Assembly (NCBI RefSeq): GCF_050920415.1
Contig: NZ_CP169309.1
Source: Escherichia coli
GTDB taxonomy: Bacteria > Pseudomonadota > Gammaproteobacteria > Enterobacterales > Enterobacteriaceae
Direction: 5' to 3' (one strand)
Length of the DNA stretch: 64,000 nucleotides
A program made the translations under genes and the position numbers. Numbering within the stretch: position 1 is the first letter of the stretch; the number at the start of each line of letters is the position of its first letter. Shown piece after piece: positions 1 to 64,000 of the stretch. The notes beneath the pieces are model-generated. The model searched no databases and had not been told where the DNA came from. It worked only from the letters and a program-made list of their open reading frames with translations.

Positions 1-342
1 AAAACGGTGATCTATTGCACAACGAGGAAGCTAAAAGGCTTCCTTTGTTGATGCATGTCAACCGCAAATCTATCATTCTCCCGATATATGTTTATTTTAT
101 GTAAAATCAATTTATGTAAAAAGTCACATCATTGTAGTTAAAAAGGTTGAGTTAGATCGCAGAAACGGGTACATATAGCCCCGCAAATGTGACCACGCCC
201 GCAGATATTATTTAAATCAGAGCCATAGAGGCCACGCTGGCGAGGCATCAATCTTTACGATCTGTATAAAGACGGATTGTTGATGATGTGTTAAAATTGA
301 TGTAAACAAGTTGTGAAGTAAATGTGCTTCCGGGGAAAATAA

Positions 343-687
343 GTGACTTCATTACAACTCTCAATCGTCCATCGACTGCCGCAGAACTATCGCTGGTCTG
401 CTGGTTTCGCAGGTTCGAAGGTTGAACCGATTCCGCAAAATGGACCGTGCGGTGACAACAGCCTTGTGGCGCTTAAATTGCTTAGCCCGGATGGTGATAA
501 TGCATGGTCGGTGATGTACAAACTAAGCCAGGCGTTAAGCGACATCGAAGTTCCATGCTCGGTACTGGAGTGTGAAGGTGAGCCGTGCCTGTTTGTAAAT
601 CGCCAGGACGAGTTTGCTGCAACATGCCGATTGAAAAATTTTGGTGTGGCAATTGCCGAACCCTTCTCAAACTACAATCCTTTTTAA
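343..687 (+). CDS. yejG: YejG, small conserved protein of unknown function (114 aa)
   Basis: ORF track 343..687 begins [21 protein letters not shown] start seen at 343; sits convergent with yejF as in K-12 synteny. Confidence 0.85.
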
Positions 688-690
688 GCG

Positions 691-2280
691 TCAGCTCAAC
701 GCCAGTAGCTGACGCGTATACTCCTGCTGCGGTGCGGCAAACACGCGCGCGCACGGTCCTTGTTCCACTACTTCCCCTTGTCGCAGTACGATAACCTGAT
801 GACATAACGCGCGGACAACGTGCAAATCGTGACTGATAAACAAATAGGCCAATTGATGCTTTTGTTGCAATGATTTCAATAGCGTCAATATTTGCGCCTG
901 TACCGTTTTGTCGAGCGATGATGTCGGCTCATCAAGAATGATCAGCGAGGGCTTGAGAATTAATGCCCTGGCAATCGCAATACGTTGCCGCTGACCACCA
1001 GAGAACTCCGCCGGATAACGGTGGCGTGTTTCAGGATCTAATCCCACTTCATGCATCACGGCTATCACTTGTTGTTCACGTTGCACGGCAGAAAGCATCG
1101 GCTGGTGAACCCGTAAACCTTCCTCGATAATTTGCAAAACGTTGAGTCGTGGGTTGAGCGAGGAGTTAGGATCCTGAAATACCACCTGAATGCGATGGCG
1201 AATAGGTAATAGCTGACGGCGGTTTAAATTTTGCAATGGCTGACCGTCAAAAATGATGCTGCCCTGAGAGTAAATCAGTCGCAGCAGCGCCAGTCCCGTC
1301 GTGCTTTTCCCGGAACCGGACTCGCCCACTAAACCCAGTGTTTCACCCGCCCGTAGCGTAAAACTGATGTTTTTCACCACCACATTATGATCCACAATGC
1401 GCTTCAAAATCCCTTTGCGAATGGGGAAGGCAACCTGAAGCTGTTCAACATCTAGCAACGTTGAGGCAGGTTCTGGCAATGGGACCGGGTCGCCTGATGG
1501 TTCACTGTTGAGTAGCTTTTGTGTGTAAGGATGAGTGGGTGAGGCAAATAGCGTAGCAGCGTTATTTTGCTCGACACAGCGACCGTTTTGCATTACCGCC
1601 ACGCGGTGAGCCAGTTTTCTGACAATACTGAGGTTATGAGTAATAAACAGCATGCCCATATTCAGCTCGCCTTGCAGTTCGCGCAACAGCTGTAAAATCT
1701 GCGCCTGGACAGAGACGTCCAGCGCGGTGGTCGGTTCATCGGCAATTAATAATTCCGGTCGCGTTAACAGCGCCATCGCAATCATCACCCGCTGGCGTTC
1801 GCCGCCGGAGAGCTGATGCGGATAATCTGTCAGCCGTTTTGCCGCCTGGCGGATACCGACGCGATCAAGGCAGTTAAGAATTTCGCCACGAGCCGCTTCC
1901 CGACGCATCCCGCGGTGGAGTGAAAGCACTTCATAAAGCTGTTTTTCCAGGGTATGCAATGGATTTAACGACACCATCGGTTCCTGAAAAATCATGGCAA
2001 CCTTATTACCGCGTACACCGCGTAACGTTTGATCGCTGGCATGAAGCAGCGATTCGCCATGAAAACGAATATCGCCGGAGAGATATTCAACCGGCGGGGA
2101 AGGGAGCAGGCGTAAAATTGACAGCGCGGTAACGCTCTTACCTGAACCAGACTCACCCACCAGCGCCAGCGTTTCGCCAGCCTCAATCTGTAGTGAAACA
2201 TCATTGACTACTGTGCGTACGGTTTGCTGATGGCGAAAACCCACCGACAAATTTTCAATCGCTAACAGAGTTTGCGTCAT
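691..2280 (-). CDS. yejF: Peptide/microcin C ABC transporter, fused double ATP-binding subunit
   Basis: ORF 691..2328 trimmed to [15 protein letters not shown] start (529 aa); two Walker A motifs GESGSGKS in translation; start codon 2278-2280 abuts yejE stop. Confidence 0.9.
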
Positions 2281-2281
2281 G

Positions 2282-3307
2282 CTACACCGCCTTATTAGGA
2301 TCAAATGCGTCGCGGACGGCTTCACCAATAAAGATCAGCAAAGACAACAATATCGCCACCGACAAGAAGGCGGTGATCCCAAGCCACGGGGCCTGAAGGT
2401 TATTTTTCCCTTGTAACAGCAGTTCGCCGAGTGACGGTGAACCGAGCGGCAGACCGAAGCCGAGGAAATCGAGTGAGGTCAGGGTGGTGATCGAACTACA
2501 TAAAATAAACGGTAAAAAGGTGAGGGTAGCGACCATGGCATTTGGCAACATATGACGCAGGATGATACTGCGATCGCTGACGCCAAGCGCCTGCGCCGCA
2601 CGGATGTAGTCGAAATTACGGGTACGTAAAAACTCCGCCCGCACCACGCCGACCAGACTCATCCAGCCAAACAAGACGGTAATTGCCAACAGCCACCAGA
2701 AGTTAGGCTGTACGACGCTGGAAAGTAAAATAATCAAAAACAGCGTCGGCATCCCCGACCATACTTCAATAAAACGTTGCCCCCAGAGATCGACTTTACC
2801 GCCGTAATAGCCTTGTAGCGCCCCCGCCAACACGCCCATCACGCTGGAGCAGAGGGTCAGCATCAGGCCAAACAGAACTGAGATCCGCGTGCCATAGAGA
2901 ATGCGCGCCAGCACATCGCCGCCATTGGCATCCGTTCCCAGCCAGTTTTGCCGGGAGGGTGGAGAAGGGAAGGGCTTATCGGTAGCAAAGTTGATACTGG
3001 TAGCACCAAAGCGAATCGGTGCCCACAGTACCCAGCCTTTATCTTCCAACCGCTGTTTCAGCCACGGGTCCTGATAATCAGCCTGGCTTGCCAGCGGGCC
3101 GCCAAAATCGCTTTCGCTGTAGTTTTTCAACAACGGGAAATACCAACTGCCGTCATAACGTACCAGCAACGGTTTATCGTTGGCGATAAGTTCAGAACAC
3201 AAACTCAAACCAAATAAGACGAGGAAAATCCATAACGACCAGTAGCCGCGACGGTTATGACGAAAACGCGCCCAACGGGCCTGATTGACGGGGCTGAGTC
3301 GCGACAT
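2282..3307 (-). CDS. yejE: Peptide ABC transporter permease
   Basis: 341 aa multi-TM ORF, stop/start coupled to yejF and yejB; matches K-12 YejE length. Confidence 0.9.
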   Translation of the reverse strand: MSRLSPVNQARWARFRHNRRGYWSLWIFLVLFGLSLCSELIANDKPLLVRYDGSWYFPLLKNYSESDFGGPLASQADYQDPWLKQRLEDKGWVLWAPIRFGATSINFATDKPFPSPPSRQNWLGTDANGGDVLARILYGTRISVLFGLMLTLCSSVMGVLAGALQGYYGGKVDLWGQRFIEVWSGMPTLFLIILLSSVVQPNFWWLLAITVLFGWMSLVGVVRAEFLRTRNFDYIRAAQALGVSDRSIILRHMLPNAMVATLTFLPFILCSSITTLTSLDFLGFGLPLGSPSLGELLLQGKNNLQAPWLGITAFLSVAILLSLLIFIGEAVRDAFDPNKAV

Positions 3308-4401
3308 TAACGTCCCTCAAAATCTATACGCGGATCGACCAGCGTATAGCTGATATCACTGACAATATTCAGCAGCAGGCCAATCAGGGTGAAAATATAC
3401 AAGGTACCAAACATTACAGGATAATCGCGCGAGACGGTCGCTTCGTAGCCCAGTAAGCCAAGACCATTGAGTGAAAACATCACCTCAATCAGCAGCGAGC
3501 CGGTAAAAAACATGCTGATAAACGTCGCCGGAAAACCGGCAATCACCAGCAGCATGGCGTTGCGGAACACATGTTTCCAGAGAATATTTTTTTCACTTAC
3601 CCCTTTCGCACGGGCGGTCACCACGTATTGCTTGCGCACTTCATCAAGGAATGAGTTTTTTGTCAGCATGGTCAGCGCCGCAAAGCCGCCAATCACCGTC
3701 GCCAGCACCGGCAGCGTGATATGCCACAGATAATCGGTGATTTTCTGATACCACGGCAGCGAATCAAAGTTAGCGGAAACCAGGCCGCGCAGAGGGAACA
3801 GGTCGAAATAGCTGCCGCCCGCGAAGAAGACAATCAGCAGGATGGCAAACAAAAAGGCCGGAATGGCGTACCCGATGATGATAAATGCGCTACTCCAGAC
3901 GTCAAAGCGGCTACCATTATAAACAGCTTTGCGAATACCCAGCGGAATCGACACCAGATAGATAATCAGCGTGCTCCACAATCCGAGGGTGATGGAAACC
4001 GGCAGACTGTCTTTAATCAGCGTCAGCACCGAGGCGCTGCGAAACAGGCTATCGCCAAAATCAAAGCGGATGTAGTCCCAGAGCATTTTGAAGTAACGTT
4101 CGTGGATCGGCTTATCGAAACCGTAGCGATGAGTGATCTCGGCGATCACTTCTGGATCTAATCCGCGTCCACCACGGTAATTACTGTCGCTGATATTGCC
4201 GACGCCCGTTTGCGCATGGCTGGCGCGAACACCTTCACCGCCTGCGCCGGGTAATACTCCGGCATTACCAAACTCAATGGCGGCGATGGCCTGGTCGACC
4301 GGACCGCCAGGCGCAATTTGCACGATGAAAAAGTTGATAGTGATAATCGCCCATAACGTTGGGATCACCAGCAACAGACGGCGAATCAGATAAGCGCCCA
4401 T
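3307..4401 (-). CDS. yejB: Peptide ABC transporter permease
   Basis: 364 aa membrane ORF; overlaps yejE start by 1 nt; operon position. Confidence 0.9.
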
Positions 4402-6216
4402 CTACTCTCCCTGTTGTCTGGCTGACGGCAGTTTGGCCGCTTTATTAACGTCATACCACCATGTATCAATACCCAGGCTGTAAATAGGGCGCACCGCGGG
4501 TTGGGAGAATTTATCCCACCAGGCGAGACGGTCTTCCGCCATGTACCACATCGGCAGCATGTAATAATTCCACGTTAATACACGGTCCAGTGCGCGCCCC
4601 AACGGCAATAATTTTTCTTTATTTCCCTGGGCGGCAATAATTTGGTTGATCAGTGAATCGATAACCGGACTTTGCACGCCGGGAGCATTATAAGTGGAAT
4701 TGATATATTCCGATGACCAGGAAATCTGTAAATCAGAACTGGGCCACGGCATCGCCCGCCATACGCGAGGCATCATGTCATAGTCGCGACTGCGCATTCG
4801 ATTGGTGATTTGCGAGTTATCCACCTTGCGAATGTCCATGTTGATACCCAGCCGTTGCAGGCTGTGCTGGAACGGTAATACCCACTGACTATTGCTGCTT
4901 GCGGGAAGCAATAATTCAAAGCTGAGAGGCTGACCCGTTGTGGCATTAACGCGTTGCTGACCCTTCAGCACCCAGCCCGCTTCATTGAGAAGTTTGTCGG
5001 CTTTTAACAGGTTGTCACGATCGTAGCCATCGCCTTTCGATACCGGCGGCTGGTAGATTTGTGTGAAGACTTCTGGCGGAAGATCTTTTTTCATTGGTGC
5101 CAGAAGCACCAGCTCCGCGGCGTCGGGGTAATTTCTGGCTGCGTATTCGGTATTCTGAAAATAACTGTTCGTGCGACTCCAGGCATTGTAAAACAACGCC
5201 TTGTTCATCCATTCAAAGTCAAAGGCGAGAGTGATCGCTTCCCGGACCCGGCGATCGCTGAATACCGGACGTTGGATATTAAACGCCAGCCAGCGCGTAT
5301 CCTGGGCTGATTCGTTCTTTTGCTCATCTTTGATGATGTATTTCTTATCGAAATTTTTACCGGTATAGCGCGTGGCCCAGTTTTTGGCGTCGTTTTCCAT
5401 ACGCAAATCAAAGGCACCGGCTTTAAACGCTTCAAAGGCGACATTATCATCGAGGTAGTAATCGTAGCGAATGGTGTCGAAATTCCAGCGTCCACGGTTT
5501 ACCGGTAAGTTTGCTGCCCAGTAATCTTTCACGCGGGAATAGACAATATTTTGCCCCATTTTCCAGGACGTAATTCGGTACGGACCACTGGAAAGCGGAG
5601 GCGTGGCGAGCGGATCGCTAAGTTTGTGATTCTTCCAGTACTTTTCTGGAAAGACCGGCAGCGAAAACAGACTCAACATATCTTCTTTGCCGGGTTTCGC
5701 TAACTCAATACGCACGGTTAATGGTGCAATGGCTTTGACGGTGGTGCCTTTGTAGACCAGACGAAATTGCGGCACGCCTTCGGTCATAAATTTTTGAAAA
5801 GTAAACTCTACATCGCGGGCAGTAATGGGGGAACCATCATGAAAACGGGCGCGCGGATTAATTGCGACCTCCACCCAGGAATAATCGTCAGCATAGCGCG
5901 CACTTTCGGCAATCAGCGGATAATAACTGCCTGGTTCGTCATCGGAAGTAGTAAATAGCGTGTCGTACAACTGCTCGGTGCGTGCGCCTGGGTTGCCGCG
6001 CAGTGCATAGCGGTTGAAATTATCGAAGGTGCCGAGGGCTGACAACGTTATCTGCCCACCTTTTGGCGCGGCGGGGTTCACATAATCAAAATGGTTGAAA
6101 TTAAACGCGTACCGGGGTTCGCCCAGTACCGCAAAGGCATAGCTTTCCTTGATAGCCTGCGCCTGCGCACCAAAGGTGAACAGAGCGATAAACAGCAGCA
6201 GTATGCGCACAATCAT
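4402..6216 (-). CDS. yejA: Periplasmic oligopeptide/microcin C binding protein of the YejABEF transporter
   Basis: ORF 4402..6222 (606 aa) with signal peptide [19 protein letters not shown]; start probably at 6216 (604 aa). Confidence 0.9.
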
Positions 6217-6297
6217 CTGCAACAGATTTCCTTTTACTCATCATTAGCCGCAAACCGGCATGCTTTCACTATGAATAATAAGGGACGTAAGCACGCC

Positions 6298-7854
6298 TTA
6301 CCACTGCGGCGTATACGGTTTCTTAAGCCAGCGGACAAAATCGTCCAGCGGTAATGGGCGACTGATCCAGTAGCCTTGCATGAAATTAACGCCGCGTTCG
6401 CTTAGCCATCGCGCCTGTTCCGGCGTTTCAACCCCTTCAGCAACCGTCAGCATATTGAGACGTTTCGCCAGCGTCAGCACCGCGTCAAGTACGGGTGAAG
6501 TGATCGTTTCCGTACCGATGGCGTTGATAAATCCACGATCAATTTTCAGATAATCGAGCGTAAAACGCTCAAGATAGATAAGCGCGCTGTGCCCGGTGCC
6601 AAAGTCATCAATAGCAATTTCAACGCCGACTGAATGCAGCCAGGCGAAGAGTTGCGTGGCTTCTTGCTCTTTCAACATATCGCGCTCGGTAATTTCCAGC
6701 ACAATCTGGAAATGATGTGCGGGCAGGGAAGTGAGCAATTTTTGGATATCAGCTTTAAAGCTTTCGCTATGCAGATGGTCCGGCGCAATGTTAATGCCAA
6801 ATTTGACGCCTACCGGCAGTACTTTTTCTAATTCTGCGGCATCGCGGGCAATTAACTCAAACAGGTGCTGAGTCAGCGGCACAATCATCTTTTGCGATTC
6901 GGCAAAGTTGATGAAGGCATCCGGGGGAATTTCTCCCGCTACAGGATGCCGCCAGCGTAGTAGTACTTCCAGGCCCGTTACCCGCAGAGCTTGTGTATCA
7001 ACCACCGGTTGATATACCACGTAAAATTGTTCGCGCTTGATGGCGGTCATGATTTCTCTGCCCGGTCGCATACGCACGCTCATCAGGTAATAGCAGAGAA
7101 GTCCAACCATTGTTCCACTCATGCCGCCCAGTAAAAATGCGTACCACACATCGTTCCAAGTCCAGTCATCCGCATAAAGCCGAACGGTCAGAGGAATGCC
7201 CGCAATTTTAGTTTCACGGACCGGCATGTCGGTTAATTCATTAACGTTCATCAAACGTGAAGAAAAGGTAGATAGCGCAGTATTGCCAATAATGAGGGCG
7301 ACGCCATCGTAATCTTCCTGCCGTGAACTATAAAAGAGAGAAGGCGTCAGGTTGAGATTCAGAGCGGCAAACACGCCGCTATTTTTCAGCAAAGGGTTGC
7401 GATACCAGATGACGATTGCGGGTTTGTTCGGCACCATCGGCGTGCCGGGTAAGATCGCCATATCGACGTTTTTATTAATGTCGAGCGCCGGAATCAATTC
7501 ATTGAGTGGAATGTCCATCTCACCAGTCGCAGATGAACAGAATGTTTTTTTATCTTTTACCAGCACAAACGTACGGACATTCATGCTAAACGCCGCGCGG
7601 GCAGTCAGTTCGGGGTTAGCCTGCTGGCAGGTATCTAAGGTCAGCGGCTGGAGCCGGTCAGTAGTAGATTTCAGGTCGGCAAAATAGGTATCGAGATACT
7701 TTTGTACGTCGGTAATCAGTGTGTCGTATTTGACTTCGTGCTTATGCCAGGCCACTAAAAACTGAAGGCAGCTCACCAGTATCGCAATCATCACGCCTGC
7801 AACGATGCAGGTAAGCATAAGCTTACGTCCAGAATTGGGAGCGCGTATGAACAT
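6298..7854 (-). CDS. rtn: Membrane-anchored EAL-domain c-di-GMP phosphodiesterase-like protein Rtn
   Basis: 518 aa ORF, N-terminal TM segment plus C-terminal EAL-type domain; K-12 synteny between yejA and mepS. Confidence 0.85.
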   Translation of the reverse strand: MFIRAPNSGRKLMLTCIVAGVMIAILVSCLQFLVAWHKHEVKYDTLITDVQKYLDTYFADLKSTTDRLQPLTLDTCQQANPELTARAAFSMNVRTFVLVKDKKTFCSSATGEMDIPLNELIPALDINKNVDMAILPGTPMVPNKPAIVIWYRNPLLKNSGVFAALNLNLTPSLFYSSRQEDYDGVALIIGNTALSTFSSRLMNVNELTDMPVRETKIAGIPLTVRLYADDWTWNDVWYAFLLGGMSGTMVGLLCYYLMSVRMRPGREIMTAIKREQFYVVYQPVVDTQALRVTGLEVLLRWRHPVAGEIPPDAFINFAESQKMIVPLTQHLFELIARDAAELEKVLPVGVKFGINIAPDHLHSESFKADIQKLLTSLPAHHFQIVLEITERDMLKEQEATQLFAWLHSVGVEIAIDDFGTGHSALIYLERFTLDYLKIDRGFINAIGTETITSPVLDAVLTLAKRLNMLTVAEGVETPEQARWLSERGVNFMQGYWISRPLPLDDFVRWLKKPYTPQW

Positions 7855-7960
7855 GATTCCGTTAATTTCCTGAAATTACGACAACATTTAAAAGATAACA
7901 ATGACCGGACTATAGCCTGGATCAAGACGCGGAAACATCATTTTCTCTGATGAATGAAAA

Positions 7961-7988
7961 CAAAAAAGCACTGCCTAAGCAGTGCTTT
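7961..7988 (-). terminator. Intrinsic terminator downstream of mepS
   Basis: Perfect hairpin aaagcactgc/gcagtgcttt followed on the minus strand by a T-run. Confidence 0.6.
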
Positions 7989-8034
7989 CAGTTAACTCGT
8001 CAGGATAGCCAAGGGATTGCATCCAAACGGTTTA

Positions 8035-8601
8035 TTAGCTGCGGCTGAGAACCCGGCGTGCTTCGTTGTAACGCTTCTTCCAGTACGGTTCATTCATGCT
8101 GGAAATAATAACACCACTGCTGGTGGAAGCATGGACAAACTGATTGTTGCCGATATAAATACCGACATGGCGTCCCGTTGAACCGGCGCGGAACAGAACT
8201 AAATCACCCGTACGCAAATTACTGCGGGAAACAGATTTACCCATTTCCTGCTGTTCGTAAGTCGAACGCGGAAGTTCTAAGCCAAATTGCTCACGGAATG
8301 TACGCTGTACGAAACCAGAACAATCGATACCTTTTTTAGTGCTGCCGCCCAGACGATAGCGTACGCCTTTCCAGTCAGCATACTGATCCATAATTCGCGA
8401 TTTTACGTCGACATTACGAACCAGGTTTTCAAATTCATCCTGAGAAGCTTGCAGTGATGATGTTTCACTACCCACTGCACGTGTCTCAGGATGCATATTC
8501 TTTGCGGTGTTATTTGCACTACATGCAGAAAGCAGAACCGCTACTGCAATCGCGGGGATCCCGCGCAAGATATATCTCAAAATCGGTTGAGATTTGACCA
8601 T
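8035..8601 (-). CDS. mepS: Murein DD-endopeptidase MepS (Spr), NlpC/P60 lipoprotein
   Basis: 188 aa, lipoprotein signal LSAC, NlpC/P60 catalytic Cys context DCSGFV. Confidence 0.9.
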
Positions 8602-9013
8602 GTTGTTTGTTTTCCCTTGAAGTCCTTAACGACAAATATCGTTATAAAAAAATGCCAAGCGACACGAGACTAATTACCTGGGCATGTTGAAACAATTCCT
8701 TAAGGCCAAATCTGTGGACTAACGCACAAAATTATATGCTGTGAGGATAATCTACCGCCGAGGCAAAACGAGTTCGAGATTACCCGATTGGTGCGGTCTT
8801 GGCGAGTGGTTTTACATGATTTTTTATAAGAAAAAGTGATACAGAAAGTTAATAAGCGGGATTGGTCAATTAAAGTACGATTGAGTGAAACGCATACAAT
8901 CCATTCATTTACTTAGGGAATGATTTTTGTGTTCGATGAAAGAAAGCAAAGGCGCACATCATCAGGAATATCCTTACTATAAAAATAAACCTGATGATGT
9001 TAATTACCGTGAG

Positions 9014-9727
9014 TTATTTGTTTTGGAAATGTTTGTTTTTTCCCGGTAGTGATTTGTCAAAAAAGGTGATTAATCGATCACTTAATGGCGTCAGCAACAT
9101 CCAGGGCAAACCAATCAATATCACGGTCATCGAACCAACAATGATGTCAGTAAACCAGTGTGCACCAATCATTACTCTGGGAAATGCAAAAACCACAAAA
9201 ATAATAAGGGCGATAAGGCCTGCGACTTTGCCGAAATAACGCCACATGAATGCCGAAAAAATAAGCAGCATCATGCCGTGATCGCCGGGAAAGCTGTCTC
9301 GTGAGGCATCTTTCGTGGGGATAGGGAGCAGTTCGCTGACGCGGTTAATATTGGCAAAAGTTAATGTTGGGCTGGCCCGTTTTACAGGAATTAATGCCTG
9401 TCCCAGTTGGTTTAAGACCACTGCAGTTAATAGCATGACGAGGCCAATAATCACGATACGTCGTCGGCCTGGGGCGTTTTCTTTCAGCCAGAAACTCAGC
9501 ATCAACATTCCCATTGCCAGCAGTGAACAACCGTCGAAGGCACGATTATTGGTCAATGCAACCAGCCACAAAAAGGCCTTACTTTCGACCAGTTTCTGAT
9601 TAAAAAAATAAAAAATATCCGCATCAATCGGCAACCAGAATCCATGATTAACGGGAATATACCAGGAAAGAAACAGCGCGAGGCCGACAATATTCAACAA
9701 CACTATTTGCGGCAAATTTTTAATCAT
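9014..9727 (-). CDS. lpxT: Lipid A 1-diphosphate synthase / undecaprenyl-PP phosphotransferase, PAP2 family
   Basis: ORF 9014..9763 trimmed to MIKNLPQIVLLN start (237 aa); polytopic membrane protein. Confidence 0.85.
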   Translation of the reverse strand: MIKNLPQIVLLNIVGLALFLSWYIPVNHGFWLPIDADIFYFFNQKLVESKAFLWLVALTNNRAFDGCSLLAMGMLMLSFWLKENAPGRRRIVIIGLVMLLTAVVLNQLGQALIPVKRASPTLTFANINRVSELLPIPTKDASRDSFPGDHGMMLLIFSAFMWRYFGKVAGLIALIIFVVFAFPRVMIGAHWFTDIIVGSMTVILIGLPWMLLTPLSDRLITFFDKSLPGKNKHFQNK

Positions 9728-9765
9728 ATTTTCTCTAATTATCTTACTGAAAAACGCAGGCAACC

Positions 9766-10752
9766 TTACGCGGTAGTCGCTAAACGAAGCTTCAACAGCG
9801 CGCTCTGCAAAGCATTCCAGTCAGCTTCGCTGCTGGAAATCAGCTCAATACGACTGTCCGGTGGAGCAACGTTTTGCGTTTCAATGTGCAGGTCATCGCC
9901 CTGACGGTTGATTCGCACCAGCCCTTCGGGAATACGCATCACGCCTTTGACGCGTTCCACCGGTGCAAGTCGCGCCCATTCCAGAATGCCAATGGTGTCG
10001 AATACCGTATCAGCGTCGAATATCCAGCCACAGGCCTGATGCCCTTGTCCACTGTTCAGACTGCGACGCCAGCGTTGATGCTCTGGCAGGCTTAACGCTG
10101 CTAACCCTTTTTTCACGCTATGCTGATGAGAATGCGCCGCGCTGGCGGGCAACTCGGCTAAATTGCGACGTGGCAAATCCAGAAGATGACCGTCAATTTT
10201 CCCATGTTCGCTGTGAATTAAATGCCGATCGCCACCATTTTGCTGCCACCAGCGCTGTAGCGCTTGCTCACTTTCGGGCGTCGCACGGTCGGATTTATTG
10301 GCGACAATAATGTCTGCGGCAGCCAGCTGGTCACGGAAGTTTTCATTGCTGGCGCTTTTTTCGTCCAGCAGCAAGCGTGGATCGAGAATGCACAACGTGG
10401 CGCGCAGATCTATCCACGGTTCATACACGGGCGCGGTTAAGAGATCGAGGATCTGTTTCGGATGGCCCAGCCCGGTCGGCTCTATCAACAAGCGGTCTGG
10501 TTTTCCCTGACGCAGTAAGGTATTCAACCCTACCTGCATGGGTAAACCATTAACGCAGCACATACAGCCGCCGGGGATCTCTTTCAACAATGCGCCGCTA
10601 TCGGCGAGCAAAGCACCATCAATTCCGACTTCCCCAAATTCATTAACCAGTACCGCCCATTTTTCGTTGGGATCTTTATGGGCTAACAGATGAAGAATCG
10701 ACGTAGTTTTCCCGCTGCCGAGAAAACCGGTGATGAGGTTGGTCCTGGTCAC
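9766..10752 (-). CDS. yeiR: CobW/COG0523-family zinc-associated GTPase
   Basis: 328 aa, P-loop GFLGSGKTT and CxCC motif GGCMCC. Confidence 0.9.
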   Translation of the reverse strand: MTRTNLITGFLGSGKTTSILHLLAHKDPNEKWAVLVNEFGEVGIDGALLADSGALLKEIPGGCMCCVNGLPMQVGLNTLLRQGKPDRLLIEPTGLGHPKQILDLLTAPVYEPWIDLRATLCILDPRLLLDEKSASNENFRDQLAAADIIVANKSDRATPESEQALQRWWQQNGGDRHLIHSEHGKIDGHLLDLPRRNLAELPASAAHSHQHSVKKGLAALSLPEHQRWRRSLNSGQGHQACGWIFDADTVFDTIGILEWARLAPVERVKGVMRIPEGLVRINRQGDDLHIETQNVAPPDSRIELISSSEADWNALQSALLKLRLATTA

Positions 10753-10869
10753 AACGGCTCCGCAATATTCTTAAAAGTTAACTGAGCGTTAATCCTGGCT
10801 AAAAAAGGCAGAAAAGAGAAGGGGAGAGCGGACGAAGGCGAGCTTCATCCGCTTTAACCGCAGAAATCG

Positions 10870-12336
10870 TTAAATTTTGAGGGTGTTTAATAGCGCCTGA
10901 TGCGCGCCGAATTGTGCGATTTGTTGCCAGGCTTGTTCGATAGCCTGCACAAAATGCGGGTTATCTGGCAGATCATCACCGAAAACTTCACGCAGAGAAA
11001 GCAGGGCGGTTACGCGTTGTTCACTGCTACTGCCCGCAACAAGTTCGCAAATTTTATCGCTAAGCGGATCGCGAACATCAATGGCATTTCCGGCATCATC
11101 AACGCCGCTGACGTAACGCATCCAGCCTGCAACGCCTAATGCCAGCAACGACCAGTCCGTTTCGCGCGCCAGATGTATGCGAATACCTGCCAGCATACGT
11201 TGCGGTAATTTCTGGCTACCATCCATTGCGATTTGCCAGGTCTTATGTTTCAGCGCCGGGTTAGCAAAACGTGCAATTAACTTATCTGCATATTGTGTTA
11301 AATCGACATCTTTAATTCGCAGTGTCGGCGCTTGCTCATCCAGCATTAATGCTCTGGCGGCATGGCGAAATGCGCGATCCTGCATGCAATCACTGATGTG
11401 CGCGAATCCTGAGAGGTAACCCAGATAAGCGAGAAAAGAGTGGCTGCCATTAAGCATACGCAGTTTCATCTCTTCCCATGGCAGGACATCATTCACCATT
11501 TGTACACCTGCGACTTCCCAGGCAGGACGCCCAGCGACGAAGTTATCTTCCACCACCCACTGGATAAACGGTTCGCAGCTAATCGCGCAGGGATCATTCA
11601 CCCCCAGATTTTGGCTGATTTCCGCCAGTGATTCGTCGGTTGCTGCCGGAACAATACGGTCGACCATGGTTCCCGGAAAACTGACGTGTTCTTTTATCCA
11701 CCCGGCGAGTTCTGGTGAACGTTTTTCCGCCATCCCCTGCACCGCGTTTTTCACCACATGGCCATTGTCGGGAATATTGTCGCAGGAGAGTACGGTAAAC
11801 GGTGCAAGGCCGCGTTCACGGCGTCGTTTCAGTGCTTCGACGAGAATACCCGGCGCGGAGTGAGGTTCTTCAGGATTTTGAAGATCGTGAATAATCCGCG
11901 GATTGCTGGTGTCGAGTGCACCGGTGGCCGGGTCAATACAATAGCCTTTTTCGGTAATCGTCAGGGAAACAATTGCCACCTGTGGCTCGCAAAATTTCTC
12001 AATAATTGCCGCTAAGGAATCCAGTTTTGCATTCAGGCATTCGTGAACGGCACCGACAATTATCGCCTGATTGCCGTCCGCACCTTTCTCCAGCACGGTA
12101 TATAAATGGTTCTGTGCGCGGAGCTGGCTCATCAGTTGATCGCCGCTGAACAAGCTGATCTCACAGATCCCCCAGTCGCCGCCCTGGGCATTCAGCACAC
12201 GATCGGTCAGTAACGCCTGATGTGCGCGGTGAAAGGCTCCGAAGCCAAAATGAACGATACGTGATTGCAACTGCTGGCGATCGTAGCGTGGAGCGTGTAC
12301 CTGAGGCGGGAGCGTAGCGGAGGCGATTGTATTCAT
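10870..12336 (-). CDS. yeiQ: Mannitol dehydrogenase-family oxidoreductase
   Basis: ORF 10870..12345; 488 aa from MNTIASA start; K-12 synteny. Confidence 0.85.
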   Translation of the reverse strand: MNTIASATLPPQVHAPRYDRQQLQSRIVHFGFGAFHRAHQALLTDRVLNAQGGDWGICEISLFSGDQLMSQLRAQNHLYTVLEKGADGNQAIIVGAVHECLNAKLDSLAAIIEKFCEPQVAIVSLTITEKGYCIDPATGALDTSNPRIIHDLQNPEEPHSAPGILVEALKRRRERGLAPFTVLSCDNIPDNGHVVKNAVQGMAEKRSPELAGWIKEHVSFPGTMVDRIVPAATDESLAEISQNLGVNDPCAISCEPFIQWVVEDNFVAGRPAWEVAGVQMVNDVLPWEEMKLRMLNGSHSFLAYLGYLSGFAHISDCMQDRAFRHAARALMLDEQAPTLRIKDVDLTQYADKLIARFANPALKHKTWQIAMDGSQKLPQRMLAGIRIHLARETDWSLLALGVAGWMRYVSGVDDAGNAIDVRDPLSDKICELVAGSSSEQRVTALLSLREVFGDDLPDNPHFVQAIEQAWQQIAQFGAHQALLNTLKI

Positions 12337-12558
12337 AGGAGTCACGTCTTAGTAACGATTGATTAACAATGACAGTGTAAAGTTATATGACAGAAATTGA
12401 AATTGGTCTGGATTGTTAATGCGATGAAGTGTGAGGGCGATCAATGAACTGGTGAATATTACGGGAGAACTATATTCAGGAAGCGCAAAATAGAAGATTG
12501 GTATAATAAATTAAAAAAGGGACAGCCTGAGCTATCCCTTTTCTGCATGCGGCTGAAG

Positions 12559-13131
12559 TTAGTCAGCACGACCCATATAACGGCGTTCTTCGATATGGAT
12601 ACGAATTTTTTCGCCCGGGCTTAAGTATTCTGGTACCTGAATCACCAGACCAGTGCTCAATGTCGCCGGTTTGTTACGGGCGCTGGCAGATGCCCCTTTG
12701 ATGCCTGGTGCGGTTTCAACGATTTCCAGATCAACGGTCTGCGGCAGTTCAAGCGCCAGCAGTTGACCGTCCCAGGTCAGCACCTGCATGTCCGGCATGC
12801 CGCCCTCAGGCATAAACAGCAACTCTTCTTCAATCTGATCTTTGGTGAAGGTATACGGGGTATAGTCTTCTTTATCCATAAAGACATATTCGTTGCCATC
12901 GACATAGGAGAAGTCAACGTAACGGCGGGTCAGCGTCACGGTGTCAACGATATCATCTCCTTTGAAACGCTCTTCTACTTTCAGCCCGGTACGGACATCA
13001 GAAAAACGCATTTTGTACAGCGTAGCGGCACCGCGGGCAGTGGGCGACTGAATATCAATATCCTTAACCAGCAGCAGTTTGCCGTTGTAATTCAGTACCA
13101 TACCTTTTTTAATTTCGTTCGCTCTTGGCAT
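12559..13131 (-). CDS. yeiP: Elongation factor P-like protein
   Basis: ORF track gives 275 aa but EF-P-like protein starts at [15 protein letters not shown] (ATG 13129-13131), giving 190 aa. Confidence 0.9.
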
Positions 13132-13285
13132 CGAAAAATTCCTGTAGTCGAAAATGTCAAAAATATCGCGACAAAGTACTCGCGACGGGCCTTTCGGGCA
13201 AGTGGTATTCGCACTTTTGCTGGTGCAAAAAAGGTGGTACTGTGCGCGCTCATCAATCCGGTGGTTAACCTTAAGAGAACAACGT

Positions 13286-13540
13286 ATGGAATGCCGTCCG
13301 GGTTGCGGGGCGTGTTGCACAGCCCCTTCAATTTCCAGCCCTATTCCCGGTATGCCAGATGGCAAGCCCGCCAATACGCCCTGCATTCAGCTAGATGAGT
13401 ATCAGCGCTGTAAAATTTTCACCTCGCCACTACGACCGAAAGTCTGTGCAGGGTTACAAGCCAGCGCTGAAATGTGCGGTAACTCGCGTCAGCAGGCAAT
13501 GACCTGGCTTATCGATCTGGAAATGCTGACCGCGCCTTAA
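13286..13540 (+). CDS. yeiW: Small Cys-rich protein YeiW (84 aa)
   Basis: Internal ATG at 13286 gives [14 protein letters not shown]...; ORF track start 13154 is an upstream extension. Confidence 0.75.
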
Positions 13541-14718
13541 ACATCTTTAATCCGCAGTAAGCAAAACAGAGTGGCGATAATCATCACCATCGCAAACCAG
13601 AACACAGCGTGATAATTCCAGATCTCGGCGACGATGCCCGCCACAGATCCTGCGATGATCCAGCCCACGCGCGACGTGTTGGTATAGAGCGTGGTGGCTG
13701 AACCTGCCTGACCGGGCATCAAATCCTGAAAATAGAGCATCCCGATGCCACCCAGAATGCCAATAAAAATAGCATTTAGCAGCTGCAAGCCCAACAGAAT
13801 GACAGGTGAATGCGCCATCAGCATTCCTGCGTAAAAACAGACGCCACCCACGGCAGCAACGCGCATTAAGAAACGCTTACCCAGACGTTTGGCGAAATAT
13901 CCGGCAATCAACATGGTCGGGATTTCCAGCCCGGCGGCGGTCCCCATCATCACGCCTGCCAGTTTCTCGGGAAGATGCAGTTCGTTGATAATAAATAGCG
14001 GCATGTTGATAATGTACAGGCTGTTCGAGCCCCACATCAATGTACAAATGACAAACAGCAGCAGCGTATCGCGACGGTTACGGCGCGGCGCTTCAACCGT
14101 GCCGGTCGCCAGCGGAAGCTCTTTTTGCATCGACGGTAAAAACAGCCACACCATCACGCCGCAAACAATAAACGCTACCGCTGCGCTCAGATACATTACC
14201 GTAAAGCTGAAACCCATCGCTAAGGCATAAGCCAGCGGCGGGCCAATGACCCATGCCAGTGAAACCTGAGCGCGTAAAAAAGAGCTGAACATCACCGCCT
14301 CACGTCCGGTTTTGTCGGCATGTTCACGTGCAAGGGCAAACATTTGCGGGTTAGCGGTCGAGCCAAAGCTGCTAAGAAAGACGCCAACGAATAGCAAAAC
14401 AAAGTAGTTGCGATTCCAGGCAAAAAGGGTGCAGGCCAGCACGCCTAACAGGCAGCAAAAGACAATCAGCGATTTGCGATCGCCGCGCTTATCAGAGCGC
14501 CCGGCGAGAAACTGACTGACCAGAATCCCAATGACAGCGCTGCCGGTAAAGAAGAATCCCACCATCGCCGGACGGGCATGTACTTCATCGGTAAGGAAAA
14601 TACTGAGTGTCGGGGTTTGCAGAGCGCCCGCAATACCGGTGAGAAAGGCAACGATTAAAAACGCCGTCGAGGTCAGGTCAAACGATTTCGCGCTGGAGAC
14701 TGCGGGGGAGTTATGCAT
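13537..14718 (-). CDS. setB: Sugar efflux transporter B (MFS)
   Basis: 393 aa 12-TM ORF divergent from fruB; K-12 synteny. Confidence 0.9.
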
Positions 14719-14959
14719 GCTGGTCGATCACTGGAAGAGGAAGACGCGGAGTTTACGCTGCTTGTTAGAAAATAAACAGACAGCGAAATCAAAAGCGCCA
14801 CGAATAATCAAAATGCCATTTCACTGTTGCTGATTGGCTGCTGACGCTGCTGAAATGAAATTGCTGATAACGGATTTTCCCATCAGCAATTAGGAAAAAT
14901 GACAAAAAATTGTGCAGCACATCAAACTTTTGCTCATTACTTTACGGCTTTCCTTGCGT

Positions 14960-15000
14960 GCTGAAACAGAAGTATTATGCTTTCTTGAAACGTTTCAGCG
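14960..15000. promoter_or_regulatory. Cra (FruR) operator(s) of the fruBKA promoter
   Basis: Palindrome TGAAACGTTTCA at 14986-14997 and half-site GCTGAAAC at 14960, about 90-120 bp upstream of fruB. Confidence 0.75.
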
Positions 15001-15085
15001 CGATCTTGTCTTTAACCCTAAGCCAGGTTGGCGCTTTTTTTCTCATAGAAGCTGAATCGTTTCAATTCAGCAAGAGAGGAGAACT

Positions 15086-16216
15086 ATGTTCCAGTTATCC
15101 GTACAGGACATCCATCCGGGCGAAAAGGCCGGAGACAAAGAAGAGGCGATTCGCCAGGTCGCTGCGGCGCTGGTGCAGGCCGGTAATGTAGCTGAAGGCT
15201 ACGTCAATGGCATGCTGGCGCGCGAACAGCAAACCTCTACGTTCCTCGGCAATGGTATTGCTATTCCACACGGCACTACCGACACCCGCGATCAGGTGCT
15301 GAAAACCGGCGTTCAGGTATTTCAGTTCCCGGAAGGCGTCACCTGGGGTGACGGCCAGGTAGCGTACGTGGCGATCGGTATTGCTGCCAGCTCGGATGAA
15401 CATCTGGGTCTGTTACGCCAGCTGACCCACGTACTGAGCGATGATTCCGTTGCTGAACAGCTGAAGTCAGCAACGACAGCAGAAGAACTTCGCGCATTGC
15501 TGATGGGCGAAAAGCAGAGTGAGCAGCTGAAGCTCGATAACGAAATGCTGACGCTGGATATTGTCGCCAGCGATCTGCTGACGCTTCAGGCGCTTAACGC
15601 TGCGCGTCTGAAAGAAGCAGGGGCAGTTGACGCCACCTTCGTCACTAAAGCCATCAATGAACAACCGCTGAACCTCGGACAGGGCATCTGGCTGAGCGAT
15701 AGCGCTGAAGGCAATTTGCGTAGCGCGATTGCGGTAAGCCGTGCGGCAAATGCTTTTGATGTGGACGGCGAAACGGCAGCCATGCTGGTGAGTGTGGCGA
15801 TGAATGACGATCAGCCCGTCGCGGTTCTTAAGCGTCTCGCTGATTTGTTGCTCGACAATAAAGCTGACCGTTTGCTGAAAGCGGATGCGGCAACGTTGCT
15901 GGCGCTGCTGACCAGCGATGATGCGCCGACCGACGACGTGTTAAGCGCGGAGTTTGTGGTGCGCAATGAACACGGCCTGCATGCTCGTCCAGGTACCATG
16001 CTGGTCAATACTATTAAACAATTTAACAGTGATATTACCGTGACAAACCTTGATGGCACCGGCAAACCGGCAAACGGACGTAGTCTGATGAAAGTTGTGG
16101 CACTTGGCGTTAAGAAAGGTCATCGCCTACGCTTTACCGCCCAGGGGGCAGATGCTGAGCAGGCGCTGAAAGCCATTGGCGACGCTATCGCTGCTGGTCT
16201 TGGGGAGGGCGCATAA
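15086..16216 (+). CDS. fruB: Fructose PTS multiphosphoryl transfer protein (EIIA-FPr)
   Basis: 376 aa; C-terminal HPr-like domain; operon with fruK and fruA. Confidence 0.95.
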
Positions 16217-17154
16217 TGAGCAGACGTGTTGCTACTATCACCCTTAATCCGGCTTATGACCTTGTTGGTTTCTGCCCGGAAATTGAACGCGGCGAAGTGA
16301 ACCTGGTGAAAACCACCGGTCTGCATGCGGCGGGTAAAGGCATCAACGTGGCCAAAGTATTAAAAGACCTGGGGATTGATGTCACCGTTGGCGGCTTCCT
16401 CGGTAAAGACAATCAGGATGGTTTTCAGCAACTGTTCAGCGAGCTGGGCATTGCCAACCGTTTCCAGGTTGTACAGGGGCGCACCCGAATTAACGTTAAG
16501 CTGACGGAAAAAGACGGCGAAGTGACCGACTTCAACTTCTCGGGTTTTGAAGTTACCCCCGCCGACTGGGAACGCTTTGTGACTGATTCTCTGAGCTGGC
16601 TCGGTCAGTTCGATATGGTCTGTGTCAGCGGAAGCTTACCGTCAGGCGTCAGCCCGGAAGCGTTCACCGACTGGATGACTCGCCTGCGTAGTCAGTGTCC
16701 TTGCATTATCTTTGATAGTAGCCGTGAAGCGTTAGTGGCAGGTTTGAAAGCGGCACCGTGGCTGGTGAAACCTAACCGCCGCGAGCTGGAAATCTGGGCG
16801 GGCCGTAAACTGCCTGAAATGAAAGATGTGATTGAAGCTGCGCATGCGCTGCGTGAACAAGGTATCGCGCATGTCGTTATTTCACTGGGTGCCGAAGGCG
16901 CGCTTTGGGTTAATGCCTCCGGCGAATGGATCGCCAAACCACCGTCAGTCGATGTCGTAAGCACCGTTGGCGCAGGGGATTCTATGGTTGGTGGCCTGAT
17001 TTATGGCTTGCTGATGCGTGAATCCAGTGAACACACACTGCGTCTGGCGACAGCTGTTGCAGCCCTGGCGGTAAGTCAAAGCAATGTGGGTATTACCGAT
17101 CGTCCGCAGTTGGCCGCAATGATGGCGCGCGTCGACTTACAACCTTTTAACTGA
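16216..17154 (+). CDS. fruK: 1-phosphofructokinase
   Basis: 312 aa PfkB-family kinase; start overlaps fruB stop. Confidence 0.95.
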   Translation: MSRRVATITLNPAYDLVGFCPEIERGEVNLVKTTGLHAAGKGINVAKVLKDLGIDVTVGGFLGKDNQDGFQQLFSELGIANRFQVVQGRTRINVKLTEKDGEVTDFNFSGFEVTPADWERFVTDSLSWLGQFDMVCVSGSLPSGVSPEAFTDWMTRLRSQCPCIIFDSSREALVAGLKAAPWLVKPNRRELEIWAGRKLPEMKDVIEAAHALREQGIAHVVISLGAEGALWVNASGEWIAKPPSVDVVSTVGAGDSMVGGLIYGLLMRESSEHTLRLATAVAALAVSQSNVGITDRPQLAAMMARVDLQPFN

Positions 17155-17170
17155 CAGCAGGAGAGGCATA

Positions 17171-18862
17171 ATGAAAACGCTGCTGATTATTGACGCTAAT
17201 CTCGGTCAGGCACGCGCCTATATGGCGAAGACCCTGCTGGGCGCGGCGGCGCGAAAAGCAAAACTGGAAATCATCGACAATCCGAACGACGCTGAAATGG
17301 CGATTGTTCTCGGTGATTCCATCCCGAACGACAGCGCGCTGAACGGTAAAAATGTCTGGCTGGGCGATATTTCCCGGGCAGTTGCGCACCCTGAGCTGTT
17401 CCTGAGTGAAGCCAAAGGCCATGCGAAACCTTACACTGCACCGGTCGCTGCGACAGCACCAGTTGCCACCAGCGGTCCGAAACGCGTAGTTGCGGTGACA
17501 GCTTGCCCGACTGGCGTAGCACACACATTTATGGCGGCTGAAGCCATTGAAACCGAAGCGAAAAAACGTGGCTGGTGGGTGAAAGTTGAAACCCGTGGTT
17601 CTGTTGGCGCGGGTAATGCGATCACCCCTGAAGAAGTAGCCGCAGCGGATCTGGTGATTGTGGCGGCAGATATCGAAGTGGATCTGGCGAAATTTGCTGG
17701 TAAACCGATGTATCGCACCTCTACCGGTCTGGCGCTGAAGAAAACCGCGCAGGAACTGGATAAAGCGGTTGCTGAAGCAACGCCGTATGAACCGGCGGGC
17801 AAAGCTCAAACAGCGACCACTGAAGGTAAGAAAGAGGGTGCAGGCGCTTACCGTCACTTGCTGACGGGCGTCTCTTACATGCTGCCGATGGTCGTTGCAG
17901 GTGGTCTGTGTATCGCGCTTTCTTTTGCTTTTGGTATCGAAGCGTTTAAAGAGCCGGGTACGTTGGCAGCGGCGCTGATGCAGATTGGTGGTGGTTCAGC
18001 CTTTGCGCTGATGGTGCCGGTACTGGCAGGTTACATTGCCTTCTCCATTGCCGATCGTCCGGGTCTCACGCCGGGTCTGATTGGCGGTATGCTGGCGGTC
18101 AGCACCGGTTCTGGCTTCATTGGGGGTATTATTGCGGGCTTCCTGGCTGGTTACATTGCGAAGTTAATCAGTACGCAACTGAAACTGCCACAGAGTATGG
18201 AGGCGCTGAAACCGATCCTGATCATTCCGCTAATTTCCAGTCTGGTGGTCGGTCTGGCGATGATCTACCTGATCGGTAAACCGGTTGCTGGCATTCTCGA
18301 AGGGTTGACTCACTGGCTGCAGACCATGGGGACTGCGAATGCGGTTCTGCTGGGGGCGATCCTCGGTGGCATGATGTGTACTGACATGGGCGGTCCGGTA
18401 AATAAAGCAGCGTACGCATTCGGTGTGGGTCTGCTGAGTACTCAAACCTATGGTCCGATGGCGGCGATTATGGCGGCAGGTATGGTGCCACCGCTGGCAA
18501 TGGGTCTGGCAACAATGGTGGCGCGTCGCAAATTCGACAAAGCGCAGCAGGAAGGTGGCAAAGCCGCTCTGGTTCTTGGTCTGTGCTTTATTTCGGAAGG
18601 TGCAATTCCGTTTGCTGCTCGTGATCCGATGCGTGTGCTGCCGTGTTGTATCGTTGGTGGGGCGCTGACTGGCGCAATCTCAATGGCGATTGGTGCGAAA
18701 CTGATGGCACCGCACGGTGGTCTGTTTGTTCTGCTGATCCCTGGCGCTATTACGCCGGTACTGGGTTACCTGGTAGCAATTATTGCCGGTACGCTGGTGG
18801 CGGGTTTGGCCTATGCCTTCCTGAAACGTCCGGAAGTGGACGCAGTAGCGAAAGCAGCGTAA
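17171..18862 (+). CDS. fruA: Fructose PTS EIIB'BC component
   Basis: 563 aa; N-terminal IIB-like domains and C-terminal multi-TM IIC. Confidence 0.95.
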   Translation: MKTLLIIDANLGQARAYMAKTLLGAAARKAKLEIIDNPNDAEMAIVLGDSIPNDSALNGKNVWLGDISRAVAHPELFLSEAKGHAKPYTAPVAATAPVATSGPKRVVAVTACPTGVAHTFMAAEAIETEAKKRGWWVKVETRGSVGAGNAITPEEVAAADLVIVAADIEVDLAKFAGKPMYRTSTGLALKKTAQELDKAVAEATPYEPAGKAQTATTEGKKEGAGAYRHLLTGVSYMLPMVVAGGLCIALSFAFGIEAFKEPGTLAAALMQIGGGSAFALMVPVLAGYIAFSIADRPGLTPGLIGGMLAVSTGSGFIGGIIAGFLAGYIAKLISTQLKLPQSMEALKPILIIPLISSLVVGLAMIYLIGKPVAGILEGLTHWLQTMGTANAVLLGAILGGMMCTDMGGPVNKAAYAFGVGLLSTQTYGPMAAIMAAGMVPPLAMGLATMVARRKFDKAQQEGGKAALVLGLCFISEGAIPFAARDPMRVLPCCIVGGALTGAISMAIGAKLMAPHGGLFVLLIPGAITPVLGYLVAIIAGTLVAGLAYAFLKRPEVDAVAKAA

Positions 18863-18873
18863 TAAAAGGTGTG

Positions 18874-18902
18874 TTACAGGGCAGAAATTTCCTGCCCTGT
18901 AA
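18874..18902 (+). terminator. Hairpin immediately after fruA
   Basis: Inverted repeat ttacagggcag...ctgccctgtaa 12 bp after the stop; no clear T-tract. Confidence 0.45.
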
Positions 18903-19017
18903 CATTTGATGAGCGCAAAGGGAATGACCAGTTTGTGAATGTAATTTTATGAATTTAAATGGTTTTATCTTTCAGTAGAAACCTGAAATGTTCATCAAAC
19001 ACTAAGGTTATTTCCTC

Positions 19018-19045
19018 AAGGGCAGATTATTTCTGCCCTTTTTTA
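19018..19045 (+). terminator. Canonical intrinsic terminator
   Basis: gggcaga-ttattt-ctgccc stem-loop followed by TTTTTT. Confidence 0.6.
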
Positions 19046-19284
19046 GTGTTCCTGTTCTGTGCATCCCGTCACAAATTCCTCACTTTTGTAATTCAGGCAT
19101 TTAATCGCATTTTGTGAGCCTGCTCAAATCTGCCCATTTTGCCTCTCTGGCGGCAATTTACTTTACGTAAAACATGCATACTATGAGCACATGTTTAAAT
19201 ATGAACACATGTTTAAACCGTCTTTGCAGTATCTATATTCTTGTGGATTGACAGGGTTGGTAATTTTTTACCAGAGGACGTGCT

Positions 19285-20226
19285 ATGCGCGAAAAGGATT
19301 ATGTCGTAATTATAGGCTCGGCGAATATTGATGTCGCCGGATATTCACATGAATCATTAAATTATGCGGATTCAAATCCAGGTAAAATAAAATTTACGCC
19401 TGGTGGGGTAGGGCGCAATATTGCACAAAACCTGGCGTTGCTGGGTAATAAAGCCTGGCTACTGAGCGCCGTAGGCAGTGATTTTTATGGTCAATCGCTG
19501 CTAACGCAAACTAATCAATCTGGCGTTTATGTCGATAAATGCCTGATTGTGCCGGGAGAAAATACGTCGAGCTATTTATCATTACTCGATAATACCGGTG
19601 AAATGCTGGTTGCTATAAATGACATGAATATTAGCAACGCTATTACAGCTGAATATCTCGCACAGCACCGTGAATTTATTCAGAGGGCAAAGGTCATTGT
19701 CGCGGACTGTAATATCAGTGAAGAGGCACTGGCATGGATTCTGGATAATGCCGCCAACGTACCCGTATTTGTCGATCCTGTTTCTGCGTGGAAATGTGTC
19801 AAAGTGCGCGACCGTCTAAATCTGATCCACACTCTCAAGCCAAACCGCCTTGAAGCGGAAACCCTGAGTGGGATTGCGTTGTCAGGGCGTGAAGATGTGG
19901 AAAAGGTTGCCGCCTGGTTCCATCAACATGGCCTGAACCGACTGGTATTGAGCATGGGCGGCGACGGCGTTTATTACAGTGATATTAGCGGTGAAAGTGG
20001 TTGGTCTGCGCCGATTAAAACCAATGTCATTAATGTTACCGGAGCGGGCGATGCCATGATGGCGGGACTTGCTTCGTGTTGGGTAGACGGAATGCCGTTT
20101 GCCGAATCTGTTCGTTTCGCACAGGGATGTTCGTCAATGGCGCTCTCCTGTGAATACACCAATAACCCCGATTTATCGATTGCCAACGTTATATCGTTAG
20201 TGGAGAACGCAGAATGTCTGAATTAA
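19285..20226 (+). CDS. psuK: Pseudouridine kinase (PfkB family)
   Basis: 313 aa; ATG at 19285; overlaps psuG by 13 nt. Confidence 0.9.
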   Translation: MREKDYVVIIGSANIDVAGYSHESLNYADSNPGKIKFTPGGVGRNIAQNLALLGNKAWLLSAVGSDFYGQSLLTQTNQSGVYVDKCLIVPGENTSSYLSLLDNTGEMLVAINDMNISNAITAEYLAQHREFIQRAKVIVADCNISEEALAWILDNAANVPVFVDPVSAWKCVKVRDRLNLIHTLKPNRLEAETLSGIALSGREDVEKVAAWFHQHGLNRLVLSMGGDGVYYSDISGESGWSAPIKTNVINVTGAGDAMMAGLASCWVDGMPFAESVRFAQGCSSMALSCEYTNNPDLSIANVISLVENAECLN

Positions 20227-21152
20227 AAATTTCCCCTGAATTATTACAAATTTCCCCGGAAGTGCAGGACGCTTTAAAAAACAAAAAACCGGTTGTGGCA
20301 CTGGAATCGACCATTATTTCTCACGGGATGCCGTTCCCGCAAAATGCTGAGACGGCAATTGAAGTAGAAGACACAATTCGTAAGCACGGTGCTGTACCTG
20401 CAACAATCGCCATTATTGGTGGTGTCATGAAAGTAGGTTTGAGCAAAGAAGAAATTGAATTGTTAGGCCGTGAAGGACATAACGTGACGAAAGTCAGTCG
20501 CCGTGATTTACCTTTTGTCGTTGCCACAGGAAAAAATGGCGCGACCACCGTTGCTTCAACGATGATTATCGCGGCACTGGCAGGAATTAAAGTATTTGCA
20601 ACGGGGGGTATTGGTGGTGTACATCGCGGTGCGGAACATACATTCGATATTTCTGCCGATTTACAGGAACTGGCAAATACTAATGTCACCGTTGTTTGTG
20701 CCGGTGCAAAATCTATTCTCGATTTAGGATTAACAACAGAATATTTAGAAACCTTCGGTGTACCGTTAATTGGCTATCAGACAAAAGCGCTGCCTGCGTT
20801 TTTCTGCCGTACCAGCCCATTTGAAGTCAGTATTCGCCTTGATAGTGCCACGGAAATCGCTCGTGCAATGGCAGTGAAATGGCAAACCGGTTTGAACGGC
20901 GGCCTGGTAGTGGCGAATCCGATCCCGGAGCAGTTTGCGATGCCGGAGGAATCTATCAATGCAGCCATAGATCAAGCTGTCGCCGAAGCCGAAGAGCAGG
21001 GCGTTATTGGTAAAGAAAGTACACCGTTCCTGCTGGCTCGTGTTGCTGAACTGACCGGTGGTGACAGCCTGAAATCCAACATCCAACTGGTGTTCAACAA
21101 CGCCATTCTGGCGAGCGAAATTGCCAAAGAATACCAGCGTCTCGCGGGTTAA
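20214..21152 (+). CDS. psuG: Pseudouridine-5'-phosphate glycosidase
   Basis: 312 aa; operon with psuK and psuT. Confidence 0.9.
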   Translation: MSELKISPELLQISPEVQDALKNKKPVVALESTIISHGMPFPQNAETAIEVEDTIRKHGAVPATIAIIGGVMKVGLSKEEIELLGREGHNVTKVSRRDLPFVVATGKNGATTVASTMIIAALAGIKVFATGGIGGVHRGAEHTFDISADLQELANTNVTVVCAGAKSILDLGLTTEYLETFGVPLIGYQTKALPAFFCRTSPFEVSIRLDSATEIARAMAVKWQTGLNGGLVVANPIPEQFAMPEESINAAIDQAVAEAEEQGVIGKESTPFLLARVAELTGGDSLKSNIQLVFNNAILASEIAKEYQRLAG

Positions 21153-21245
21153 TTTCTGACGGGCAGAAAGCCGTCGCCCGTACTGATCATACATACCAAA
21201 ACCTGGCGCTAGCGCCGGGTTTACTGGCATGAAAGGAAAATCATT

Positions 21246-22496
21246 ATGGATATAATGAGAAGTTTGGTGGGTATGGTGGTATTGCTGGCAATTGCATTCT
21301 TATTGTCAGTGAATAAAAAAGGTATCAGCATACGCACGGTCGGGGCTGCATTGCTGCTGCAAATCGCTATTGGTGGCATTATGCTCTACTTCCCACCGGG
21401 AAAATGGGCAGTAGAGCAGGCGGCATTAGGCGTGCATAAAGTGATGTCTTACAGTGATGCCGGTAGCGCCTTCATTTTTGGTTCGCTGGTTGGGCCGAAA
21501 ATGGATGTCCTGTTTGATGGCGCGGGCTTTATCTTCGCCTTTCGCGTACTTCCGGCAATTATTTTCGTCACAGCGCTCATCAGCCTGCTGTACTACATTG
21601 GCGTGATGGGGCTGCTAATCCGCATTCTTGGCAGTATTTTTCAGAAAGCCCTCAACATCAGCAAAATCGAATCTTTTGTTGCGGTTACCACTATTTTCCT
21701 CGGGCAAAATGAGATCCCGGCGATCGTTAAACCGTTTATCGATCGCATGAATCGCAACGAGCTATTTACGGCAATTTGTAGCGGGATGGCGTCCATTGCC
21801 GGTTCGATGATGATTGGTTATGCCGGAATGGGCGTACCAATTGACTACCTGTTAGCGGCATCGCTGATGGCGATCCCTGGTGGTATTTTGTTTGCACGTA
21901 TTCTTAGCCCAGCCACCGAGCCTTCGCAGGTGACATTTGAAAATCTGTCGTTCAGCGAAACGCCGCCAAAAAGTTTTATCGAAGCGGCGGCGAGCGGTGC
22001 GATGACCGGGTTGAAAATCGCCGCTGGTGTGGCGACGGTGGTAATGGCGTTTGTGGCAATTATTGCGCTGATCAACGGCATTATCGGCGGAATTGGTGGC
22101 TGGTTTGGTTTTTCCAATGCCTCTCTGGAAAGTATTTTTGGCTATGTGCTGGCACCGCTGGCGTGGATCATGGGCGTGGACTGGAGTGATGCCAACCTTG
22201 CGGGTAGTCTGATTGGGCAGAAACTGGCGATTAACGAATTCGTCGCTTACCTGAGTTTCTCCCCATACCTGCAAACGGGCGGCACGCTGGAAGTGAAAAC
22301 CATTGCGATTATCTCCTTTGCGCTTTGTGGTTTTGCTAACTTTGGTTCTATCGGTGTAGTCGTTGGGGCGTTTTCGGCTATTTCGCCAAAACGCGCGCCG
22401 GAAATCGCCCAGCTTGGGTTACGGGCGCTGGCAGCAGCAACGCTTTCCAACCTGATGAGCGCGACCATTGCCGGGTTCTTTATTGGTTTAGCTTGA
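21246..22496 (+). CDS. psuT: Nucleoside (pseudouridine) transporter, NupC/CNT family
   Basis: 416 aa multi-TM; close paralogue of nupX at 24436. Confidence 0.9.
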   Translation: MDIMRSLVGMVVLLAIAFLLSVNKKGISIRTVGAALLLQIAIGGIMLYFPPGKWAVEQAALGVHKVMSYSDAGSAFIFGSLVGPKMDVLFDGAGFIFAFRVLPAIIFVTALISLLYYIGVMGLLIRILGSIFQKALNISKIESFVAVTTIFLGQNEIPAIVKPFIDRMNRNELFTAICSGMASIAGSMMIGYAGMGVPIDYLLAASLMAIPGGILFARILSPATEPSQVTFENLSFSETPPKSFIEAAASGAMTGLKIAAGVATVVMAFVAIIALINGIIGGIGGWFGFSNASLESIFGYVLAPLAWIMGVDWSDANLAGSLIGQKLAINEFVAYLSFSPYLQTGGTLEVKTIAIISFALCGFANFGSIGVVVGAFSAISPKRAPEIAQLGLRALAAATLSNLMSATIAGFFIGLA

Positions 22497-22504
22497 GTTT
22501 CATT

Positions 22505-22540
22505 GCCGGATGTACGCGCTTATTAAGCGTTGCATCCGGT
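22505..22540. repeat. REP-like palindromic element
   Basis: gccggatg...catccgg palindrome between convergent psuT and yeiL. Confidence 0.6.
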
Positions 22541-22566
22541 AATCACGTACTATTCCAGATTATTTT

Positions 22567-23226
22567 TTACTGCATCATCCCGGAGAATTTATTCTCCGGG
22601 TCCATCTCCAGCGCCAGCCCTAACAACTGCTTTCTGTTTTTAATCAGATACCCTTTCTTGCTTTTAATTAATAAACCGTCATGAATGAATTGCGCGAGAA
22701 CATATAAAAGATGTCGATAAGAAACGCCCAAATACTCTGCCGCTTGCGTATGCTTTTCGTGATAAAGATCACCTTCCTGCGAGAGTAATATAAAAGCTGC
22801 CAGGCGATTCACTAACGGAAATGATTGATTCTGAGTTAAAGAAACAATATTACGATAATTTTTATGACTTAAGGTGACGCAGAGTTTTCGTAAAAATAGC
22901 GTGTCGTTTAATAACAGCGGACGGTAATGTTTCATGGGGAGTGCAAGGCACCAACACTCTTCAATCGCCTGTACCGCTCGTGGTTCATGATCTTTATCGA
23001 TTAACTCAATCTCGCCAATAAAACAGGGTGCAGCAAAGAAATCAATCAGCGACACGCGACCATTAGCAAGCGTGGCGTAAAGCCTGGCGCGGCCTCGCGT
23101 CAGGTAAAACAGCCATGACGGCTGTTGCCCTTCCTGCACAATGTAGTCACGCGCTAAAAAATGAAACAGCCGTGTATCGGCTGAAACATCCGTTGAAAAG
23201 CAATCCTTATACGCGGACTCACTCAT
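22567..23226 (-). CDS. yeiL: CRP/FNR-family transcriptional regulator
   Basis: ORF 22567..23265 trimmed to MSESAYKD start (219 aa). Confidence 0.85.
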
Positions 23227-23394
23227 CAATTGCTGCTTAAGATCATTATTGTGGATTTCTTTCACGATGTTTATCCGCTATGAGATTTCTCATATTTAGC
23301 ATACGTACGCTGTTGTTAAGATTCAATCATCGGCCCGGTCGAATTTTCTTTGCTGTAGAAAAAATAACGCAACTGGAAACAGAGGAAATAAACA

Positions 23395-24336
23395 ATGGAA
23401 AAGAGAAAAATTATTCTGGATTGTGATCCGGGTCATGATGATGCTATTGCCATAATGATGGCCGCGAAACATCCGGCGATTGATTTATTAGGTATCACTA
23501 TTGTGGCGGGGAATCAAACCCTCGATAAAACATTAATTAATGGTCTGAATGTTTGCCAGAAACTGGAGATTAACGTTCCGGTTTATGCGGGGATGCCGCA
23601 ACCCATTATGCGTCAACAAATCGTTGCTGATAATATTCACGGTGAAACCGGACTGGATGGCCCGGTATTCGAACCGCTGACCCGTCAGGCAGAAAACACC
23701 CATGCGGTGAAATATATCATCGATACCCTGATGGCAAGCGATGGCGATATCACTCTGGTGCCGGTTGGTCCGCTTTCAAATATCGCGGTGGCAATGCGTA
23801 TGCAGCCCGCAATCCTGCCGAAAATCCGTGAAATTGTGCTAATGGGCGGCGCTTACGGTACTGGCAACTTCACCCCATCTGCCGAGTTCAACATCTTTGC
23901 TGACCCGGAAGCGGCGCGAGTGGTGTTCACCTCCGGCGTTCCATTAGTGATGATGGGCCTCGATCTCACCAACCAGACCGTTTGCACTCCGGACGTGATT
24001 GCTCGGATGGAAAGGGCAGGCGGCCCTGCCGGAGAGTTGTTCAGCGACATCATGAACTTCACTCTGAAAACCCAGTTCGAAAACTACGGTCTGGCTGGCG
24101 GCCCGGTACATGACGCCACCTGTATCGGTTATCTGATTAACCCTGATGGCATTAAAACCCAGGAGATGTACGTCGACGTGGACGTTAACAGTGGCCCTTG
24201 TTACGGGCGTACCGTCTGCGACGAGCTGGGCGTTCTTGGCAAGCCCGCCAATACCAAAGTCGGCATCACTATTGATACCGACTGGTTCTGGGGATTAGTC
24301 GAAGAGTGCGTGCGCGGCTACATCAAAACCCATTAA
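23395..24336 (+). CDS. rihB: Pyrimidine-specific ribonucleoside hydrolase
   Basis: 313 aa; N-terminal DCDPGHDDA nucleoside-hydrolase motif. Confidence 0.95.
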
Positions 24337-24435
24337 GTGTTGATAACAAGCCGGGACAGTATCGCAAGATGCAGGCCCGGCTATTTCTGATGGGCAGAAA
24401 GACGTCGCCCAAAATGACATGAAGAGATAATAACT

Positions 24436-25686
24436 ATGGATGTCATGAGAAGTGTTCTGGGAATGGTGGTATTGCTGGCAATTGCGTTTTTGCTGTCAGT
24501 AAACAAGAAGAAGATCAGCCTGCGTACCGTTGGCGCGGCGTTAGTGTTACAGCTCGTGATTGGCGGCATTATGCTTTGGTTACCACCAGGGCGTTGGGTC
24601 GCAGAAAAAGTCGCTTTTGGCGTCCATAAAGTGATGGCGTACAGCGATGCAGGTAGCGCTTTTATCTTCGGTTCTCTGGTCGGACCGAAAATGGACACCT
24701 TATTTGATGGCGCAGGATTTATCTTTGGTTTCAGGGTATTACCGGCAATTATCTTCGTCACTGCACTGGTGAGTATTCTCTACTACATCGGTGTAATGGG
24801 GATCTTAATTCGCATTCTCGGCGGTATCTTCCAGAAAGCGTTAAATATCAGCAAGATTGAGTCATTCGTCGCGGTCACTACCATTTTCCTCGGGCAAAAC
24901 GAAATTCCGGCAATCGTCAAACCCTTTATCGATCGTCTGAATCGCAATGAATTATTTACAGCGATTTGTAGCGGGATGGCCTCGATTGCTGGTTCGACAA
25001 TGATTGGTTACGCCGCACTGGGCGTGCCTGTGGAATATCTGCTGGCGGCATCGTTAATGGCGATCCCTGGCGGGATCTTGTTTGCCCGCATGTTAAGTCC
25101 GGCTACGGAATCTTCGCAGGTTTCCTTTAATAACCTCTCTTTCACCGAAACACCGCCAAAAAGCATTATTGAAGCCGCTGCTACAGGGGCAATGACCGGG
25201 CTGAAAATCGCTGCGGGTGTGGCGACAGTGGTGATGGCATTTGTCGCCATCATTGCGTTGATCAACGGTGTTATCGGCGGCGTTGGTGGCTGGTTTGGTT
25301 TTGAACATGCCTCGCTGGAGTCCATTTTAGGTTACCTGCTGGCCCCGCTGGCGTGGGTGATGGGTGTTGACTGGAGTGATGCGAATCTTGCCGGAAGTTT
25401 GATTGGACAGAAACTGGCGATTAATGAATTTGTCGCTTACCTCAATTTCTCACCTTATCTGCAAACAGCTGGCACTCTGGATGCTAAAACCGTGGCGATT
25501 ATTTCCTTCGCGTTGTGCGGTTTCGCTAACTTTGGTTCTATCGGGGTGGTGGTTGGCGCATTTTCTGCGGTTGCGCCACACCGTGCGCCGGAAATCGCCC
25601 AGCTTGGTTTACGCGCGCTGGCGGCGGCGACACTTTCTAATCTGATGAGTGCCACCATTGCAGGATTCTTTATTGGCTTAGCGTAG
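24436..25686 (+). CDS. nupX: Nucleoside transporter, NupC/CNT family
   Basis: 416 aa; high identity to psuT throughout. Confidence 0.9.
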   Translation: MDVMRSVLGMVVLLAIAFLLSVNKKKISLRTVGAALVLQLVIGGIMLWLPPGRWVAEKVAFGVHKVMAYSDAGSAFIFGSLVGPKMDTLFDGAGFIFGFRVLPAIIFVTALVSILYYIGVMGILIRILGGIFQKALNISKIESFVAVTTIFLGQNEIPAIVKPFIDRLNRNELFTAICSGMASIAGSTMIGYAALGVPVEYLLAASLMAIPGGILFARMLSPATESSQVSFNNLSFTETPPKSIIEAAATGAMTGLKIAAGVATVVMAFVAIIALINGVIGGVGGWFGFEHASLESILGYLLAPLAWVMGVDWSDANLAGSLIGQKLAINEFVAYLNFSPYLQTAGTLDAKTVAIISFALCGFANFGSIGVVVGAFSAVAPHRAPEIAQLGLRALAAATLSNLMSATIAGFFIGLA

Positions 25687-25700
25687 TGCGCGAGTTATGA

Positions 25701-25734
25701 GCCGGATAAGACGCGGTCAAGCGTCGAATCCGGC
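25701..25734. repeat. REP element
   Basis: gccggataagacgcg...cgtcgaatccggc between nupX and yeiI. Confidence 0.65.
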
Positions 25735-25741
25735 AAGATTG

Positions 25742-26830
25742 TTACACCATCGGCACTAATGAAAGCGCGTTATCGGCAGACAGGGTAGGGTTGTTTAAGC
25801 TGCCGCTGGCGCGTGAAATTGCCGCGCAGGCCATCGCAAAACGGGCACTATCACGGAAACTGCTTCCTTCCAGAAAGCTATACACCAGGCCCGCCATAAA
25901 ACCATCGTCAGCACCAAAACTGTCTACCGTCGTATGCGCTGGCGCAGTCAGCAAAAATTGTTCGCCATCCTTTTGGCTGCAATAAACAGACTCATCGGGC
26001 AAATAAACAAACAGTTGCTGAACGCCTTGCTGATGCAACGCATTCACTGCGGCATTACGATCAGCATCGCGGGTTATCGGCTGGCCCCATAAAATTTCCA
26101 GCTCCGGCAAAGTGGGTTTCAGAGTGTGAATATGCGCCAGCCAGTGTTTGATTTTGCCCGCTTTGAATTCTGAAACGGTATCGACAAACACCGGGATTTC
26201 ATCAGCGAGGGTAAAGACCCACTCCAGCGCCTCGGCTGTCAGGTTGCAATCAGCCAGTACCACGCCCGCATGACGAAGTAAATCGCGCGACCCGTTCAGT
26301 AGTTGCGGTGTCAACTGATCCAGCAGATGGGTATCGTTAATCGCCAGCACGGTTTGATCGTCTCGATTGGCAATTGCCAGATACGTCGATGTGCTTTGAC
26401 CATGTAAACGAACGCAGCCGGAGACATTCACGCCGGCGCGGCGCGTTTCTTCCAGGAGCATTTCGCCATAAAAGTCATCGCCAATCACTGAAAGCAAATG
26501 GACGTCGCGGCCTAACAGCGCCAGATTGTGGGCGATATTGCGTCCAACGCCGCCTGCCGAGCAATGAATTGTACCGGGATGAGAAGCCGCTTGCGGGTAA
26601 CGGATATCCGCCATCCCGCGAATATCCATATTGATTGTCCCCACCACTACGCAGTATTCCTGCTCGGTGAGAATGTAACCTTTGCCTTTAATCCGACCTT
26701 TGCGCATTAAATCCATAATATGCGCTGCAACACGCGAACGGCTGATTTGCAGCATATCCGCAATTTCGTTCTGCTGAATCAGCGGGTTACGCCTTAATAT
26801 TGCAAGGATCTCCTTCTCCCGGTTATTCAT
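25742..26830 (-). CDS. yeiI: HTH-domain plus PfkB-family sugar kinase
   Basis: 362 aa; N-terminal HTH, C-terminal carbohydrate kinase fold. Confidence 0.85.
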   Translation of the reverse strand: MNNREKEILAILRRNPLIQQNEIADMLQISRSRVAAHIMDLMRKGRIKGKGYILTEQEYCVVVGTINMDIRGMADIRYPQAASHPGTIHCSAGGVGRNIAHNLALLGRDVHLLSVIGDDFYGEMLLEETRRAGVNVSGCVRLHGQSTSTYLAIANRDDQTVLAINDTHLLDQLTPQLLNGSRDLLRHAGVVLADCNLTAEALEWVFTLADEIPVFVDTVSEFKAGKIKHWLAHIHTLKPTLPELEILWGQPITRDADRNAAVNALHQQGVQQLFVYLPDESVYCSQKDGEQFLLTAPAHTTVDSFGADDGFMAGLVYSFLEGSSFRDSARFAMACAAISRASGSLNNPTLSADNALSLVPMV

Positions 26831-26832
26831 CT

Positions 26833-27690
26833 TCAGGCTACCGCTTTTTCAGTTTGTTGCGCTTTCAGCCAGGCGATTTCTTCTGCCCAGATATCCGGGT
26901 TGATGGTTTCAAGGATCAGCGGAATACCGTCGAAACGGTCGTCCTGCATAATCCAGCGGAACGCATCGTGGCCGATATTGCCTTCACCGAGGCTATGATG
27001 ACGGTCAACGCGGCTGCCAAAGGTACTTTTCGCATCGTTAAGATGCATACCGCGTAGATACTTAAAGCCGACAATACGGGCAAAATCCGCGAACGTTTTC
27101 TCGCATTCGGCTGGAGTACGCAAATCATACCCGGCAGCGAAAGCATGGCAGGTATCAATGCAGACGCCGACGCGGGATTTATCTTCCACGCCGGCGATAA
27201 TCGCCGCGAGATGTTCGAATTTAAACCCTAAGTTGCTGCCCTGACCGGCGGTATTTTCAATCACCGCTGTCACACCTTGAGTTTTATCCAGCGCAATGTT
27301 GATGGATTCGGCAATACGCGCAAGGCAATCCTCTTCTGAAATCTGCATCAGATGGCTGCCAGGGTGGAAGTTGAGCAAAGAAAGCCCCAGCTGTTCGCAA
27401 CGCTGCATTTCATCTATAAACGCATCGCGCGATTTTTCCAGAGCTTCAGCGACCGGATGTCCGAGGTTAATCAGATAACTGTCGTGGGGAAGAATTTGCG
27501 CCGATGTGTAGTGATATTTTTCACAGGCGGCTTTGAATTCATCGATGGTTTGCGTCGTGAGCGGTGCGGCACGCCACTGACGTTGGTTTTTGGTGAACAA
27601 GGCAAACGCGGTTGCGTCGATTTCGGCGGCGCGAATTGCGGCATTTGCCAGACCGCCAGCAGCACTAACGTGCGCTCCAATGTATTTCAT
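26833..27690 (-). CDS. nfo: Endonuclease IV (AP endonuclease)
   Basis: 285 aa [13 protein letters not shown]... typical Nfo N-terminus. Confidence 0.95.
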
Positions 27691-27763
27691 GCGAGGACTC
27701 CTGTTAAACCCGCTGGAGGAAAACGGTAATGATAGCGGGTTAACAGGAGCAAGATGTAGTGGT

Positions 27764-28813
27764 TTATGCGATGACGCTTTGAATCACATAGTTAATCGCA
27801 CCACCACCAACAATCAGCCAGGCAAACAGTACCAGAGCCATCAGCAGAGGTTTCGCCCCGGCTTTTTTCAGCGCGCTGACGTGAGTGGTCAGACCCAGCG
27901 CCGCCATCGCCATTGCCAGCAGGAAAGTATCCAGCGTTACCAGCATATTCACTACGCTCTGCGGTAACAGGTGGAACGAGTTAAAGATGGCAACTACGAT
28001 GAACAATATGGCAAACCACGGAATAGTGATTTTGCTTTTCTCGCCGCTGTTCGCCCCAGACAGCTGTTTAACACGCGCCGCCAGCAGGATGAGGAACGGA
28101 GCCAGCATCATCACGCGCAGCATTTTGGAAATAACTGCTGCGTTTTCTGCATCCGGGCTGATGGCATGACCTGCCGCCACCACCTGCGCCACTTCGTGCA
28201 CAGTAGAACCAATGTAGATACCGAAAGTTTCCGGACTAAACCATTGAGACATCAGCGGATATATCGCCGGGTAGAGGAAAATCGCGACGGTCCCGAAGAT
28301 AACAACGGTTGCAACAGCCACGGTTACTTTACTGGCTTCCGCTTTCACTACCGGCTCAGTCGCCAGTACCGCGGCAGCACCACAGATACTGCTACCGGCA
28401 CCGATCAACCAGCTGGTGTGCTTATCCAGACCAAACACTTTCTGCCCCAGGAAACAAGCCAGCAGGAAGGTACTGGACAGCGTCAGCACGTCAATGATGA
28501 TCCCACTGATACCGACATCGGCAATTTGCGAGAACGTCAGACGGAAGCCATAAAGAATGATACCCAGACGTAATAAATATTGCTTGGCAAACAGCACGCC
28601 ACCGTCACAGCTTTTCCAGATGTGCGGATAGATGGTGTTGCCTAAAACCATCCCCAACAAGATTGCGAGGGTGAGGGCACTAAACCCGGCACCCGCAACC
28701 GCGGGAATGGAACCCCCCCACAGGGCGACCCCGGTGATAACTGCACTCAGGGCTAACCCCGGAATAAAATGCCACAGTGTACGATGTTGTTTCTGTAAGG
28801 TGATATTCGTCAT
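27764..28813 (-). CDS. yeiH: UPF0324-family inner membrane protein
   Basis: 349 aa multi-TM; divergent from LysR gene yeiE. Confidence 0.85.
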
Positions 28814-28911
28814 AACCCTCTCCTTTAACCGGGTATAAGGTTACGACTAACTGGTTTAAAAATAAAATTGATTATATATTTATAATCAATCTTTATAAGT
28901 GGTAAGCGACT

Positions 28912-29793
28912 ATGCACATCACCCTCCGGCAGTTGGAAGTTTTTGCAGAAGTATTGAAAAGTGGATCAACCACCCAAGCGTCGGTGATGCTGGCGTTGTC
29001 GCAATCAGCAGTGAGCGCAGCCTTGACTGACCTGGAAGGGCAGCTTGGCGTGCAACTGTTTGATCGCGTGGGGAAAAGACTGGTAGTTAATGAACACGGG
29101 CGGCTGCTCTATCCGCGAGCGTTGGCACTGCTTGAACAGGCGGTTGAAATCGAACAACTGTTTCGCGAAGACAACGGCGCGATTCGTATCTATGCCAGTA
29201 GTACTATCGGTAACTACATTCTGCCTGCAGTTATCGCCCGTTATCGCCATGATTATCCGCAGTTGCCGATTGAACTTAGCGTTGGGAACAGCCAGGACGT
29301 GATGCAAGCGGTGCTGGATTTCCGCGTTGATATTGGCTTTATTGAAGGCCCGTGCCACAGCACTGAAATCATCTCTGAACCGTGGCTGGAAGACGAACTG
29401 GTGGTTTTCGCCGCGCCGACTTCGCCGTTGGCTCGTGGTCCGGTCACCTTAGAGCAGCTGGCCGCTGCGCCGTGGATCCTGCGTGAACGCGGTTCCGGCA
29501 CGCGGGAGATTGTCGATTATCTGTTGCTGTCACATTTACCGAAGTTTGAGATGGCGATGGAGTTAGGTAACTCCGAGGCAATCAAACATGCGGTGCGTCA
29601 TGGATTGGGAATTAGTTGCCTGTCGCGACGGGTCATTGAAGATCAATTGCAGGCAGGCACGTTAAGTGAAGTTGCGGTCCCTCTGCCGCGCTTGATGCGC
29701 ACGTTGTGGCGTATCCATCATCGGCAAAAACACCTTTCCAACGCGCTTCGGCGCTTTCTGGACTATTGCGATCCCGCGAATGTACCGCGTTAA
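28912..29793 (+). CDS. yeiE: LysR-family transcriptional regulator
   Basis: 293 aa; N-terminal [14 protein letters not shown]. Confidence 0.9.
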
Positions 29794-29997
29794 GTTGCTG
29801 TACAAGAACATGCTGGTGCTGTGTCGATTTCGTGACGCAGCGCCCGCAGCATGCATTCGCCAGAAAAGAGATTGGCTGCTTTACTTATAATCCCGGGGCG
29901 ATCATGAAGGTGTCTTATAACCGTGTATTTCTGCCGGAAGGATTGCCAATCGTCTGCTACAATCGCGCCTCATTTTTAAGATGGATAGCATTTTTGT

Positions 29998-31467
29998 ATG
30001 GTTTCCGAAACTAAAACCACAGAAGCGCCGGGCTTACGCCGTGAATTAAAGGCGCGTCACCTGACGATGATTGCCATTGGCGGTTCCATCGGTACAGGTC
30101 TTTTTGTTGCCTCTGGCGCAACGATTTCTCAGGCAGGTCCGGGCGGGGCATTGCTCTCGTATATGTTGATTGGCCTGATGGTTTACTTCCTGATGACCAG
30201 TCTCGGTGAACTGGCCGCATATATGCCGGTTTCCGGTTCGTTTGCCACTTACGGTCAGAACTATGTTGAAGAAGGCTTTGGCTTCGCGCTGGGCTGGAAC
30301 TACTGGTACAACTGGGCGGTGACTATCGCCGTTGACCTGGTTGCTGCGCAGCTGGTTATGAGCTGGTGGTTCCCGGATACACCCGGTTGGATCTGGAGTG
30401 CGCTGTTCCTCGGCGTTATCTTCCTGCTGAACTACATTTCGGTCCGTGGCTTTGGTGAAGCAGAATACTGGTTCTCACTGATCAAGGTTACGACGGTTAT
30501 TGTCTTTATTGTTGTCGGCGTGCTGATGATTATCGGTATCTTCAAAGGCGCACAGCCTGCGGGCTGGAGCAACTGGACAATCGGCGAAGCACCATTTGCT
30601 GGTGGTTTTGCGGCAATGATCGGCGTGGCAATGATTGTCGGCTTCTCTTTCCAGGGAACCGAGCTGATCGGTATTGCTGCAGGCGAGTCCGAAGATCCGG
30701 CGAAAAACATTCCACGCGCGGTACGTCAGGTGTTCTGGCGAATCCTGTTGTTCTATGTGTTCGCGATCCTGATCATCAGCCTGATTATTCCGTACACCGA
30801 TCCGAGCCTGCTGCGTAATGATGTGAAAGACATCAGCGTCAGTCCGTTCACCCTGGTATTCCAACACGCGGGTCTGCTCTCTGCGGCGGCGGTGATGAAC
30901 GCTGTTATTCTGACGGCGGTGCTGTCAGCGGGTAACTCCGGTATGTATGCGTCTACTCGTATGTTGTACACCCTGGCGTGTGACGGTAAAGCGCCGCGCA
31001 TTTTCGCTAAATTGTCGCGTGGTGGCGTGCCGCGTAACGCGCTGTATGTGACGACGGTGATTGCCGGTCTGTGCTTCCTGACCTCGATGTTTGGTAACCA
31101 GACGGTATACCTGTGGTTGCTGAACACCTCTGGTATGACAGGCTTTATTGCCTGGCTGGGGATTGCGATTAGTCACTACCGCTTCCGTCGCGGTTACGTA
31201 TTGCAGGGACACGACATTAACGATCTGCCGTACCGTTCAGGCTTCTTCCCACTGGGGCCGATCTTCGCATTCATTCTGTGTCTGATTATTACTTTGGGCC
31301 AGAACTACGAAGCGTTCCTGAAAGACACCATTGACTGGGGCGGCGTAGCGGCAACATATATTGGTATCCCGCTGTTCCTGATTATCTGGTTCGGATACAA
31401 GCTGATTAAAGGAACTCGCTTCGTACGCTACAGCGAAATGAAGTTCCCGCAGAACGATAAGAAATAA
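29998..31467 (+). CDS. lysP: Lysine-specific permease (APC family)
   Basis: 489 aa 12-TM amino acid permease. Confidence 0.95.
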   Translation: MVSETKTTEAPGLRRELKARHLTMIAIGGSIGTGLFVASGATISQAGPGGALLSYMLIGLMVYFLMTSLGELAAYMPVSGSFATYGQNYVEEGFGFALGWNYWYNWAVTIAVDLVAAQLVMSWWFPDTPGWIWSALFLGVIFLLNYISVRGFGEAEYWFSLIKVTTVIVFIVVGVLMIIGIFKGAQPAGWSNWTIGEAPFAGGFAAMIGVAMIVGFSFQGTELIGIAAGESEDPAKNIPRAVRQVFWRILLFYVFAILIISLIIPYTDPSLLRNDVKDISVSPFTLVFQHAGLLSAAAVMNAVILTAVLSAGNSGMYASTRMLYTLACDGKAPRIFAKLSRGGVPRNALYVTTVIAGLCFLTSMFGNQTVYLWLLNTSGMTGFIAWLGIAISHYRFRRGYVLQGHDINDLPYRSGFFPLGPIFAFILCLIITLGQNYEAFLKDTIDWGGVAATYIGIPLFLIIWFGYKLIKGTRFVRYSEMKFPQNDKK

Positions 31468-31488
31468 GTTTCCTCCCTTCCTTGCTAA

Positions 31489-31513
31489 GCCCTCTCAACC
31501 GAGAGGGCTTTTT
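31489..31513 (+). terminator. Intrinsic terminator of lysP
   Basis: gccctctc-aacc-gagagggc hairpin followed by TTTTT. Confidence 0.75.
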
Positions 31514-31564
31514 CAATTCTATTTCCCTGACAAATCATGCGGATATAAATTTTAACATTTGGAT

Positions 31565-31590
31565 TGATAATTGTTATCGTTTGCATTATC
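31565..31590. promoter_or_regulatory. Fur box(es) in cirA promoter region
   Basis: gataattgttatcgtttgcattatcg resembles overlapping GATAATGATAATCATTATC Fur sites. Confidence 0.55.
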
Positions 31591-31759
31591 GTTACGCCGA
31601 AATCAAAAAAGGCTGACAAATCAGGGGCTGTTCCGGCTTTCTGGGATGATCACCTGCATACAAATAAGTCCACCGCGATGCTGCCGTACGCAAGGGGACG
31701 TGAAGAAGATGTGAGCGATAACCCATTTTATTTTCGTAGTTACCTCATGGAGATATGGA

Positions 31760-33739
31760 ATGTTTAGGTTGAACCCTTTCGTACGGGTCGGGCTGTGTTT
31801 GTCCGCTATTTCTTGTGCATGGCCTGTGTTAGCGGTCGATGATGATGGCGAAACGATGGTTGTCACTGCATCTTCCGTTGAGCAAAACCTTAAAGATGCA
31901 CCCGCCAGTATCAGCGTCATTACCCAGGAAGACCTGCAGCGAAAACCGGTACAGAATCTGAAGGATGTCCTCAAAGAAGTGCCTGGCGTACAACTGACGA
32001 ACGAAGGGGATAACCGTAAGGGCGTTAGTATTCGTGGTCTGGACAGCAGTTACACCCTGATTCTTGTCGATGGTAAACGCGTTAACTCCCGCAATGCCGT
32101 TTTCCGCCATAATGATTTCGATCTGAACTGGATACCTGTCGACTCCATCGAGCGTATTGAAGTGGTCCGTGGCCCGATGTCGTCGCTGTACGGTTCCGAT
32201 GCGCTCGGCGGTGTCGTGAATATCATCACCAAAAAAATCGGTCAGAAATGGTCGGGTACCGTTACTGTCGATACCACCATTCAGGAACATCGCGATCGCG
32301 GTGATACCTATAACGGTCAGTTCTTTACCAGCGGACCATTAATTGACGGCGTGCTGGGAATGAAAGCTTACGGCAGCCTGGCAAAACGTGAAAAGGATGA
32401 CCCACAAAACTCAACGACCACCGATACCGGAGAAACGCCGCGTATTGAAGGATTCTCCAGCCGCGACGGCAATGTGGAATTTGCCTGGACACCGAATCAA
32501 AATCACGATTTTACCGCTGGATATGGTTTTGACCGTCAGGATCGTGATTCCGACTCGCTGGACAAAAACCGCCTGGAACGTCAGAACTACTCCGTTAGCC
32601 ATAATGGGCGTTGGGATTACGGCACCAGCGAACTGAAATACTACGGTGAGAAAGTCGAAAACAAAAACCCTGGCAACAGCAGCCCGATTACTTCCGAAAG
32701 CAATACGGTCGATGGTAAATACACGTTGCCACTGACGGCGATTAATCAGTTTGTTACGGTTGGCGGTGAATGGCGTCACGACAAACTTAGCGATGCAGTA
32801 AACCTGACCGGAGGAACAAGCTCCAAAACGTCTGCCAGCCAGTACGCGCTGTTTGTGGAAGATGAATGGCGGATCTTCGAGCCGCTGGCGCTGACGACCG
32901 GCGTGCGTATGGACGATCACGAAACCTACGGTGAACACTGGAGTCCTCGTGCCTACCTGGTTTACAACGCCACCGACACCGTAACGGTGAAAGGGGGCTG
33001 GGTGACGGCATTTAAAGCACCTTCTCTGTTGCAACTTAGCCCTGACTGGACGAGCAATTCCTGCCGTGGCGCATGTAAGATTGTGGGTAGCTCGGATCTG
33101 AAACCTGAAACCAGCGAAAGTTGGGAGCTGGGGCTTTACTACATGGGTGAAGAAGGCTGGCTGGAAGGGGTTGAATCCAGCGTGACCGTTTTCCGCAACG
33201 ATGTAAAAGATCGTATCAGCATCAGCCGTACGTCTGACGTCAATGCTGCTCCGGGCTACCAAAACTTTGTCGGTTTTACAGCGGACGGTGTGCCAGTATT
33301 CAGCTACTACAACGTTAACAAAGCACGTATTCAGGGCGTGGAAACCGAACTGAAAATTCCGTTCAACGATGAATGGAAACTGTCGATCAACTACACCTAC
33401 AACGATGGTCGTGATGTCAGCAACGGCGAAAACAAACCGTTGTCCGATCTGCCGTTCCATACCGCTAACGGTACGCTGGACTGGAAACCGCTGGCGCTGG
33501 AAGACTGGTCATTCTATGTTTCTGGTCACTATACCGGGCAGAAACGCGCCGACAGCGCGACGGCTAAAACTCCGGGCGGTTATACCATCTGGAATACCGG
33601 CGCGGCCTGGCAGGTGACCAAAGACGTCAAACTGCGTGCGGGTGTGCTGAACCTTGGCGACAAGGATCTCAGTCGTGACGACTACAGCTATAACGAAGAT
33701 GGACGTCGTTACTTTATGGCAGTGGATTATCGCTTCTGA
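31760..33739 (+). CDS. cirA: TonB-dependent catecholate siderophore / colicin I receptor
   Basis: 659 aa ORF with signal peptide and C-terminal beta-barrel ending in aromatic residue. Confidence 0.95.
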
Positions 33740-33797
33740 TGCGAAGATGCCCGGCGTGGATCCCGCCGGGCATAATCCCAGAAATTCGCTTCTGGCT

Positions 33798-35120
33798 TTA
33801 TAACCGATGAAATTTTGCCAGTAAGGCCAGTGAAAATGTTGTCAGCAAAATGGTAATGACTGCGTAAATATACACTCCTGACCATTCCCAACTGTTTTTC
33901 ACCATAATAACTGGAAGCCCTGCCATTGCCGCGCCTAAATAACTAAACAAGCCCCTGAATCCAGTAATGGAACCTGCCGCATCTTTATGCGTAACATCAA
34001 GACACCCGACAGCGAATAACATATGCGGTCCATACAATGCAAACCCCATGATTGTAAACAGAATAGCCGTTAATGTGTAGGAGACGTCCTGCACCAGCGG
34101 TACGAGAACGATGCAAATACATAAAGCGATGGCAAAGATTAATCCTGTCATCCAGCGGTTACTTTTAAACATGAAATCGGACAAGTACCCCGCCAGTAAT
34201 CCCCCAGCAAGTCCACCTGCTTCAAACCAGGATATAATGGAGTTCGCTTTAATCAGGCTCCAGTTATGAACCTGAGAATAATAAATTTGTGGCCAGTCAT
34301 TGAGGATGGTGCGTGCAATATAGACCGACATATCCCCGAGGATAATGAGCCAAACTAATGGGTTGGTAAGAATATATTTAACGAATATTTGCCAAAAACT
34401 GAGATCAACCGGACTTGCTTTAACTTGTGCAAGTTCTGTCGGGTCGTTGCGCCACTTACCGACGTTAGGCAAACCGAGCGTGCCGGGACGATCTTTTATC
34501 GTAAACAAGGCAACAATCCCCATAATCAGTGAGATTACACCCGGAACATAAAAGCCCATCTTCCAGCTGCCACTAAAAGCAATAGCAAAGCTTGTCAGGA
34601 GAGGCGCAAGACTACCGCCAATATTATGCGCAGCTTCAACAACTGCCCACCAGCGTCCGCGTTCATTTTTCGAGAACCACGAGGCCATAATTTTTGCCAT
34701 TGGCGGAAAACTGGTACCCTGGAGAATAGCATTAAGGCTATACAGGATATAGAACGCAGCAACGCTGTCTGAAAAACCGAAAAGAATGTTAACAATACCG
34801 ACGCCAATAAGTACGGGGCCAGTCATCGCTCGTGGGTTAATTTTATCGACTAACATGCCACCTACAAACTTCATGGAGCCATAAAGAATGTAAAAGACCG
34901 ACGACATGATAGCGAAATCTTGTGCGGTTAATGACGTATCCGTTAACATCGCTGGCATGGCCGCAGAGAAATTCTTGCGGGTTAAGTAAAATACGGCATA
35001 AGAGATAAATACAGAGGTGATGATTTCAATGCGAAATTTTTTATAAGTATGATCAACTTCTTCTTTTGGTTTGACCACCGGTTGGTCGGCCTGGCTGAAA
35101 ATAAATTTTTTCAAACTCAT
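33798..35120 (-). CDS. Organophosphate:phosphate antiporter-family MFS transporter (GlpT/UhpT/PgtP-like), accessory
   Basis: 440 aa 12-TM ORF; AT-rich codon usage; RBS aaggaaa before ATG 35118-35120; no counterpart at this position in the K-12 order. Confidence 0.7.
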   Translation of the reverse strand: MSLKKFIFSQADQPVVKPKEEVDHTYKKFRIEIITSVFISYAVFYLTRKNFSAAMPAMLTDTSLTAQDFAIMSSVFYILYGSMKFVGGMLVDKINPRAMTGPVLIGVGIVNILFGFSDSVAAFYILYSLNAILQGTSFPPMAKIMASWFSKNERGRWWAVVEAAHNIGGSLAPLLTSFAIAFSGSWKMGFYVPGVISLIMGIVALFTIKDRPGTLGLPNVGKWRNDPTELAQVKASPVDLSFWQIFVKYILTNPLVWLIILGDMSVYIARTILNDWPQIYYSQVHNWSLIKANSIISWFEAGGLAGGLLAGYLSDFMFKSNRWMTGLIFAIALCICIVLVPLVQDVSYTLTAILFTIMGFALYGPHMLFAVGCLDVTHKDAAGSITGFRGLFSYLGAAMAGLPVIMVKNSWEWSGVYIYAVITILLTTFSLALLAKFHRL

Positions 35121-35152
35121 TGTGAGTTTCCTTTTCTGTGAACCTTATGGCG

Positions 35153-36040
35153 CTATAATTTTTCTTCTATAAAAAAGAGAAGCGACTCGAAACCATTAAA
35201 ATTAATCTGGTCAGCAATTTTTTCCCGGGTTTTAGATTTTGCTTTCCATGCCACGCCATTTCCGGCATGCAAAAGCATAGGAATATCATTGGCACCATCT
35301 CCACAGGCAATGATGTTTTCACGGCAGATAGCTAACTCTGTCGCTAAATTTATCAGGGTTTGCTTTTTCTTTTCTGCATTCATAATAGGTAAGGTAATTG
35401 TATCAGTTAACAGATCTTCCTTAATGCGCACAGAGTTAGAAAATGCAAAATCAAGTTGATATTTTTCCTTCAATCGCTCAGTAAAAATATCCAAACCTCC
35501 AGATATAATTGCCGTCTTGAATCCTTTTTCTTTTAGTATGGGAAGAATAGTTTCAAGACCTGGTGAAAGAGTCATCTGTTCACAAACTTGATGCAATATA
35601 TCTTTATGCGTTCCTTTAAGCATGGCAATTCGCCGGGTAAAACTGGTATCAAAATCGATTTTCCCTTCCATCGCTTCACGGGTCAGTGCGGTGATTTTTT
35701 CAGAGATGCCGAGTCTACGGGCTATTTCATCGACACCTTCTTCTTCAACAAAGGTGGAATCCATATCAAAGGCAATAATTCCCTGATCCGGCAAGACCCT
35801 GGGTTTACGGAAAAAATCAAACTGATGATTATCAGCACGGTGACGTAAACCAGCATAAAAAGCAGGGTTGGTAACATCATCTGGTAATACTAGCTTTAGA
35901 TACTCTTTATTTATTTGCCCACTGTAATTCGTTGTTAGCGAAAACACCGAGGGGGAAATCTTTAAATGTTGCAGATAATCTTCCAGACATTTTTGGGTGA
36001 TGTCGATGCCTGTTGGCGACAAGAAATAAATAATCGTCAT
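35153..36040 (-). CDS. HAD-superfamily phosphatase, phosphoserine phosphatase (SerB)-like
   Basis: 295 aa; motifs FDMDSTF and GDGANDIPM aligned to E. coli SerB catalytic core; strong RBS aaggag. Confidence 0.7.
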   Translation of the reverse strand: MTIIYFLSPTGIDITQKCLEDYLQHLKISPSVFSLTTNYSGQINKEYLKLVLPDDVTNPAFYAGLRHRADNHQFDFFRKPRVLPDQGIIAFDMDSTFVEEEGVDEIARRLGISEKITALTREAMEGKIDFDTSFTRRIAMLKGTHKDILHQVCEQMTLSPGLETILPILKEKGFKTAIISGGLDIFTERLKEKYQLDFAFSNSVRIKEDLLTDTITLPIMNAEKKKQTLINLATELAICRENIIACGDGANDIPMLLHAGNGVAWKAKSKTREKIADQINFNGFESLLFFIEEKL

Positions 36041-36250
36041 TTACCGCTCCTTTTTATCTGCAATGATTATAATAAGATTTCATAGAGGCTGATGTATCTG
36101 ACAATCACAGTTGTGAATGTTAAATAAAAGATAAAAAAGTACTTTTTTTGATACTTTGAAATAATAAGATACTAAAAGTACCATTTTTGATATCTTTACC
36201 AGGATATAAAGAATAACTATTTTTCAACGTTGAAGGAATCATTTAAAAAT

Positions 36251-37603
36251 ATGGAAAGCTGCATAGATATATTCAAGATAGTTATTGGTCCATCCAGTTC
36301 CCGCACAGTCGGGCCAATGCGTGCGGCTTATAATTTTGTGTCACAATTGAAACAGCAAGAAATGTTACCTTTGTTGCGGAAAATTGATGTCGAACTTTAT
36401 GGTGCGCTGTCATTAAGCCGCAAGTGCCATAATGTTGATGTGGCGATTTATCTCGGTTTGCAAGGACACTTACCTGACAGCGTTGACATTCGCATGGAAA
36501 TGTCCGCCATCAGGCGTGCAGAAACTGAGGCGACGCTGGAAGTTATGCCTGGTGTCAACGTCAGTGTATCCATTCTTTCTAATCTACAAGCGCATCCGGG
36601 GCACCCTTATGCGATGACATTTCGTGCCAGAGATGACTGGTTTACACTTTATGAAGAAACCTGGTTTTCTATCGGCGACGGTCAAGTGCTAAAAGCAGGA
36701 GAGGCGATTATTCCTCCATCAGTCACTCCACATCCTTTTGAATTCCAGAACGCAAACGAATTATTAAAACTTTGTCAGCAAAATGGATTATCTGTCGCGG
36801 CATTAATGATGAAAAACGAACTGCACTGCCAGACAGCAGCTTTTTTGCATGACGATCTTCATAAAAAATGGGAAGTAATGAAGGATGCGGTTTATCGCGG
36901 GATGCATACAGAAGGATTACTTCCAGGTCCGTTTCAGGTTAACCGTCGTGCCTGTGCTTTATATAAATCGTTGCAGTCAAAGGGGTTTTCCAATGACTTC
37001 CTGACTACGCTCAATTGGGTCAATACTTTTGCCATTGCGGTGAGCGAAGAAAATGCTGCGGGTGGACGTGTCGTGACAGCACCCACCAACGGCGCGAGCG
37101 GTATTATCCCGGCTGTACTGTGCTGGTATGATAAATTCATTCACGAGCTTGATACATACTCCGTTACCCGCTTTTTACTGACCGCTGGTGCCATCGCCAT
37201 TCTGTTCAAAAAAAATGCCTCTATTCTGGGTTCTGAAGTTGGATGTCAGGGGGAAATAGGTGTTGCCAGTTCAATGGCGGCAGCAGGATTAGCAGAACTT
37301 ATGGGCGGGTCAGTGGCTCAGGTACTTAGCGCGGCAGAAATTGCGATGGAGCATCATTTAGGTTTGACCTGTGATCCAGTTGGCGGGCAGGTACAAATTC
37401 CTTGTATTGAACGAAATGCTATTTCAGCTGTGAAAGCTATCAACGCAACGACGATGGCGTTGAGTCGCATAAGCGAGCCGTGCATTACACTGGATGAGAT
37501 AATTTCCGCGATGTATGAAACCGGAAAGGATATGAGCGCTAAATACCGTGAAACTTATCATGGCTGTCTGAGCAAATTGCAGCCAAGAAAAAAGGATGCG
37601 TAA
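36251..37603 (+). CDS. L-serine dehydratase (iron-sulfur, single-chain SdaA type)-like
   Basis: ORF track starts at TTG 36230; ATG 36251 gives [17 protein letters not shown] resembling the SdaA N-terminus; 450-457 aa. Confidence 0.7.
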
Positions 37604-37604
37604 G

Positions 37605-37994
37605 ATGAAATATAATACGATGAATAACAACGAAATTATTTTATCACTGTGCGCTCGCATTAAAGAAACGCGTATCTCATTATCATTGACCCAACAGCAG
37701 TTAGCCGAGCGTGCATTGGTGGGCATAGCAACGGTCAAGCGGATTGAAAAGGGGGGAAGTTTAAATCTTGATACTCTCATTTCTCTTCTGCGCGCGCTGA
37801 ATAAATTGCAAAATCTCGATGCCATATTGTTCGAAGCAGAAATGCGTAATTTCAACGAAAATAGTTCCAGCGGCGAAGGGGCAGGGCGACTACAGGTACG
37901 CCAGCAACTGACAGATTTAAACCAGAAGTCTCCAGCCCCGCACGCAGATGACCATAATTTTAGTACGGCGCTGGAAAATACCCTCTGCTGGTGA
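37605..37994 (+). CDS. Small XRE-family helix-turn-helix regulator
   Basis: HTH segment LSLTQQQLAERALVGIATVKRIEKG; alternative ATG 37596 overlaps the dehydratase stop; stop abuts the yeiG stop. Confidence 0.55.
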   Translation: MKYNTMNNNEIILSLCARIKETRISLSLTQQQLAERALVGIATVKRIEKGGSLNLDTLISLLRALNKLQNLDAILFEAEMRNFNENSSSGEGAGRLQVRQQLTDLNQKSPAPHADDHNFSTALENTLCW

Positions 37995-38864
<870 letters not shown>

Positions 38865-39088
38865 TCATCATACCGTTTATTCAATGTGCTGTGAGTAACT
38901 TTCACTTCCGTATATACATAACGATGTTTTAACATCTGCTGATGAAAGGCAGCGGCAATTACAATAATTATCGCTGTGAATACTGGATTATGTGCGCCGC
39001 CTCACGCACAATAATCAGGCTGTAAATCAGCTTAATAACTTTGCCCCCACGCAGGGCGGAGGCGTCACACCTGCAGGAGAAATCATAA

Positions 39089-39757
39089 ATGCCATCACTC
39101 AGTAAAGAAGCGGCCCTGGTTCATGAAGCGTTAGTTGCGCGAGGACTGGAAACACCGCTGCGCCCGCCCGTGCATGAAATGGATAACGAAACGCGCAAAA
39201 GCCTTATTGCTGGTCATATGACCGAAATCATGCAGCTGCTGAATCTCGACCTGGCTGATGACAGTTTGATGGAAACGCCGCATCGCATCGCTAAAATGTA
39301 TGTCGATGAAATTTTCTCCGGTCTGGATTACGCCAATTTCCCGAAAATCACCCTCATTGAAAACAAAATGAAGGTTGATGAAATGGTCACCGTGCGCGAT
39401 ATCACCCTGACCAGTACCTGTGAACACCATTTTGTTACCATCGATGGCAAAGCGACGGTGGCTTATATCCCGAAAGATTCGGTGATCGGTCTGTCAAAAA
39501 TTAACCGTATCGTGCAGTTCTTTGCCCAGCGTCCGCAGGTGCAGGAACGTCTGACGCAGCAAATTCTCATTGCGCTACAAACGCTGCTGGGCACCAATAA
39601 CGTGGCTGTCTCTATCGATGCGGTACATTACTGCGTGAAGGCGCGCGGCATCCGCGATGCAACCAGTGCCACGACAACGACCTCTCTTGGTGGATTGTTC
39701 AAATCCAGTCAGAATACGCGCCACGAGTTTCTGCGCGCTGTGCGTCATCACAACTGA
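39089..39757 (+). CDS. folE: GTP cyclohydrolase I
   Basis: 222 aa; conserved CEHH motif. Confidence 0.95.
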
Positions 39758-39773
39758 TTAAAAGGCAGGAACC

Positions 39774-40931
39774 ATGGAGCGCAACGTCACGCTCGATTTT
39801 GTTCGCGGCGTCGCCATTCTGGGGATCCTGCTATTAAACATCAGCGCCTTTGGGTTACCAAAGGCGGCTTATCTCAATCCCGCCTGGTACGGCGCTATTA
39901 CGCCGCAGGATGCATGGACCTGGGCATTACTCGATCTCATCGGTCAGGTGAAATTCCTCACGCTTTTTGCGTTGCTGTTTGGTGCTGGCCTGCAAATGTT
40001 GCTACCCCGTGGCAAACGCTGGATCCAGTCGCGGTTAACACTGTTAGTCTTGTTGGGCTTTATTCACGGTTTATTGTTCTGGGACGGCGATATTCTGTTG
40101 GCTTACGGGCTGGTGGGCTTAATCTGTTGGCGGCTGGTGCGCGATGCGCCATCGGTAAAAAGCCTGTTTAATACCGGCGTCATGCTTTATCTGGTGGGGC
40201 TTGGCGTTTTGCTGTTGTTGGGGTTGATTTCAGACAGTCAGACCAGCCGCGCCTGGACGCCGGATGCATCGGCTATTTTGTATGAAAAATACTGGAAGCT
40301 TCATGGCGGCGTTGAAGCGATCGGTAACCGTGCCGATGGAGTTGGGAACAGTTTACTGGCACTGGGCGCACAGTATGGCTGGCAACTGGCAGGGATGATG
40401 CTAATTGGCGCGGCGCTGATGCGCAGTGGCTGGCTGAAAGGGCAGTTTAGCTTGCGCCATTATCGGCGTACCGGTTTTGTGCTGGTGGCGATTGGGGTGA
40501 TCATTAACCTTCCAGCGATCGCCCTGCAATGGCGGCTGGACTGGGCATATCGCTGGTGCGCCTTCTTACTTCAGATGCCGCGGGAACTGAGTGCGCCGTT
40601 TCAGGCGGTTGGCTATGCGTCGCTGTTTTATGGTTTCTGGCCGCAATTGAGCCGCTTTAAGCTGGTGCTCGCGATCGCCTGCGTCGGACGGATGGCGCTG
40701 ACCAACTATCTATTGCAAACGCTGATTTGTACCACGCTTTTTTATCACCTCGGTTTGTTTATGCAGTTTGACCGTCTGGAATTGCTGGCGTTTGTTATTC
40801 CGGTATGGCTGGCGAATATTCTTTTCTCTGTTATCTGGCTGCGTTACTTCCGTCAGGGGCCGGTGGAATGGCTCTGGCGTCAGTTAACTTTGCGTGCTGC
40901 CGGACCTGCATTATCTAAAACATCAAGATAA
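39774..40931 (+). CDS. yeiB: DUF418-family inner membrane protein
   Basis: 385 aa multi-TM immediately downstream of folE. Confidence 0.85.
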   Translation: MERNVTLDFVRGVAILGILLLNISAFGLPKAAYLNPAWYGAITPQDAWTWALLDLIGQVKFLTLFALLFGAGLQMLLPRGKRWIQSRLTLLVLLGFIHGLLFWDGDILLAYGLVGLICWRLVRDAPSVKSLFNTGVMLYLVGLGVLLLLGLISDSQTSRAWTPDASAILYEKYWKLHGGVEAIGNRADGVGNSLLALGAQYGWQLAGMMLIGAALMRSGWLKGQFSLRHYRRTGFVLVAIGVIINLPAIALQWRLDWAYRWCAFLLQMPRELSAPFQAVGYASLFYGFWPQLSRFKLVLAIACVGRMALTNYLLQTLICTTLFYHLGLFMQFDRLELLAFVIPVWLANILFSVIWLRYFRQGPVEWLWRQLTLRAAGPALSKTSR

Positions 40932-41072
40932 CGATCTGGATCACATTCATTAACAAAATGGTTGTAACCGTTTCCATTGCTGTGACTCGATTCACGAAGT
41001 CCTGAATTCAGTGCTGACAAAATAGCCGCCAGCAAGCAGGCATTTACTGCAATCTCATAACAGGTAGTGAAT

Positions 41073-42113
41073 ATGATCACCATTCGTGATGTAGCGCGTC
41101 AGGCTGGCGTCTCTGTGGCAACGGTTTCCCGGGTGCTCAATAACAGCACGCTGGTCAGTGCCGACACGCGTGAAGCAGTAATGAAAGCAGTGAGCGAGCT
41201 GGATTATCGGCCAAACGCCAATGCCCAGGCGCTGGCAACTCAGGTTAGCGATACCATTGGCGTGGTGGTAATGGACGTTTCTGATGCGTTTTTCGGCGCG
41301 CTGGTAAAAGCGGTGGATCTCGTCGCCCAGCAGCACCAGAAATATGTGCTAATAGGTAATAGCTATCATGAAGCGGAAAAAGAGCGTCATGCCATTGAGG
41401 TGTTAATTCGCCAGCGTTGTAACGCGTTGATTGTTCATTCAAAAGCGTTAAGCGATGATGAATTAGCGCAGTTTATGGATAACATTCCCGGTATGGTGTT
41501 AATCAACCGCGTTGTGCCAGGTTACGCCCATCGTTGCGTTTGCCTGGATAATCTCAGTGGTGCCCGAATGGCCACGCGCATGTTGCTCAATAATGGTCAT
41601 CAACGTATTGGTTATCTTTCTTCCAGCCACGGCATTGAAGATGATGCCATGCGCAAAGCAGGCTGGATGAGTGCGTTGAAAGAGCAGGATATTATTCCGT
41701 CGGAAAGCTGGATTGGCACTGGCACCCCGGACATGCCAGGCGGTGAGGCGGCGATGGTTGAACTGCTGGGGCGCAATCTACAACTTACCGCTGTATTTGC
41801 ATACAACGACAATATGGCCGCTGGCGCACTGACGGCATTAAAAGATAATGGTATTGCGATTCCGTTACATCTCTCAATCATCGGTTTCGATGATATTCCC
41901 ATCGCTCGTTACACCGACCCACAATTAACGACCGTGCGTTATCCTATTGCTTCGATGGCAAAATTAGCTACCGAACTGGCCTTACAAGGGGCAGCAGGCA
42001 ACATTGATCCTCACGCCAGCCACTGTTTTATGCCGACGTTAGTGCGTCGCCATTCTGTCGCAACGCGCCAGAATGCGGCAGCGATCACTAACTCAACAAA
42101 TCAGTCGATGTAA
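41073..42113 (+). CDS. galS: LacI-family galactose isorepressor
   Basis: 346 aa from [26 protein letters not shown]. Confidence 0.9.
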
Positions 42114-42124
42114 CCGCTTTCAAT
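42107..42124. promoter_or_regulatory. GalS/GalR operator of mgl promoter
   Basis: atgtaaccgctttcaat resembles the gal operator consensus GTGTAAACGATTCCAC. Confidence 0.5.
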
Positions 42125-42125
42125 C

Positions 42126-42141
42126 TGTGAGTGATTTCACA
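42126..42141. promoter_or_regulatory. CRP binding site of mglB promoter
   Basis: TGTGAgtgattTCACA, perfect match to both CRP half-sites. Confidence 0.7.
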
Positions 42142-42391
42142 GTATATTAACAATGCGATAGCTATGATTGCACCGTTTTAACGCTGTAACCTGCATGTAA
42201 CAGTGAATCATCACTTTCACCGAGGTAATAGCGTCATAACAACAATTAAAGCCTTTTCTGGAGCGTTACCGGGCATGGAAGAACGAATTTTAAAAAGTGA
42301 GCTTCGGCGTTCAGTAACACTTCATTAACTCTACTGCCCCGCCGAGCATTTATCTCAAGCACTACCCTGCATAAGAAAAACCGGAGATACC

Positions 42392-43390
42392 ATGAATAAG
42401 AAGGTGTTAACCCTGTCTGCTGTAATGGCCAGTATGTTATTCGGTGCCACTGCACACGCTGCTGATACCCGTATTGGTGTAACAATCTATAAGTACGACG
42501 ATAACTTTATGTCTGTTGTGCGCAAGGCTATCGAACAAGATGCGAAAGCCGCGCCAGATGTTCAGCTGCTGATGAATGATTCTCAGAATGACCAGTCCAA
42601 GCAGAACGATCAGATCGATGTATTGCTGGCGAAAGGGGTGAAGGCACTGGCGATCAACCTGGTTGACCCGGCAGCTGCGGGTACGGTGATTGAGAAAGCG
42701 CGCGGGCAAAACGTGCCGGTGGTTTTCTTCAACAAAGAACCGTCTCGTAAGGCGCTGGATAGCTACGATAAAGCCTACTATGTCGGCACTGACTCCAAAG
42801 AGTCCGGCATTATTCAGGGCGATTTGATTGCTAAGCATTGGGCGGCAAACCAGGATTGGGATCTCAACAAAGACGGTCAGATTCAATTCGTACTACTGAA
42901 AGGTGAACCGGGCCATCCGGATGCAGAAGCACGCACCACTTACGTGATTAAAGAGCTGAATGACAAAGGCATCAAAACTGAACAGTTACAGTTAGATACC
43001 GCTATGTGGGATACCGCTCAGGCGAAAGATAAGATGGACGCCTGGCTGTCTGGCCCGAACGCCAACAAAATCGAAGTGGTTATCGCCAACAATGATGCGA
43101 TGGCAATGGGCGCAGTAGAAGCACTGAAAGCACACAACAAGTCCAGCATTCCGGTGTTTGGTGTCGATGCGCTGCCAGAAGCTCTGGCACTGGTGAAATC
43201 TGGTGCACTGGCGGGCACCGTATTGAATGATGCTAACAACCAGGCGAAAGCGACCTTTGATCTGGCGAAAAACCTGGCCGATGGCAAAGGTGCGGCTGAT
43301 GGTACCAACTGGAAAATCGACAACAAAGTGGTCCGCGTACCTTATGTTGGCGTAGATAAAGACAACCTGGCTGAATTCAGCAAGAAATAA
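42392..43390 (+). CDS. mglB: Periplasmic galactose/glucose-binding protein
   Basis: 332 aa with signal peptide; operon mglBAC. Confidence 0.95.
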
Positions 43391-43450
43391 GACTGATTGG
43401 GCGCAGTCGTTTACTGCGCCCTTATTGTATGGCCAACAAGGTAAAATTAT

Positions 43451-44971
43451 ATGGTCAGCTCAACGACTCCGTCTTCCGGGGAATACTTGTTGGAAATGAG
43501 CGGTATCAACAAGTCTTTTCCGGGTGTTAAGGCACTTGATAACGTTAATTTAAAAGTCCGGCCACATTCTATCCATGCATTAATGGGGGAAAACGGCGCA
43601 GGAAAATCAACATTATTAAAATGCCTGTTTGGTATTTATCAAAAAGACTCCGGCACCATTTTGTTCCAGGGTAAAGAGATCGATTTCCATTCTGCCAAAG
43701 AAGCACTGGAAAATGGTATTTCGATGGTACACCAGGAATTAAACCTGGTATTACAACGTTCGGTGATGGACAACATGTGGCTGGGGCGGTATCCCACCAA
43801 AGGCATGTTTGTCGATCAGGACAAAATGTACCGCGAAACCAAAGCGATTTTTGATGAGCTGGATATTGATATCGATCCGCGTGCGCGCGTCGGCACATTA
43901 TCCGTTTCGCAAATGCAGATGATCGAAATCGCCAAAGCGTTTTCCTATAACGCGAAAATTGTGATTATGGATGAACCGACATCTTCGTTAACTGAAAAAG
44001 AGGTCAATCATCTTTTCACTATTATTCGTAAATTAAAAGAGCGCGGCTGCGGTATTGTTTATATCTCGCATAAAATGGAAGAAATCTTCCAGTTATGTGA
44101 TGAAGTCACCGTATTGCGCGACGGTCAGTGGATCGCTACCGAACCGCTGGCAGGGCTAACGATGGACAAGATCATCGCCATGATGGTTGGACGCTCTCTT
44201 AACCAGCGTTTCCCTGACAAAGAAAACAAGCCGGGCGAAGTGATTCTGGAAGTGCGTAATCTGACGTCGCTGCGCCAGCCGTCGATTCGCGATGTCTCGT
44301 TTGATCTGCATAAAGGGGAGATCCTCGGTATTGCCGGTCTGGTGGGGGCGAAACGTACCGATATTGTTGAGACGTTATTTGGTATTCGCGAGAAATCGGC
44401 TGGCACCATTACGTTGCACGGTAAAAAGATCAATAACCATAACGCTAACGAAGCCATAAACCACGGATTTGCACTGGTAACTGAAGAGCGCCGCTCAACG
44501 GGAATTTATGCCTATCTGGATATTGGCTTTAACTCGTTAATTTCCAATATCCGCAACTACAAAAATAAAGTTGGCTTGCTGGATAACTCGCGGATGAAAA
44601 GCGATACCCAGTGGGTAATTGATTCGATGCGGGTAAAAACGCCGGGACATCGTACGCAAATTGGTTCACTCTCCGGCGGTAATCAGCAAAAGGTAATTAT
44701 TGGGCGCTGGCTGCTAACGCAACCAGAAATATTAATGCTCGATGAACCAACGCGCGGTATTGATGTCGGAGCGAAGTTTGAAATTTATCAGTTAATTGCC
44801 GAACTGGCGAAGAAAGGCAAGGGGATTATTATTATTTCCTCCGAAATGCCAGAGTTGTTAGGGATAACAGACCGTATTCTGGTCATGAGCAATGGTCTCG
44901 TTTCCGGAATTGTCGATACAAAAACAACAACGCAAAACGAAATTCTGCGTCTTGCGTCTTTGCACCTTTAA
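43451..44971 (+). CDS. mglA: Galactose/methyl-galactoside ABC transporter ATPase
   Basis: 506 aa; Walker [10 protein letters not shown]; duplicated ABC domain. Confidence 0.95.
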
Positions 44972-44986
44972 GATTAGGGGCCTCCC

Positions 44987-45997
44987 ATGAGTGCGTTAAA
45001 TAAGAAAAGTTTTCTTACTTACCTGAAAGAGGGCGGTATTTACGTCGTTCTTTTAGTTTTGCTGGCGATTATTATTTTCCAGGACCCAACTTTTTTAAGT
45101 CTGTTGAACTTAAGTAATATTCTCACCCAGTCATCGGTGCGTATTATTATCGCGCTTGGTGTGGCAGGATTAATTGTCACCCAGGGGACCGACCTTTCTG
45201 CGGGACGTCAGGTAGGGCTGGCAGCCGTGGTGGCAGCGACGTTATTGCAGTCCATGGATAACGCTAACAAAGTATTCCCGGAAATGGCGACGATGCCGAT
45301 TGCGCTGGTAATTCTGATTGTCTGTGCCATTGGCGCGGTGATCGGTTTGATCAACGGCCTGATTATCGCTTATCTCAACGTGACGCCATTCATTACCACG
45401 CTCGGCACGATGATTATCGTCTACGGCATCAACTCGCTCTATTACGACTTTGTCGGGGCGTCGCCAATTTCTGGTTTTGACAGTGGCTTCTCTACCTTTG
45501 CTCAGGGCTTTGTTGCGCTGGGGAGCTTCCGTCTCTCTTACATCACTTTCTACGCGTTGATTGCGGTGGCATTCGTCTGGGTGTTGTGGAACAAAACCCG
45601 CTTCGGCAAGAACATTTTTGCCATTGGCGGTAACCCGGAAGCGGCGAAAGTTTCTGGTGTCAACGTTGGCCTGAACCTGCTGATGATCTACGCGTTGTCT
45701 GGTGTGTTCTATGCCTTTGGCGGGATGTTAGAAGCCGGACGTATCGGCTCTGCCACCAACAACCTCGGCTTTATGTATGAGCTGGATGCTATCGCAGCGT
45801 GTGTGGTGGGCGGTGTATCGTTCAGCGGTGGTGTAGGGACGGTGATTGGTGTGGTGACCGGGGTAATTATTTTTACCGTCATCAACTATGGCCTGACGTA
45901 CATCGGCGTAAACCCATACTGGCAGTACATCATCAAAGGGGCGATTATTATCTTCGCCGTAGCGCTGGATTCACTGAAATACGCGCGTAAGAAATGA
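44987..45997 (+). CDS. mglC: Galactose ABC transporter permease
   Basis: 336 aa multi-TM. Confidence 0.95.
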   Translation: MSALNKKSFLTYLKEGGIYVVLLVLLAIIIFQDPTFLSLLNLSNILTQSSVRIIIALGVAGLIVTQGTDLSAGRQVGLAAVVAATLLQSMDNANKVFPEMATMPIALVILIVCAIGAVIGLINGLIIAYLNVTPFITTLGTMIIVYGINSLYYDFVGASPISGFDSGFSTFAQGFVALGSFRLSYITFYALIAVAFVWVLWNKTRFGKNIFAIGGNPEAAKVSGVNVGLNLLMIYALSGVFYAFGGMLEAGRIGSATNNLGFMYELDAIAACVVGGVSFSGGVGTVIGVVTGVIIFTVINYGLTYIGVNPYWQYIIKGAIIIFAVALDSLKYARKK

Positions 45998-46007
45998 TGT
46001 GAATGTG

Positions 46008-46054
46008 GGTATTGCCGGATGCGCCGCATCCGGCAATCGGTGCCAAATGCCGGA
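46008..46054. repeat. REP elements
   Basis: ttgccggatgcgccgcatccggcaa palindrome plus second gccggatgcg copy between mglC and preA. Confidence 0.65.
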
Positions 46055-46067
46055 TGCGTCTCTGATT

Positions 46068-47303
46068 TTACAACGTTACCGGGTGTTCTTTCTCTCCCTT
46101 CTTAAACTTCACTTCCCCGAGATCAATACAACCAACCGGGCAAACATGACCACAAAGCAGACAACCCACGCACTTCTCGGTATTACAATGCGGTGTGCGC
46201 GTTTTCTCGCTCCATTCCATCGCCTGGTGACCGCCGTCGTAACAGGAAATATAACAGCGTCCACAGCCAACACATTTATCGAGATTGATATGGGGATAGA
46301 CGATATAGCTACGGTCTAAATCTTCCGCCGGGACAATATTGTGATTCGCCAGACCTACCATCTCCTGCAACGAATCAAATCCCTGATCGGCGAGATAATG
46401 CGATAACCCGCTCGCCATATCTTCCACTATCCGATACCCGTACTGCATAATGCCGGTGGTCACCTGTAACGTTGCTGCGCCGAGCAATAAAAACTCTGCC
46501 GCATCTTCCCAGGTTTCAATACCGCCGATACCGCTGATCGGGAAATCGCGCAGCTCTGGATGGGTGCGCATTTGCTGAATAAAGCGTAGGGCGATCGGTT
46601 TTACCGCTTTACCGGAATATCCGGAAATACTCGATTTACCGTTAACGATCGGCATACCAATTTTCTGATTAAGATCGATATTGGTGATGGATTTAACGGT
46701 ATTAATCGCCGCAATGCCATCTGCGCCGCCGCGCTTCGCAGCCAGCGCCACTTCGCACATATCACCGATATTCGGCGTCATCTTCGCCAGCATCGGCAGC
46801 GTAGAACCACGTTTCACTGCCCGACAATATTTTTCTACCAGCTCCGGGCTTTGCCCGACATCGCTACCCATCGCATGAGAAGTCATTTGCGGACAGGAGA
46901 AGTTACACTCAATCATATCGGCACCAGCTTCTTGCACCAGGCGCGCCAGCTCTTCCCACTGCTGCTCATTTTCCCCCATGATTGAAGCTATCAATACTTT
47001 GTCCGGATAATCTTCTTTCAGCCGACGCAGGGCGGCCAGATTCTCCTCCAGAGGATGCTCGGCAATCTGCTCCATATTTTTGAAGCCGATAAAACCGGTA
47101 TCTTCTTTCACCAGATGATCAAAACGTGGTGAGACTTCGTTGGCGATAAAAAAGCCGATCGTTTTAAATACCACGCCACCCCAGCCCGTGTCGTAGGCTT
47201 TGGCGCACATCTCATAGCAGTTGCCTACCGGCGAAGAAGAGAGGCAGAACGGGTTGGGAAACTTCACGCCGCAAAAGGTAATCGAAAGATCTTTCGTTAA
47301 CAT
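46068..47303 (-). CDS. preA: NAD-dependent dihydropyrimidine dehydrogenase subunit PreA
   Basis: 411 aa; C-terminal 4Fe-4S ferredoxin motifs CVGCGRC and CVGCLLC; overlaps preT stop. Confidence 0.9.
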
Positions 47304-48535
47304 GAGCAAGCTCCCTCTAAATAGTGATGAATCGCCTCAGCGGCTTCTTTCCCGGTTTTCACGGCATAAACCACGGTTTTGTCACCCTCAACAATATCGC
47401 CAGCAGCAAAGACTTGCGGGTCGCGGGTCTGGTAATTTTGTGTTTTGATGGTGTTACGCTGCGGCTCTAACTCCGCAAAGGCATCCAGTCTGGCATGCTG
47501 ACCGACGGCGAGAATAATTTTATCTGCCGCCATCGTCAGTTCGCCCGGTAAGCGTACATGCTTAAACGTGACTTTATTGCCTTCCACGGCCACTGGTGTG
47601 AATCCATCGATGATCGAAACGCCCAACTCCCGGGCGCTGGCAAACTCTTTTTCGCTTGCCGGAAACTCATCTAACTCTTCACGTGCTACGCAGGTTACCG
47701 CCTGACAGCCGAGAACTTTCAGCGTGCTGGCAACGTCCATCGCGACATCACCGCCGCCGATAATTAATGCGCTTTGTGGAATGCTGATATCGCCCTGCGC
47801 CTGCCGTGCACGTTGCAAGAAGTCGACGGCAATCTCAACGTCGCTATGCTCAAACAGCGGTAGCCCGGAACCGCCCGACAACCCTACGGTGACAAGTACT
47901 GCGCGGTTTTCCGCTTTCAGTTGCTCCAGGGTGAGTACTTTACCGATTTCGTTATTGCACTTAATGGTCACCCCCATTTTTTCGATACGGGCGATCTCTG
48001 CATCCAGCACGGTTTGCGGCAAACGAAATTGCGGAATACCGTTACACAGCCAGCCACCGGGTTGCGCTTCTTTTTCATAAATAGTGACGTCGTACCCCAT
48101 ATTTGTCAGCGTCACGCTGGCCTGCAATCCAGCAGGACCTGCGCCAATAATGGCGACTTTGCCGAGCGTTTTAGTACCAGGCTGATAAATTTCCATCCCG
48201 GTTTGTTGTTCAAAATCAGTGATAAAACGCTGTAAGCGACCGATATCAATGGGATCATCAACACCGGCACGGGTACAACCGCTTTGACATAATTTCTCCG
48301 TTGGGCAAACTCTGGCGCATACAGCACCTAAGGCATTATTTTCGCGAATTGTCTCGGCAGCGCCTTTAAAATTACGAAAGTAGATTGAGCGAATAAATTT
48401 CCCCGGATCGGTTTGTGCCGGGCAAGCCTGACTACAGGGAGCGTCGTGACATAATAAACAGCGAGAGGCTTCTTTAATCGCCAGTAAAGGCGTAAAAGCC
48501 GGAGTGAGTTCATCCAGATAATTTTGTTGCGGCAT
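47297..48535 (-). CDS. preT: NAD-dependent dihydropyrimidine dehydrogenase subunit PreT
   Basis: 412 aa; dinucleotide-binding GAGPAGL; N-terminal Cys cluster. Confidence 0.9.
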
Positions 48536-48819
48536 GTGATCTTCCTTAATGCTATGAGTAATTAAGGCGAACGCTAAATATACTCGTCATACTTCAAGTT
48601 GCATGTGCTGCGTCTGCGTTAGCTCACCCCAGTCACTTGTCGCCTTCCTGCAACTCGAATTATTTAGAGTAAATATTGCGTGCTGATATTAAGGCTAAGC
48701 GTGTGGGGAAATTTAAACTGTGAAAGAATTCACAAATAGCTGCGGTTCAGAATGTTATATCCGCAGCTTATTGACTGAAGTAATAATTATTCTCAATAAT
48801 TAACAGGGGAGGGACAATA

Positions 48820-49896
<1,077 letters not shown>

Positions 49897-49928
49897 TGAT
49901 GCGACGTTTATCAGTGTGTCAGACCTGA

Positions 49929-50855
<927 letters not shown>

Positions 50856-50913
50856 GGCGTTGCCTCATAATCATGTAATGGGATAACAGTTTACGAACCC
50901 GTTATGGCTTTAT

Positions 50914-50931
50914 ATGTGATCTGAATCTCAT
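50914..50931. promoter_or_regulatory. CRP site in cdd promoter (CRP/CytR-regulated)
   Basis: minus-strand reading tgagattcagatcacat matches TGTGA-N6-TCACA class site about 60-75 bp upstream of cdd start. Confidence 0.5.
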
Positions 50932-50984
50932 TAATTGTGCAACGAATGAAACTTACATCAAAAATGCGCGACGTATCGCAAATT

Positions 50985-52111
<1,127 letters not shown>

Positions 52112-52205
52112 TTAATTCGTAAAACGTGCTACCGATCACATTAAGAATTCTCAGCATAGTTGAATTACAGGGAAGTAACATCGGGCGAGTGCCCAGTTCA
52201 GCACA

Positions 52206-53114
52206 CTAATTCTGCTGTAAAAAGTGCAGAAACTGACTTAAAGCATAAGAAGGCGTTTCGTTATTACGCCAAAACACACCGACGCTGCCTTTCTGTTCAA
52301 TCTTTGGCAGGTTGAGGATCACCAGTTGCCCCTGGCTGGCATAACGTTGCGCCAGGCGTAATGACAAAATAGAGATCATATTGCTGCTTTGTAACAGGTT
52401 GGTACTGACGTTCATCGACGCCGACTCAATCGTGTTTTCTGGCAGCATCACGCCGTGGTCTACCAGCGCATTATCAATGCTGATGCGGATGGGGGTACCT
52501 GTCGGCCAGACTATCCACCGCCAGTTAGCAAGATCATTCCAGCTGAGGGTGGCGTATTTCGCCAGTGGATGCTCAGGACGGGCGACAAAGCATACCGGCT
52601 CGGTGTAGAGCACGCGATAATTCAGCGGCAGCTGCAACGCGCGACCGCCAATTCGCCCAACCACCACATCGATAGAACCTGCCAACAGATCTTGCAGCAA
52701 TGGGGTCATCACCTTCTCTTCGATATTCAGGTGTAGAGTTGGCATCTCCTTGAGCAAATGCAAAATCGCCTGGGATACGCAGTCAGTGGCGACGGGAGAA
52801 CAGCCAATTTTCAGACTGCCGACCAGTCCACCTTGTTTAAAGCGAGCCAGTTCATATTGCGATCTTTCCATGTCATTGATTAACCGTTGGGCATGTTGCA
52901 ATAACAATTTGCCGCCTTCGGTCGGACGAAGCCCGTTGCTGTGCCGCTCAAAAAGTGTGAGTCCGATCTCATCTTCCAGTTGTGACAACCATTTCGAAAG
53001 CGCGGGTTGGGTGATATTCATCATCCGTGCGACATGGGTCAGATTACCCTGTTCACCCAGCGCCACCAGCATTTGCAGGTGATGTAGTTTTAGTTTTTGC
53101 GCCCAGTTCGCCAT
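52206..53114 (-). CDS. mhbR: LysR-family regulator of the gentisate/3-hydroxybenzoate cluster
   Basis: ORF 52206..53162; start at MANWAQKLKLHHLQ (ATG 53112-53114) preceded by GGAGG; divergent from the catabolic operon; symbol by analogy to Klebsiella mhb. Confidence 0.65.
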   Translation of the reverse strand: MANWAQKLKLHHLQMLVALGEQGNLTHVARMMNITQPALSKWLSQLEDEIGLTLFERHSNGLRPTEGGKLLLQHAQRLINDMERSQYELARFKQGGLVGSLKIGCSPVATDCVSQAILHLLKEMPTLHLNIEEKVMTPLLQDLLAGSIDVVVGRIGGRALQLPLNYRVLYTEPVCFVARPEHPLAKYATLSWNDLANWRWIVWPTGTPIRISIDNALVDHGVMLPENTIESASMNVSTNLLQSSNMISILSLRLAQRYASQGQLVILNLPKIEQKGSVGVFWRNNETPSYALSQFLHFLQQN

Positions 53115-53240
53115 TTGCCATAACCTCCAGGTTATCTCTCTGCCCGAAATGCCATTGTACATCTCATCTCTTTAATCACATTATCGCAACATATACAAAA
53201 CAAAAGAAACATCTACCTTACCTGCACTGAGGCATTTACT

Positions 53241-54599
53241 ATGACTCAACGACGTGATTTACAAGCACTTATCGATGCCGCTCCGGTCGGCAAGATGCAG
53301 TGGCGCGTTATCATCTGCTGTTTTCTGGTGGTAATGCTCGATGGTTTTGACACCGCGGCTATCGGCTTTATCGCCCCTGATATTCGCACTCACTGGCAAC
53401 TCACCGCAGGCGATCTCGCCCCGCTTTTTGGTGCGGGTCTGCTGGGTTTAACGGCAGGCGCACTGCTTTGTGGCCCGTTGTCTGACCGCTTTGGCCGCAA
53501 ACGGGTGATAGAGCTATGCGTCTTTTTATTTGGCGCGTTAAGTCTCGCCTCTGCGTTTTCACCAGATCTGCAAACGCTGGTATTACTGCGTTTTCTCACC
53601 GGCCTGGGGCTTGGCGGGGCGATGCCGAACACCATCACCATGACCTCGGAATATCTGCCTGCCCGTCGCCGGGGCGCGCTGGTGACGCTGATGTTTTGCG
53701 GCTTTACGCTGGGTTCGGCGTTTGGCGGGATTGTCAGCGCACAGCTGGTGCCGGTGATTGGCTGGCACGGCATTCTGGTGTTGGGGGGCGTGTTACCGCT
53801 GATGCTGTTTGTCGCACTGCTGGTAGTTCTGCCGGAATCGCCACGCTGGCAGGTGCGCCGCCAGCTACCGCAGGCGGTGATTGCGAAAACCGTCAGCGCC
53901 ATCACCCGCGAGCGTTATGTCGATACCCACTTTTATCTCATTGAATCAGCCTCCGTTACAAAAGGCAGCATTCGTCAACTGTTTATGGGACGTCAGTTAC
54001 CCATTACGTTGATGCTTTGGGTGGTGTTCTTTATGAGCCTGCTGATTATTTACCTGCTCTCAAGCTGGATGCCAACGCTGTTGAACCATCGCGGCATAGA
54101 CCTGCAACACGCGTCCTGGGTCACCGCCGCGTTCCAGATTGGCGGTACGTTGGGCGCGCTGGCGCTGGGCGTGCTGATGGATAAGTTCAATCCTTTCCGC
54201 GTGCTGGCGCTGAGCTATGCCGTAGGCGCTGTATGCATCGTGATGATTGGCTTAAGCCAGGATGGATTATGGCTGATGGCGCTGGCGATTTTCGGCACCG
54301 GCATTGGCATTAGCGGATCTCAGGTGGGGTTGAACGCGTTGACCGCAACGCTCTACCCAACGCAAAGCCGCGCCACGGGCGTGAGCTGGTCAAACGCCGT
54401 AGGCCGCTGCGGCGCGATTGTCGGCTCGCTTTCTGGCGGCCTGATGATGGCGATGAATTTCTCTTTCGACACCCTGTTTTTCATTATCGCTGTGCCCGCG
54501 GCGATCAGTGCGGTGATGTTAAGCCTGCTGATCACCGTGGTTCGCCAGTCGACCTCTGTCCCTGACTCACTGCCTCGCGCAGGCGTTGTGAACGAATAA
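53241..54599 (+). CDS. mhbT: MFS aromatic acid (3-hydroxybenzoate/gentisate) transporter
   Basis: 452 aa 12-TM MFS; first gene of operon. Confidence 0.65.
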
Positions 54600-54610
54600 G
54601 GAGCATCCTA

Positions 54611-55639
54611 ATGACTGATAACAATCAAAAAAGCCGCGAGCAATTTTATCAGCATATTTCCGGGCAAAACCTGACCCCGCTGTGGGAGTCACTGCACCAC
54701 CTGGTGCCGAAAACGCCCAACGCCAACTGTGCGCCAGCGTACTGGAATTATCAGGAGATCCGCCCGCTGCTGCTGGAGAGCGGCAGCCTGATTGGCGCGA
54801 AAGAAGCTGTGCGTCGTGTGCTGGTACTGGAAAACCCGGCGCTGCGCGGGCAGTCTTCCATTACCGCGACTTTATATGCCGGTTTGCAACTGATCATGCC
54901 GGGCGAAGTGGCACCGAGTCATCGTCATAACCAATCGGCGCTGCGTTTTATTGTTGAAGGCAAAGGGGCATTTACCGCCGTTGATGGCGAACGCACGCCA
55001 ATGAATGAGGGCGATTTTATCCTGACCCCACAATGGCGCTGGCACGATCATGGTAACCCTGGCGACGAACCGGTTATCTGGCTCGATGGACTGGATCTGC
55101 CATTAGTGAACACTCTGGGCTGCGGTTTTGCCGAAGATTACCCGGAAGAGCAACAACCGGTCACGCGTAAAGAGGGGGATTATCTGCCGCGTTATGCCGC
55201 CAATATGTTGCCGCTGCGCCATCAGACGGGGAACTCCTCACCGATCTTTAACTATCGTTATGACCGTAGCCGCGAAGTGCTGCACGATTTAACCCGCCTG
55301 GGCGATGCCGACGAGTGGGATGGCTACAAAATGCGCTACGTCAACCCGGTCACCGGCGGCTATCCGATGCCGTCGATGGGCGCTTTCCTGCAACTGCTAC
55401 CGAAAGGGTTCGCCTCCCGCGTGGCGCGTACCACTGACAGCACTATCTACCATGTGGTGGAAGGTAGCGGACAAGTCACCATCGGCAATGAAATCTTCAC
55501 CTTTAGTGCAAAAGATCTCTTTGTGGTGCCGACCTGGCACGGCGTGTCATTCCAGACTACGCAAGATACCGTTTTATTCAGTTTTTCGGACAGACCGGTA
55601 CAAGAAGCCCTGGGGCTGTTCCGCGAAGCGCGTTATTAA
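54611..55639 (+). CDS. mhbD: Gentisate 1,2-dioxygenase (bicupin)
   Basis: 342 aa; length and two-cupin layout typical of gentisate dioxygenases. Confidence 0.7.
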
Positions 55640-55654
55640 TTTGGGAGAGAGAAA

Positions 55655-56356
55655 ATGACTCAATATGTATTCGAACCACAAGCGCCCGTTACCGTACCGG
55701 TTGTTGGCAGTGATGAACAATTCCCCGTGCGCCGCGTTTACTGCGTCGGGCGTAACTATGCTGCCCACGCCCGCGAAATGGGCTTTGATCCGGATCGTGA
55801 ACCCCCCTTCTTCTTCTGCAAACCAGCAGATGCCGTTGTTCCGGTCGCCGCTGGCGAAACGCTGGCGCTGCCGTATCCGGCGCAGACCGATAACTATCAT
55901 TACGAAATTGAACTGGTGGTGGCGATTGGTAAAAAGGGCAGCGATATCCCACTGGAAAAGGCCCATGAATATGTCTGGGGTTATGCCACAGGCCTTGATA
56001 TGACTCGCCGTGACCGTCAAATGGAAATGCGTCAGATGGGCCGCCCGTGGGAAATCGGCAAAGCATTTGATCTCTCGGCCCCCATCGCACCGCTGCACAA
56101 AGCCAGCGAAACTGGCGGTATTGATAACGCACCTATCTGGTTACAGGTTAACGGTGAAGATCACCAGCGCAGCGATATTCGCCATCTCATCTGGTCGGTG
56201 AATGAAACCATCAGCTACCTGTCAGGCTTCTTTGAACTGCAACCGGGCGATCTAATCTTTACCGGTACGCCGGAAGGGGTTGGCCCAGTAGTCAAAGGTG
56301 ATGTGATCACGGGCAACGTCGAGGGCTTAACCCCTATCGCGGTGAAGATCGTCTGA
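55655..56356 (+). CDS. mhbH: Fumarylpyruvate hydrolase (FAH family)
   Basis: 233 aa FAH-fold size; position after the dioxygenase. Confidence 0.65.
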
Positions 56357-56361
56357 GGTGC

Positions 56362-57009
56362 ATGATGAAGCTGTACAGTTTTTTTAATAGTTCAGCATCG
56401 TACCGGGTACGCATTGCGCTGGCGCTGAAAGGCATTAATTACCAGACCGAAGGGGTGAATATCCGTATTGGTCGGCAAAATGAACTGGCCTATCGGCGGA
56501 TGAATCCTGTCGGGCTGGTGCCGACGCTGCTGACTGACGAGGGCGAGTCACTCGGTCAGTCGCTGGCGATTATTGACTGGCTGGATCGTCACTACCCGCA
56601 AGTTCCGCTGGTGCCGCAGGAAGAACCGGCCCGCAATAAGGTGCTGGGAATTGTCTATGCCATCGCTTGTGATATTCATCCATTGAATAACCTGCGCGTG
56701 CTGCGCTATCTGACCGAAGAGCTGAACGTCAGTGAAGAAGAGAAAAAACGCTGGTATGCGCACTGGATCCAGCAAGGGTTAAGCGCGGTGGAACAGCTAC
56801 TGCGCCAGAGCCAGTCGGGGCAATTTTGTGTGGGTGAGACGCCGACGCTGGCAGACTGCTGCCTTGTTCCGCAGTGGGCGAACGCGCTACGTATGAACTG
56901 CGATCTGAGAGGATATCCGCGCTGCAAAGCGGTGTACGACGCCTGCACACAACTGCCAGCGTTCATTGCCGCAGCGCCAGAAAATCAACAAGATAAAATT
57001 TCAGCCTGA
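56362..57009 (+). CDS. mhbI: Maleylpyruvate isomerase (GST zeta-like)
   Basis: 215 aa GST-like ORF; adjacent ATG at 56365. Confidence 0.65.
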   Translation: MMKLYSFFNSSASYRVRIALALKGINYQTEGVNIRIGRQNELAYRRMNPVGLVPTLLTDEGESLGQSLAIIDWLDRHYPQVPLVPQEEPARNKVLGIVYAIACDIHPLNNLRVLRYLTEELNVSEEEKKRWYAHWIQQGLSAVEQLLRQSQSGQFCVGETPTLADCCLVPQWANALRMNCDLRGYPRCKAVYDACTQLPAFIAAAPENQQDKISA

Positions 57010-57023
57010 CCAGGAGAACCATA

Positions 57024-58217
57024 ATGACTAAAGTGACACGCGCAGTAATTGTGGGAGGCGGGATCGGCGGTGCGGCAACTGCGCTGTCACTGGCCCGCCA
57101 GGGGATCAAAGTGGTGCTGCTGGAAAAGGCGCATGAGATCGGTGAGATTGGCGCAGGTATCCAGTTGGGGCCAAATGCGTTTTCGGCGTTGGATAGTCTT
57201 GGTGTTGGCGAAATCGCCCGCCAACGTGCGGTATTCACCGATCACATCACCATGATGGACGCGGTGAACGCCGAAGAAGTGGTGCGTATTGAAACCGGGC
57301 AGGCCTTTCGTGACCATTTCGGCGGCCCTTACGCGGTGATCCACCGCGTTGATATTCATGCCTCGGTGTGGGAAGCGGTACTGACGCATCCGGACGTGGA
57401 ATATCACACCTCCACCAACGTCGTGGATATTCGCGAGACGGAAGACGATGTCACCGTGTTTGACGATCGCGGCAATAGCTGGAGCGGCGATATTCTGATT
57501 GGCTGTGACGGTGTGAAATCAGTGGTGCGCCAGAGCTTATTGGGCGATGCGCCGCGTGTCACCGGACATGTGGTCTACCGTGCGGTTATCGATTGTGCCG
57601 ATATGCCGGAAGATTTGCGCATTAACGCACCGGTACTGTGGGCGGGGCCGCATTGTCACCTGGTGCATTACCCTTTGCGCGGCGGCAAGCAGTATAACCT
57701 GGTGGTAACATTCCACAGCCGCCAGCAGGAAGAGTGGGGCGTGAAGGATGGCAGTAAAGAGGAAGTGCTCTCTTACTTTGAAGGGATTCACCCCCGTCCG
57801 CGCCAGATGTTGGATAAACCGACTTCATGGCGACGCTGGTCAACCGCTGACCGTGAACCGGTGGCGAAGTGGGGAACGAAGCGCATAACGCTTGTGGGCG
57901 ATGCGGCCCATCCGGTGGCGCAATATATGGCGCAGGGAGCCTGTATGGCGCTGGAAGATGCAGTAACGCTGGGTAAGGCGCTGGCGCAGTGTGAGGGTGA
58001 TGCGGCGCAAGCCTTTGCGCTGTATGAGTCGGTACGAATTCCGCGCACCGCGCGCATCGTCTGGTCGACCCGTGAAATGGGGCGGGTTTATCACGCCGCA
58101 GGGGTAGAACGTCAGGTACGTAACCTGCTGTGGAAAGGGAAATCGCAGGCAGAGTTTTATCGCGGCATGGAGTGGCTGTACGGCTGGAAAGAAGATAACT
58201 GTTTGCAACCACGCTGA
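57024..58217 (+). CDS. mhbM: 3-hydroxybenzoate 6-hydroxylase (FAD monooxygenase)
   Basis: 397 aa; FAD fingerprint VGGGIGGAATAL; GDAAH motif. Confidence 0.7.
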   Translation: MTKVTRAVIVGGGIGGAATALSLARQGIKVVLLEKAHEIGEIGAGIQLGPNAFSALDSLGVGEIARQRAVFTDHITMMDAVNAEEVVRIETGQAFRDHFGGPYAVIHRVDIHASVWEAVLTHPDVEYHTSTNVVDIRETEDDVTVFDDRGNSWSGDILIGCDGVKSVVRQSLLGDAPRVTGHVVYRAVIDCADMPEDLRINAPVLWAGPHCHLVHYPLRGGKQYNLVVTFHSRQQEEWGVKDGSKEEVLSYFEGIHPRPRQMLDKPTSWRRWSTADREPVAKWGTKRITLVGDAAHPVAQYMAQGACMALEDAVTLGKALAQCEGDAAQAFALYESVRIPRTARIVWSTREMGRVYHAAGVERQVRNLLWKGKSQAEFYRGMEWLYGWKEDNCLQPR

Positions 58218-58375
58218 GCACTTCTTCACCCAATCAGGCGCACGGGCGGTCCCCTCGCCCCTTCGGGAGAGGGTTAGGGTGAGGGAAAAATCTTGCCCGA
58301 ATTAATCAGTAAGTCAGTTTGTCTGCAAACACCAGAGGCGCTAACATAGCGCCTCATTTTTTTGCGGGTGATGAT

Positions 58376-59323
58376 ATGCGTGTGTTACTGGCGCCGATGG
58401 AGGGTGTACTCGACTCTCTGGTGCGTGAATTGCTGACCGAAGTTAACGACTACGATCTGTGCATCACCGAGTTTGTCCGCGTGGTGGATCAACTGCTGCC
58501 GGTAAAAGTTTTTCATCGCATTTGCCCGGAGCTACAAAACGCCAGCCGAACGCCATCCGGTACGCTGGTGCGCGTGCAATTGCTGGGTCAGTTCCCACAA
58601 TGGCTGGCAGAGAACGCCGCCCGTGCGGTGGAGTTAGGTTCCTGGGGTGTGGATCTTAATTGCGGCTGTCCGTCGAAAACGGTTAACGGTAGCGGCGGCG
58701 GGGCGACACTACTCAAAGATCCTGAACTCATCTACCAGGGTGCAAAAGCGATGCGTGAAGCTGTACCGGCGCATTTGCCCGTCAGTGTGAAAGTGCGTCT
58801 GGGCTGGGACAGCGGTGAGAAGAAATTTGAAATCGCCGATGCGGTTCAACAGGCTGGCGCTACGGAGTTGGTGGTGCATGGGCGGACAAAAGAGCAGGGG
58901 TACCGCGCGGAGCATATTGACTGGCAGGCGATTGGCGAGATTCGCCAACGGCTGAATATTCCGGTGATTGCCAACGGTGAAATCTGGGACTGGCAGAGCG
59001 CGCAACAGTGTATGGCGATCAGCGGCTGTGACGCGGTGATGATTGGTCGCGGAGCGCTCAATATTCCCAATCTGAGCCGAGTGGTAAAATATAACGAACC
59101 GCGAATGCCGTGGCCGGAGGTGGTTGCTTTGCTACAAAAATATACCCGTCTGGAAAAGCAGGGCGATACCGGGTTATATCACGTTGCGCGGATTAAACAG
59201 TGGTTGAGTTATTTGCGTAAAGAATACGATGAAGCAACAGAATTATTTCAGCATGTTCGGGTGTTGAATAATTCCCCTGATATTGCAAGGGCTATTCAGA
59301 CCATTGATATCGAGAAACTCTAA
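58376..59323 (+). CDS. dusC: tRNA-dihydrouridine synthase C
   Basis: 315 aa from [16 protein letters not shown] track start 58319 is an extension. Confidence 0.9.
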
Positions 59324-59695
59324 GAAACCATAGTGATGTTTTTTGACAATGTGTTAGCTCTTTATCAATAGGCCGCACGGTTGTTTGGTGGCGTCAAAAT
59401 CGCCGAGGCGTTCCCTGAAGGCCGGGGCAGCCCACATGGATGTGGGCTGAGGGCGCGTTTTACAGGGATGTTACCTCGCGCCCGACCCGGTAGCCGTAAG
59501 GGATAAGCCGAGGGCACCGCGCAGCGGCGATTTTGTTCGCCAGAGCCCGGGGGTGCAGGGGGCGGCGGCGACTGGTCGCCCCCTGCGCGCTCCTTGCGCT
59601 AGTGATTATATGAAGCAATGTACATGACAGGAGCGCAACAGGATGAGAGACTGAAATATTCTCGTTATTTTCGGATCTGATGACGTTAATTAATT

Positions 59696-64000: not shown

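Follow-up and report, generated by a model that had tools for sequence, protein, structure and literature searches.

Two imperfect palindromes, O1 (36136-36157) and O2 (36175-36196), lie between two divergent operons in the 64,000-nucleotide stretch of Escherichia coli DNA analyzed here (the window). We propose that they are paired operators of the XRE protein encoded at 37605-37994 and that they act as a unit controlling both operons, a reading to which we assign a probability of roughly 0.78 on the basis of sequence comparisons. The sequence-only reading that preceded this work had taken the repeats in this region as the expected mark of a regulator of their own, with the co-encoded XRE protein as a candidate. 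That suggestion has gained support, at the level of sequence, from the conservation of the sites, the fixed spacing between them, the recurrence of the pair beside regulator homologues that are 31 to 44% identical, and a near-invariant predicted recognition helix.

The sites belong to an accessory island of 4.2 kb (window positions 33740-37994) that contains four genes, is inserted between cirA and yeiG, and is carried by 86 of 5,426 complete E. coli genomes. Since cirA and yeiG are just 31 bp apart in K-12, the island is a clean presence/absence segment. The surrounding DNA is chromosomal and agrees fully with strain MFDS1022581 over 5.2 kb. To the left of the sites, on the minus strand, lies the first target gene, encoding a SerB-like phosphoserine phosphatase (35153-36040; TIGR00338, 205.8 bits against a cutoff of 144). 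Downstream of it, on the same strand, is a gene for a transporter of the major facilitator (MFS) type in the organophosphate:phosphate antiporter group (33798-35120; UhpC/PgtP/GlpT-like), which scores best against the NCBIfam models UhpC (426 bits) and PgtP (343 bits) and falls below every curated cutoff. The right-hand target gene, on the plus strand, encodes an L-serine ammonia-lyase (dehydratase) of the SdaA type (36251-37603; TIGR00720, 547 bits against a cutoff of 345). It is followed on the same strand by the gene for the proposed binder, a 129-amino-acid protein annotated in RefSeq as an XRE/Cro-C1-type helix-turn-helix (HTH) protein. The regulator start codon is 1 nt past the dehydratase stop codon, so the regulator is probably cotranscribed with the dehydratase and autoregulated. 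Annotation of the four genes suggests a pathway in which phosphoserine is imported and dephosphorylated and the resulting serine is deaminated to pyruvate and ammonia, phosphoserine being the putative transporter substrate as judged only from the neighboring genes. No R-M genes were found in the island or its flanks.

Conservation is uneven across the island genes when E. coli is compared with Salmonella and Citrobacter (loci L003 to L012), with identities of 88 to 92% for the transporter, 58 to 63% for the SerB-like protein, 72 to 77% for the dehydratase, and 69 to 74% for the regulator; the island may be a mosaic, or the transporter may be under far stronger constraint. The island was also found, together with yeiG/fghA, in a 9.8-kb record from Salmonella Quebec (NZ_CP022017.1, "plasmid punnamed2") labeled a nonmobilizable plasmid. 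Given that content, the record may be a chromosomal fragment. Its dehydratase gene is unannotated and aligns at 59% only, and its serB-like gene is split, while both operator sites are kept.

The gap between the serB-like and dehydratase genes, first described as 190 bp, measures 210 bp (36041-36250). The two near-identical repeats reported within it are present, AAAAGTACTTTTTTTGATACTTT at 36135-36157 and AAAAGTACCATTTTTGATATCTTT at 36174-36197. In a repeat search, the best pair of 19-mers (36135-36153 and 36174-36192) agreed at 17 of 19 positions with a start-to-start distance of 39 bp. A 19-mer pair this good appeared in 1 of 1,000 dinucleotide-preserving shuffles of the gap, and a 23-mer pair with 19 matches appeared in none of 1,000. 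What did not hold was the description of these copies as plain direct repeats: each is itself an imperfect inverted repeat, so the gap contains two palindromic sites rather than a simple direct repeat. Both span 22 bp, O1 being AAAGTACTT-TTTT-TGATACTTT with a 16-bp core at 36139-36154, and O2 being AAAGTACCA-TTTT-TGATATCTT with its core at 36178-36193. Five of the six symmetric positions of the core agree in O2 in most species, and three to four agree in O1; the twofold symmetry and the size of the core fit one dimer. An additional GATACT noted between the repeats does exist, at 36168-36173, but it falls in a spacer that is poorly conserved across species; its presence there is probably due to chance.

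Comparison between species showed that the sites persist where the surrounding DNA does not. A profile of the regulator scanned against one genome per species yielded 20 loci, of which 11 contained the same island beside yeiG (E. whittamii, S. enterica arizonae and diarizonae, and eight Citrobacter species). Together with E. coli, these made up a 12-species set whose intergenic regions were aligned. Identity to E. coli in the island loci ranges from 69 to 95% for the regulator and from 58 to 82% for the SerB-like protein. Five blocks are conserved in the alignment, namely, the serB-like ribosome site, an ATT[AG]TA element at 36066-36071, a segment at 36103-36124, and both repeats, and the rest has diverged. 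Mean pairwise identity is 0.87 in the O1 core and 0.92 in the O2 core, each with 10 of 16 columns invariant, versus 0.50 in the spacer between the sites, 0.40 in the flank at 36074-36102, and 0.47 between O2 and the lyase start codon. In every one of the 12 species the two sites start 39 or 40 bp apart, even though the spacer sequence varies. Conservation of sites at orthologous promoters amid diverging DNA is the pattern expected of operators.

These comparisons bear directly on whether the repeats could be a chance product of low-complexity DNA or the relic of a mobile element. The intergenic region is 75% A+T and the island is accessory, both of which would favor such an origin. However, shuffled sequences reach the repeat score only once in 1,000, the 233-bp region is single copy in each of the 86 E. 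coli genomes carrying it, and no further copies exist in the window. The retention of both sequence and spacing in 12 species, within intergenic DNA that has otherwise diverged, already contradicts a chance or relic origin, which we regard as barely credible.

Within E. coli, five alleles of the gap are 93.6 to 100% identical, and the only variation in the cores, at 3 of 32 positions, is confined to the allele that diverges most. Across the slightly longer region 36030-36262 in the 86 genomes, alleles differ by up to 6.4%, and 17 genomes fall at 90 to 95% identity. Divergence this high for E. coli suggests that the alleles are old or were acquired from a relative, for example E. whittamii.

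If the palindromes are operators of this particular protein, they should accompany its gene in other settings as well. The 24 island sites gave the consensus AA[AG]GTAT[CT][GA]TTTTT[GT]ATA[CT] and were used to build a position weight matrix (PWM). In the 64-kb window, the only PWM hits of at least 12 bits were O1 (21.9 bits) and O2 (27.0 bits), and the next best reached 9.4 bits. The nine other loci from the profile scan came from Mangrovibacter (three), Limnobaculum (two), Budvicia (two), Leminorella, and Gilliamella. Their regulators are 34 to 42% identical to that of E. coli, and in these nine distant genomes the regulator gene and an sdaC-sdaB-like operon converge. The 111 kb examined contain 14 PWM hits scoring 10 bits or more, and every one of them falls within approximately 500 bp upstream of sdaC. 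Island and distant sites combined define a family consensus, the palindrome GTATCA-N4-TGATAC, extended to AAAGTATCA-N4-TGATACTTT.

A scan of 385 kb of DNA for half-site combinations with at least 9 of 12 matches to GTATCA-N4-TGATAC found 27 pairs at 38 to 40 bp, every one of them in a regulatory region adjoining a regulator/dehydratase-type locus. Spacings of 38, 39, and 40 bp occurred 7, 15, and 5 times, and any other spacing from 17 to 90 bp occurred at most twice. Four Budviciaceae genomes contain two pairs each, separated by a gap that varies from 53 to 65 bp, and this variability indicates that the unit is the pair rather than the single site. Drawing a consensus from the island and then seeking it near related genes biases such a survey toward finding it, a bias countered by the lack of pairs elsewhere in the 385 kb.

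More remote relatives extended the association beyond serine dehydratase genes. A search of 1.84 billion cluster representatives with the regulator returned 11 clusters with E values of 1e-30 or lower and, among the matches listed, at least about 20 with E values of 1e-20 or lower, with a broad XRE background beyond. Seven clusters were looked up. Six are in the regulator family, with representatives 31 to 44% identical to the E. coli regulator; the seventh, an outgroup (P0068), is on a 1.7-kb contig too short for its gene neighborhood to be read. A dehydratase gene adjoins five of the six family members, in convergent (L027 and L039), codirectional (L030), or divergent (L033 and L036) orientation, and the site pair is found at a spacing of 40 bp in L027 and 39 bp in L033. 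In the remaining case (L037/L038), a plasmid-like locus with Rep3 and integrase genes, the regulator is present and the dehydratase is absent. A pair 39 bp apart nonetheless lies about 170 to 210 bp upstream of the regulator gene, one of its sites scoring 22.5 bits, which leaves the regulator as the one gene that every motif-bearing locus shares. The site and the regulator gene occur together in different lineages and in differently ordered gene neighborhoods.

The same distribution argues against the sites belonging to a different regulator, widely conserved and controlling the breakdown of serine or amino acids, such as Lrp, CRP, ArcA, or a nucleoid protein, with the XRE protein a bystander. 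Such a factor would suit an A+T-rich region, known E. coli serine dehydratase genes are under global regulators, and the separate block at 36103-36124 contains CRP- and ArcA-like words. However, the pair tracks the XRE gene and not the dehydratase, being present upstream of the regulator in L037/L038 and absent at K-12 sdaC, and no second gene is shared by all motif-bearing loci. In addition, GTATCA-N4-TGATAC differs from the consensus sequences of CRP, Lrp, ArcA, and FNR. The K-12 control, a single negative-control promoter, is the long region upstream of sdaC, which has no adjoining regulator of this family and scores at most 7.2 bits with the PWM. Together, L037 and this control make a global regulator quite unlikely as the binder. 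Lrp and CRP (at sdaA and sdaCB) and TdcA/TdcR (at tdc) do share the target function considered here, L-serine dehydratase and serine uptake genes, but they are global or LysR-type proteins with other sites, and the K-12 sdaC upstream region is without GTATCA-N4-TGATAC. In the literature searched, no XRE regulator of serine dehydratase or uptake genes was described.

Nearly all AT-rich loci in which the regulatory region was covered carry a site pair at 38 to 40 bp. The main gap in the association is among G+C-rich members: three homologues on G+C-rich contigs (L030, L036, and L039) had no recognizable site, the L039 contig ending before the relevant upstream region. Sites in Mangrovibacter are weak, matching 9 or 10 of the 12 half-site positions, and form a pair in one of three genomes.

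Several features of these loci are recorded here as observations in their own right. On the E. coli IncFIA plasmid pBH100alpha (L042, 4001-4976), a 146-amino-acid member of the regulator family faces, in convergent orientation, a dehydratase gene of which the 3' third is left, truncated beside aph(3')-Ia and ISKpn26 copies; the segment looks as if part of a chromosomal regulator-sdaB locus had been captured. A small gene encoding a ProQ/FinO-domain protein lies directly 3' of the regulator on the same strand in two lineages (L033, 5412-5795; L037, 4468-4842). Between sdaC and a divergent TerC/Alx-like gene in L016 (about 9750-9855), and also in L018 and L019, there is a conserved element of approximately 100 nt whose reverse complement contains GGGGAGTA. 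It recalls the yybP-ykoY manganese riboswitch, and no significant Rfam hit was obtained in 9200-10100 of L016.

The regulator itself matches Pfam HTH_3 (PF01381) with an E value of 3.5e-9 over residues 19 to 66, which places it among XRE proteins, and it has no obvious ligand-binding domain. The AF2 model contains helices at residues 8 to 25, 30 to 37, 41 to 48, 55 to 64, and 68 to 87, with pLDDT values above 90 over residues 10 to 70, and the predicted structure is a five-helix Cro/C1-type fold. Residues 89 to 125 are modeled as disordered, and the C-terminal residue is a Trp that hardly varies in the family. The predicted recognition-helix segment, G-I-A-T-[IV]-K-R-[IV]-E-x-G, is invariant in ten aligned family members, consistent with a half-site shared across the family. 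The nearest solved folds found by Foldseek, with TM-scores (normalized to the target) of 0.7 to 0.84, are 4ghj (an uncharacterized Vibrio regulator), HipB proteins, R-M controller proteins, and 434 Cro. The closest solved relatives of the regulator bind palindromic operators as dimers or tetramers. A sequence search of the PDB returned generic XRE relatives only, none with a relevant known operator, and a defense-system role for the regulator was set aside after a PADLOC scan gave generic HTH hits only.

HipB, another small Cro/C1-type HTH protein, is the most extensive of these likenesses. The Shewanella, Legionella, and Pseudomonas HipB proteins are among the nearest folds of the regulator, those of Legionella and Shewanella also match it by sequence, and the HipB-related model TIGR03070 is its best NCBIfam match, at 41.2 bits, below the cutoff of 71.65. 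HipB recognizes several palindromic operators with a TATC-containing half-site at its own promoter (operator TATCC-N8-GGATA) and has a disordered C-terminal tail. The island likewise has several palindromic sites with a TATC half-site in the regulator's own promoter region, and the regulator has a disordered tail ending in a conserved Trp. The two systems differ in that no HipA-like kinase gene is found near the regulator, whose neighbors are the dehydratase gene and yeiG, or in related loci, where an L-serine dehydratase gene is the near-constant neighbor, and in that the sites described here have N4 between the half-sites of a 16-bp core and are paired 38 to 40 bp apart. With no HipA neighbor, a score below the family cutoff, and a different operator, we rejected identification of the regulator as a HipB.

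The repressor and Cro proteins of 434, lambda, and P22 share the HTH fold (434 Cro being one of the hits) and resemble the present system in their palindromes of 14 to 17 bp, in an A/T-rich center that is probably read as shape, and in having several operators in a divergent promoter region; autoregulation is likely here, as in those phage systems. Phage operators, however, are about 20 to 25 bp apart center to center and serve a lysis-lysogeny switch, whereas here the spacing is 38 to 40 bp, the genes are metabolic, and no phage genes are nearby. The R-M controller proteins C.Esp1396I and C.AhdI also have a fold similar to that of the regulator. C proteins place two dimers on adjacent palindromes, form a cooperative tetramer, and autoregulate, a mechanism partly reflected in PDB entry titles. 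Each pair of their operators fits within about 35 bp, upstream of R-M genes, which are lacking here, and the spacing of 38 to 40 bp is too wide for a compact tetramer of that kind.

Our preferred explanation is that each palindrome, being sized for one HTH dimer, would bind one dimer of the XRE protein, and that two dimers would bind cooperatively at a distance of 38 to 40 bp, or about four helical turns. This distance is kept in every lineage while the position of the pair relative to the genes varies, which points to a cooperative two-dimer unit. A spacing that is conserved regardless of promoter context should likewise reflect the protein-DNA complex itself. Lying between the divergent serB-like/transporter and dehydratase/regulator operons, the pair would control a probable module for phosphoserine and serine catabolism along with synthesis of the regulator.

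How the sites relate to the promoters is clearest on the left. The invariant ATT[AG]TA at 36066-36071, present in all 12 species, reads on the minus strand as TATAAT (TACAAT in most Citrobacter) and is the probable -10 element of a serB-like/transporter promoter. The serB-like start codon follows about 25 nt downstream, and between the two is a GGAG ribosome-binding site (36047-36050, minus strand, 6 nt from the start codon), whose CTCC on the plus strand is invariant in the 12 species. If 36066-36071 works as a promoter element, as we infer, O1 would be near -87 and O2 near -126. On the right, the dehydratase promoter could not be placed, as the scan candidates were no better than chance and the species comparison fixed only the serB-like -10 element. 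A scan with a sigma-70-like consensus gave two matches, TTGAAA-17-TACCAT and TTGATA-16-AAGAAT, both overlapping O2, against 2.0 expected in shuffles, a level that leaves the promoter geometry and the call of a repressor weak. A palindromic ATTATAAT block was considered as a shared bidirectional -10 element, which would give a 170-nt leader containing O1 and O2, and was rejected, since only its minus-strand hexamer is kept in 12 of 12 species; the plus-strand -10 reading is lost in most Citrobacter.

These promoter-like matches raise the question of whether the repeats are themselves duplicated core-promoter elements of tandem promoters, such as two TTGATA -35 boxes or a TATCAT-like -10 hexamer. 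A TTGATA in each right arm matches the -35 consensus at five of six positions, and the left arm of O2 offers TACCAT/TATCAT, similar to a -10 hexamer; the two scan matches include such words. However, conservation extends over 16 to 22 bp with twofold symmetry, more than one hexamer would need, neither scan candidate has a partner hexamer that is conserved between species, and the scan yields no more than shuffled sequence does. In other lineages 100 to 350 bp separate the same pair from the start codon, and further promoter-like elements occur close by. We consider promoter elements distinctly improbable as the whole explanation, although it is quite possible that operators and promoter elements overlap at O2, and to that extent the two explanations are compatible.

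The palindromes might instead act in RNA, as hairpins in a leader 5' of the dehydratase or serB-like coding sequence that serve as an attenuator, a protein-binding hairpin, or part of a riboswitch. Either site could fold as a short A-U-rich hairpin, and in Budviciaceae a conserved TTGnnn-18-TATAAT, seen by eye, lies just upstream of four sites in the direction of sdaC, so that the sites there could be transcribed. Evidence from the alignment and from folding runs the other way. Rfam gave no match at an E value of 1 or lower in 35900-36400, and the z-scores from single-sequence folding are only -1.5 and -2.0. The 12-species alignment contains no hairpin covariation, with 70.8% of cells paired against 70.6% after shuffling and scores of 0.087 and 0.088, respectively; in most species, mismatches break the inner pairs of O1. 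Conservation is highest in the central T tract, which is unpaired, and this fits readout of DNA shape rather than a loop; the loss of the plus-strand -10 reading of the ATTATAAT block also counts against a leader containing the sites. A role in RNA is, in our judgment, very improbable.

A third conserved block, AATCACAGTTGTGAATGTTAAA at 36103-36124, has a mean pairwise identity of 0.81 and an ATCACA that is invariant in 12 of 12 species. It consists of a 12-bp near-palindrome, TCACA-N2-TGTGA, followed by TGTTAA, and by eye it matches the O1/O2 half-site consensus at 7 of 12 positions only. The block could be a degenerate third site or the site of another protein. Its TGTGA/TCACA and TGTTAA words recall CRP and ArcA half-sites, and we considered the block as a CRP site (TGTGA-N6-TCACA) and rejected it, as on either strand it has one half (TGTGA) only and, by eye, 5 to 6 of 10 core positions. 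The invariant TGTGAT on the minus strand (36109-36104) would be centered near -42 of the putative serB-like promoter, a placement that is suggestive only. In the two Salmonella subspecies the block reads ATCACAG-AT-ATCACAG. Upstream of sdaC in Limnobaculum (L016) and in L027, the last site is likewise followed, after about 28 to 38 nt, by a TGTGAT word, and Budvicia and Leminorella have similar words past their last site.

As for the direction of control, we lean toward a mode in which the dehydratase-regulator operon would be repressed by the regulator and released when substrate is present. Provided that binding occurs, autorepression of this lyase-regulator operon relieved by substrate seems to us somewhat likelier than its alternatives taken together. 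Repression is favored because O2 overlaps both sigma-70-like candidates and because small XRE proteins that have no ligand-binding domain usually repress. On the other side, the sites are far upstream of the serB-like promoter and are 150 to 350 bp upstream of sdaC in Budviciaceae, so activation or a more complex mode may operate. Simple repressors usually sit much nearer to the promoter than -87 or -126. Activation, or coregulation with a factor at the third block, is possible.

It also seems unlikely, but is worth stating, that the regulator is a HipB-like HTH protein with a metabolic enzyme as its partner, its disordered tail of 40 to 60 residues, which bears the nearly invariant terminal Trp, either docking on the dehydratase, which would then be the serine sensor, or reaching the second dimer and thereby setting the spacing. 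In the docking version the two proteins would form a "trigger enzyme" pair. The dehydratase as a near-constant neighbor, the lack of a ligand-binding domain, and a spacing intrinsic to the pair are compatible with such a partnership and do not require it.

As an element type, what we describe is ordinary, since palindromic operators for a transcription factor are standard in divergent promoters; the regulator family is apparently undescribed in the literature searched. A full-text search, whose incomplete coverage means that it is not proof of novelty, found no description of the island, the regulator, or the site. Operators of the XRE protein at O1 and O2 would provide an uncharacterized XRE family with a testable regulon, defined by a 16- to 22-bp site, a fixed two-site architecture, and few target operons. 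This family accompanies L-serine dehydratase genes in Enterobacteriaceae, Budviciaceae, and Gilliamella, and in E. coli the sites mark the control region of a 4.2-kb accessory island. Serine use affects gut colonization by E. coli, and a strain-variable, separately regulated module for serine and phosphoserine may therefore bear on niche differences between strains.

Follow-up and report, generated by a model that had tools for sequence, protein, structure and literature searches.

Among described systems, the nearest is the mhbRTDHIM cluster found in 'Klebsiella pneumoniae' M5a1 (PMC3572157 and PMC5343071, citing Jones & Cooper 1990, Lin et al. 2010 and Xu et al. 2012). Klebsiella DNA has been reported to enable K-12 to grow on 3-hydroxybenzoate (Jones & Cooper 1990; Robson et al. 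1996; cited in PMC3572157), and M5a1 MhbR is a LysR-type activator of mhbTDHI (PMC3572157). Within E. coli, the gentisate dioxygenase of O157 is described as active (Adams 2006, via PMC4585797).

We analysed a 64,000-nucleotide stretch of E. coli DNA (NZ_CP169309.1; "the window"), in which ORF calling places six full-length, non-overlapping ORFs between yohJ and dusC (Table 1). The block is an intact chromosomal mhbRTDHIM operon, predicted to encode 3-hydroxybenzoate catabolism via gentisate. An earlier note on this DNA had listed a LysR regulator, MFS transporter, dioxygenase, FAH hydrolase, GST isomerase and monooxygenase in mhbRTDHIM order and had assigned them to this pathway. The ORFs and family matches bear out the gene content; ORFs, PGAP annotation and published order agree on the arrangement; and equivalog matches and solved relatives uphold the functional assignment at the level of sequence. 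At a 99.9% identical locus, PGAP annotation concurs with the gene identities, and the order, with a divergent R followed by T, D, H, I and M, is common to the window and 25 or more enterobacterial loci.

Table 1. Features of the yohJ-dusC interval (window coordinates).
Feature	Position	Strand	Description
yohJ	51677-52075	-	flanking gene
segment without K-12 counterpart	52148-58330	.	6,183 bp; junction mapping versus K-12 spacer
mhbR	52206-53114	-	LysR-type regulator, 302 aa, divergent from mhbT
perfect palindrome ATAACC-TCCA-GGTTAT	53120-53135	.	5 nt upstream of mhbR start codon; proposed MhbR site
conserved block GCCATTGTACA	53151-53161	+	candidate mhbT -35 and activation site
candidate mhbT -35 TTGTAC	53155-53160	+	within block GCCATTGTACA
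candidate mhbT -10 CATTAT	53179-53184	+	downstream of candidate -35
mhbT	53241-54599	+	putative aromatic acid/H+ symporter (MFS), 452 aa, putative 3-hydroxybenzoate importer
mhbD/gtdA	54611-55639	+	gentisate 1,2-dioxygenase (predicted), 342 aa
mhbH	55655-56356	+	FAH-family fumarylpyruvate hydrolase (putative), 233 aa
mhbI/maiA	56365-57009	+	glutathione-dependent maleylpyruvate isomerase (predicted), zeta-class GST, 214 aa
mhbM	57024-58217	+	FAD-dependent 3-hydroxybenzoate 6-monooxygenase (predicted), 397 aa
segment of ~100 nt	58222-58330		mhbM stop to terminator
GC-rich palindromic intergenic repeat	58236-58291	.	dispersed; within 58222-58330
terminator-like hairpin GAGGCGCTAACATAGCGCCTC and T-run	58335-58363	+	13 nt upstream of dusC start; called by scan
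dusC	58376-59323	+	flanking gene

Three of the enzymes, MhbD, MhbI and MhbM, pass NCBIfam equivalog cut-offs. MhbD scores 599.7 bits against TIGR02272 (cut-off 442.1) and 786 bits against the E. coli O157:H7 GDO (PDB 2D40), from which it differs by 8 substitutions in 342 residues (~98% identity); His104, His106 and His145, the iron ligand positions of gentisate dioxygenase (PMC4585797), are kept. MhbI reaches 305.6 bits against TIGR01262 (maiA family; cut-off 171), matches the solved structures 6JWK and 2V6K/2JL4 'maleylpyruvate isomerase' and carries an SSASYRVRIAL motif at its N-terminus; it is predicted to be a maleylpyruvate isomerase, although a preference for maleylpyruvate versus maleylacetoacetate is not readable from the sequence. 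MhbM scores 759.7 bits against NF006021 (cut-off 459), has R. jostii 3-hydroxybenzoate 6-hydroxylase (4BJY/4BJZ) as its nearest solved relative and carries GGGIGG, DG and GD motifs together with Arg169; hydroxylation at C6 is predicted.

The products of mhbT, mhbH and mhbR score below the curated cut-off of every specific NCBIfam model, and their roles are therefore assigned from context. MhbT obtains 378.5 bits against the AAHS model TIGR00895 (cut-off 418.55) and 425 bits against PcaK, both under cut-off. An identical protein is named MhbT by PGAP, the K. michiganensis orthologue is 86% identical, and two family motifs are present, DGXD in TM1 and a GxxxD(R/K)xGR(R/K) loop (PMC5566891). For MhbH, for which no NCBIfam model exceeds its cut-off, the nearest solved structures are 6J5Y (381 bits) and 4MAQ, a 'putative fumarylpyruvate hydrolase' (250 bits); its putative role follows from its family, its place in the operon and comparison with the M5a1 cluster. 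MhbR clearly belongs to the LysR family; its top NCBIfam match is PcaQ (TIGR02424, 186 bits), under cut-off, and the protein is therefore PcaQ-like rather than PcaQ. The raw mhbR ORF reaches 53162, the annotated start being MANWAQ, and the PGAP-annotated protein identical to MhbR is WP_000024645.1.

With these assignments, MhbT would bring in 3-hydroxybenzoate by proton symport, and MhbM (FAD, NAD(P)H, O2) would hydroxylate it at C6 to gentisate. MhbD, with Fe2+ and three histidines, would cleave the gentisate ring to maleylpyruvate, which MhbI and glutathione would convert to fumarylpyruvate for hydrolysis by MhbH to fumarate and pyruvate. We infer these enzyme activities for the window strain from sequence matches.

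The palindrome in the mhbR-mhbT spacer is near-invariant across 18 taxa, including Serratia, Leminorella and Xenorhabdus, and has the same form as the PcaQ box, ATAACC-N4-GGTTAT (PMC3557286). Its centre would lie ~64 nt upstream of the implied mhbT start site; that of the PcaQ box is at -65.5 (PMC5002191). We propose that it is probably the recognition site of MhbR. Block GCCATTGTACA is kept across genera; a consensus promoter scan made no call at the mhbT promoter, which we therefore infer. Divergent MhbR would probably bind the palindrome and turn on this weak-(-35) promoter when substrate is present. At the other end, hairpin GAGGCGCTAACATAGCGCCTC is kept in all genera examined and in K-12 and is probably the terminator of mhbTDHIM, so that the transcript would end just ahead of dusC. 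The dispersed repeat that precedes it occurs at a median of 16 places per E. coli genome. The ~100-nt segment around this repeat is present in the window and O157-type alleles and missing from those of APEC O2-211, E. albertii, strain E69 and Citrobacter; we take the segment to be a secondary insertion, outside the ancestral operon.

K-12 lacks the cluster, as the earlier note had stated, and yohJ adjoins dusC there across a 238-bp spacer. The limits given earlier for the block prove near-exact when set against the segment without K-12 counterpart. In its place K-12 carries 121 nt, of which ~103 match nothing in cluster-bearing alleles. The K-12 gap begins ~56 nt beyond the mhbR stop and ends ~3 nt beyond that of mhbM, a neat bracketing of the operon that, taken alone, looks cassette-like.

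With 55.0% GC versus 49.9% for the rest, the 6.2-kb block is the most GC-rich such stretch of the window (top 2.6% of sliding windows). A claimed GC-richness is thus real relative to the window (+5 points), but the excess is only ~3 points relative to neighbouring coding sequences (GC 55.5 versus 52.4%, GC3 0.62 versus 0.57), and the GC3 of the cluster follows each host (0.59-0.79). Since the excess is small against the neighbours and most of the genera examined have a similar one, it can hardly be taken as a sign of recent acquisition. In or beside the block there is no gene for a tRNA, an integrase or a transposase, and we found no repeats that bracket the junctions or resemble att sites, which upholds, for the window genes and with repeats searched too, the earlier statement that mobility genes are absent.

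The arrangement yohJ-mhbRTDHIM-dusC recurs in E. albertii, Citrobacter, Klebsiella (including K. aerogenes), Raoultella, Kluyvera, Pseudocitrobacter, Pluralibacter, Shimwellia, S. enterica Infantis and others; more than 15 genera of enterobacteria have the cluster in precisely this place. In 24 genomes, pairwise divergence of the cluster correlates with that of five flank genes (r = 0.967, slope 0.90), a correlation reached by 0 of 2000 Mantel permutations, and the inter-genus cluster/flank ratios lie at 0.90-1.04 in every comparison. Within E. coli, divergence between cluster alleles exceeds that of the flanks by a factor of 1.3 to 2.6. The closest alleles from outside E. coli are those of Escherichia (E69 91.5%, E. 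albertii 89.7%), with Klebsiella at ~79%. Because of the shared site, the co-divergence with the flanks and the host-tracking composition, the K-12 state is derived, and the description of the block as an inserted island is not borne out. The mhb pathway as such is already known and annotated; the useful correction is one of polarity, i.e., a loss in K-12 and not a gain here.

A census of complete E. coli genomes shows that the trait is strain-variable, as had been claimed: 611 of 5,426 carry the cluster, which is missing from ~89%. It sits at the native yohJ-dusC junction in 504, while a single-copy 103-nt filler takes its place in 4,918; both states jointly account for all but four genomes (5,422 of 5,426). 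One filler common to so many genomes suggests that the deletion or replacement took place just once, long ago. The K-12 filler contains no detectable remnant of mhb sequence, and the polarity of the deletion therefore rests on comparative evidence and not on a scar. Given the gene identities, synteny, co-divergence and census observed here, we consider it very probable that the intact mhb operon is ancestral at yohJ-dusC, was lost once from most E. coli and was retained or regained in the window lineage. The operon would then be an ancestral Enterobacteriaceae feature of this interval, passed on by vertical descent and ordinary homologous recombination. One old deletion or replacement event would explain its loss in most E. 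coli, and the window lineage would either have retained it or have taken it up again through recombination with another E. coli over the homologous flanks.

A more specific history, in which the operon is ancestral in the family but this lineage was once empty and regained it from E. coli or Escherichia via yohJ/dusC homologous recombination, is possible although on the unlikely side. The window allele is rare, with at least 99% identity in one complete genome only and ~95% in most others. It is also a mosaic, being 99-100% identical to 2017-02-2CC in most segments and 98-99.5% identical to O157 within mhbM, and E. coli strains differ by 3-5% around the locus, with patchy identity. In-situ replacement by a foreign allele does occur across genera, as the Pluralibacter case illustrates. 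However, these data do not separate regain from retention with recombination afterwards, cluster-bearing strains are no nearer in their flanks to each other than to K-12, and no recombination breakpoint coincides with the segment junctions in a 400-nt scan.

We are more doubtful that the intact genes serve another use, be it on gentisate or on salicylate-derived phenolics of plant origin in the gut or rumen, or for detoxification instead of as a carbon source. Substrate range is not readable from sequence, gentisate dioxygenase protein has been found in O157 grown in bovine rumen (PMC9135228), and extra copies of the cluster lie on STEC/ETEC virulence plasmids and beside efa1. On the other hand, MhbM scores far over the 3-hydroxybenzoate 6-monooxygenase equivalog cut-off and, according to PMC3572157, the orthologous cluster enables M5a1 to grow on 3-hydroxybenzoate. 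Such a use would in any case complement the ancestral-operon explanation rather than exclude it.

Mobile copies of the cluster are found in ~100 further E. coli genomes, in IS66/ISEc60/integrase islands by efa1 or gsp or on STa/ehx virulence plasmids. They have the same six genes, with 94-95% identity to the window and 95-97.5% to the native O157 allele; IS elements lie on their flanks and yohJ/dusC are missing, in contrast to the window copy at its native site without mobility genes. Although this mobility within E. coli, the absence from most genomes, the raw GC excess and the neat boundaries would suit a horizontally acquired island that entered an originally empty yohJ-dusC spacer from a GC-richer donor such as Klebsiella, we reject this reading as highly improbable, given one insertion site occupied across genera, flank-congruent divergence, nearest outside alleles in Escherichia, GC3 ameliorated to each host, a common filler in all empty genomes and no integrase, tRNA or att-like repeats in the window.

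The ancestral operon with one old loss leaves room for a further, rather speculative suggestion, namely that presence or absence of mhb at yohJ-dusC is an ancient polymorphism kept by niche-dependent selection on plant phenolics in ruminant and herbivore guts. Compatible with this are the unusually deep divergence (~5%) and mosaicism of native-site alleles, the independent capture of the operon by STEC/ETEC virulence plasmids and efa1-/gsp-adjacent islands, and the dioxygenase protein in rumen-grown O157. If true, catabolism by the gentisate pathway would add to fitness in colonisation and not be a neutral relic.

Compared with known systems, the window cluster shares with that of M5a1 the same six genes, order and orientation, including a LysR-type regulator divergent from mhbT, and MhbD, MhbH, MhbI and MhbM have 342/233/214/397 aa versus 345/232/214/397 aa in M5a1. 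Our Klebsiella comparison used the loci of K. michiganensis, K. grimontii and K. aerogenes and not the M5a1 sequence itself. The K. michiganensis orthologues are 83-91% identical in amino acids to the window proteins and have the same yohJ/dusC flanks; at the nucleotide level, Klebsiella loci differ from the window cluster by as much as the flanking core genes do, the usual distance between genera. The reference strain 'K. pneumoniae M5a1' belongs to the K. oxytoca/michiganensis group, which fits the matches to K. michiganensis, K. grimontii, K. spallanzanii and K. aerogenes. The gentisate cluster of E. coli O157:H7, whose dioxygenase is PDB 2D40 (Adams et al. 2006), has the same site and gene set, identical Fe ligands in MhbD and, like the window, the extra dispersed repeat after mhbM. 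It is nevertheless a different allele (95.4% identity over 6.2 kb), the window being O157-like in the mhbM segment only. The nag/sgp-type clusters of Burkholderiales (for example Ralstonia U2 NagIKL, Burkholderia xenovorans mhbRTDHI) share the chemistry and the GDO, GST-type isomerase and FAH hydrolase families, but their proteins are only 38-64% identical to those of M5a1, and the LB400 cluster has another gene order, a MarR-type regulator and mhbM elsewhere (PMC3572157). The loci of Achromobacter and Bordetella are arranged otherwise, with 54-72% identity.

Six full-length genes without overlaps were called as ORFs between yohJ and dusC in the window, and the coordinates in the table agree with the PGAP annotation of the 99.9% identical locus of E. 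coli MFDS1022581, in which the names mhbT, gtdA, maiA and 3-hydroxybenzoate 6-monooxygenase appear. In a K-12 derivative, yohJ adjoins dusC across a spacer of 238 bp. The gene content and coordinates of the earlier note therefore hold, as does the K-12 arrangement that it gives. Three neighbouring features are recorded in passing. In mdtQ, codon 458 has become a stop (CAG to TAG), which leaves the product 21 residues shorter than the 478-aa O157:H7 protein, and PGAP calls the gene a pseudogene in the identical strain. The GC-rich dusC-yohP intergenic segment (approximately 270 bp) is collinear with K-12 but runs in the opposite orientation to O157:H7 and APEC O2-211, which it matches on the other strand at 87.5% identity; this is a small inversion polymorphism. 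Upstream of pbpG lies an Rfam Peptidase-S11 RNA motif (72.8 bits, gathering score 34.8).

Features of the yohJ-dusC region and its surroundings in window coordinates
Feature	Position	Strand	Remark
yohJ	51677-52075	-	left flank
Block	52148-58330		no K-12 counterpart
mhbR	52206-53114	-	LysR-family regulator
Palindrome	53120-53135		putative operator
Second conserved spacer block	53151-53161		GCCATTGTACA
CATTAT	53179-53184		candidate mhbT -10
mhbT	53241-54599	+	MFS transporter
mhbD/gtdA	54611-55639	+	bicupin dioxygenase
mhbH	55655-56356	+	FAH-family hydrolase
mhbI/maiA	56365-57009	+	zeta-class GST
mhbM	57024-58217	+	FAD monooxygenase
O157-like patch	57261-57861		within mhbM
Repeat-bearing segment	58222-58330		between mhbM stop and terminator
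Dispersed repeat	58236-58291		GC-rich, palindromic
Hairpin and T-run	58335-58363		predicted terminator
dusC	58376-59323	+	right flank
Inverted segment	~59385-59655		dusC-yohP intergenic
mdtQ	60003-61376		truncated
Peptidase-S11 RNA motif	63806-63886		upstream of pbpG

Judged by the NCBIfam curated cut-offs, three enzymes reach equivalog status: MhbD as gentisate 1,2-dioxygenase (TIGR02272, score 599.7, cut-off 442.1), MhbI as a maiA-type isomerase (TIGR01262, 305.6, cut-off 171) and MhbM as 3-hydroxybenzoate 6-monooxygenase (NF006021, 759.7, cut-off 459). Of the 342 residues of MhbD, 8 are changed relative to 2D40, the O157:H7 enzyme of E. coli with a crystal structure, and His104, His106 and His145, the iron ligands quoted in PMC4585797, are kept. 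The nearest solved structures for MhbM are those of Rhodococcus jostii 3-hydroxybenzoate 6-hydroxylase, with the FAD motifs and Arg169 retained; MhbI matches solved maleylpyruvate isomerases, and MhbH matches FAH-family entries that were deposited under the name (putative) fumarylpyruvate hydrolase. In the profile search the transporter, hydrolase and regulator missed all specific NCBIfam cut-offs, and the roles of MhbT, MhbH and MhbR are proposed from family, motifs, position and orthology. Judged from its sequence, by gene order, orthology and the three equivalog-level enzymes, the cluster belongs to the mhbRTDHIM family, which bears out the function assigned to it earlier. Following established knowledge as summarised in PMC3572157, rather than assays of the window's strain, MhbT would take up 3-hydroxybenzoate, MhbM would convert it to gentisate, MhbD would open the ring to give maleylpyruvate, MhbI would use glutathione to isomerise this to fumarylpyruvate, and MhbH would release fumarate and pyruvate.

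The earlier note had read the block as a GC-rich island inserted between yohJ and dusC. MhbM was scanned for in one genome per species and the recovered loci were screened with all 13 local proteins. The arrangement sanA-cdd-yohK-yohJ-mhbRTDHIM-dusC(-mdtQ) recurs in E. albertii, the divergent 'E. coli' strain E69, Citrobacter werkmanii, C. braakii and C. amalonaticus, Salmonella diarizonae (right side seen), Klebsiella michiganensis, K. grimontii and K. spallanzanii, Raoultella, Pseudocitrobacter, Pluralibacter, Kluyvera, Pseudenterobacter, Shimwellia and others. Salmonella enterica Infantis (NZ_CP148876.1, 499 kb) and Klebsiella aerogenes (LR134127.1, 278 kb) are added by two plasmid-labelled records, both with sanA-cdd-yohKJ-mhb-dusC-mdtQ; since these are evidently chromosomal fragments, they were ruled out as evidence of mobility. 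The K. aerogenes record has each of mhbT, mhbM and dusC broken into two ORFs.

The nucleotide identity of each mhb gene follows that of the flanks in all comparisons. In pairwise comparisons among 24 genomes, the divergence of the 5.8-kb concatenated cluster correlates with that of five flank genes (3.6 kb) with r = 0.967 and a slope of 0.90, a value as high being reached in 0 of 2000 Mantel permutations, and cluster/flank divergence ratios between genera are 0.90-1.04. GC3 in the cluster tracks that of the host, ranging from 0.59 (E. albertii) to 0.79 (Raoultella), and across the genera examined the cluster usually exceeds the flank genes by 1-3 GC points. The GC richness of the block is real (55.0% versus 49.9% in the window, within the top 2.6% of 6.2-kb windows), but it shrinks beside neighbouring coding sequence (55.5 versus 52.4%). 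Mobility genes are absent, as had been noted: no tRNA gene, integrase or transposase was found in or beside the block, and a search for att-like direct or inverted repeats at its junctions gave only short chance matches. By its shared site, its divergence and the lack of mobility elements, the block is not a genomic island. Synteny, co-divergence, host-tracking GC3 and the lack of such elements together show that the mhb locus between yohJ and dusC is ancestral and vertically inherited and that the K-12 state is derived. The evolutionary polarity is thereby corrected: the 'island' is the ancestral state, and what had been taken for a gain here is a loss in K-12-like lineages.

The cluster is the strain-variable trait it was said to be. 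Among 5,426 complete E. coli genomes, a set skewed by intensive sampling of O157:H7 and O55:H7 (the predominant serotypes in an evenly spaced subset of the matches), 611 have at least 80% of the block and 504 have the cluster at the native yohJ junction; 4,918 have the 103-nt K-12 filler (≥80% coverage, single-copy, 95-100% identical). Since the latter two classes make up 5,422 of the 5,426 genomes, the locus is essentially biallelic with an empty allele of single origin, and this clean state makes it a simple typing marker. We infer from these comparisons that K-12 and approximately 90% of E. coli carry one ancient deletion allele, the cluster state being common to Salmonella, Citrobacter and Klebsiella. 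Local alignment of the filler with the whole cluster and both its ends, on both strands and against 200 shuffles, detected no mhb remnant (scores at or below the shuffle means), so that the deletion is deduced from comparison and not from a scar. A seeming resemblance to the 3' end of mhbM in a MAFFT alignment was not significant, and the filler is not a repeat element, being single-copy (one place in the median genome). A literature search for E. coli phylogroups and gentisate returned nothing relevant.

Only one complete genome, MFDS1022581 (Korea), is at least 99% identical to the window over the block; the next best allele reaches 97.3% and most are at approximately 95%. Recent import from Klebsiella is ruled out, since the nearest alleles are those of Escherichia. 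In a 400-nt sliding comparison, strain 2017-02-2CC is 99-100% identical to the window along the flanks and the greater part of the operon, with divergent patches, and within mhbM the window is instead 97.5-99.5% identical to the O157 allele. This mosaic reflects ordinary homologous recombination between alleles of E. coli, and the operon may have been continuously retained in the window's lineage or regained from another E. coli. The approximately 100 nt after the mhbM stop hold a dispersed repeat and occur only in the window and O157-type alleles; they are a secondary insertion. The intergenic repeat itself (…CCCTCGCCCCTTCGGGAGAGGGTTAGGGTGAGGG…) is found at 16 places in the median E. coli genome and presumably resembles the BoxC family.

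The approximately 100 remaining E. coli carriers have the operon away from the native site, on IS66/ISEc60/integrase islands adjoining efa1/lifA or gsp genes, or, flanked by IS91, IS3 and IS1414, on large virulence plasmids that are rich in IS elements and bear STa and enterohaemolysin (ehx) genes. These secondary copies share 95-97.5% identity with the native allele of O157 and are therefore of Escherichia origin; whole operons are found in E. coli 99-3311, WP5-S17-ESBL-10 and plasmid pOkiPb01701_1. In Pluralibacter gergoviae (locus L020, 5188-11191), cluster GC3 is 0.61 versus 0.81 for the flanks, and the cluster is nearest Pseudocitrobacter (d = 0.12-0.135) and the flanks nearest Raoultella and Klebsiella (d approximately 0.19-0.20); this looks like in-situ replacement by a foreign allele. 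Two Serratia marcescens loci (L021 and L025) have all six genes, ordered as in the window and with 79-82% nucleotide identity to it, but without yohJ/dusC flanks; for another family this is surprisingly close and suggests transfer from Enterobacteriaceae. A 'Collinsella sp.' MAG contig (JAIJJM010000061.1), with 94-95% nucleotide identity to E. coli mhbR, mhbT and mhbM and lacking mhbH and mhbI, is most likely an E. coli contig that was misbinned or is chimeric.

The gentisate pathway has been known since 1990, and the structure of the O157 enzyme since 2006. The reaction is already part of EHEC metabolic models (PMC3229490), and GtdA has been detected in rumen-grown O157 (PMC9135228). Since pathway, genes and O157:H7 enzyme structure are all published and the genes are already named by the NCBI pipeline, the cluster is mainly useful as a strain marker. 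The plasmid and island copies may hint at selection for the trait in cattle-associated E. coli, and one idea is that these copies and the polymorphism reflect selection in herbivore guts.

Regulation of the operon can be modelled from conserved elements. The hairpin and T-run directly before dusC are conserved in every genus and in K-12, and are likely the operon terminator. In an 18-taxon alignment of the mhbR-mhbT spacer, two elements stand out: a nearly invariant perfect palindrome, ATAACC-TCCA-GGTTAT, and the second conserved block. TTGTAC, as a weak -35, and CATTAT would form the mhbT promoter, and the palindrome centre lies approximately 64 nt upstream of the start that they imply. A consensus sigma-70 scan called no site in this spacer, with promoter-like sites fewer than in shuffles; the candidate promoter is drawn from conservation and spacing. 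The top family match of MhbR is PcaQ, whose box is reported as ATAACC-N4-GGTTAT (PMC3557286), exactly the form of the palindrome, and lies at -65.5 (PMC5002191), against approximately 64 nt here; in this model the palindrome is the putative operator. The published M5a1 mhbRTDHIM cluster (PMC3572157 and PMC5343071) has the same gene order and protein lengths as that of the window.

What the first reader, a model, noticed from the sequence alone, without database searches (positions are those of the whole stretch)
58218..58300. Palindromic GGGAGAGGG / GGGTGAGGG element at the right junction of the mhb island
Immediately after the monooxygenase stop lies cccctcgcccc ttcgg gagagggttagggtgaggg, a composite inverted repeat. 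It could act as a terminator, or it could be a member of an intergenic repeat family marking the insertion boundary.
Basis: seen in the sequence. Interest (0 to 1): 0.3.

Follow-up and report, generated by a model that had tools for sequence, protein, structure and literature searches.

The report
BoxC repeat behind the mhb operon
The G-rich palindrome after the 3-hydroxybenzoate monooxygenase gene is one more copy of BoxC, a short repeat long known in E. coli intergenic DNA; it is neither the operon's terminator nor a mark of where the gene island went in.

Summary
The sequence is real: CCCCTCGCCCC-TTC-GGGAGAGGG-TTA-GGGTGAGGG at 58251-58285, 34 nt after the mhbM stop. It is the only such motif in the window.

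It is a member of the BoxC family, also published as PIT, TMECO type "A mm" and HPG1. A 65-nt query finds a median of 18 places per E. coli genome and 13 in this strain, all intergenic.

It is not a terminator. No T-run follows it, and earlier experiments found no terminator activity. A canonical hairpin plus T7 lies 50 nt downstream, and K-12 and Salmonella share it.

It does not mark the island boundary. 138 of 504 genomes with mhb at yohJ-dusC lack it. Salmonella has mhb at the same locus without it. There is no partner at the left junction. It sits in a 112-nt strain-variable spacer.

An unexpected lead came up. BoxC-like three-armed repeats bracket genes of the DUF559/YcjD (Vsr-like nuclease) family in many phyla: 23 of 27 unbiased loci have them. 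E. coli strains with ycjD carry about five times more BoxC copies. BoxC may stand to DUF559 as REP stands to RAYT.

The parts
58238..58288 (+). BoxC repeat unit, the block conserved among family members: GCGCACGGGCGGTCCCCTCGCCCCTTCGGGAGAGGGTTAGGGTGAGGGAAA
   Evidence: The invariant columns of alignment A1, built with six other E. coli copies, run from position 39 to 89 of a sequence that starts at 58200. It matches the 'A mm' entries of Table 1 of PMC4666352 except for one G fewer in each G-arm.
58251..58261 (+). C-rich arm CCCCTCGCCCC
58265..58273 (+). first G-arm GGGAGAGGG; pairs with the C-arm apart from a G.A mismatch
58277..58285 (+). second G-arm GGGTGAGGG; pairs with the C-arm apart from a G.T wobble, and is the proposed third strand of the triplex or fourth G-tract of the quadruplex
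   Evidence: PMC4666352 and PMC5100583
58224..58335 (+). 112-nt strain-variable spacer that carries the BoxC unit. In E5/HYM1-type island-bearing strains and in K-12 it is replaced by the 15-nt sequence TAATCCGCTGACCAT.
   Evidence: Alignments A3 and A4. The right tail 58284-58336 is single-copy and found only at this locus, in 365 genomes.
58335..58363 (+). terminator-like hairpin GAGGCGCTAACATAGCGCCTC followed by ATTTTTTT; the likely real end of the mhb transcript
   Evidence: Terminator scan. Kept in the 158-nt MFE fold, z = -3.98. Conserved in K-12, E5 and Salmonella.
57024..58217 (+). 3-hydroxybenzoate 6-monooxygenase gene (mhbM), last gene of the mhb cluster (context)
58376..59323 (+). 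dusC (context)
   Evidence: RefSeq annotation of the identical record

Best explanation
The element is a solitary copy of the BoxC repeat (also called PIT, TMECO type A-mm and HPG1). It is a roughly 51-bp non-coding unit made of a C-rich arm and two G-rich arms. It lies in a 112-nt strain-variable spacer between the mhbM stop codon and the conserved hairpin-plus-T7 terminator just upstream of dusC. Three things are shown: it belongs to a dispersed intergenic family, it is dispensable for the island and for the junction, and it lacks the anatomy of an intrinsic terminator. The rest is inferred. It is probably a selfish or neutral passenger that is transcribed as the tail of the mhb operon mRNA. 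There its C-arm pairs with one or other G-arm to give a GC-rich hairpin, which could at most slow 3'-5' exonucleases as REP elements do. As single-stranded DNA the same fold-back (hairpin, triplex or quadruplex) favours slippage and local rearrangement, which would explain why this spacer varies between strains. Its likely origin is one terminal repeat, a 'solo end', of a small element that encodes a DUF559/YcjD Vsr-like nuclease.
For: Family membership. The 65-nt query gives 94,053 places in 5425 of 5426 E. coli genomes, a median of 18 per genome and 13 in this strain, all under no annotated feature. Six other loci share an invariant core. The core is identical to sequences tabulated as BoxC/TMECO and HPG1.

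Dispensability. 504 genomes have mhbM next to dusC and 366 of them have the BoxC allele, so 138 lack it. The BoxC-free allele is shown in L009 and L013. Salmonella has mhb at yohJ-dusC with no BoxC.

Not a terminator. AAAAA follows the last arm. The only consensus terminator lies at 58335-58363. Published assays found no promoter or terminator activity.

Variable slot. In three of four other loci K-12 carries REP/BIME exactly where other strains carry BoxC. This agrees with the published excess of intergenic change around these motifs.

The O145:H28 copy of the mhb cluster, in a different IS-rich island, keeps a degenerate left half of the element.

DUF559 origin: see the full report.
Against: No expression, RNA 3'-end or half-life data were available, so the mRNA role is purely inferred. 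The BoxC allele is 97-100% conserved across about 365 genomes. That could reflect selection rather than recent common ancestry. Which allele is ancestral, with or without BoxC, could not be settled: the two differ by two indels plus substitutions, and no target-site duplication or terminal inverted repeat bounds the 112-nt spacer. O157:H7-like strains lack ycjD yet keep 14-15 copies, so current copies do not need the nuclease to persist. In vivo DMS footprinting in the literature did not detect a triplex.
Confidence: 0.8

Rival explanations
1. It is the Rho-independent terminator of the mhb operon: the GC-rich hairpin forms in the nascent RNA and releases the polymerase.
For: It starts 34 nt after the last stop codon and folds into a stable GC-rich hairpin of -22.2 kcal/mol. 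In six of the other E. coli loci the copy also lies 10-35 nt after a stop codon.
Against: No U-tract follows; GGGAAAAATC does. The consensus scan does not call it, and instead calls a 9-bp stem plus T7 at 58335-58363. That hairpin is the conserved feature in Salmonella, K-12 and BoxC-free strains. Hoyne and Maher's assays, as summarised in PMC4666352, found no terminator or promoter activity for these motifs. Copies occur in both orientations relative to transcription, for example pstA-pstB.
Confidence: 0.04
2. It marks the insertion boundary of the mhb island. It would be an attachment site, a recombination scar or a flanking repeat used to integrate the island between yohJ and dusC.
For: It lies only about 45 nt inside the point where homology to island-free strains resumes. 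BoxC loci are reported to be enriched in rearrangements. In the O145:H28 copy, similarity ends inside the element.
Against: 138 of 504 genomes with the island at this locus have the same junction without BoxC. Salmonella has the cluster at the same locus without it. There is no second copy at the left junction or anywhere else in 64 kb. K-12 carries 121 nt of unrelated sequence in place of the island, so the difference is a replacement and not a clean insertion with duplications.
Confidence: 0.06
3. It is a regulatory structural switch. The region would toggle between duplex, hairpin and G-quadruplex or triplex, and so tune read-through from mhb into dusC or the stability of the transcript.
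For: Four G-tracts with 3-nt loops fit the quadruplex rule, and the C-arm offers a competing hairpin. CD spectra show ion-dependent switching in vitro. CD and NMR show a stable triplex for the isolated strand. The allele is well conserved in about 365 genomes.
Against: No link to gene class, distance or operon position was found for the K-12 copies. In vivo footprinting was negative. The element is absent from a quarter of island-bearing strains and from Salmonella with no visible compensating change. REP elements substitute for BoxC in the same slots.
Confidence: 0.1

Closest known systems
BoxC (Bergler 1992; Bachellier 1996/1999) = PIT elements (Hoyne & Maher 2000, 2002) = TMECO type 'A mm' (Holder et al. 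2015, PMC4666352) = HPG1 (Kaplan et al. 2016, PMC5100583)
   Same: It has the same three arms, the TTA second loop, the central mismatch, the left flank GCGCACGG.C.GT and the trailing A-run. It is intergenic, multi-copy, and sits in a strain-variable spacer.
   Different: Each G-arm is one G shorter than in most K-12 copies (GGGAGAGGG and GGGTGAGGGA, against GGGGAGAGGG and GGGTGAGGGG). Otherwise nothing differs. This locus is absent from K-12 because the island is absent.
REP/BIME elements and their RAYT transposases (REPINs)
   Same: Both are short GC-rich imperfect palindromes placed just after stop codons in variable intergenic slots. REP and BoxC occupy the same slots in different strains. 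Like REP with RAYT, BoxC-like repeats bracket one small nuclease gene family in inverted orientation, and their abundance tracks the presence of that gene.
   Different: The sequence is unrelated. BoxC has three arms, not two. The associated protein is a PD-(D/E)XK Vsr-like nuclease (DUF559), not an IS200/IS605-type Y1 transposase. No mobilisation has been shown.
Rho-independent (intrinsic) terminators
   Same: A GC-rich hairpin shortly after a stop codon.
   Different: There is no U-tract. Published tests found no terminator activity. A true terminator-like site lies 50 nt further on.
Rickettsia palindromic elements (RPE) and other MITEs that insert in frame into genes
   Same: This applies to the lead only. 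DUF559 genes with their flanking repeats are found translated in frame inside unrelated proteins, for example trpC (IGPS-DUF559-IGPS).
   Different: The insert carries a whole nuclease domain, and the repeats are three-armed. The window copy is intergenic.

Membership tests
BoxC / PIT / TMECO | Three-part sequence: C-arm CCCTC(G/T)CCC(C), short loop, GGG(G)AGAGGG, loop TTA (type A) or CCG (type B), GGGTGAGGG(G) | tested here: met
   58251-58285 reads CCCCTCGCCCC TTC GGGAGAGGG TTA GGGTGAGGG. It matches the type A 'mm' rows of Table 1 in PMC4666352.
BoxC / PIT / TMECO | Many dispersed copies per genome | tested here: met
   13 places in this strain's chromosome and a median of 18 per genome over 5425 genomes.
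BoxC / PIT / TMECO | Strictly intergenic location | tested here: met
   It lies between mhbM and dusC. Every listed hit has no annotated feature under it.
BoxC / PIT / TMECO | Conserved unit of about 50-56 bp that extends left of the C-arm | tested here: met
   The invariant block 58238-58288 is shared with six other loci. BoxC length is given as 50-56 bp in PMC2267715.
BoxC / PIT / TMECO | Forms an intrastrand triplex or quadruplex as an isolated strand | not testable with these tools
   Only Watson-Crick folding could be computed. The in-vitro evidence comes from the literature.
Intrinsic terminator | GC-rich stem-loop followed directly by a T/U-run | tested here: not met
   GGGAAAAATC follows the last arm. 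The scan does not call it, and calls 58335-58363 instead.
Island boundary repeat / att site | Present at every occupied junction, with a partner at the other end | tested here: not met
   It is absent from 138 of 504 occupied loci and from Salmonella. There is no copy at the left junction.
MITE (non-autonomous transposon) | Terminal inverted repeats and a target-site duplication that bound the inserted unit | tested here: inconclusive
   Comparing filled and empty alleles gives two indels and no clean ends. Only a 6-nt AATCAG repeat flanks the core. The right tail is single-copy.
Rfam RNA families | Match to a curated covariance model | tested here: not met
   Only chance-level hits with E > 5.
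Proposed DUF559-associated repeat (solo end) | The same three-armed repeat brackets a DUF559 gene in the same or related genomes | tested here: met
   E. coli ycjD ends inside a degenerate BoxC and has an intact one 168 nt downstream. L048 and L120 show the exact 21-mer on both sides or one side of the gene. 23 of 27 unbiased loci have such repeats.
Proposed DUF559-associated repeat (solo end) | The nuclease binds, cuts or mobilises the repeat | not testable with these tools
   No biochemical or genetic data were available. No paper in the held library links them.

The most novel reading that the evidence does not exclude
BoxC/PIT/TMECO repeats would be the cognate DNA of the DUF559 (YcjD-family, Vsr-like PD-(D/E)XK) nucleases. 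The full element would be a roughly 0.5-kb unit in which two inverted three-armed repeats bracket one DUF559 gene. Solitary BoxC copies such as the one at 58238-58288, and the A+B inverted pairs of K-12, would be its gene-less derivatives, as REPINs are to RAYTs. The conserved G.T mismatch, formed when the C-arm pairs with the GGGTGAGGG arm, may be what a Vsr-like mismatch nuclease recognises. The association between gene and repeat is well supported here. Causation, meaning that the nuclease spreads or maintains the repeats, is inferred.
Probability: 0.45. Interest if true: 0.75.

Novelty: already known. Interest (0 to 1): 0.35.

Why it matters
The finding itself changes little. It adds one routine copy of a repeat family described in 1992 and surveyed in 2000, 2015 and 2016. 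It also corrects two tempting misreadings, terminator and island scar.

It does sharpen the picture of this locus. The mhb cluster is syntenic with Salmonella. The real terminator lies downstream and survives as an orphan in K-12. The spacer behind mhbM is one of the hypervariable slots that alternately hold BoxC, REP or nothing.

The wider value lies in the lead. BoxC has had no known origin or function for three decades, and DUF559 is a very large family of unknown function (25,064 representative clusters). A consistent physical association between the two, across phyla, turns both open questions into a direct experiment: does YcjD act on BoxC DNA?

Tried and rejected
- Rfam at a permissive threshold gave only chance hits.
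- The repeat finder did not report the palindrome because of the central mismatch.
- Folding z-scores of the 56-nt element are not significant, so I did not argue from stability.
- I looked for a longer mobile unit. The tail 58286-58335 resembles the argE-ppc and adk-hemH tails by eye. BLAST shows it is single-copy, so only the core is repeated.
- I looked for remnants of the island in the 121 nt that K-12 has in its place and found none.
- I tried to define insertion ends from filled and empty sites at recA-recX, flgF-flgG, ypfG-tktB and argE-ppc. The alleles are wholesale replacements, often by REP, with no clean ends.
- The other two hits of my loose three-arm finder in the window (39811, 50717) are chance matches inside coding sequence.
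- One DUF559 representative had no retrievable DNA (P0140). One showed no flanking motif (L149), as did four of the 27 viral-collection loci.
- I did not establish whether the window strain itself carries ycjD.
- The metagenome scan was not used, because the cheaper viral-contig scan gave enough loci.

Full report
**Observation**

The window is E. coli. It is 100% identical to strain MFDS1022581. The monooxygenase ORF ends at 58217. From 58251 the + strand reads CCCCTCGCCCC TTC GGGAGAGGG TTA GGGTGAGGG, followed by AAAAATC. Each G-arm is complementary to the C-arm at eight of nine positions. The exception is a central G.A pair for arm 1 and a G.T pair for arm 2.

The 21-mer occurs once in 64 kb even with three mismatches allowed, and never in shuffles. 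The C-arm/G-arm pattern is also unique. Stability alone is not remarkable for this base composition, with z = -0.85 and -0.15. Rfam has nothing.

**What it is**

A 65-nt query (58236-58300) finds 94,053 places in 5425 of 5426 complete E. coli genomes. The median is 18 per genome and this strain has 13, and none lies under an annotated feature. I fetched six other loci: argE-ppc, pstA-pstB, ypfG-tktB, flgF-flgG, adk-hemH and recA-recX. They share an invariant block that corresponds to 58238-58288, and outside it the flanks are unrelated.

The literature held in the library names this block.
- It is BoxC, a 50-56-bp E. coli repeat.
- It was rediscovered as the PIT element, and then as the TMECO 'triplex motif'. 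K-12 has 23 copies, 13 of them of the same 'A mm' type as here.
- It was described again as the HPG1 quadruplex/hairpin motif, whose consensus is exactly GGGAGAGGGTTAGGGTGAGGG.

The window copy differs only by one G fewer in each G-arm. Membership is not in doubt.

**The junction**

Island-free strains such as K-12 match the window up to 52147 on the left and from 58331 on the right. Between those points K-12 has 121 nt that match nothing in the island. The difference is therefore a replacement, not an insertion with duplications.

Island-bearing genomes fall into several alleles.
- 504 genomes have mhbM beside dusC.
- 366 of these carry the BoxC allele. 365 carry its single-copy right tail.
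- The other 138, such as E5 and HYM1, have a 61-bp mhbM-dusC spacer. There the stop codon is followed almost at once by the K-12-type sequence TTAATCCGCTGACCAT and the shared hairpin.

Relative to these, the window has a 112-nt spacer (58224-58335) in place of 15 nt.

Salmonella enterica, whose MhbM is 91% identical, has the whole cluster at the same yohJ-dusC locus. Its spacer is 108 bp, has no BoxC, and keeps the same terminal hairpin.

In O145:H28 the cluster sits in a different, IS-rich island. There it is followed by a degenerate left half of the element, after which similarity stops. A plasmid copy diverges before the stop codon and abuts IS1414.

No second BoxC exists at the left junction or anywhere else in the window.

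These facts rule out a role as an island boundary marker. They place the element inside a variable 3' spacer that belongs to one lineage of the mhb module.

**Terminator question**

The element has no T-run on either strand in terminator position. The only consensus intrinsic terminator in the region is GAGGCGCTAACATAGCGCCTC plus ATTTTTTT at 58335-58363. It is retained in the minimum-energy fold of the whole spacer, z = -3.98. It is conserved in Salmonella, K-12 and BoxC-free strains. Published assays found neither promoter nor terminator activity for these motifs. The mhb transcript most likely ends at that hairpin, and BoxC is simply part of its 3' untranslated tail.

**How it most likely works**

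What is shown is limited to three points: a dispersed repeat, dispensable at this site, in a hypervariable slot.

The slot idea has further support. At flgF-flgG, ypfG-tktB and argE-ppc, K-12 carries REP/BIME sequences exactly where other strains carry BoxC. At recA-recX, K-12 has neither. Holder et al. likewise report far more intergenic change around these motifs than around control regions.

From this I infer that the copy is a selfish or neutral passenger.
- As RNA it can form a GC-rich hairpin. This is at best a REP-like barrier to exonucleases.
- As single-stranded DNA its fold-back structures would promote slippage. That fits the indel polymorphism seen here.

None of this inferred part was tested.

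**A lead outside the coordinates**

These came from Pseudomonas, Polaromonas, Bradyrhizobium, Deltaproteobacteria, Verrucomicrobia, Gracilibacteria and a methanogen MAG. In nearly all of the 124 copies (L084 is an exception) the same kind of C-arm lies upstream, while the outer flanks are specific to each lineage.

The first cases:
- In L048 two inverted copies bracket a 126-aa ORF that is Pfam DUF559, E = 1.9e-38.
- L120 shows the same arrangement.
- In E. coli K-12 the DUF559 gene ycjD ends ...SPSP* inside a degenerate BoxC. Downstream come a partial duplicate of its own 3' end and then intact BoxC copy no. 9, 168 nt away. This is the fabI (envM) region where, from memory, Box C was first described.

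Protein-level evidence:
- phmmer of YcjD finds 25,064 representative clusters.
- Among the best 150, a simple peptide signature of translated repeats occurs 73 times in 18,874 residues of sequence flanking the domain (53 of 150 proteins). It occurs 0 times in 47,689 residues of control proteins.
- Several representatives are DUF559 domains with repeat peptides on both sides, inserted in frame into unrelated proteins, for example trpC.

DNA-level evidence:
- Five of six representatives chosen because they lacked such tails still have three-armed repeats on both sides in the DNA. The arm sequences are specific to each lineage.
- An independent sample of 27 full-length DUF559 loci from viral contigs shows such repeats within 250 nt in 23 loci, and on both sides in 15.
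- In that sample the density is 9.3 per kb near the gene against 0.19 per kb farther away in the same loci. These are raw hits, and overlapping registers inflate the near figure.
- Enterobacterial control DNA gives 3 clusters in 164 kb, one of them the BoxC under study.

Evidence within E. coli:
- A chimeric ycjD+BoxC query shows ycjD in 3374 of 5426 genomes.
- In an evenly spaced sample of 60 genomes, ycjD+ genomes have a median of 19 BoxC places (range 12-28). ycjD- genomes have a median of 4 (range 1-15), p = 4e-10.
- This is confounded by phylogroup. ycjD is replaced by eefRABCD outside phylogroups A, B1 and C.

The five A+B inverted pairs in K-12 would fit gene-less versions of such a unit. 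No paper in the held library connects DUF559 or YcjD with BoxC. I cannot exclude that it is described elsewhere.

**Comparison and novelty**

The element in the window is an ordinary member of a known family. It works like REP/BIME in position and variability but is unrelated in sequence. It is not a terminator and not an att site. The thing itself is already known.

The most novel reading the evidence allows is that BoxC is the REPIN-like partner of DUF559 nucleases. The association is strong. The mechanism is inference. One speculative point is that a Vsr-like enzyme might recognise the conserved G.T mismatch of the fold-back.

**Caveats**

- There are no transcript data.
- The ancestral state of the spacer is unresolved.
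- My three-arm finder is ad hoc and its counts include overlapping registers.
- The viral-contig sample may include misclassified cellular DNA.
- The ycjD/BoxC correlation is not phylogenetically corrected.
- O157-like strains keep 14-15 copies without ycjD.

Noticed in passing
window 58335-58363 (also L002 ~3005-3033; L014 ~4262-4290): A canonical hairpin plus T7 lies 13 nt upstream of the dusC start codon. It is conserved in K-12, where nothing reads into it from upstream, and in Salmonella. It looks like the mhb operon terminator left as an orphan in island-free strains, or else a leader structure of dusC.
   Followed up: partly
window 52148-58330; L014, L016-L018: The 'mhb island' lies at the same yohJ-dusC locus in Salmonella enterica (MhbM 91% identical). 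In K-12 it is replaced by 121 unrelated nt rather than cleanly absent. It may be ancestral and lost in most E. coli, not a recent insertion. Some Salmonella contigs show a decayed cluster with split LysR and truncated dioxygenase ORFs.
   Followed up: partly
L003, L005, L006, L008 versus K-12 L139-L142: BoxC and REP/BIME are alternative occupants of the same intergenic slots. At flgF-flgG, ypfG-tktB and argE-ppc, K-12 has REP where other strains have BoxC. At recA-recX a roughly 190-nt BoxC-containing segment replaces 16 nt just before the recA terminator.
   Followed up: partly
L011 9168-9260 (E. coli O145:H28) and L012 9160-9270 (plasmid pOkiPb01715_1): The mhb cluster also exists in a second chromosomal, IS-rich island, with a decayed half BoxC after mhbM. 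It also exists on about 25 plasmid records, where IS1414 follows it and ST-I enterotoxin and enterohaemolysin genes lie nearby.
   Followed up: no
L143 2030-2840 (K-12 fabI-ycjD-sapF): ycjD (DUF559) ends inside a degenerate BoxC hairpin. Downstream come a partial duplicate of its own 3' end and then an intact BoxC. The BoxC left flank ACGGAC.GTCCCC resembles the ycjD 3' coding sequence CTGAACCGTCCC.
   Followed up: yes
L048 6987-7434; L120 3419-3855; L144-L150; L151-L177: Across many lineages, DUF559 genes are bracketed by inverted three-armed repeats (C-arm, G-arm, second G-arm). The arm sequences differ by lineage, for example CTTCTCCC/GGGAGAAG/GGATGAGG and CCCTCCCC/GGGGAGGG/GGGGTGGG, as if repeat and gene co-evolve.
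   Followed up: yes
L146 1501-2889; proteins P0127, P0149, P0155, P0158, P0166, P0183, P0187, P0191, P0212, P0215, P0223, P0228: DUF559 domains with repeat-derived linkers (…PSPxPLPxGEG…) are called in frame inside unrelated proteins, including TrpC, CobT-like, methyltransferase and type I R-M S-subunit-like proteins. Whether the hosts remain functional is unknown.
   Followed up: partly
E. coli genome searches: The number of BoxC copies per E. coli genome ranges from 1 to about 30 and follows the presence of ycjD: median 19 in ycjD+ genomes against 4 in ycjD- genomes. B2-type strains such as ATCC 25922 and Nissle have only 3-4 copies.
   Followed up: partly
L019-L138: The exact 21-mer GGGAGAGGGTTAGGGTGAGGG, in nearly all copies with the same kind of C-arm upstream, occurs in distant phyla, including Gracilibacteria and a Methanomicrobiaceae MAG. 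In Pseudomonas it forms inverted pairs 50-100 nt apart that look like MITEs.
   Followed up: partly
window 58232-58237 and 58305-58310: AATCAG occurs on both sides of the BoxC core. It could be a short duplication or chance.
   Followed up: no

Follow-up and report, generated by a model that had tools for sequence, protein, structure and literature searches.

A dispersed, structured repeat family resembling the TwoAYGGAY motif, with a copy between dusC and yohP of Escherichia coli

Introduction

REP sequences are single hairpins or imperfect palindromes of ~35 nt that occur in hundreds of copies, and ERIC sequences are imperfect palindromes of 127 bp. REP/BIME and ERIC (IRU) sequences are dispersed, extragenic, located mostly downstream of genes, foldable if transcribed and variable in copy number between strains, and the element described here shares these traits. 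It differs from them in its size (~255 nt), its multi-branched fold, its invariant loop nucleotides and heavy covariation, and in having ~3-13 copies per genome, not hundreds. The RSA repeats, with the alias 'BEE95', are given as 152 bp long in the account of Bachellier and Hofnung (1996) cited in PMC3751351.

Among structured RNAs, the closest described system is TwoAYGGAY (RF01731), a motif of gamma-proteobacteria that was multi-copy in Psychromonas ingrahamii in the original alignment and was described with a 'very large' P1 (Weinberg et al. 2010, PMC2864571). It is predicted to bind CsrA, and tandem G.A pairs have been noted in its stem (Gardner and Eldai, PMC4333381). Rfam clan CL00106 holds both TwoAYGGAY and CsrB. 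Here, we compare these systems with an element found in the window, that is, the whole 64,000-nt stretch of E. coli contig NZ_CP169309.1 that was analysed. Our literature searches returned nothing on the dusC-yohP intergenic region.

Results

The element between dusC and yohP

The genes dusC (58319-59323, + strand) and yohP (59696-59779, - strand) are convergent, and the element lies in their spacer. The initial annotation had singled out 59385-59600 as unusually GC-rich, devoid of ORFs of 60 aa or more and carrying more structure than a terminator or a single REP needs. G+C content is indeed 0.705 (70%) in 59400-59599, against 0.35-0.58 in the flanks, and the longest overlapping ORF in the ORF list has 52 aa. 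The four stems that it had reported are all present, with coordinates off by 2 nt at most: a long-range inverted repeat at 59395-59410/59520-59535 (16 nt, 88% complementary), CAGCCCACAT/ATGTGGGCTG at 59428-59437/59440-59449 (1 nt from the position first given), GGGCGCG/CGCGCCC at 59451-59457/59477-59483, and GCAGGGGGCG/CGCCCCCTGC at 59555-59564/59577-59586, which stops 2 nt short of 59588. The element is bigger than 59385-59600, as it includes an extra stem (59587-59594/59629-59636), and in alignments of the copies the homology spans ~59350 to ~59660.

The interval 59386-59640 (~255 nt) almost certainly belongs to a dispersed family of structured repeats in Enterobacteriaceae, of which it is an intact solo member. 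In cmsearch, our covariance model R1 matched the window copy over its full length (179.4 bits, E = 3e-42), the copy being intact rather than a decayed piece of some known repeat or IS end. This was the single match in the 64-kb window; it covers 59386-59543 (+ strand), the core element with its TwoAYGGAY-like fold. Upstream of the core lies an AT-richer 5' flank (59350-59385, + strand), which starts 27 nt past the dusC stop codon and is a diverged form of a sequence common to other E. coli copies (consensus ~TTTAyMAAnAGnCCGCACGGnTGTTGG, from the aligned E. coli copies at dusC-yohP, alx-sstT and aqpZ-lysO).

No terminator-like site was detected in 59200-59900 on either strand, and neither dusC nor yohP has an intrinsic terminator. 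Past the GC hairpin at 59555-59586, the sequence reads GCGCUCCUUGCGC and has no U-tract, which rules out a terminator; a REP is ruled out by the multi-branched ~255-nt fold and by the number of copies, ~3 per genome. A consensus scan for sigma-70-like promoters, which is weak evidence, found none in the 5' flank or upstream of the window copy, and the one promoter-like match in 59200-59900, at 59680-59707, is downstream of the element. Scans of the spacers of two paired loci described below (L045 and L058) likewise found no sigma-70-like promoter. One weak terminator-like hairpin was detected in the spacer of Enterobacter sp. ENT03, and the scans were otherwise unconvincing for the window copy and two paired loci.

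Other identities were considered and rejected. ATG-led ORFs of 3-9 codons follow P5 in some copies and are unconserved, and the resemblances to a sigma-54 promoter and a UvrY/GacA box in the ENT03 spacer vary between copies. The element ends do not fit RYYYAAC/GTTRRRY, as integron attC ends would. As for IS621 bridge RNA, omega RNA and retron msr, there were no Rfam matches, and we know of no resemblance to any of the three.

Fold, strand and covariation

The initial annotation had proposed folding and covariation analysis. The + strand RNA has a minimum free energy (MFE) of -127.9 kcal/mol, compared with -102.7 +/- 4.4 for shuffled sequences (z = -5.68), and none of 200 shuffles was as good. 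The RNAalifold consensus has 37 pairs, and compensatory changes are seen in 22. Across 59 distinct copies, the 48-pair structure reported here is paired in 94.2% of cells, and 28 of the 48 pairs have changed on both sides with pairing retained; slid structures give 5-9 such pairs, and the observed value was reached in 0 of 500 shuffles. Among the same 59 copies, G.U combinations outnumber A.C combinations by 62 to 2, and the fold is therefore assigned to the dusC-sense (+) strand, on which it probably works as RNA.

The architecture consists of a long irregular stem (P0-P1-P2), then a short P3 that opens into two adjacent hairpins, all on the + strand. The outer P0 pairs 59389-59390 with 59541-59542. 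P1, whose 5' strand is CAAAAUCG, pairs 59395-59402 with 59528-59535 and is paired in 98.9% of cells; four of its eight pairs have changed on both sides, for example from G-C to C-G (columns 10/156) and from C-G to U-A (columns 16/150). P2 (helices 3-4) pairs 59403-59413 with 59502-59513, and in helix 3 all five pairs show double-sided changes. Between covarying pairs, P2 contains a tandem G.A, G59405-A59406 opposite G59510-A59511, whose columns (20-21 and 129-130) are invariant G and A in the 59 copies. Branching off the P1/P2 stem on its 3' side is a small hairpin, P1a (CCGC-GCA-GCGG, 59517-59527), which is 99.6% paired and has double-sided changes in three of four pairs (CCGC/GCGG, UUGC/GCAA, UCGC/GCGA, CCAC/GUGG). 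P3 closes the two-hairpin fork; its 5' strand (GGCCGGG, 59420-59426) pairs with 59486-59489 and 59493-59495. Its helices 5-6 are 96-100% paired and also appear in the single-sequence MFE fold, but covariation is uninformative here because the P3 pairs are invariant.

The core is followed by a 3' module on the + strand, made of a GC hairpin and then a stem closing a variable loop of ~35 nt. The GC-rich hairpin (59553-59588) has a perfect 10-bp core (59555-59564/59577-59586) and the loop GGCGACUG. A hairpin of at least 8 bp occupies the same position in 56 of 60 copies, with many fully compensated stem variants and a conserved loop start, GGCGR. In the P5 stem-loop (59587-59640), GCGCUCCU (59587-59594) pairs with AGGAGCGC (59629-59636) over 8 nt with 100% complementarity, around a variable loop of 34 nt and with a conserved end, CAAC, 3' of the stem. 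Other lineages have CGUUCAC/GUGAACG, GCGCUCC/GGAGCGC or GCGCUCU/AGAGCGC at this stem, with a loop of ~35 nt. A further GGA lies past P5, at 59639-59648 (ACAGGAUGAG).

Two GGA hexaloops

Hairpin A (59428-59449, + strand) has perfect 10-nt arms and a 9-bp stem with the loop C-AUGGAU-G. Its hexaloop (59436-59441), closed by C59435/G59442, is of the CsrA type A(N)GGA(N). Seven of the nine stem pairs show double-sided changes, while the loop is CAUGGAUG in 53 of 59 copies and retains GGA in 58. Hairpin A is one of just two stem-closed CANGGANG hairpins in the window, for which shuffles give 0.64.

Hairpin B (59451-59483, + strand) has an outer stem, GGGCGCG/CGCGCCC, an inner stem, ACA/UGU, and the loop C-AGGGAU-G (59463-59470). 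Double-sided changes occur in 6 of 11 pairs (helices 8-9), GGA is kept in 59 of 59 copies, and the loop is near-invariant CAGGGAYG; some divergent 'type C' copies have lost this GGA. The CsrA SELEX consensus is RUACARGGAUGU, and UUACAGGGAUGU of hairpin B agrees with it at 11 of 12 positions. Both CANGGANG hexaloops, spaced ~30 nt apart, are predicted to be open in the MFE fold, and other GGA motifs occur at ~59502, 59628 and 59642.

Relationship to TwoAYGGAY and to CsrA-sequestering RNAs

An Rfam comparison, also advised in the initial annotation, returned nothing over the element at gathering thresholds. Below them, TwoAYGGAY matched 59394-59533 with 30.2 bits against a gathering score of 43. 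Five other copies scored 26.7-30.4 bits, and no copy in 12 loci reached 43. TwoAYGGAY is, nevertheless, the sole Rfam family that matches these elements recurrently. The architectures correspond in several respects. TwoAYGGAY has two adjacent hairpins with A-Y/K-G-G-A-Y terminal loops, enclosed by a P1 stem that is in some cases very long; hairpin A, with AUGGAU, matches the first terminal loop AYGGAY, and the enclosing P0/P1/P2 stem (59389-59413 to 59502-59542) carries many compensatory changes. Both have tandem G.A pairs in the enclosing stem, a likeness of description and not of aligned consensus position, and both are gamma-proteobacterial and multi-copy within a genome.

The second base of the hairpin B loop is G in most copies (AGGGAY) and not Y, although at least three copies, all from Silvania, have AUGGAU. 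The element is far richer in GC, its scores of 26.7-30.4 bits lie under the threshold of 43, and P1a and the 3' module (GC hairpin and P5) are missing from the Rfam model. Head-to-head heterotypic pairs, seen in the present family, are undescribed for TwoAYGGAY. Judged from sequence, the core is a putative GC-rich variant of the TwoAYGGAY motif.

The resemblance to the CsrA-sequestering RNAs of clan CL00106 (CsrB, CsrC, McaS, RsmX/Y/Z) resides in the GGA of hairpin hexaloops closed by C-G (CANGGANG) and in the presence of several exposed GGA, each element having 4-5 such motifs. There is, however, no sequence homology with CsrB or CsrC, and CsrB has far more sites. The sequestering sRNAs are single genes, whereas the element is multi-copy, occupies 3'-UTR positions, has neither a promoter upstream nor a terminator downstream (a consensus scan, hence weak evidence) and is a putative CsrA ligand. 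CsrA is tentatively predicted as its partner from the loop sequences and the likeness to TwoAYGGAY, with somewhat less than an even chance of being right. In the CsrA integrated-omics table, dusC is marked 'No' in all four binding/target columns (Potts et al. 2017), and the CsrA omics tables consulted carry no flag on this gene. That table may miss 3' UTR or intergenic peaks and poorly expressed genes.

Distribution, pairs and orientation of the copies

A search for other genomic copies, which the initial annotation had recommended, revealed a multi-copy family. Of 5,426 complete E. coli genomes, 5,425 matched a 321-nt query; the number of matching places per genome had a median of 3 and reached 8 at most. 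Copy number ranges from 1 to 13 per genome, with up to 13 places in one Klebsiella chromosome. Among the matches listed, the family is confined to Enterobacteriaceae, and full-length copies occur in at least Klebsiella, Citrobacter, Enterobacter, Pseudescherichia, Pseudocitrobacter and Silvania. Sequence-pattern matches in other phyla fail the covariance model. None of 50,697 phage records matched, which rules out a prophage feature.

E. coli K-12 carries at least two intact copies, at dusC-yohP and aqpZ-lysO. The dusC-yohP region corresponds to 2229066-2229437 of K-12 MG1655, reversed relative to the window, and the aqpZ-lysO copy is antisense to both neighbours; no repeat features are annotated in the K-12 record at the two regions examined. 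About 22 of 27 solo copies have, on their 5' side, a gene that runs in the same direction and stops 48-225 nt before the element. Copies are often located between convergent genes and rarely, in 2 of 20 pairs, between divergent ones. At alx-sstT, presence/absence and replacement alleles occur (1,668 of 5,426 genomes), while dusC-yohP, aqpZ-lysO and asmA-yegH are found with the element in both orientations, each at substantial frequency. The asmA-yegH copy adjoins genuine REP sequences, which are separate and unrelated.

In genera other than E. coli's, head-to-head pairs were found at ~25 loci, always in the order -,+, and separated by AT-rich, partly palindromic spacers of 37-206 nt. The paired arms are always of different subtypes, each keeping its strand-specific fold, and full pairs span ~600-750 bp with similar outer ends (GTTSCGYTC...). 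Enterobacter sp. ENT03 has seven units that are 91-95% identical over 420-630 bp. Four polymorphic E. coli loci were inspected, and none had a target-site duplication at its junctions. No transposase or other gene is associated with any copy, and a non-exhaustive search yielded no autonomous relative. An apparent ancestral pair at dusC-yohP, on contig L068, is discounted, this contig being a MAG chimera that joins the asmA-yegH and dusC copies.

Discussion

The initial annotation had offered two readings, a structured small RNA and an uncharacterised repeat family. The element is a dispersed repeat, and its stems covary on one strand. As for the small RNA, the positions of the copies point to a 3'-UTR module instead of an independent transcript. 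Nor is the family wholly uncharacterised, being a sub-threshold relative of TwoAYGGAY that may equal the old RSA DNA repeat. From the description in PMC3751351, the size and copy number of RSA fit the P1-closed core, a comparison made by description alone, and the two may be identical. In that case, the DNA repeat would already be known. A covarying RNA fold, TwoAYGGAY/CsrA-type loops, pairing and orientation polymorphism have, to our knowledge, not been described for RSA.

Our preferred explanation, to which we give an even chance, is that the element may be a transcribed 3'-UTR RNA module with a two-site CsrA target, within a structured repeat family. Transcription of dusC would run on into the element, which would form part of the 3' untranslated region of the dusC mRNA; downstream of the dusC stop codon, no terminator precedes the element. 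With their ~30-nt spacing, both GGA hexaloops could then act as a bidentate target for one CsrA dimer. The element RNA would tie CsrA to the transcript and alter its stability or decay or, in an alternative outcome, would soak up CsrA as a decoy. Against this model stand the antisense K-12 copy at aqpZ-lysO, the GGA loss in some 'type C' copies, the 'No' entries for dusC in the Potts 2017 table and the TwoAYGGAY scores, which stay below Rfam's threshold in every copy examined. Moreover, two CsrA sites leave other conserved features unaccounted for, among them P1a, P5, the GC hairpin, the tandem G.A and the invariance of P3. Nor do they explain why a genome holds near-identical copies, why copies pair head to head or why orientation is polymorphic, all of it behaviour reminiscent of a selfish or mobile element.

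That behaviour is the starting point of a rather unlikely alternative: a selfish, non-autonomous foldback or MITE-type element whose full unit is the head-to-head pair of ~600-750 bp. Solo copies, the one in the window included, would then be half-elements that have lost one arm, and the conserved hairpins would have a role in transposition or recombination, perhaps in the form of single-stranded DNA, and not a host RNA function. Like MITEs, the copies are non-coding, multi-copy and near-identical within a genome, as the seven ENT03 units illustrate, and the ~25 pairs, with their fixed -,+ order and partly palindromic spacers, are palindromic overall with similar outer ends. The variable copy number (1 to 13), the alternative alleles at alx-sstT and the two orientations at three loci agree with such mobility. 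However, the usual short terminal inverted repeats are lacking, as are a target-site duplication at the junctions examined, a related transposase or other associated gene in any copy, and any match in the phage records. The arms of a pair are always of different subtypes with strand-specific folds, and covariation preserves the internal hairpins and loops in different genera, something for which terminal inverted repeats have no need. The G.U excess of 62 to 2 and the orientation bias downstream of genes also point to RNA. Strand-specific single-stranded DNA would yield an equal G.T excess, and a mobile-element reading is compatible with RNA function.

The location downstream of genes, often convergent and rarely (2 of 20 pairs) divergent, would also suit a generic REP/BIME- or ERIC-like 3'-end RNA module that blocks 3'-5' exonucleases or the transcriptional read-through between convergent genes, with no specific protein partner and with incidental GGA loops. 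We regard this as unlikely. The very stable fold (-127.9 kcal/mol), the absence of intrinsic terminators for dusC and yohP and the genuine REPs next to the asmA-yegH copy are in its favour, but such a module has no need of invariant loops, tandem G.A and fixed junction nucleotides, yet these are kept across at least six genera while the stems vary; the architecture is also much more complex than the one hairpin of REP or the one long imperfect palindrome of ERIC. An independently transcribed small RNA driven by a promoter within the AT-richer 5' flank, the pairs being two divergent RNAs expressed from the central spacer, is very improbable. In its favour, the copies agree in part of the 5' flank, paired copies point outward from a common AT-rich spacer, and the antisense aqpZ-lysO copy of K-12 would need its own promoter. 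Against this, the scans for sigma-70-like promoters were negative both upstream of the window copy and in the L045 and L058 spacers, some spacers (37-55 nt) leave no room for a divergent pair of promoters, the element lacks a downstream intrinsic terminator, and solo copies are biased to positions just downstream of a co-directional gene.

A broader form of the 3'-UTR module with CsrA sites can be imagined, in which the elements are portable modules. The ~255-nt fold would install a high-affinity two-site CsrA target in 3' tails and would spread as head-to-head pairs of two subtypes, the subtype difference blocking pairing between the arms, and flips of orientation would hand Csr control from one convergent neighbour to the other. 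We consider this proposal distinctly improbable.

Whatever its role, K-12, the best-annotated bacterium, holds a large RNA fold that is unannotated in the records examined and uncaptured by Rfam models, and whose covariation equals many curated Rfam families in strength. With a new covariance model, annotation pipelines could label such regions. The pairing of subtypes and the in-place orientation polymorphism may reveal a new mode of element movement or maintenance. If the GGA hexaloops bind CsrA, the Csr regulon would gain dispersed, strain-variable 3'-UTR elements, and the orphan TwoAYGGAY motif would acquire a testable function in a tractable organism.

Structure of the element in the dusC-yohP spacer

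The convergent genes dusC (58319-59323, + strand) and yohP (59696-59779, - strand) flank a GC-rich element at 59386-59640. Their spacer is 98% identical between the window and E. coli K-12, and the 321-nt region used as the query for genome matches is 100% identical to strain MFDS1022581. The initial annotation had described four inverted repeats in an unusually GC-rich stretch with no ORF of 60 aa or more. All four repeats are present, with coordinates off by 1-2 nt at most; the G+C fraction is 0.705 at 59400-59599 vs 0.35-0.58 in the surroundings, and the longest overlapping ORF has 52 aa. The proposal of a structured small RNA or a repeat family was correct in outline: the spacer holds, in intact form, one copy of a dispersed structured-RNA repeat of Enterobacteriaceae that shows covariation.

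A covariance model detected a single copy in the window (59386-59543, 179 bits). The outermost stem, P0 (59389-59390 with 59541-59542), is followed inwards by P1 (59395-59402 with 59528-59535), by P2 (59403-59413 with 59502-59513), in which a tandem G.A (59405-59406 opposite 59510-59511) is invariant, and by the invariant P3 (59420-59426 with 59486-59489 and 59493-59495); P1a, a small side hairpin, occupies 59517-59527. Hairpin A (59428-59449) carries the loop C-AUGGAU-G and hairpin B (59451-59483) the loop C-AGGGAU-G. A 3' module, present in all lineages, consists of a GC hairpin (59553-59588) and stem P5 (59587-59594 with 59629-59636), which has a variable 34-nt loop; the element ends in CAAC at 59640. 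At the position of the GC hairpin, 56 of 60 copies have a hairpin of at least 8 bp, with many fully compensated variants and a conserved loop start, GGCGR. Variants of P5 include CGUUCAC/GUGAACG, GCGCUCC/GGAGCGC and GCGCUCU/AGAGCGC, with the loop constant at ~35 nt.

Fold stability and covariation

For 59385-59600, the + strand RNA has a folding energy of -127.9 kcal/mol (z = -5.68), a value reached by none of 200 shuffles, and the - strand RNA folds more weakly (z = -3.55). Covariation was assessed in an alignment of 59 distinct copies, for which RNAalifold predicted 37 pairs; compensatory double changes occurred in 22 of these. When the structure was refined by hand to 10 helices with 48 pairs, standard pairs filled 94.2% of the cells, vs 36-42% when partners were slid by 1-3 columns, although the relatedness of many aligned sequences inflates such counts relative to the number of independent events. 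Both sides had changed in 28 of the 48 pairs, compared with 5-9 in the slid controls, and the observed value was matched in 0 of 500 shuffles. The stems are kept through compensatory changes, which cover at least six genera and, at each position, several types of pair. Among non-Watson-Crick cells, G.U (62) far exceeded A.C (2), and the structure therefore belongs to the + strand of the window, the sense strand of dusC. This strand signal fits an RNA, and a strand-specific single-stranded DNA form would give an equal one.

Repeat family and taxonomic range

Of 5426 complete E. coli genomes, 5425 contained matches to the query (median 3, maximum 8 places per genome), in line with the earlier suspicion of a repeat. 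The E. coli loci identified are dusC-yohP, aqpZ-lysO, asmA-yegH and alx-sstT; a TerC-family gene (alx, yegH) adjoins two of these four, which may be coincidence. Full-length copies (~215 nt, 82-92% identity) were found in Klebsiella pneumoniae, K. variicola, K. aerogenes and Citrobacter, with up to 13 places in one Klebsiella chromosome, and no match was found among 50,697 phage records. The wider range was explored by pattern matching in a single genome of each species, in which BLAST and the covariance model sorted true copies from chance. Among the matches listed, true copies were confined to Enterobacteriaceae (Escherichia, Citrobacter, Enterobacter, Klebsiella, Pseudescherichia, Pseudocitrobacter, Silvania and one more genus). 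Pattern matches in other phyla were due to chance by the same two methods, and two are probably contaminating contig ends. An E. coli-like copy lies at the very end of a contig (5222-5356) of a Desulfacinum MAG, probably through contamination or a mis-join. A contig of a MAG labelled 'Proteobacteria bacterium' likewise carries E. coli-like sequence of the element; on it the asmA-yegH and dusC copies are fused, and the contig is therefore a chimeric assembly through the repeat.

Position of solo copies and head-to-head pairs

By crude ORF calls (at least 150 aa) and with orthologous loci counted separately, ~22 of 27 solo copies have a co-directional gene on their 5' side, ending 48-225 nt upstream; collapsing the obvious orthologous loci gave roughly 20 vs 4. 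Head-to-head pairs predominate in Citrobacter, Enterobacter sp. ENT03, Pseudescherichia, Pseudocitrobacter and Silvania, always in -,+ order and with spacers of 37-206 nt. They lie between tandem (10), convergent (8) or, rarely, divergent (2) genes. Every pair combines type A, the subtype of the window copy, with a divergent subtype of the same architecture, which scores 37-75 bits, or ~145-160 bits for the Citrobacter type B. Speculatively, arms of different subtype would prevent the DNA from forming a long perfect palindrome and read-through transcripts from containing a long RNA duplex, which could explain this composition in every pair examined. The paired units of ENT03 are 91-95% identical across 420-630 bp, implying recent spread or homogenisation. 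Between the ENT03 arms lies a terminator-like hairpin with 7 consecutive T after it (9738-9757, - strand, in locus L058), reading toward the type-A arm and conserved in 5 of 7 units. In Citrobacter youngae, an rnk leader (RF01771, 122 bits; 9705-9813 of L079) is found ~160 nt downstream of a pair, which here is placed upstream of a regulated leader and not at a 3' end.

Turnover and orientation alleles in E. coli

At alx-sstT, 1668 genomes carry the element, and in K-12 (strain C3026, ~600-990 of L007) an unrelated segment replaces it. This segment includes a boxC-like CT/GA-rich palindrome, CTCCCTCTCCC...GGGAGAGGG... The whole element occurs in opposite orientations between strains at three loci. 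At aqpZ-lysO, the K-12 orientation is opposite to that of O157:H7, and a third strain has a copy with an internal deletion; at asmA-yegH, the element of the common allele runs opposite to that of the rare one. The asmA-yegH spacer also holds RelE/ParE toxin and HTH antitoxin genes in some strains and is therefore a general hotspot for insertions.

At dusC-yohP, 5372 genomes have the element, and 3317 genomes (~61% of all) match the window colinearly over 801 nt. Most of the others appear to carry an inverted allele, going by one representative, strain 5132 (L136), in which an intact copy (173 bits) occupies the opposite strand of the same spacer. The junctions differ (window 59300-59720 vs L136 304-740), and the allele boundary falls inside dusC (59303-59323 vs 304-327), whose product ends in ...IDIEKL* in the window and in ...IDIDKLR* where the element is inverted. 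The inverted allele has a perfect 13-bp hairpin, GATAAGCTGCGAT...ATCGCAGCTTATC, across the stop codon. With ~10% sequence divergence and different junctions, the two orientations are, judged by their sequences, old alleles and not a phase switch.

Directly upstream of dusC, the window has a 3-hydroxybenzoate 6-monooxygenase gene (57024-58217) adjoined by maiA and by a gene for fumarylacetoacetate hydrolase, together a gentisate-type pathway; in K-12 this side of dusC is occupied by yohJ-yohK, and dusC looks like the boundary of a strain-specific island. An uninterrupted 487-aa ORF (59913-61376) covers mdtQ, a pseudogene in K-12; the identical RefSeq strain has it annotated as 'incomplete; missing C-terminus'.

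Relationship to TwoAYGGAY and possible function

The sole Rfam family to match was TwoAYGGAY (RF01731; 59394-59533, 30.2 bits, E = 0.024 in a 1.4-kb search). Five other copies, divergent subtypes included, scored 26.7-30.4 bits, and no copy in 12 loci passed the gathering score of 43. In TwoAYGGAY, a P1 stem, 'often very large', encloses two hairpins whose loops read AYGGAY; the motif occurs in Clostridia, gamma-proteobacteria and gut metagenomes, and is multi-copy in Psychromonas ingrahamii in the published alignment (Weinberg et al., PMC2864571). Both loops match the CsrA-binding motif, a CsrA-sequestering role has been predicted, and tandem G.A pairs are mentioned in the stem (Gardner and Eldai, PMC4333381). 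The element likewise has a tandem G.A in a stem and two adjacent GGA-loop hairpins, and Rfam clan CL00106 contains both TwoAYGGAY and CsrB (RF00018), the latter membership having been checked. We regard it as a GC-rich TwoAYGGAY/Csr-clan variant that is not a member by Rfam's own criterion. Going by its description in a citing paper (PMC3751351), the enterobacterial repeat RSA ('BEE95'), of ~152 bp and with a few K-12 copies, may be identical to this element at the DNA level.

Of the 59 copies, 53 contain CAUGGAUG, and all 59 have GGA in hairpin B. The CsrA SELEX consensus is RUACARGGAUGU, which UUACAGGGAUGU fits at 11 of 12 positions. Stem-closed CANGGANG hairpins are scarce, with 2 in the window vs 0.64 expected from shuffles; the other one, CTGCGCATGGAAGCGCAG (38015-38032, + strand, 5-bp stem), could be a further CsrA-type site or chance.

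Together, the comparisons demonstrate that the multi-branched fold is conserved and strand-specific, that its GGA hexaloops are near-invariant, that the element behaves as a repeat family and that it prefers sites shortly after the end of a co-directional gene. One rival reading to CsrA binding is a stabiliser or insulator of 3' ends of a generic, REP- or ERIC-like kind. An independent sRNA gene is another; the sole promoter-like match in the scan around the element (59680-59707) lies downstream of it. A selfish foldback-type mobile element is a third, itself compatible with an RNA function; no target-site duplication was visible at any junction examined.

For the mechanism, CsrA binding is the best available hypothesis, a tentative one that we regard as possible rather than probable. 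It alone does not explain the remaining conserved architecture and pairing, and the absence of a flag for dusC in a CsrA table (Potts et al. 2017) may count against it. The second GGA is absent from some type C copies, and the K-12 aqpZ-lysO copy is antisense to both neighbours; these two points may also speak against the hypothesis. The window copy would be transcribed as the tail of dusC, because no terminator intervenes: the scan found no terminator-like site on either strand. One CsrA dimer would then bind the two loops, ~30 nt apart, with additional GGA motifs at ~59502, 59628 and 59642, and the bound RNA may alter the fate of the host transcript or titrate CsrA.
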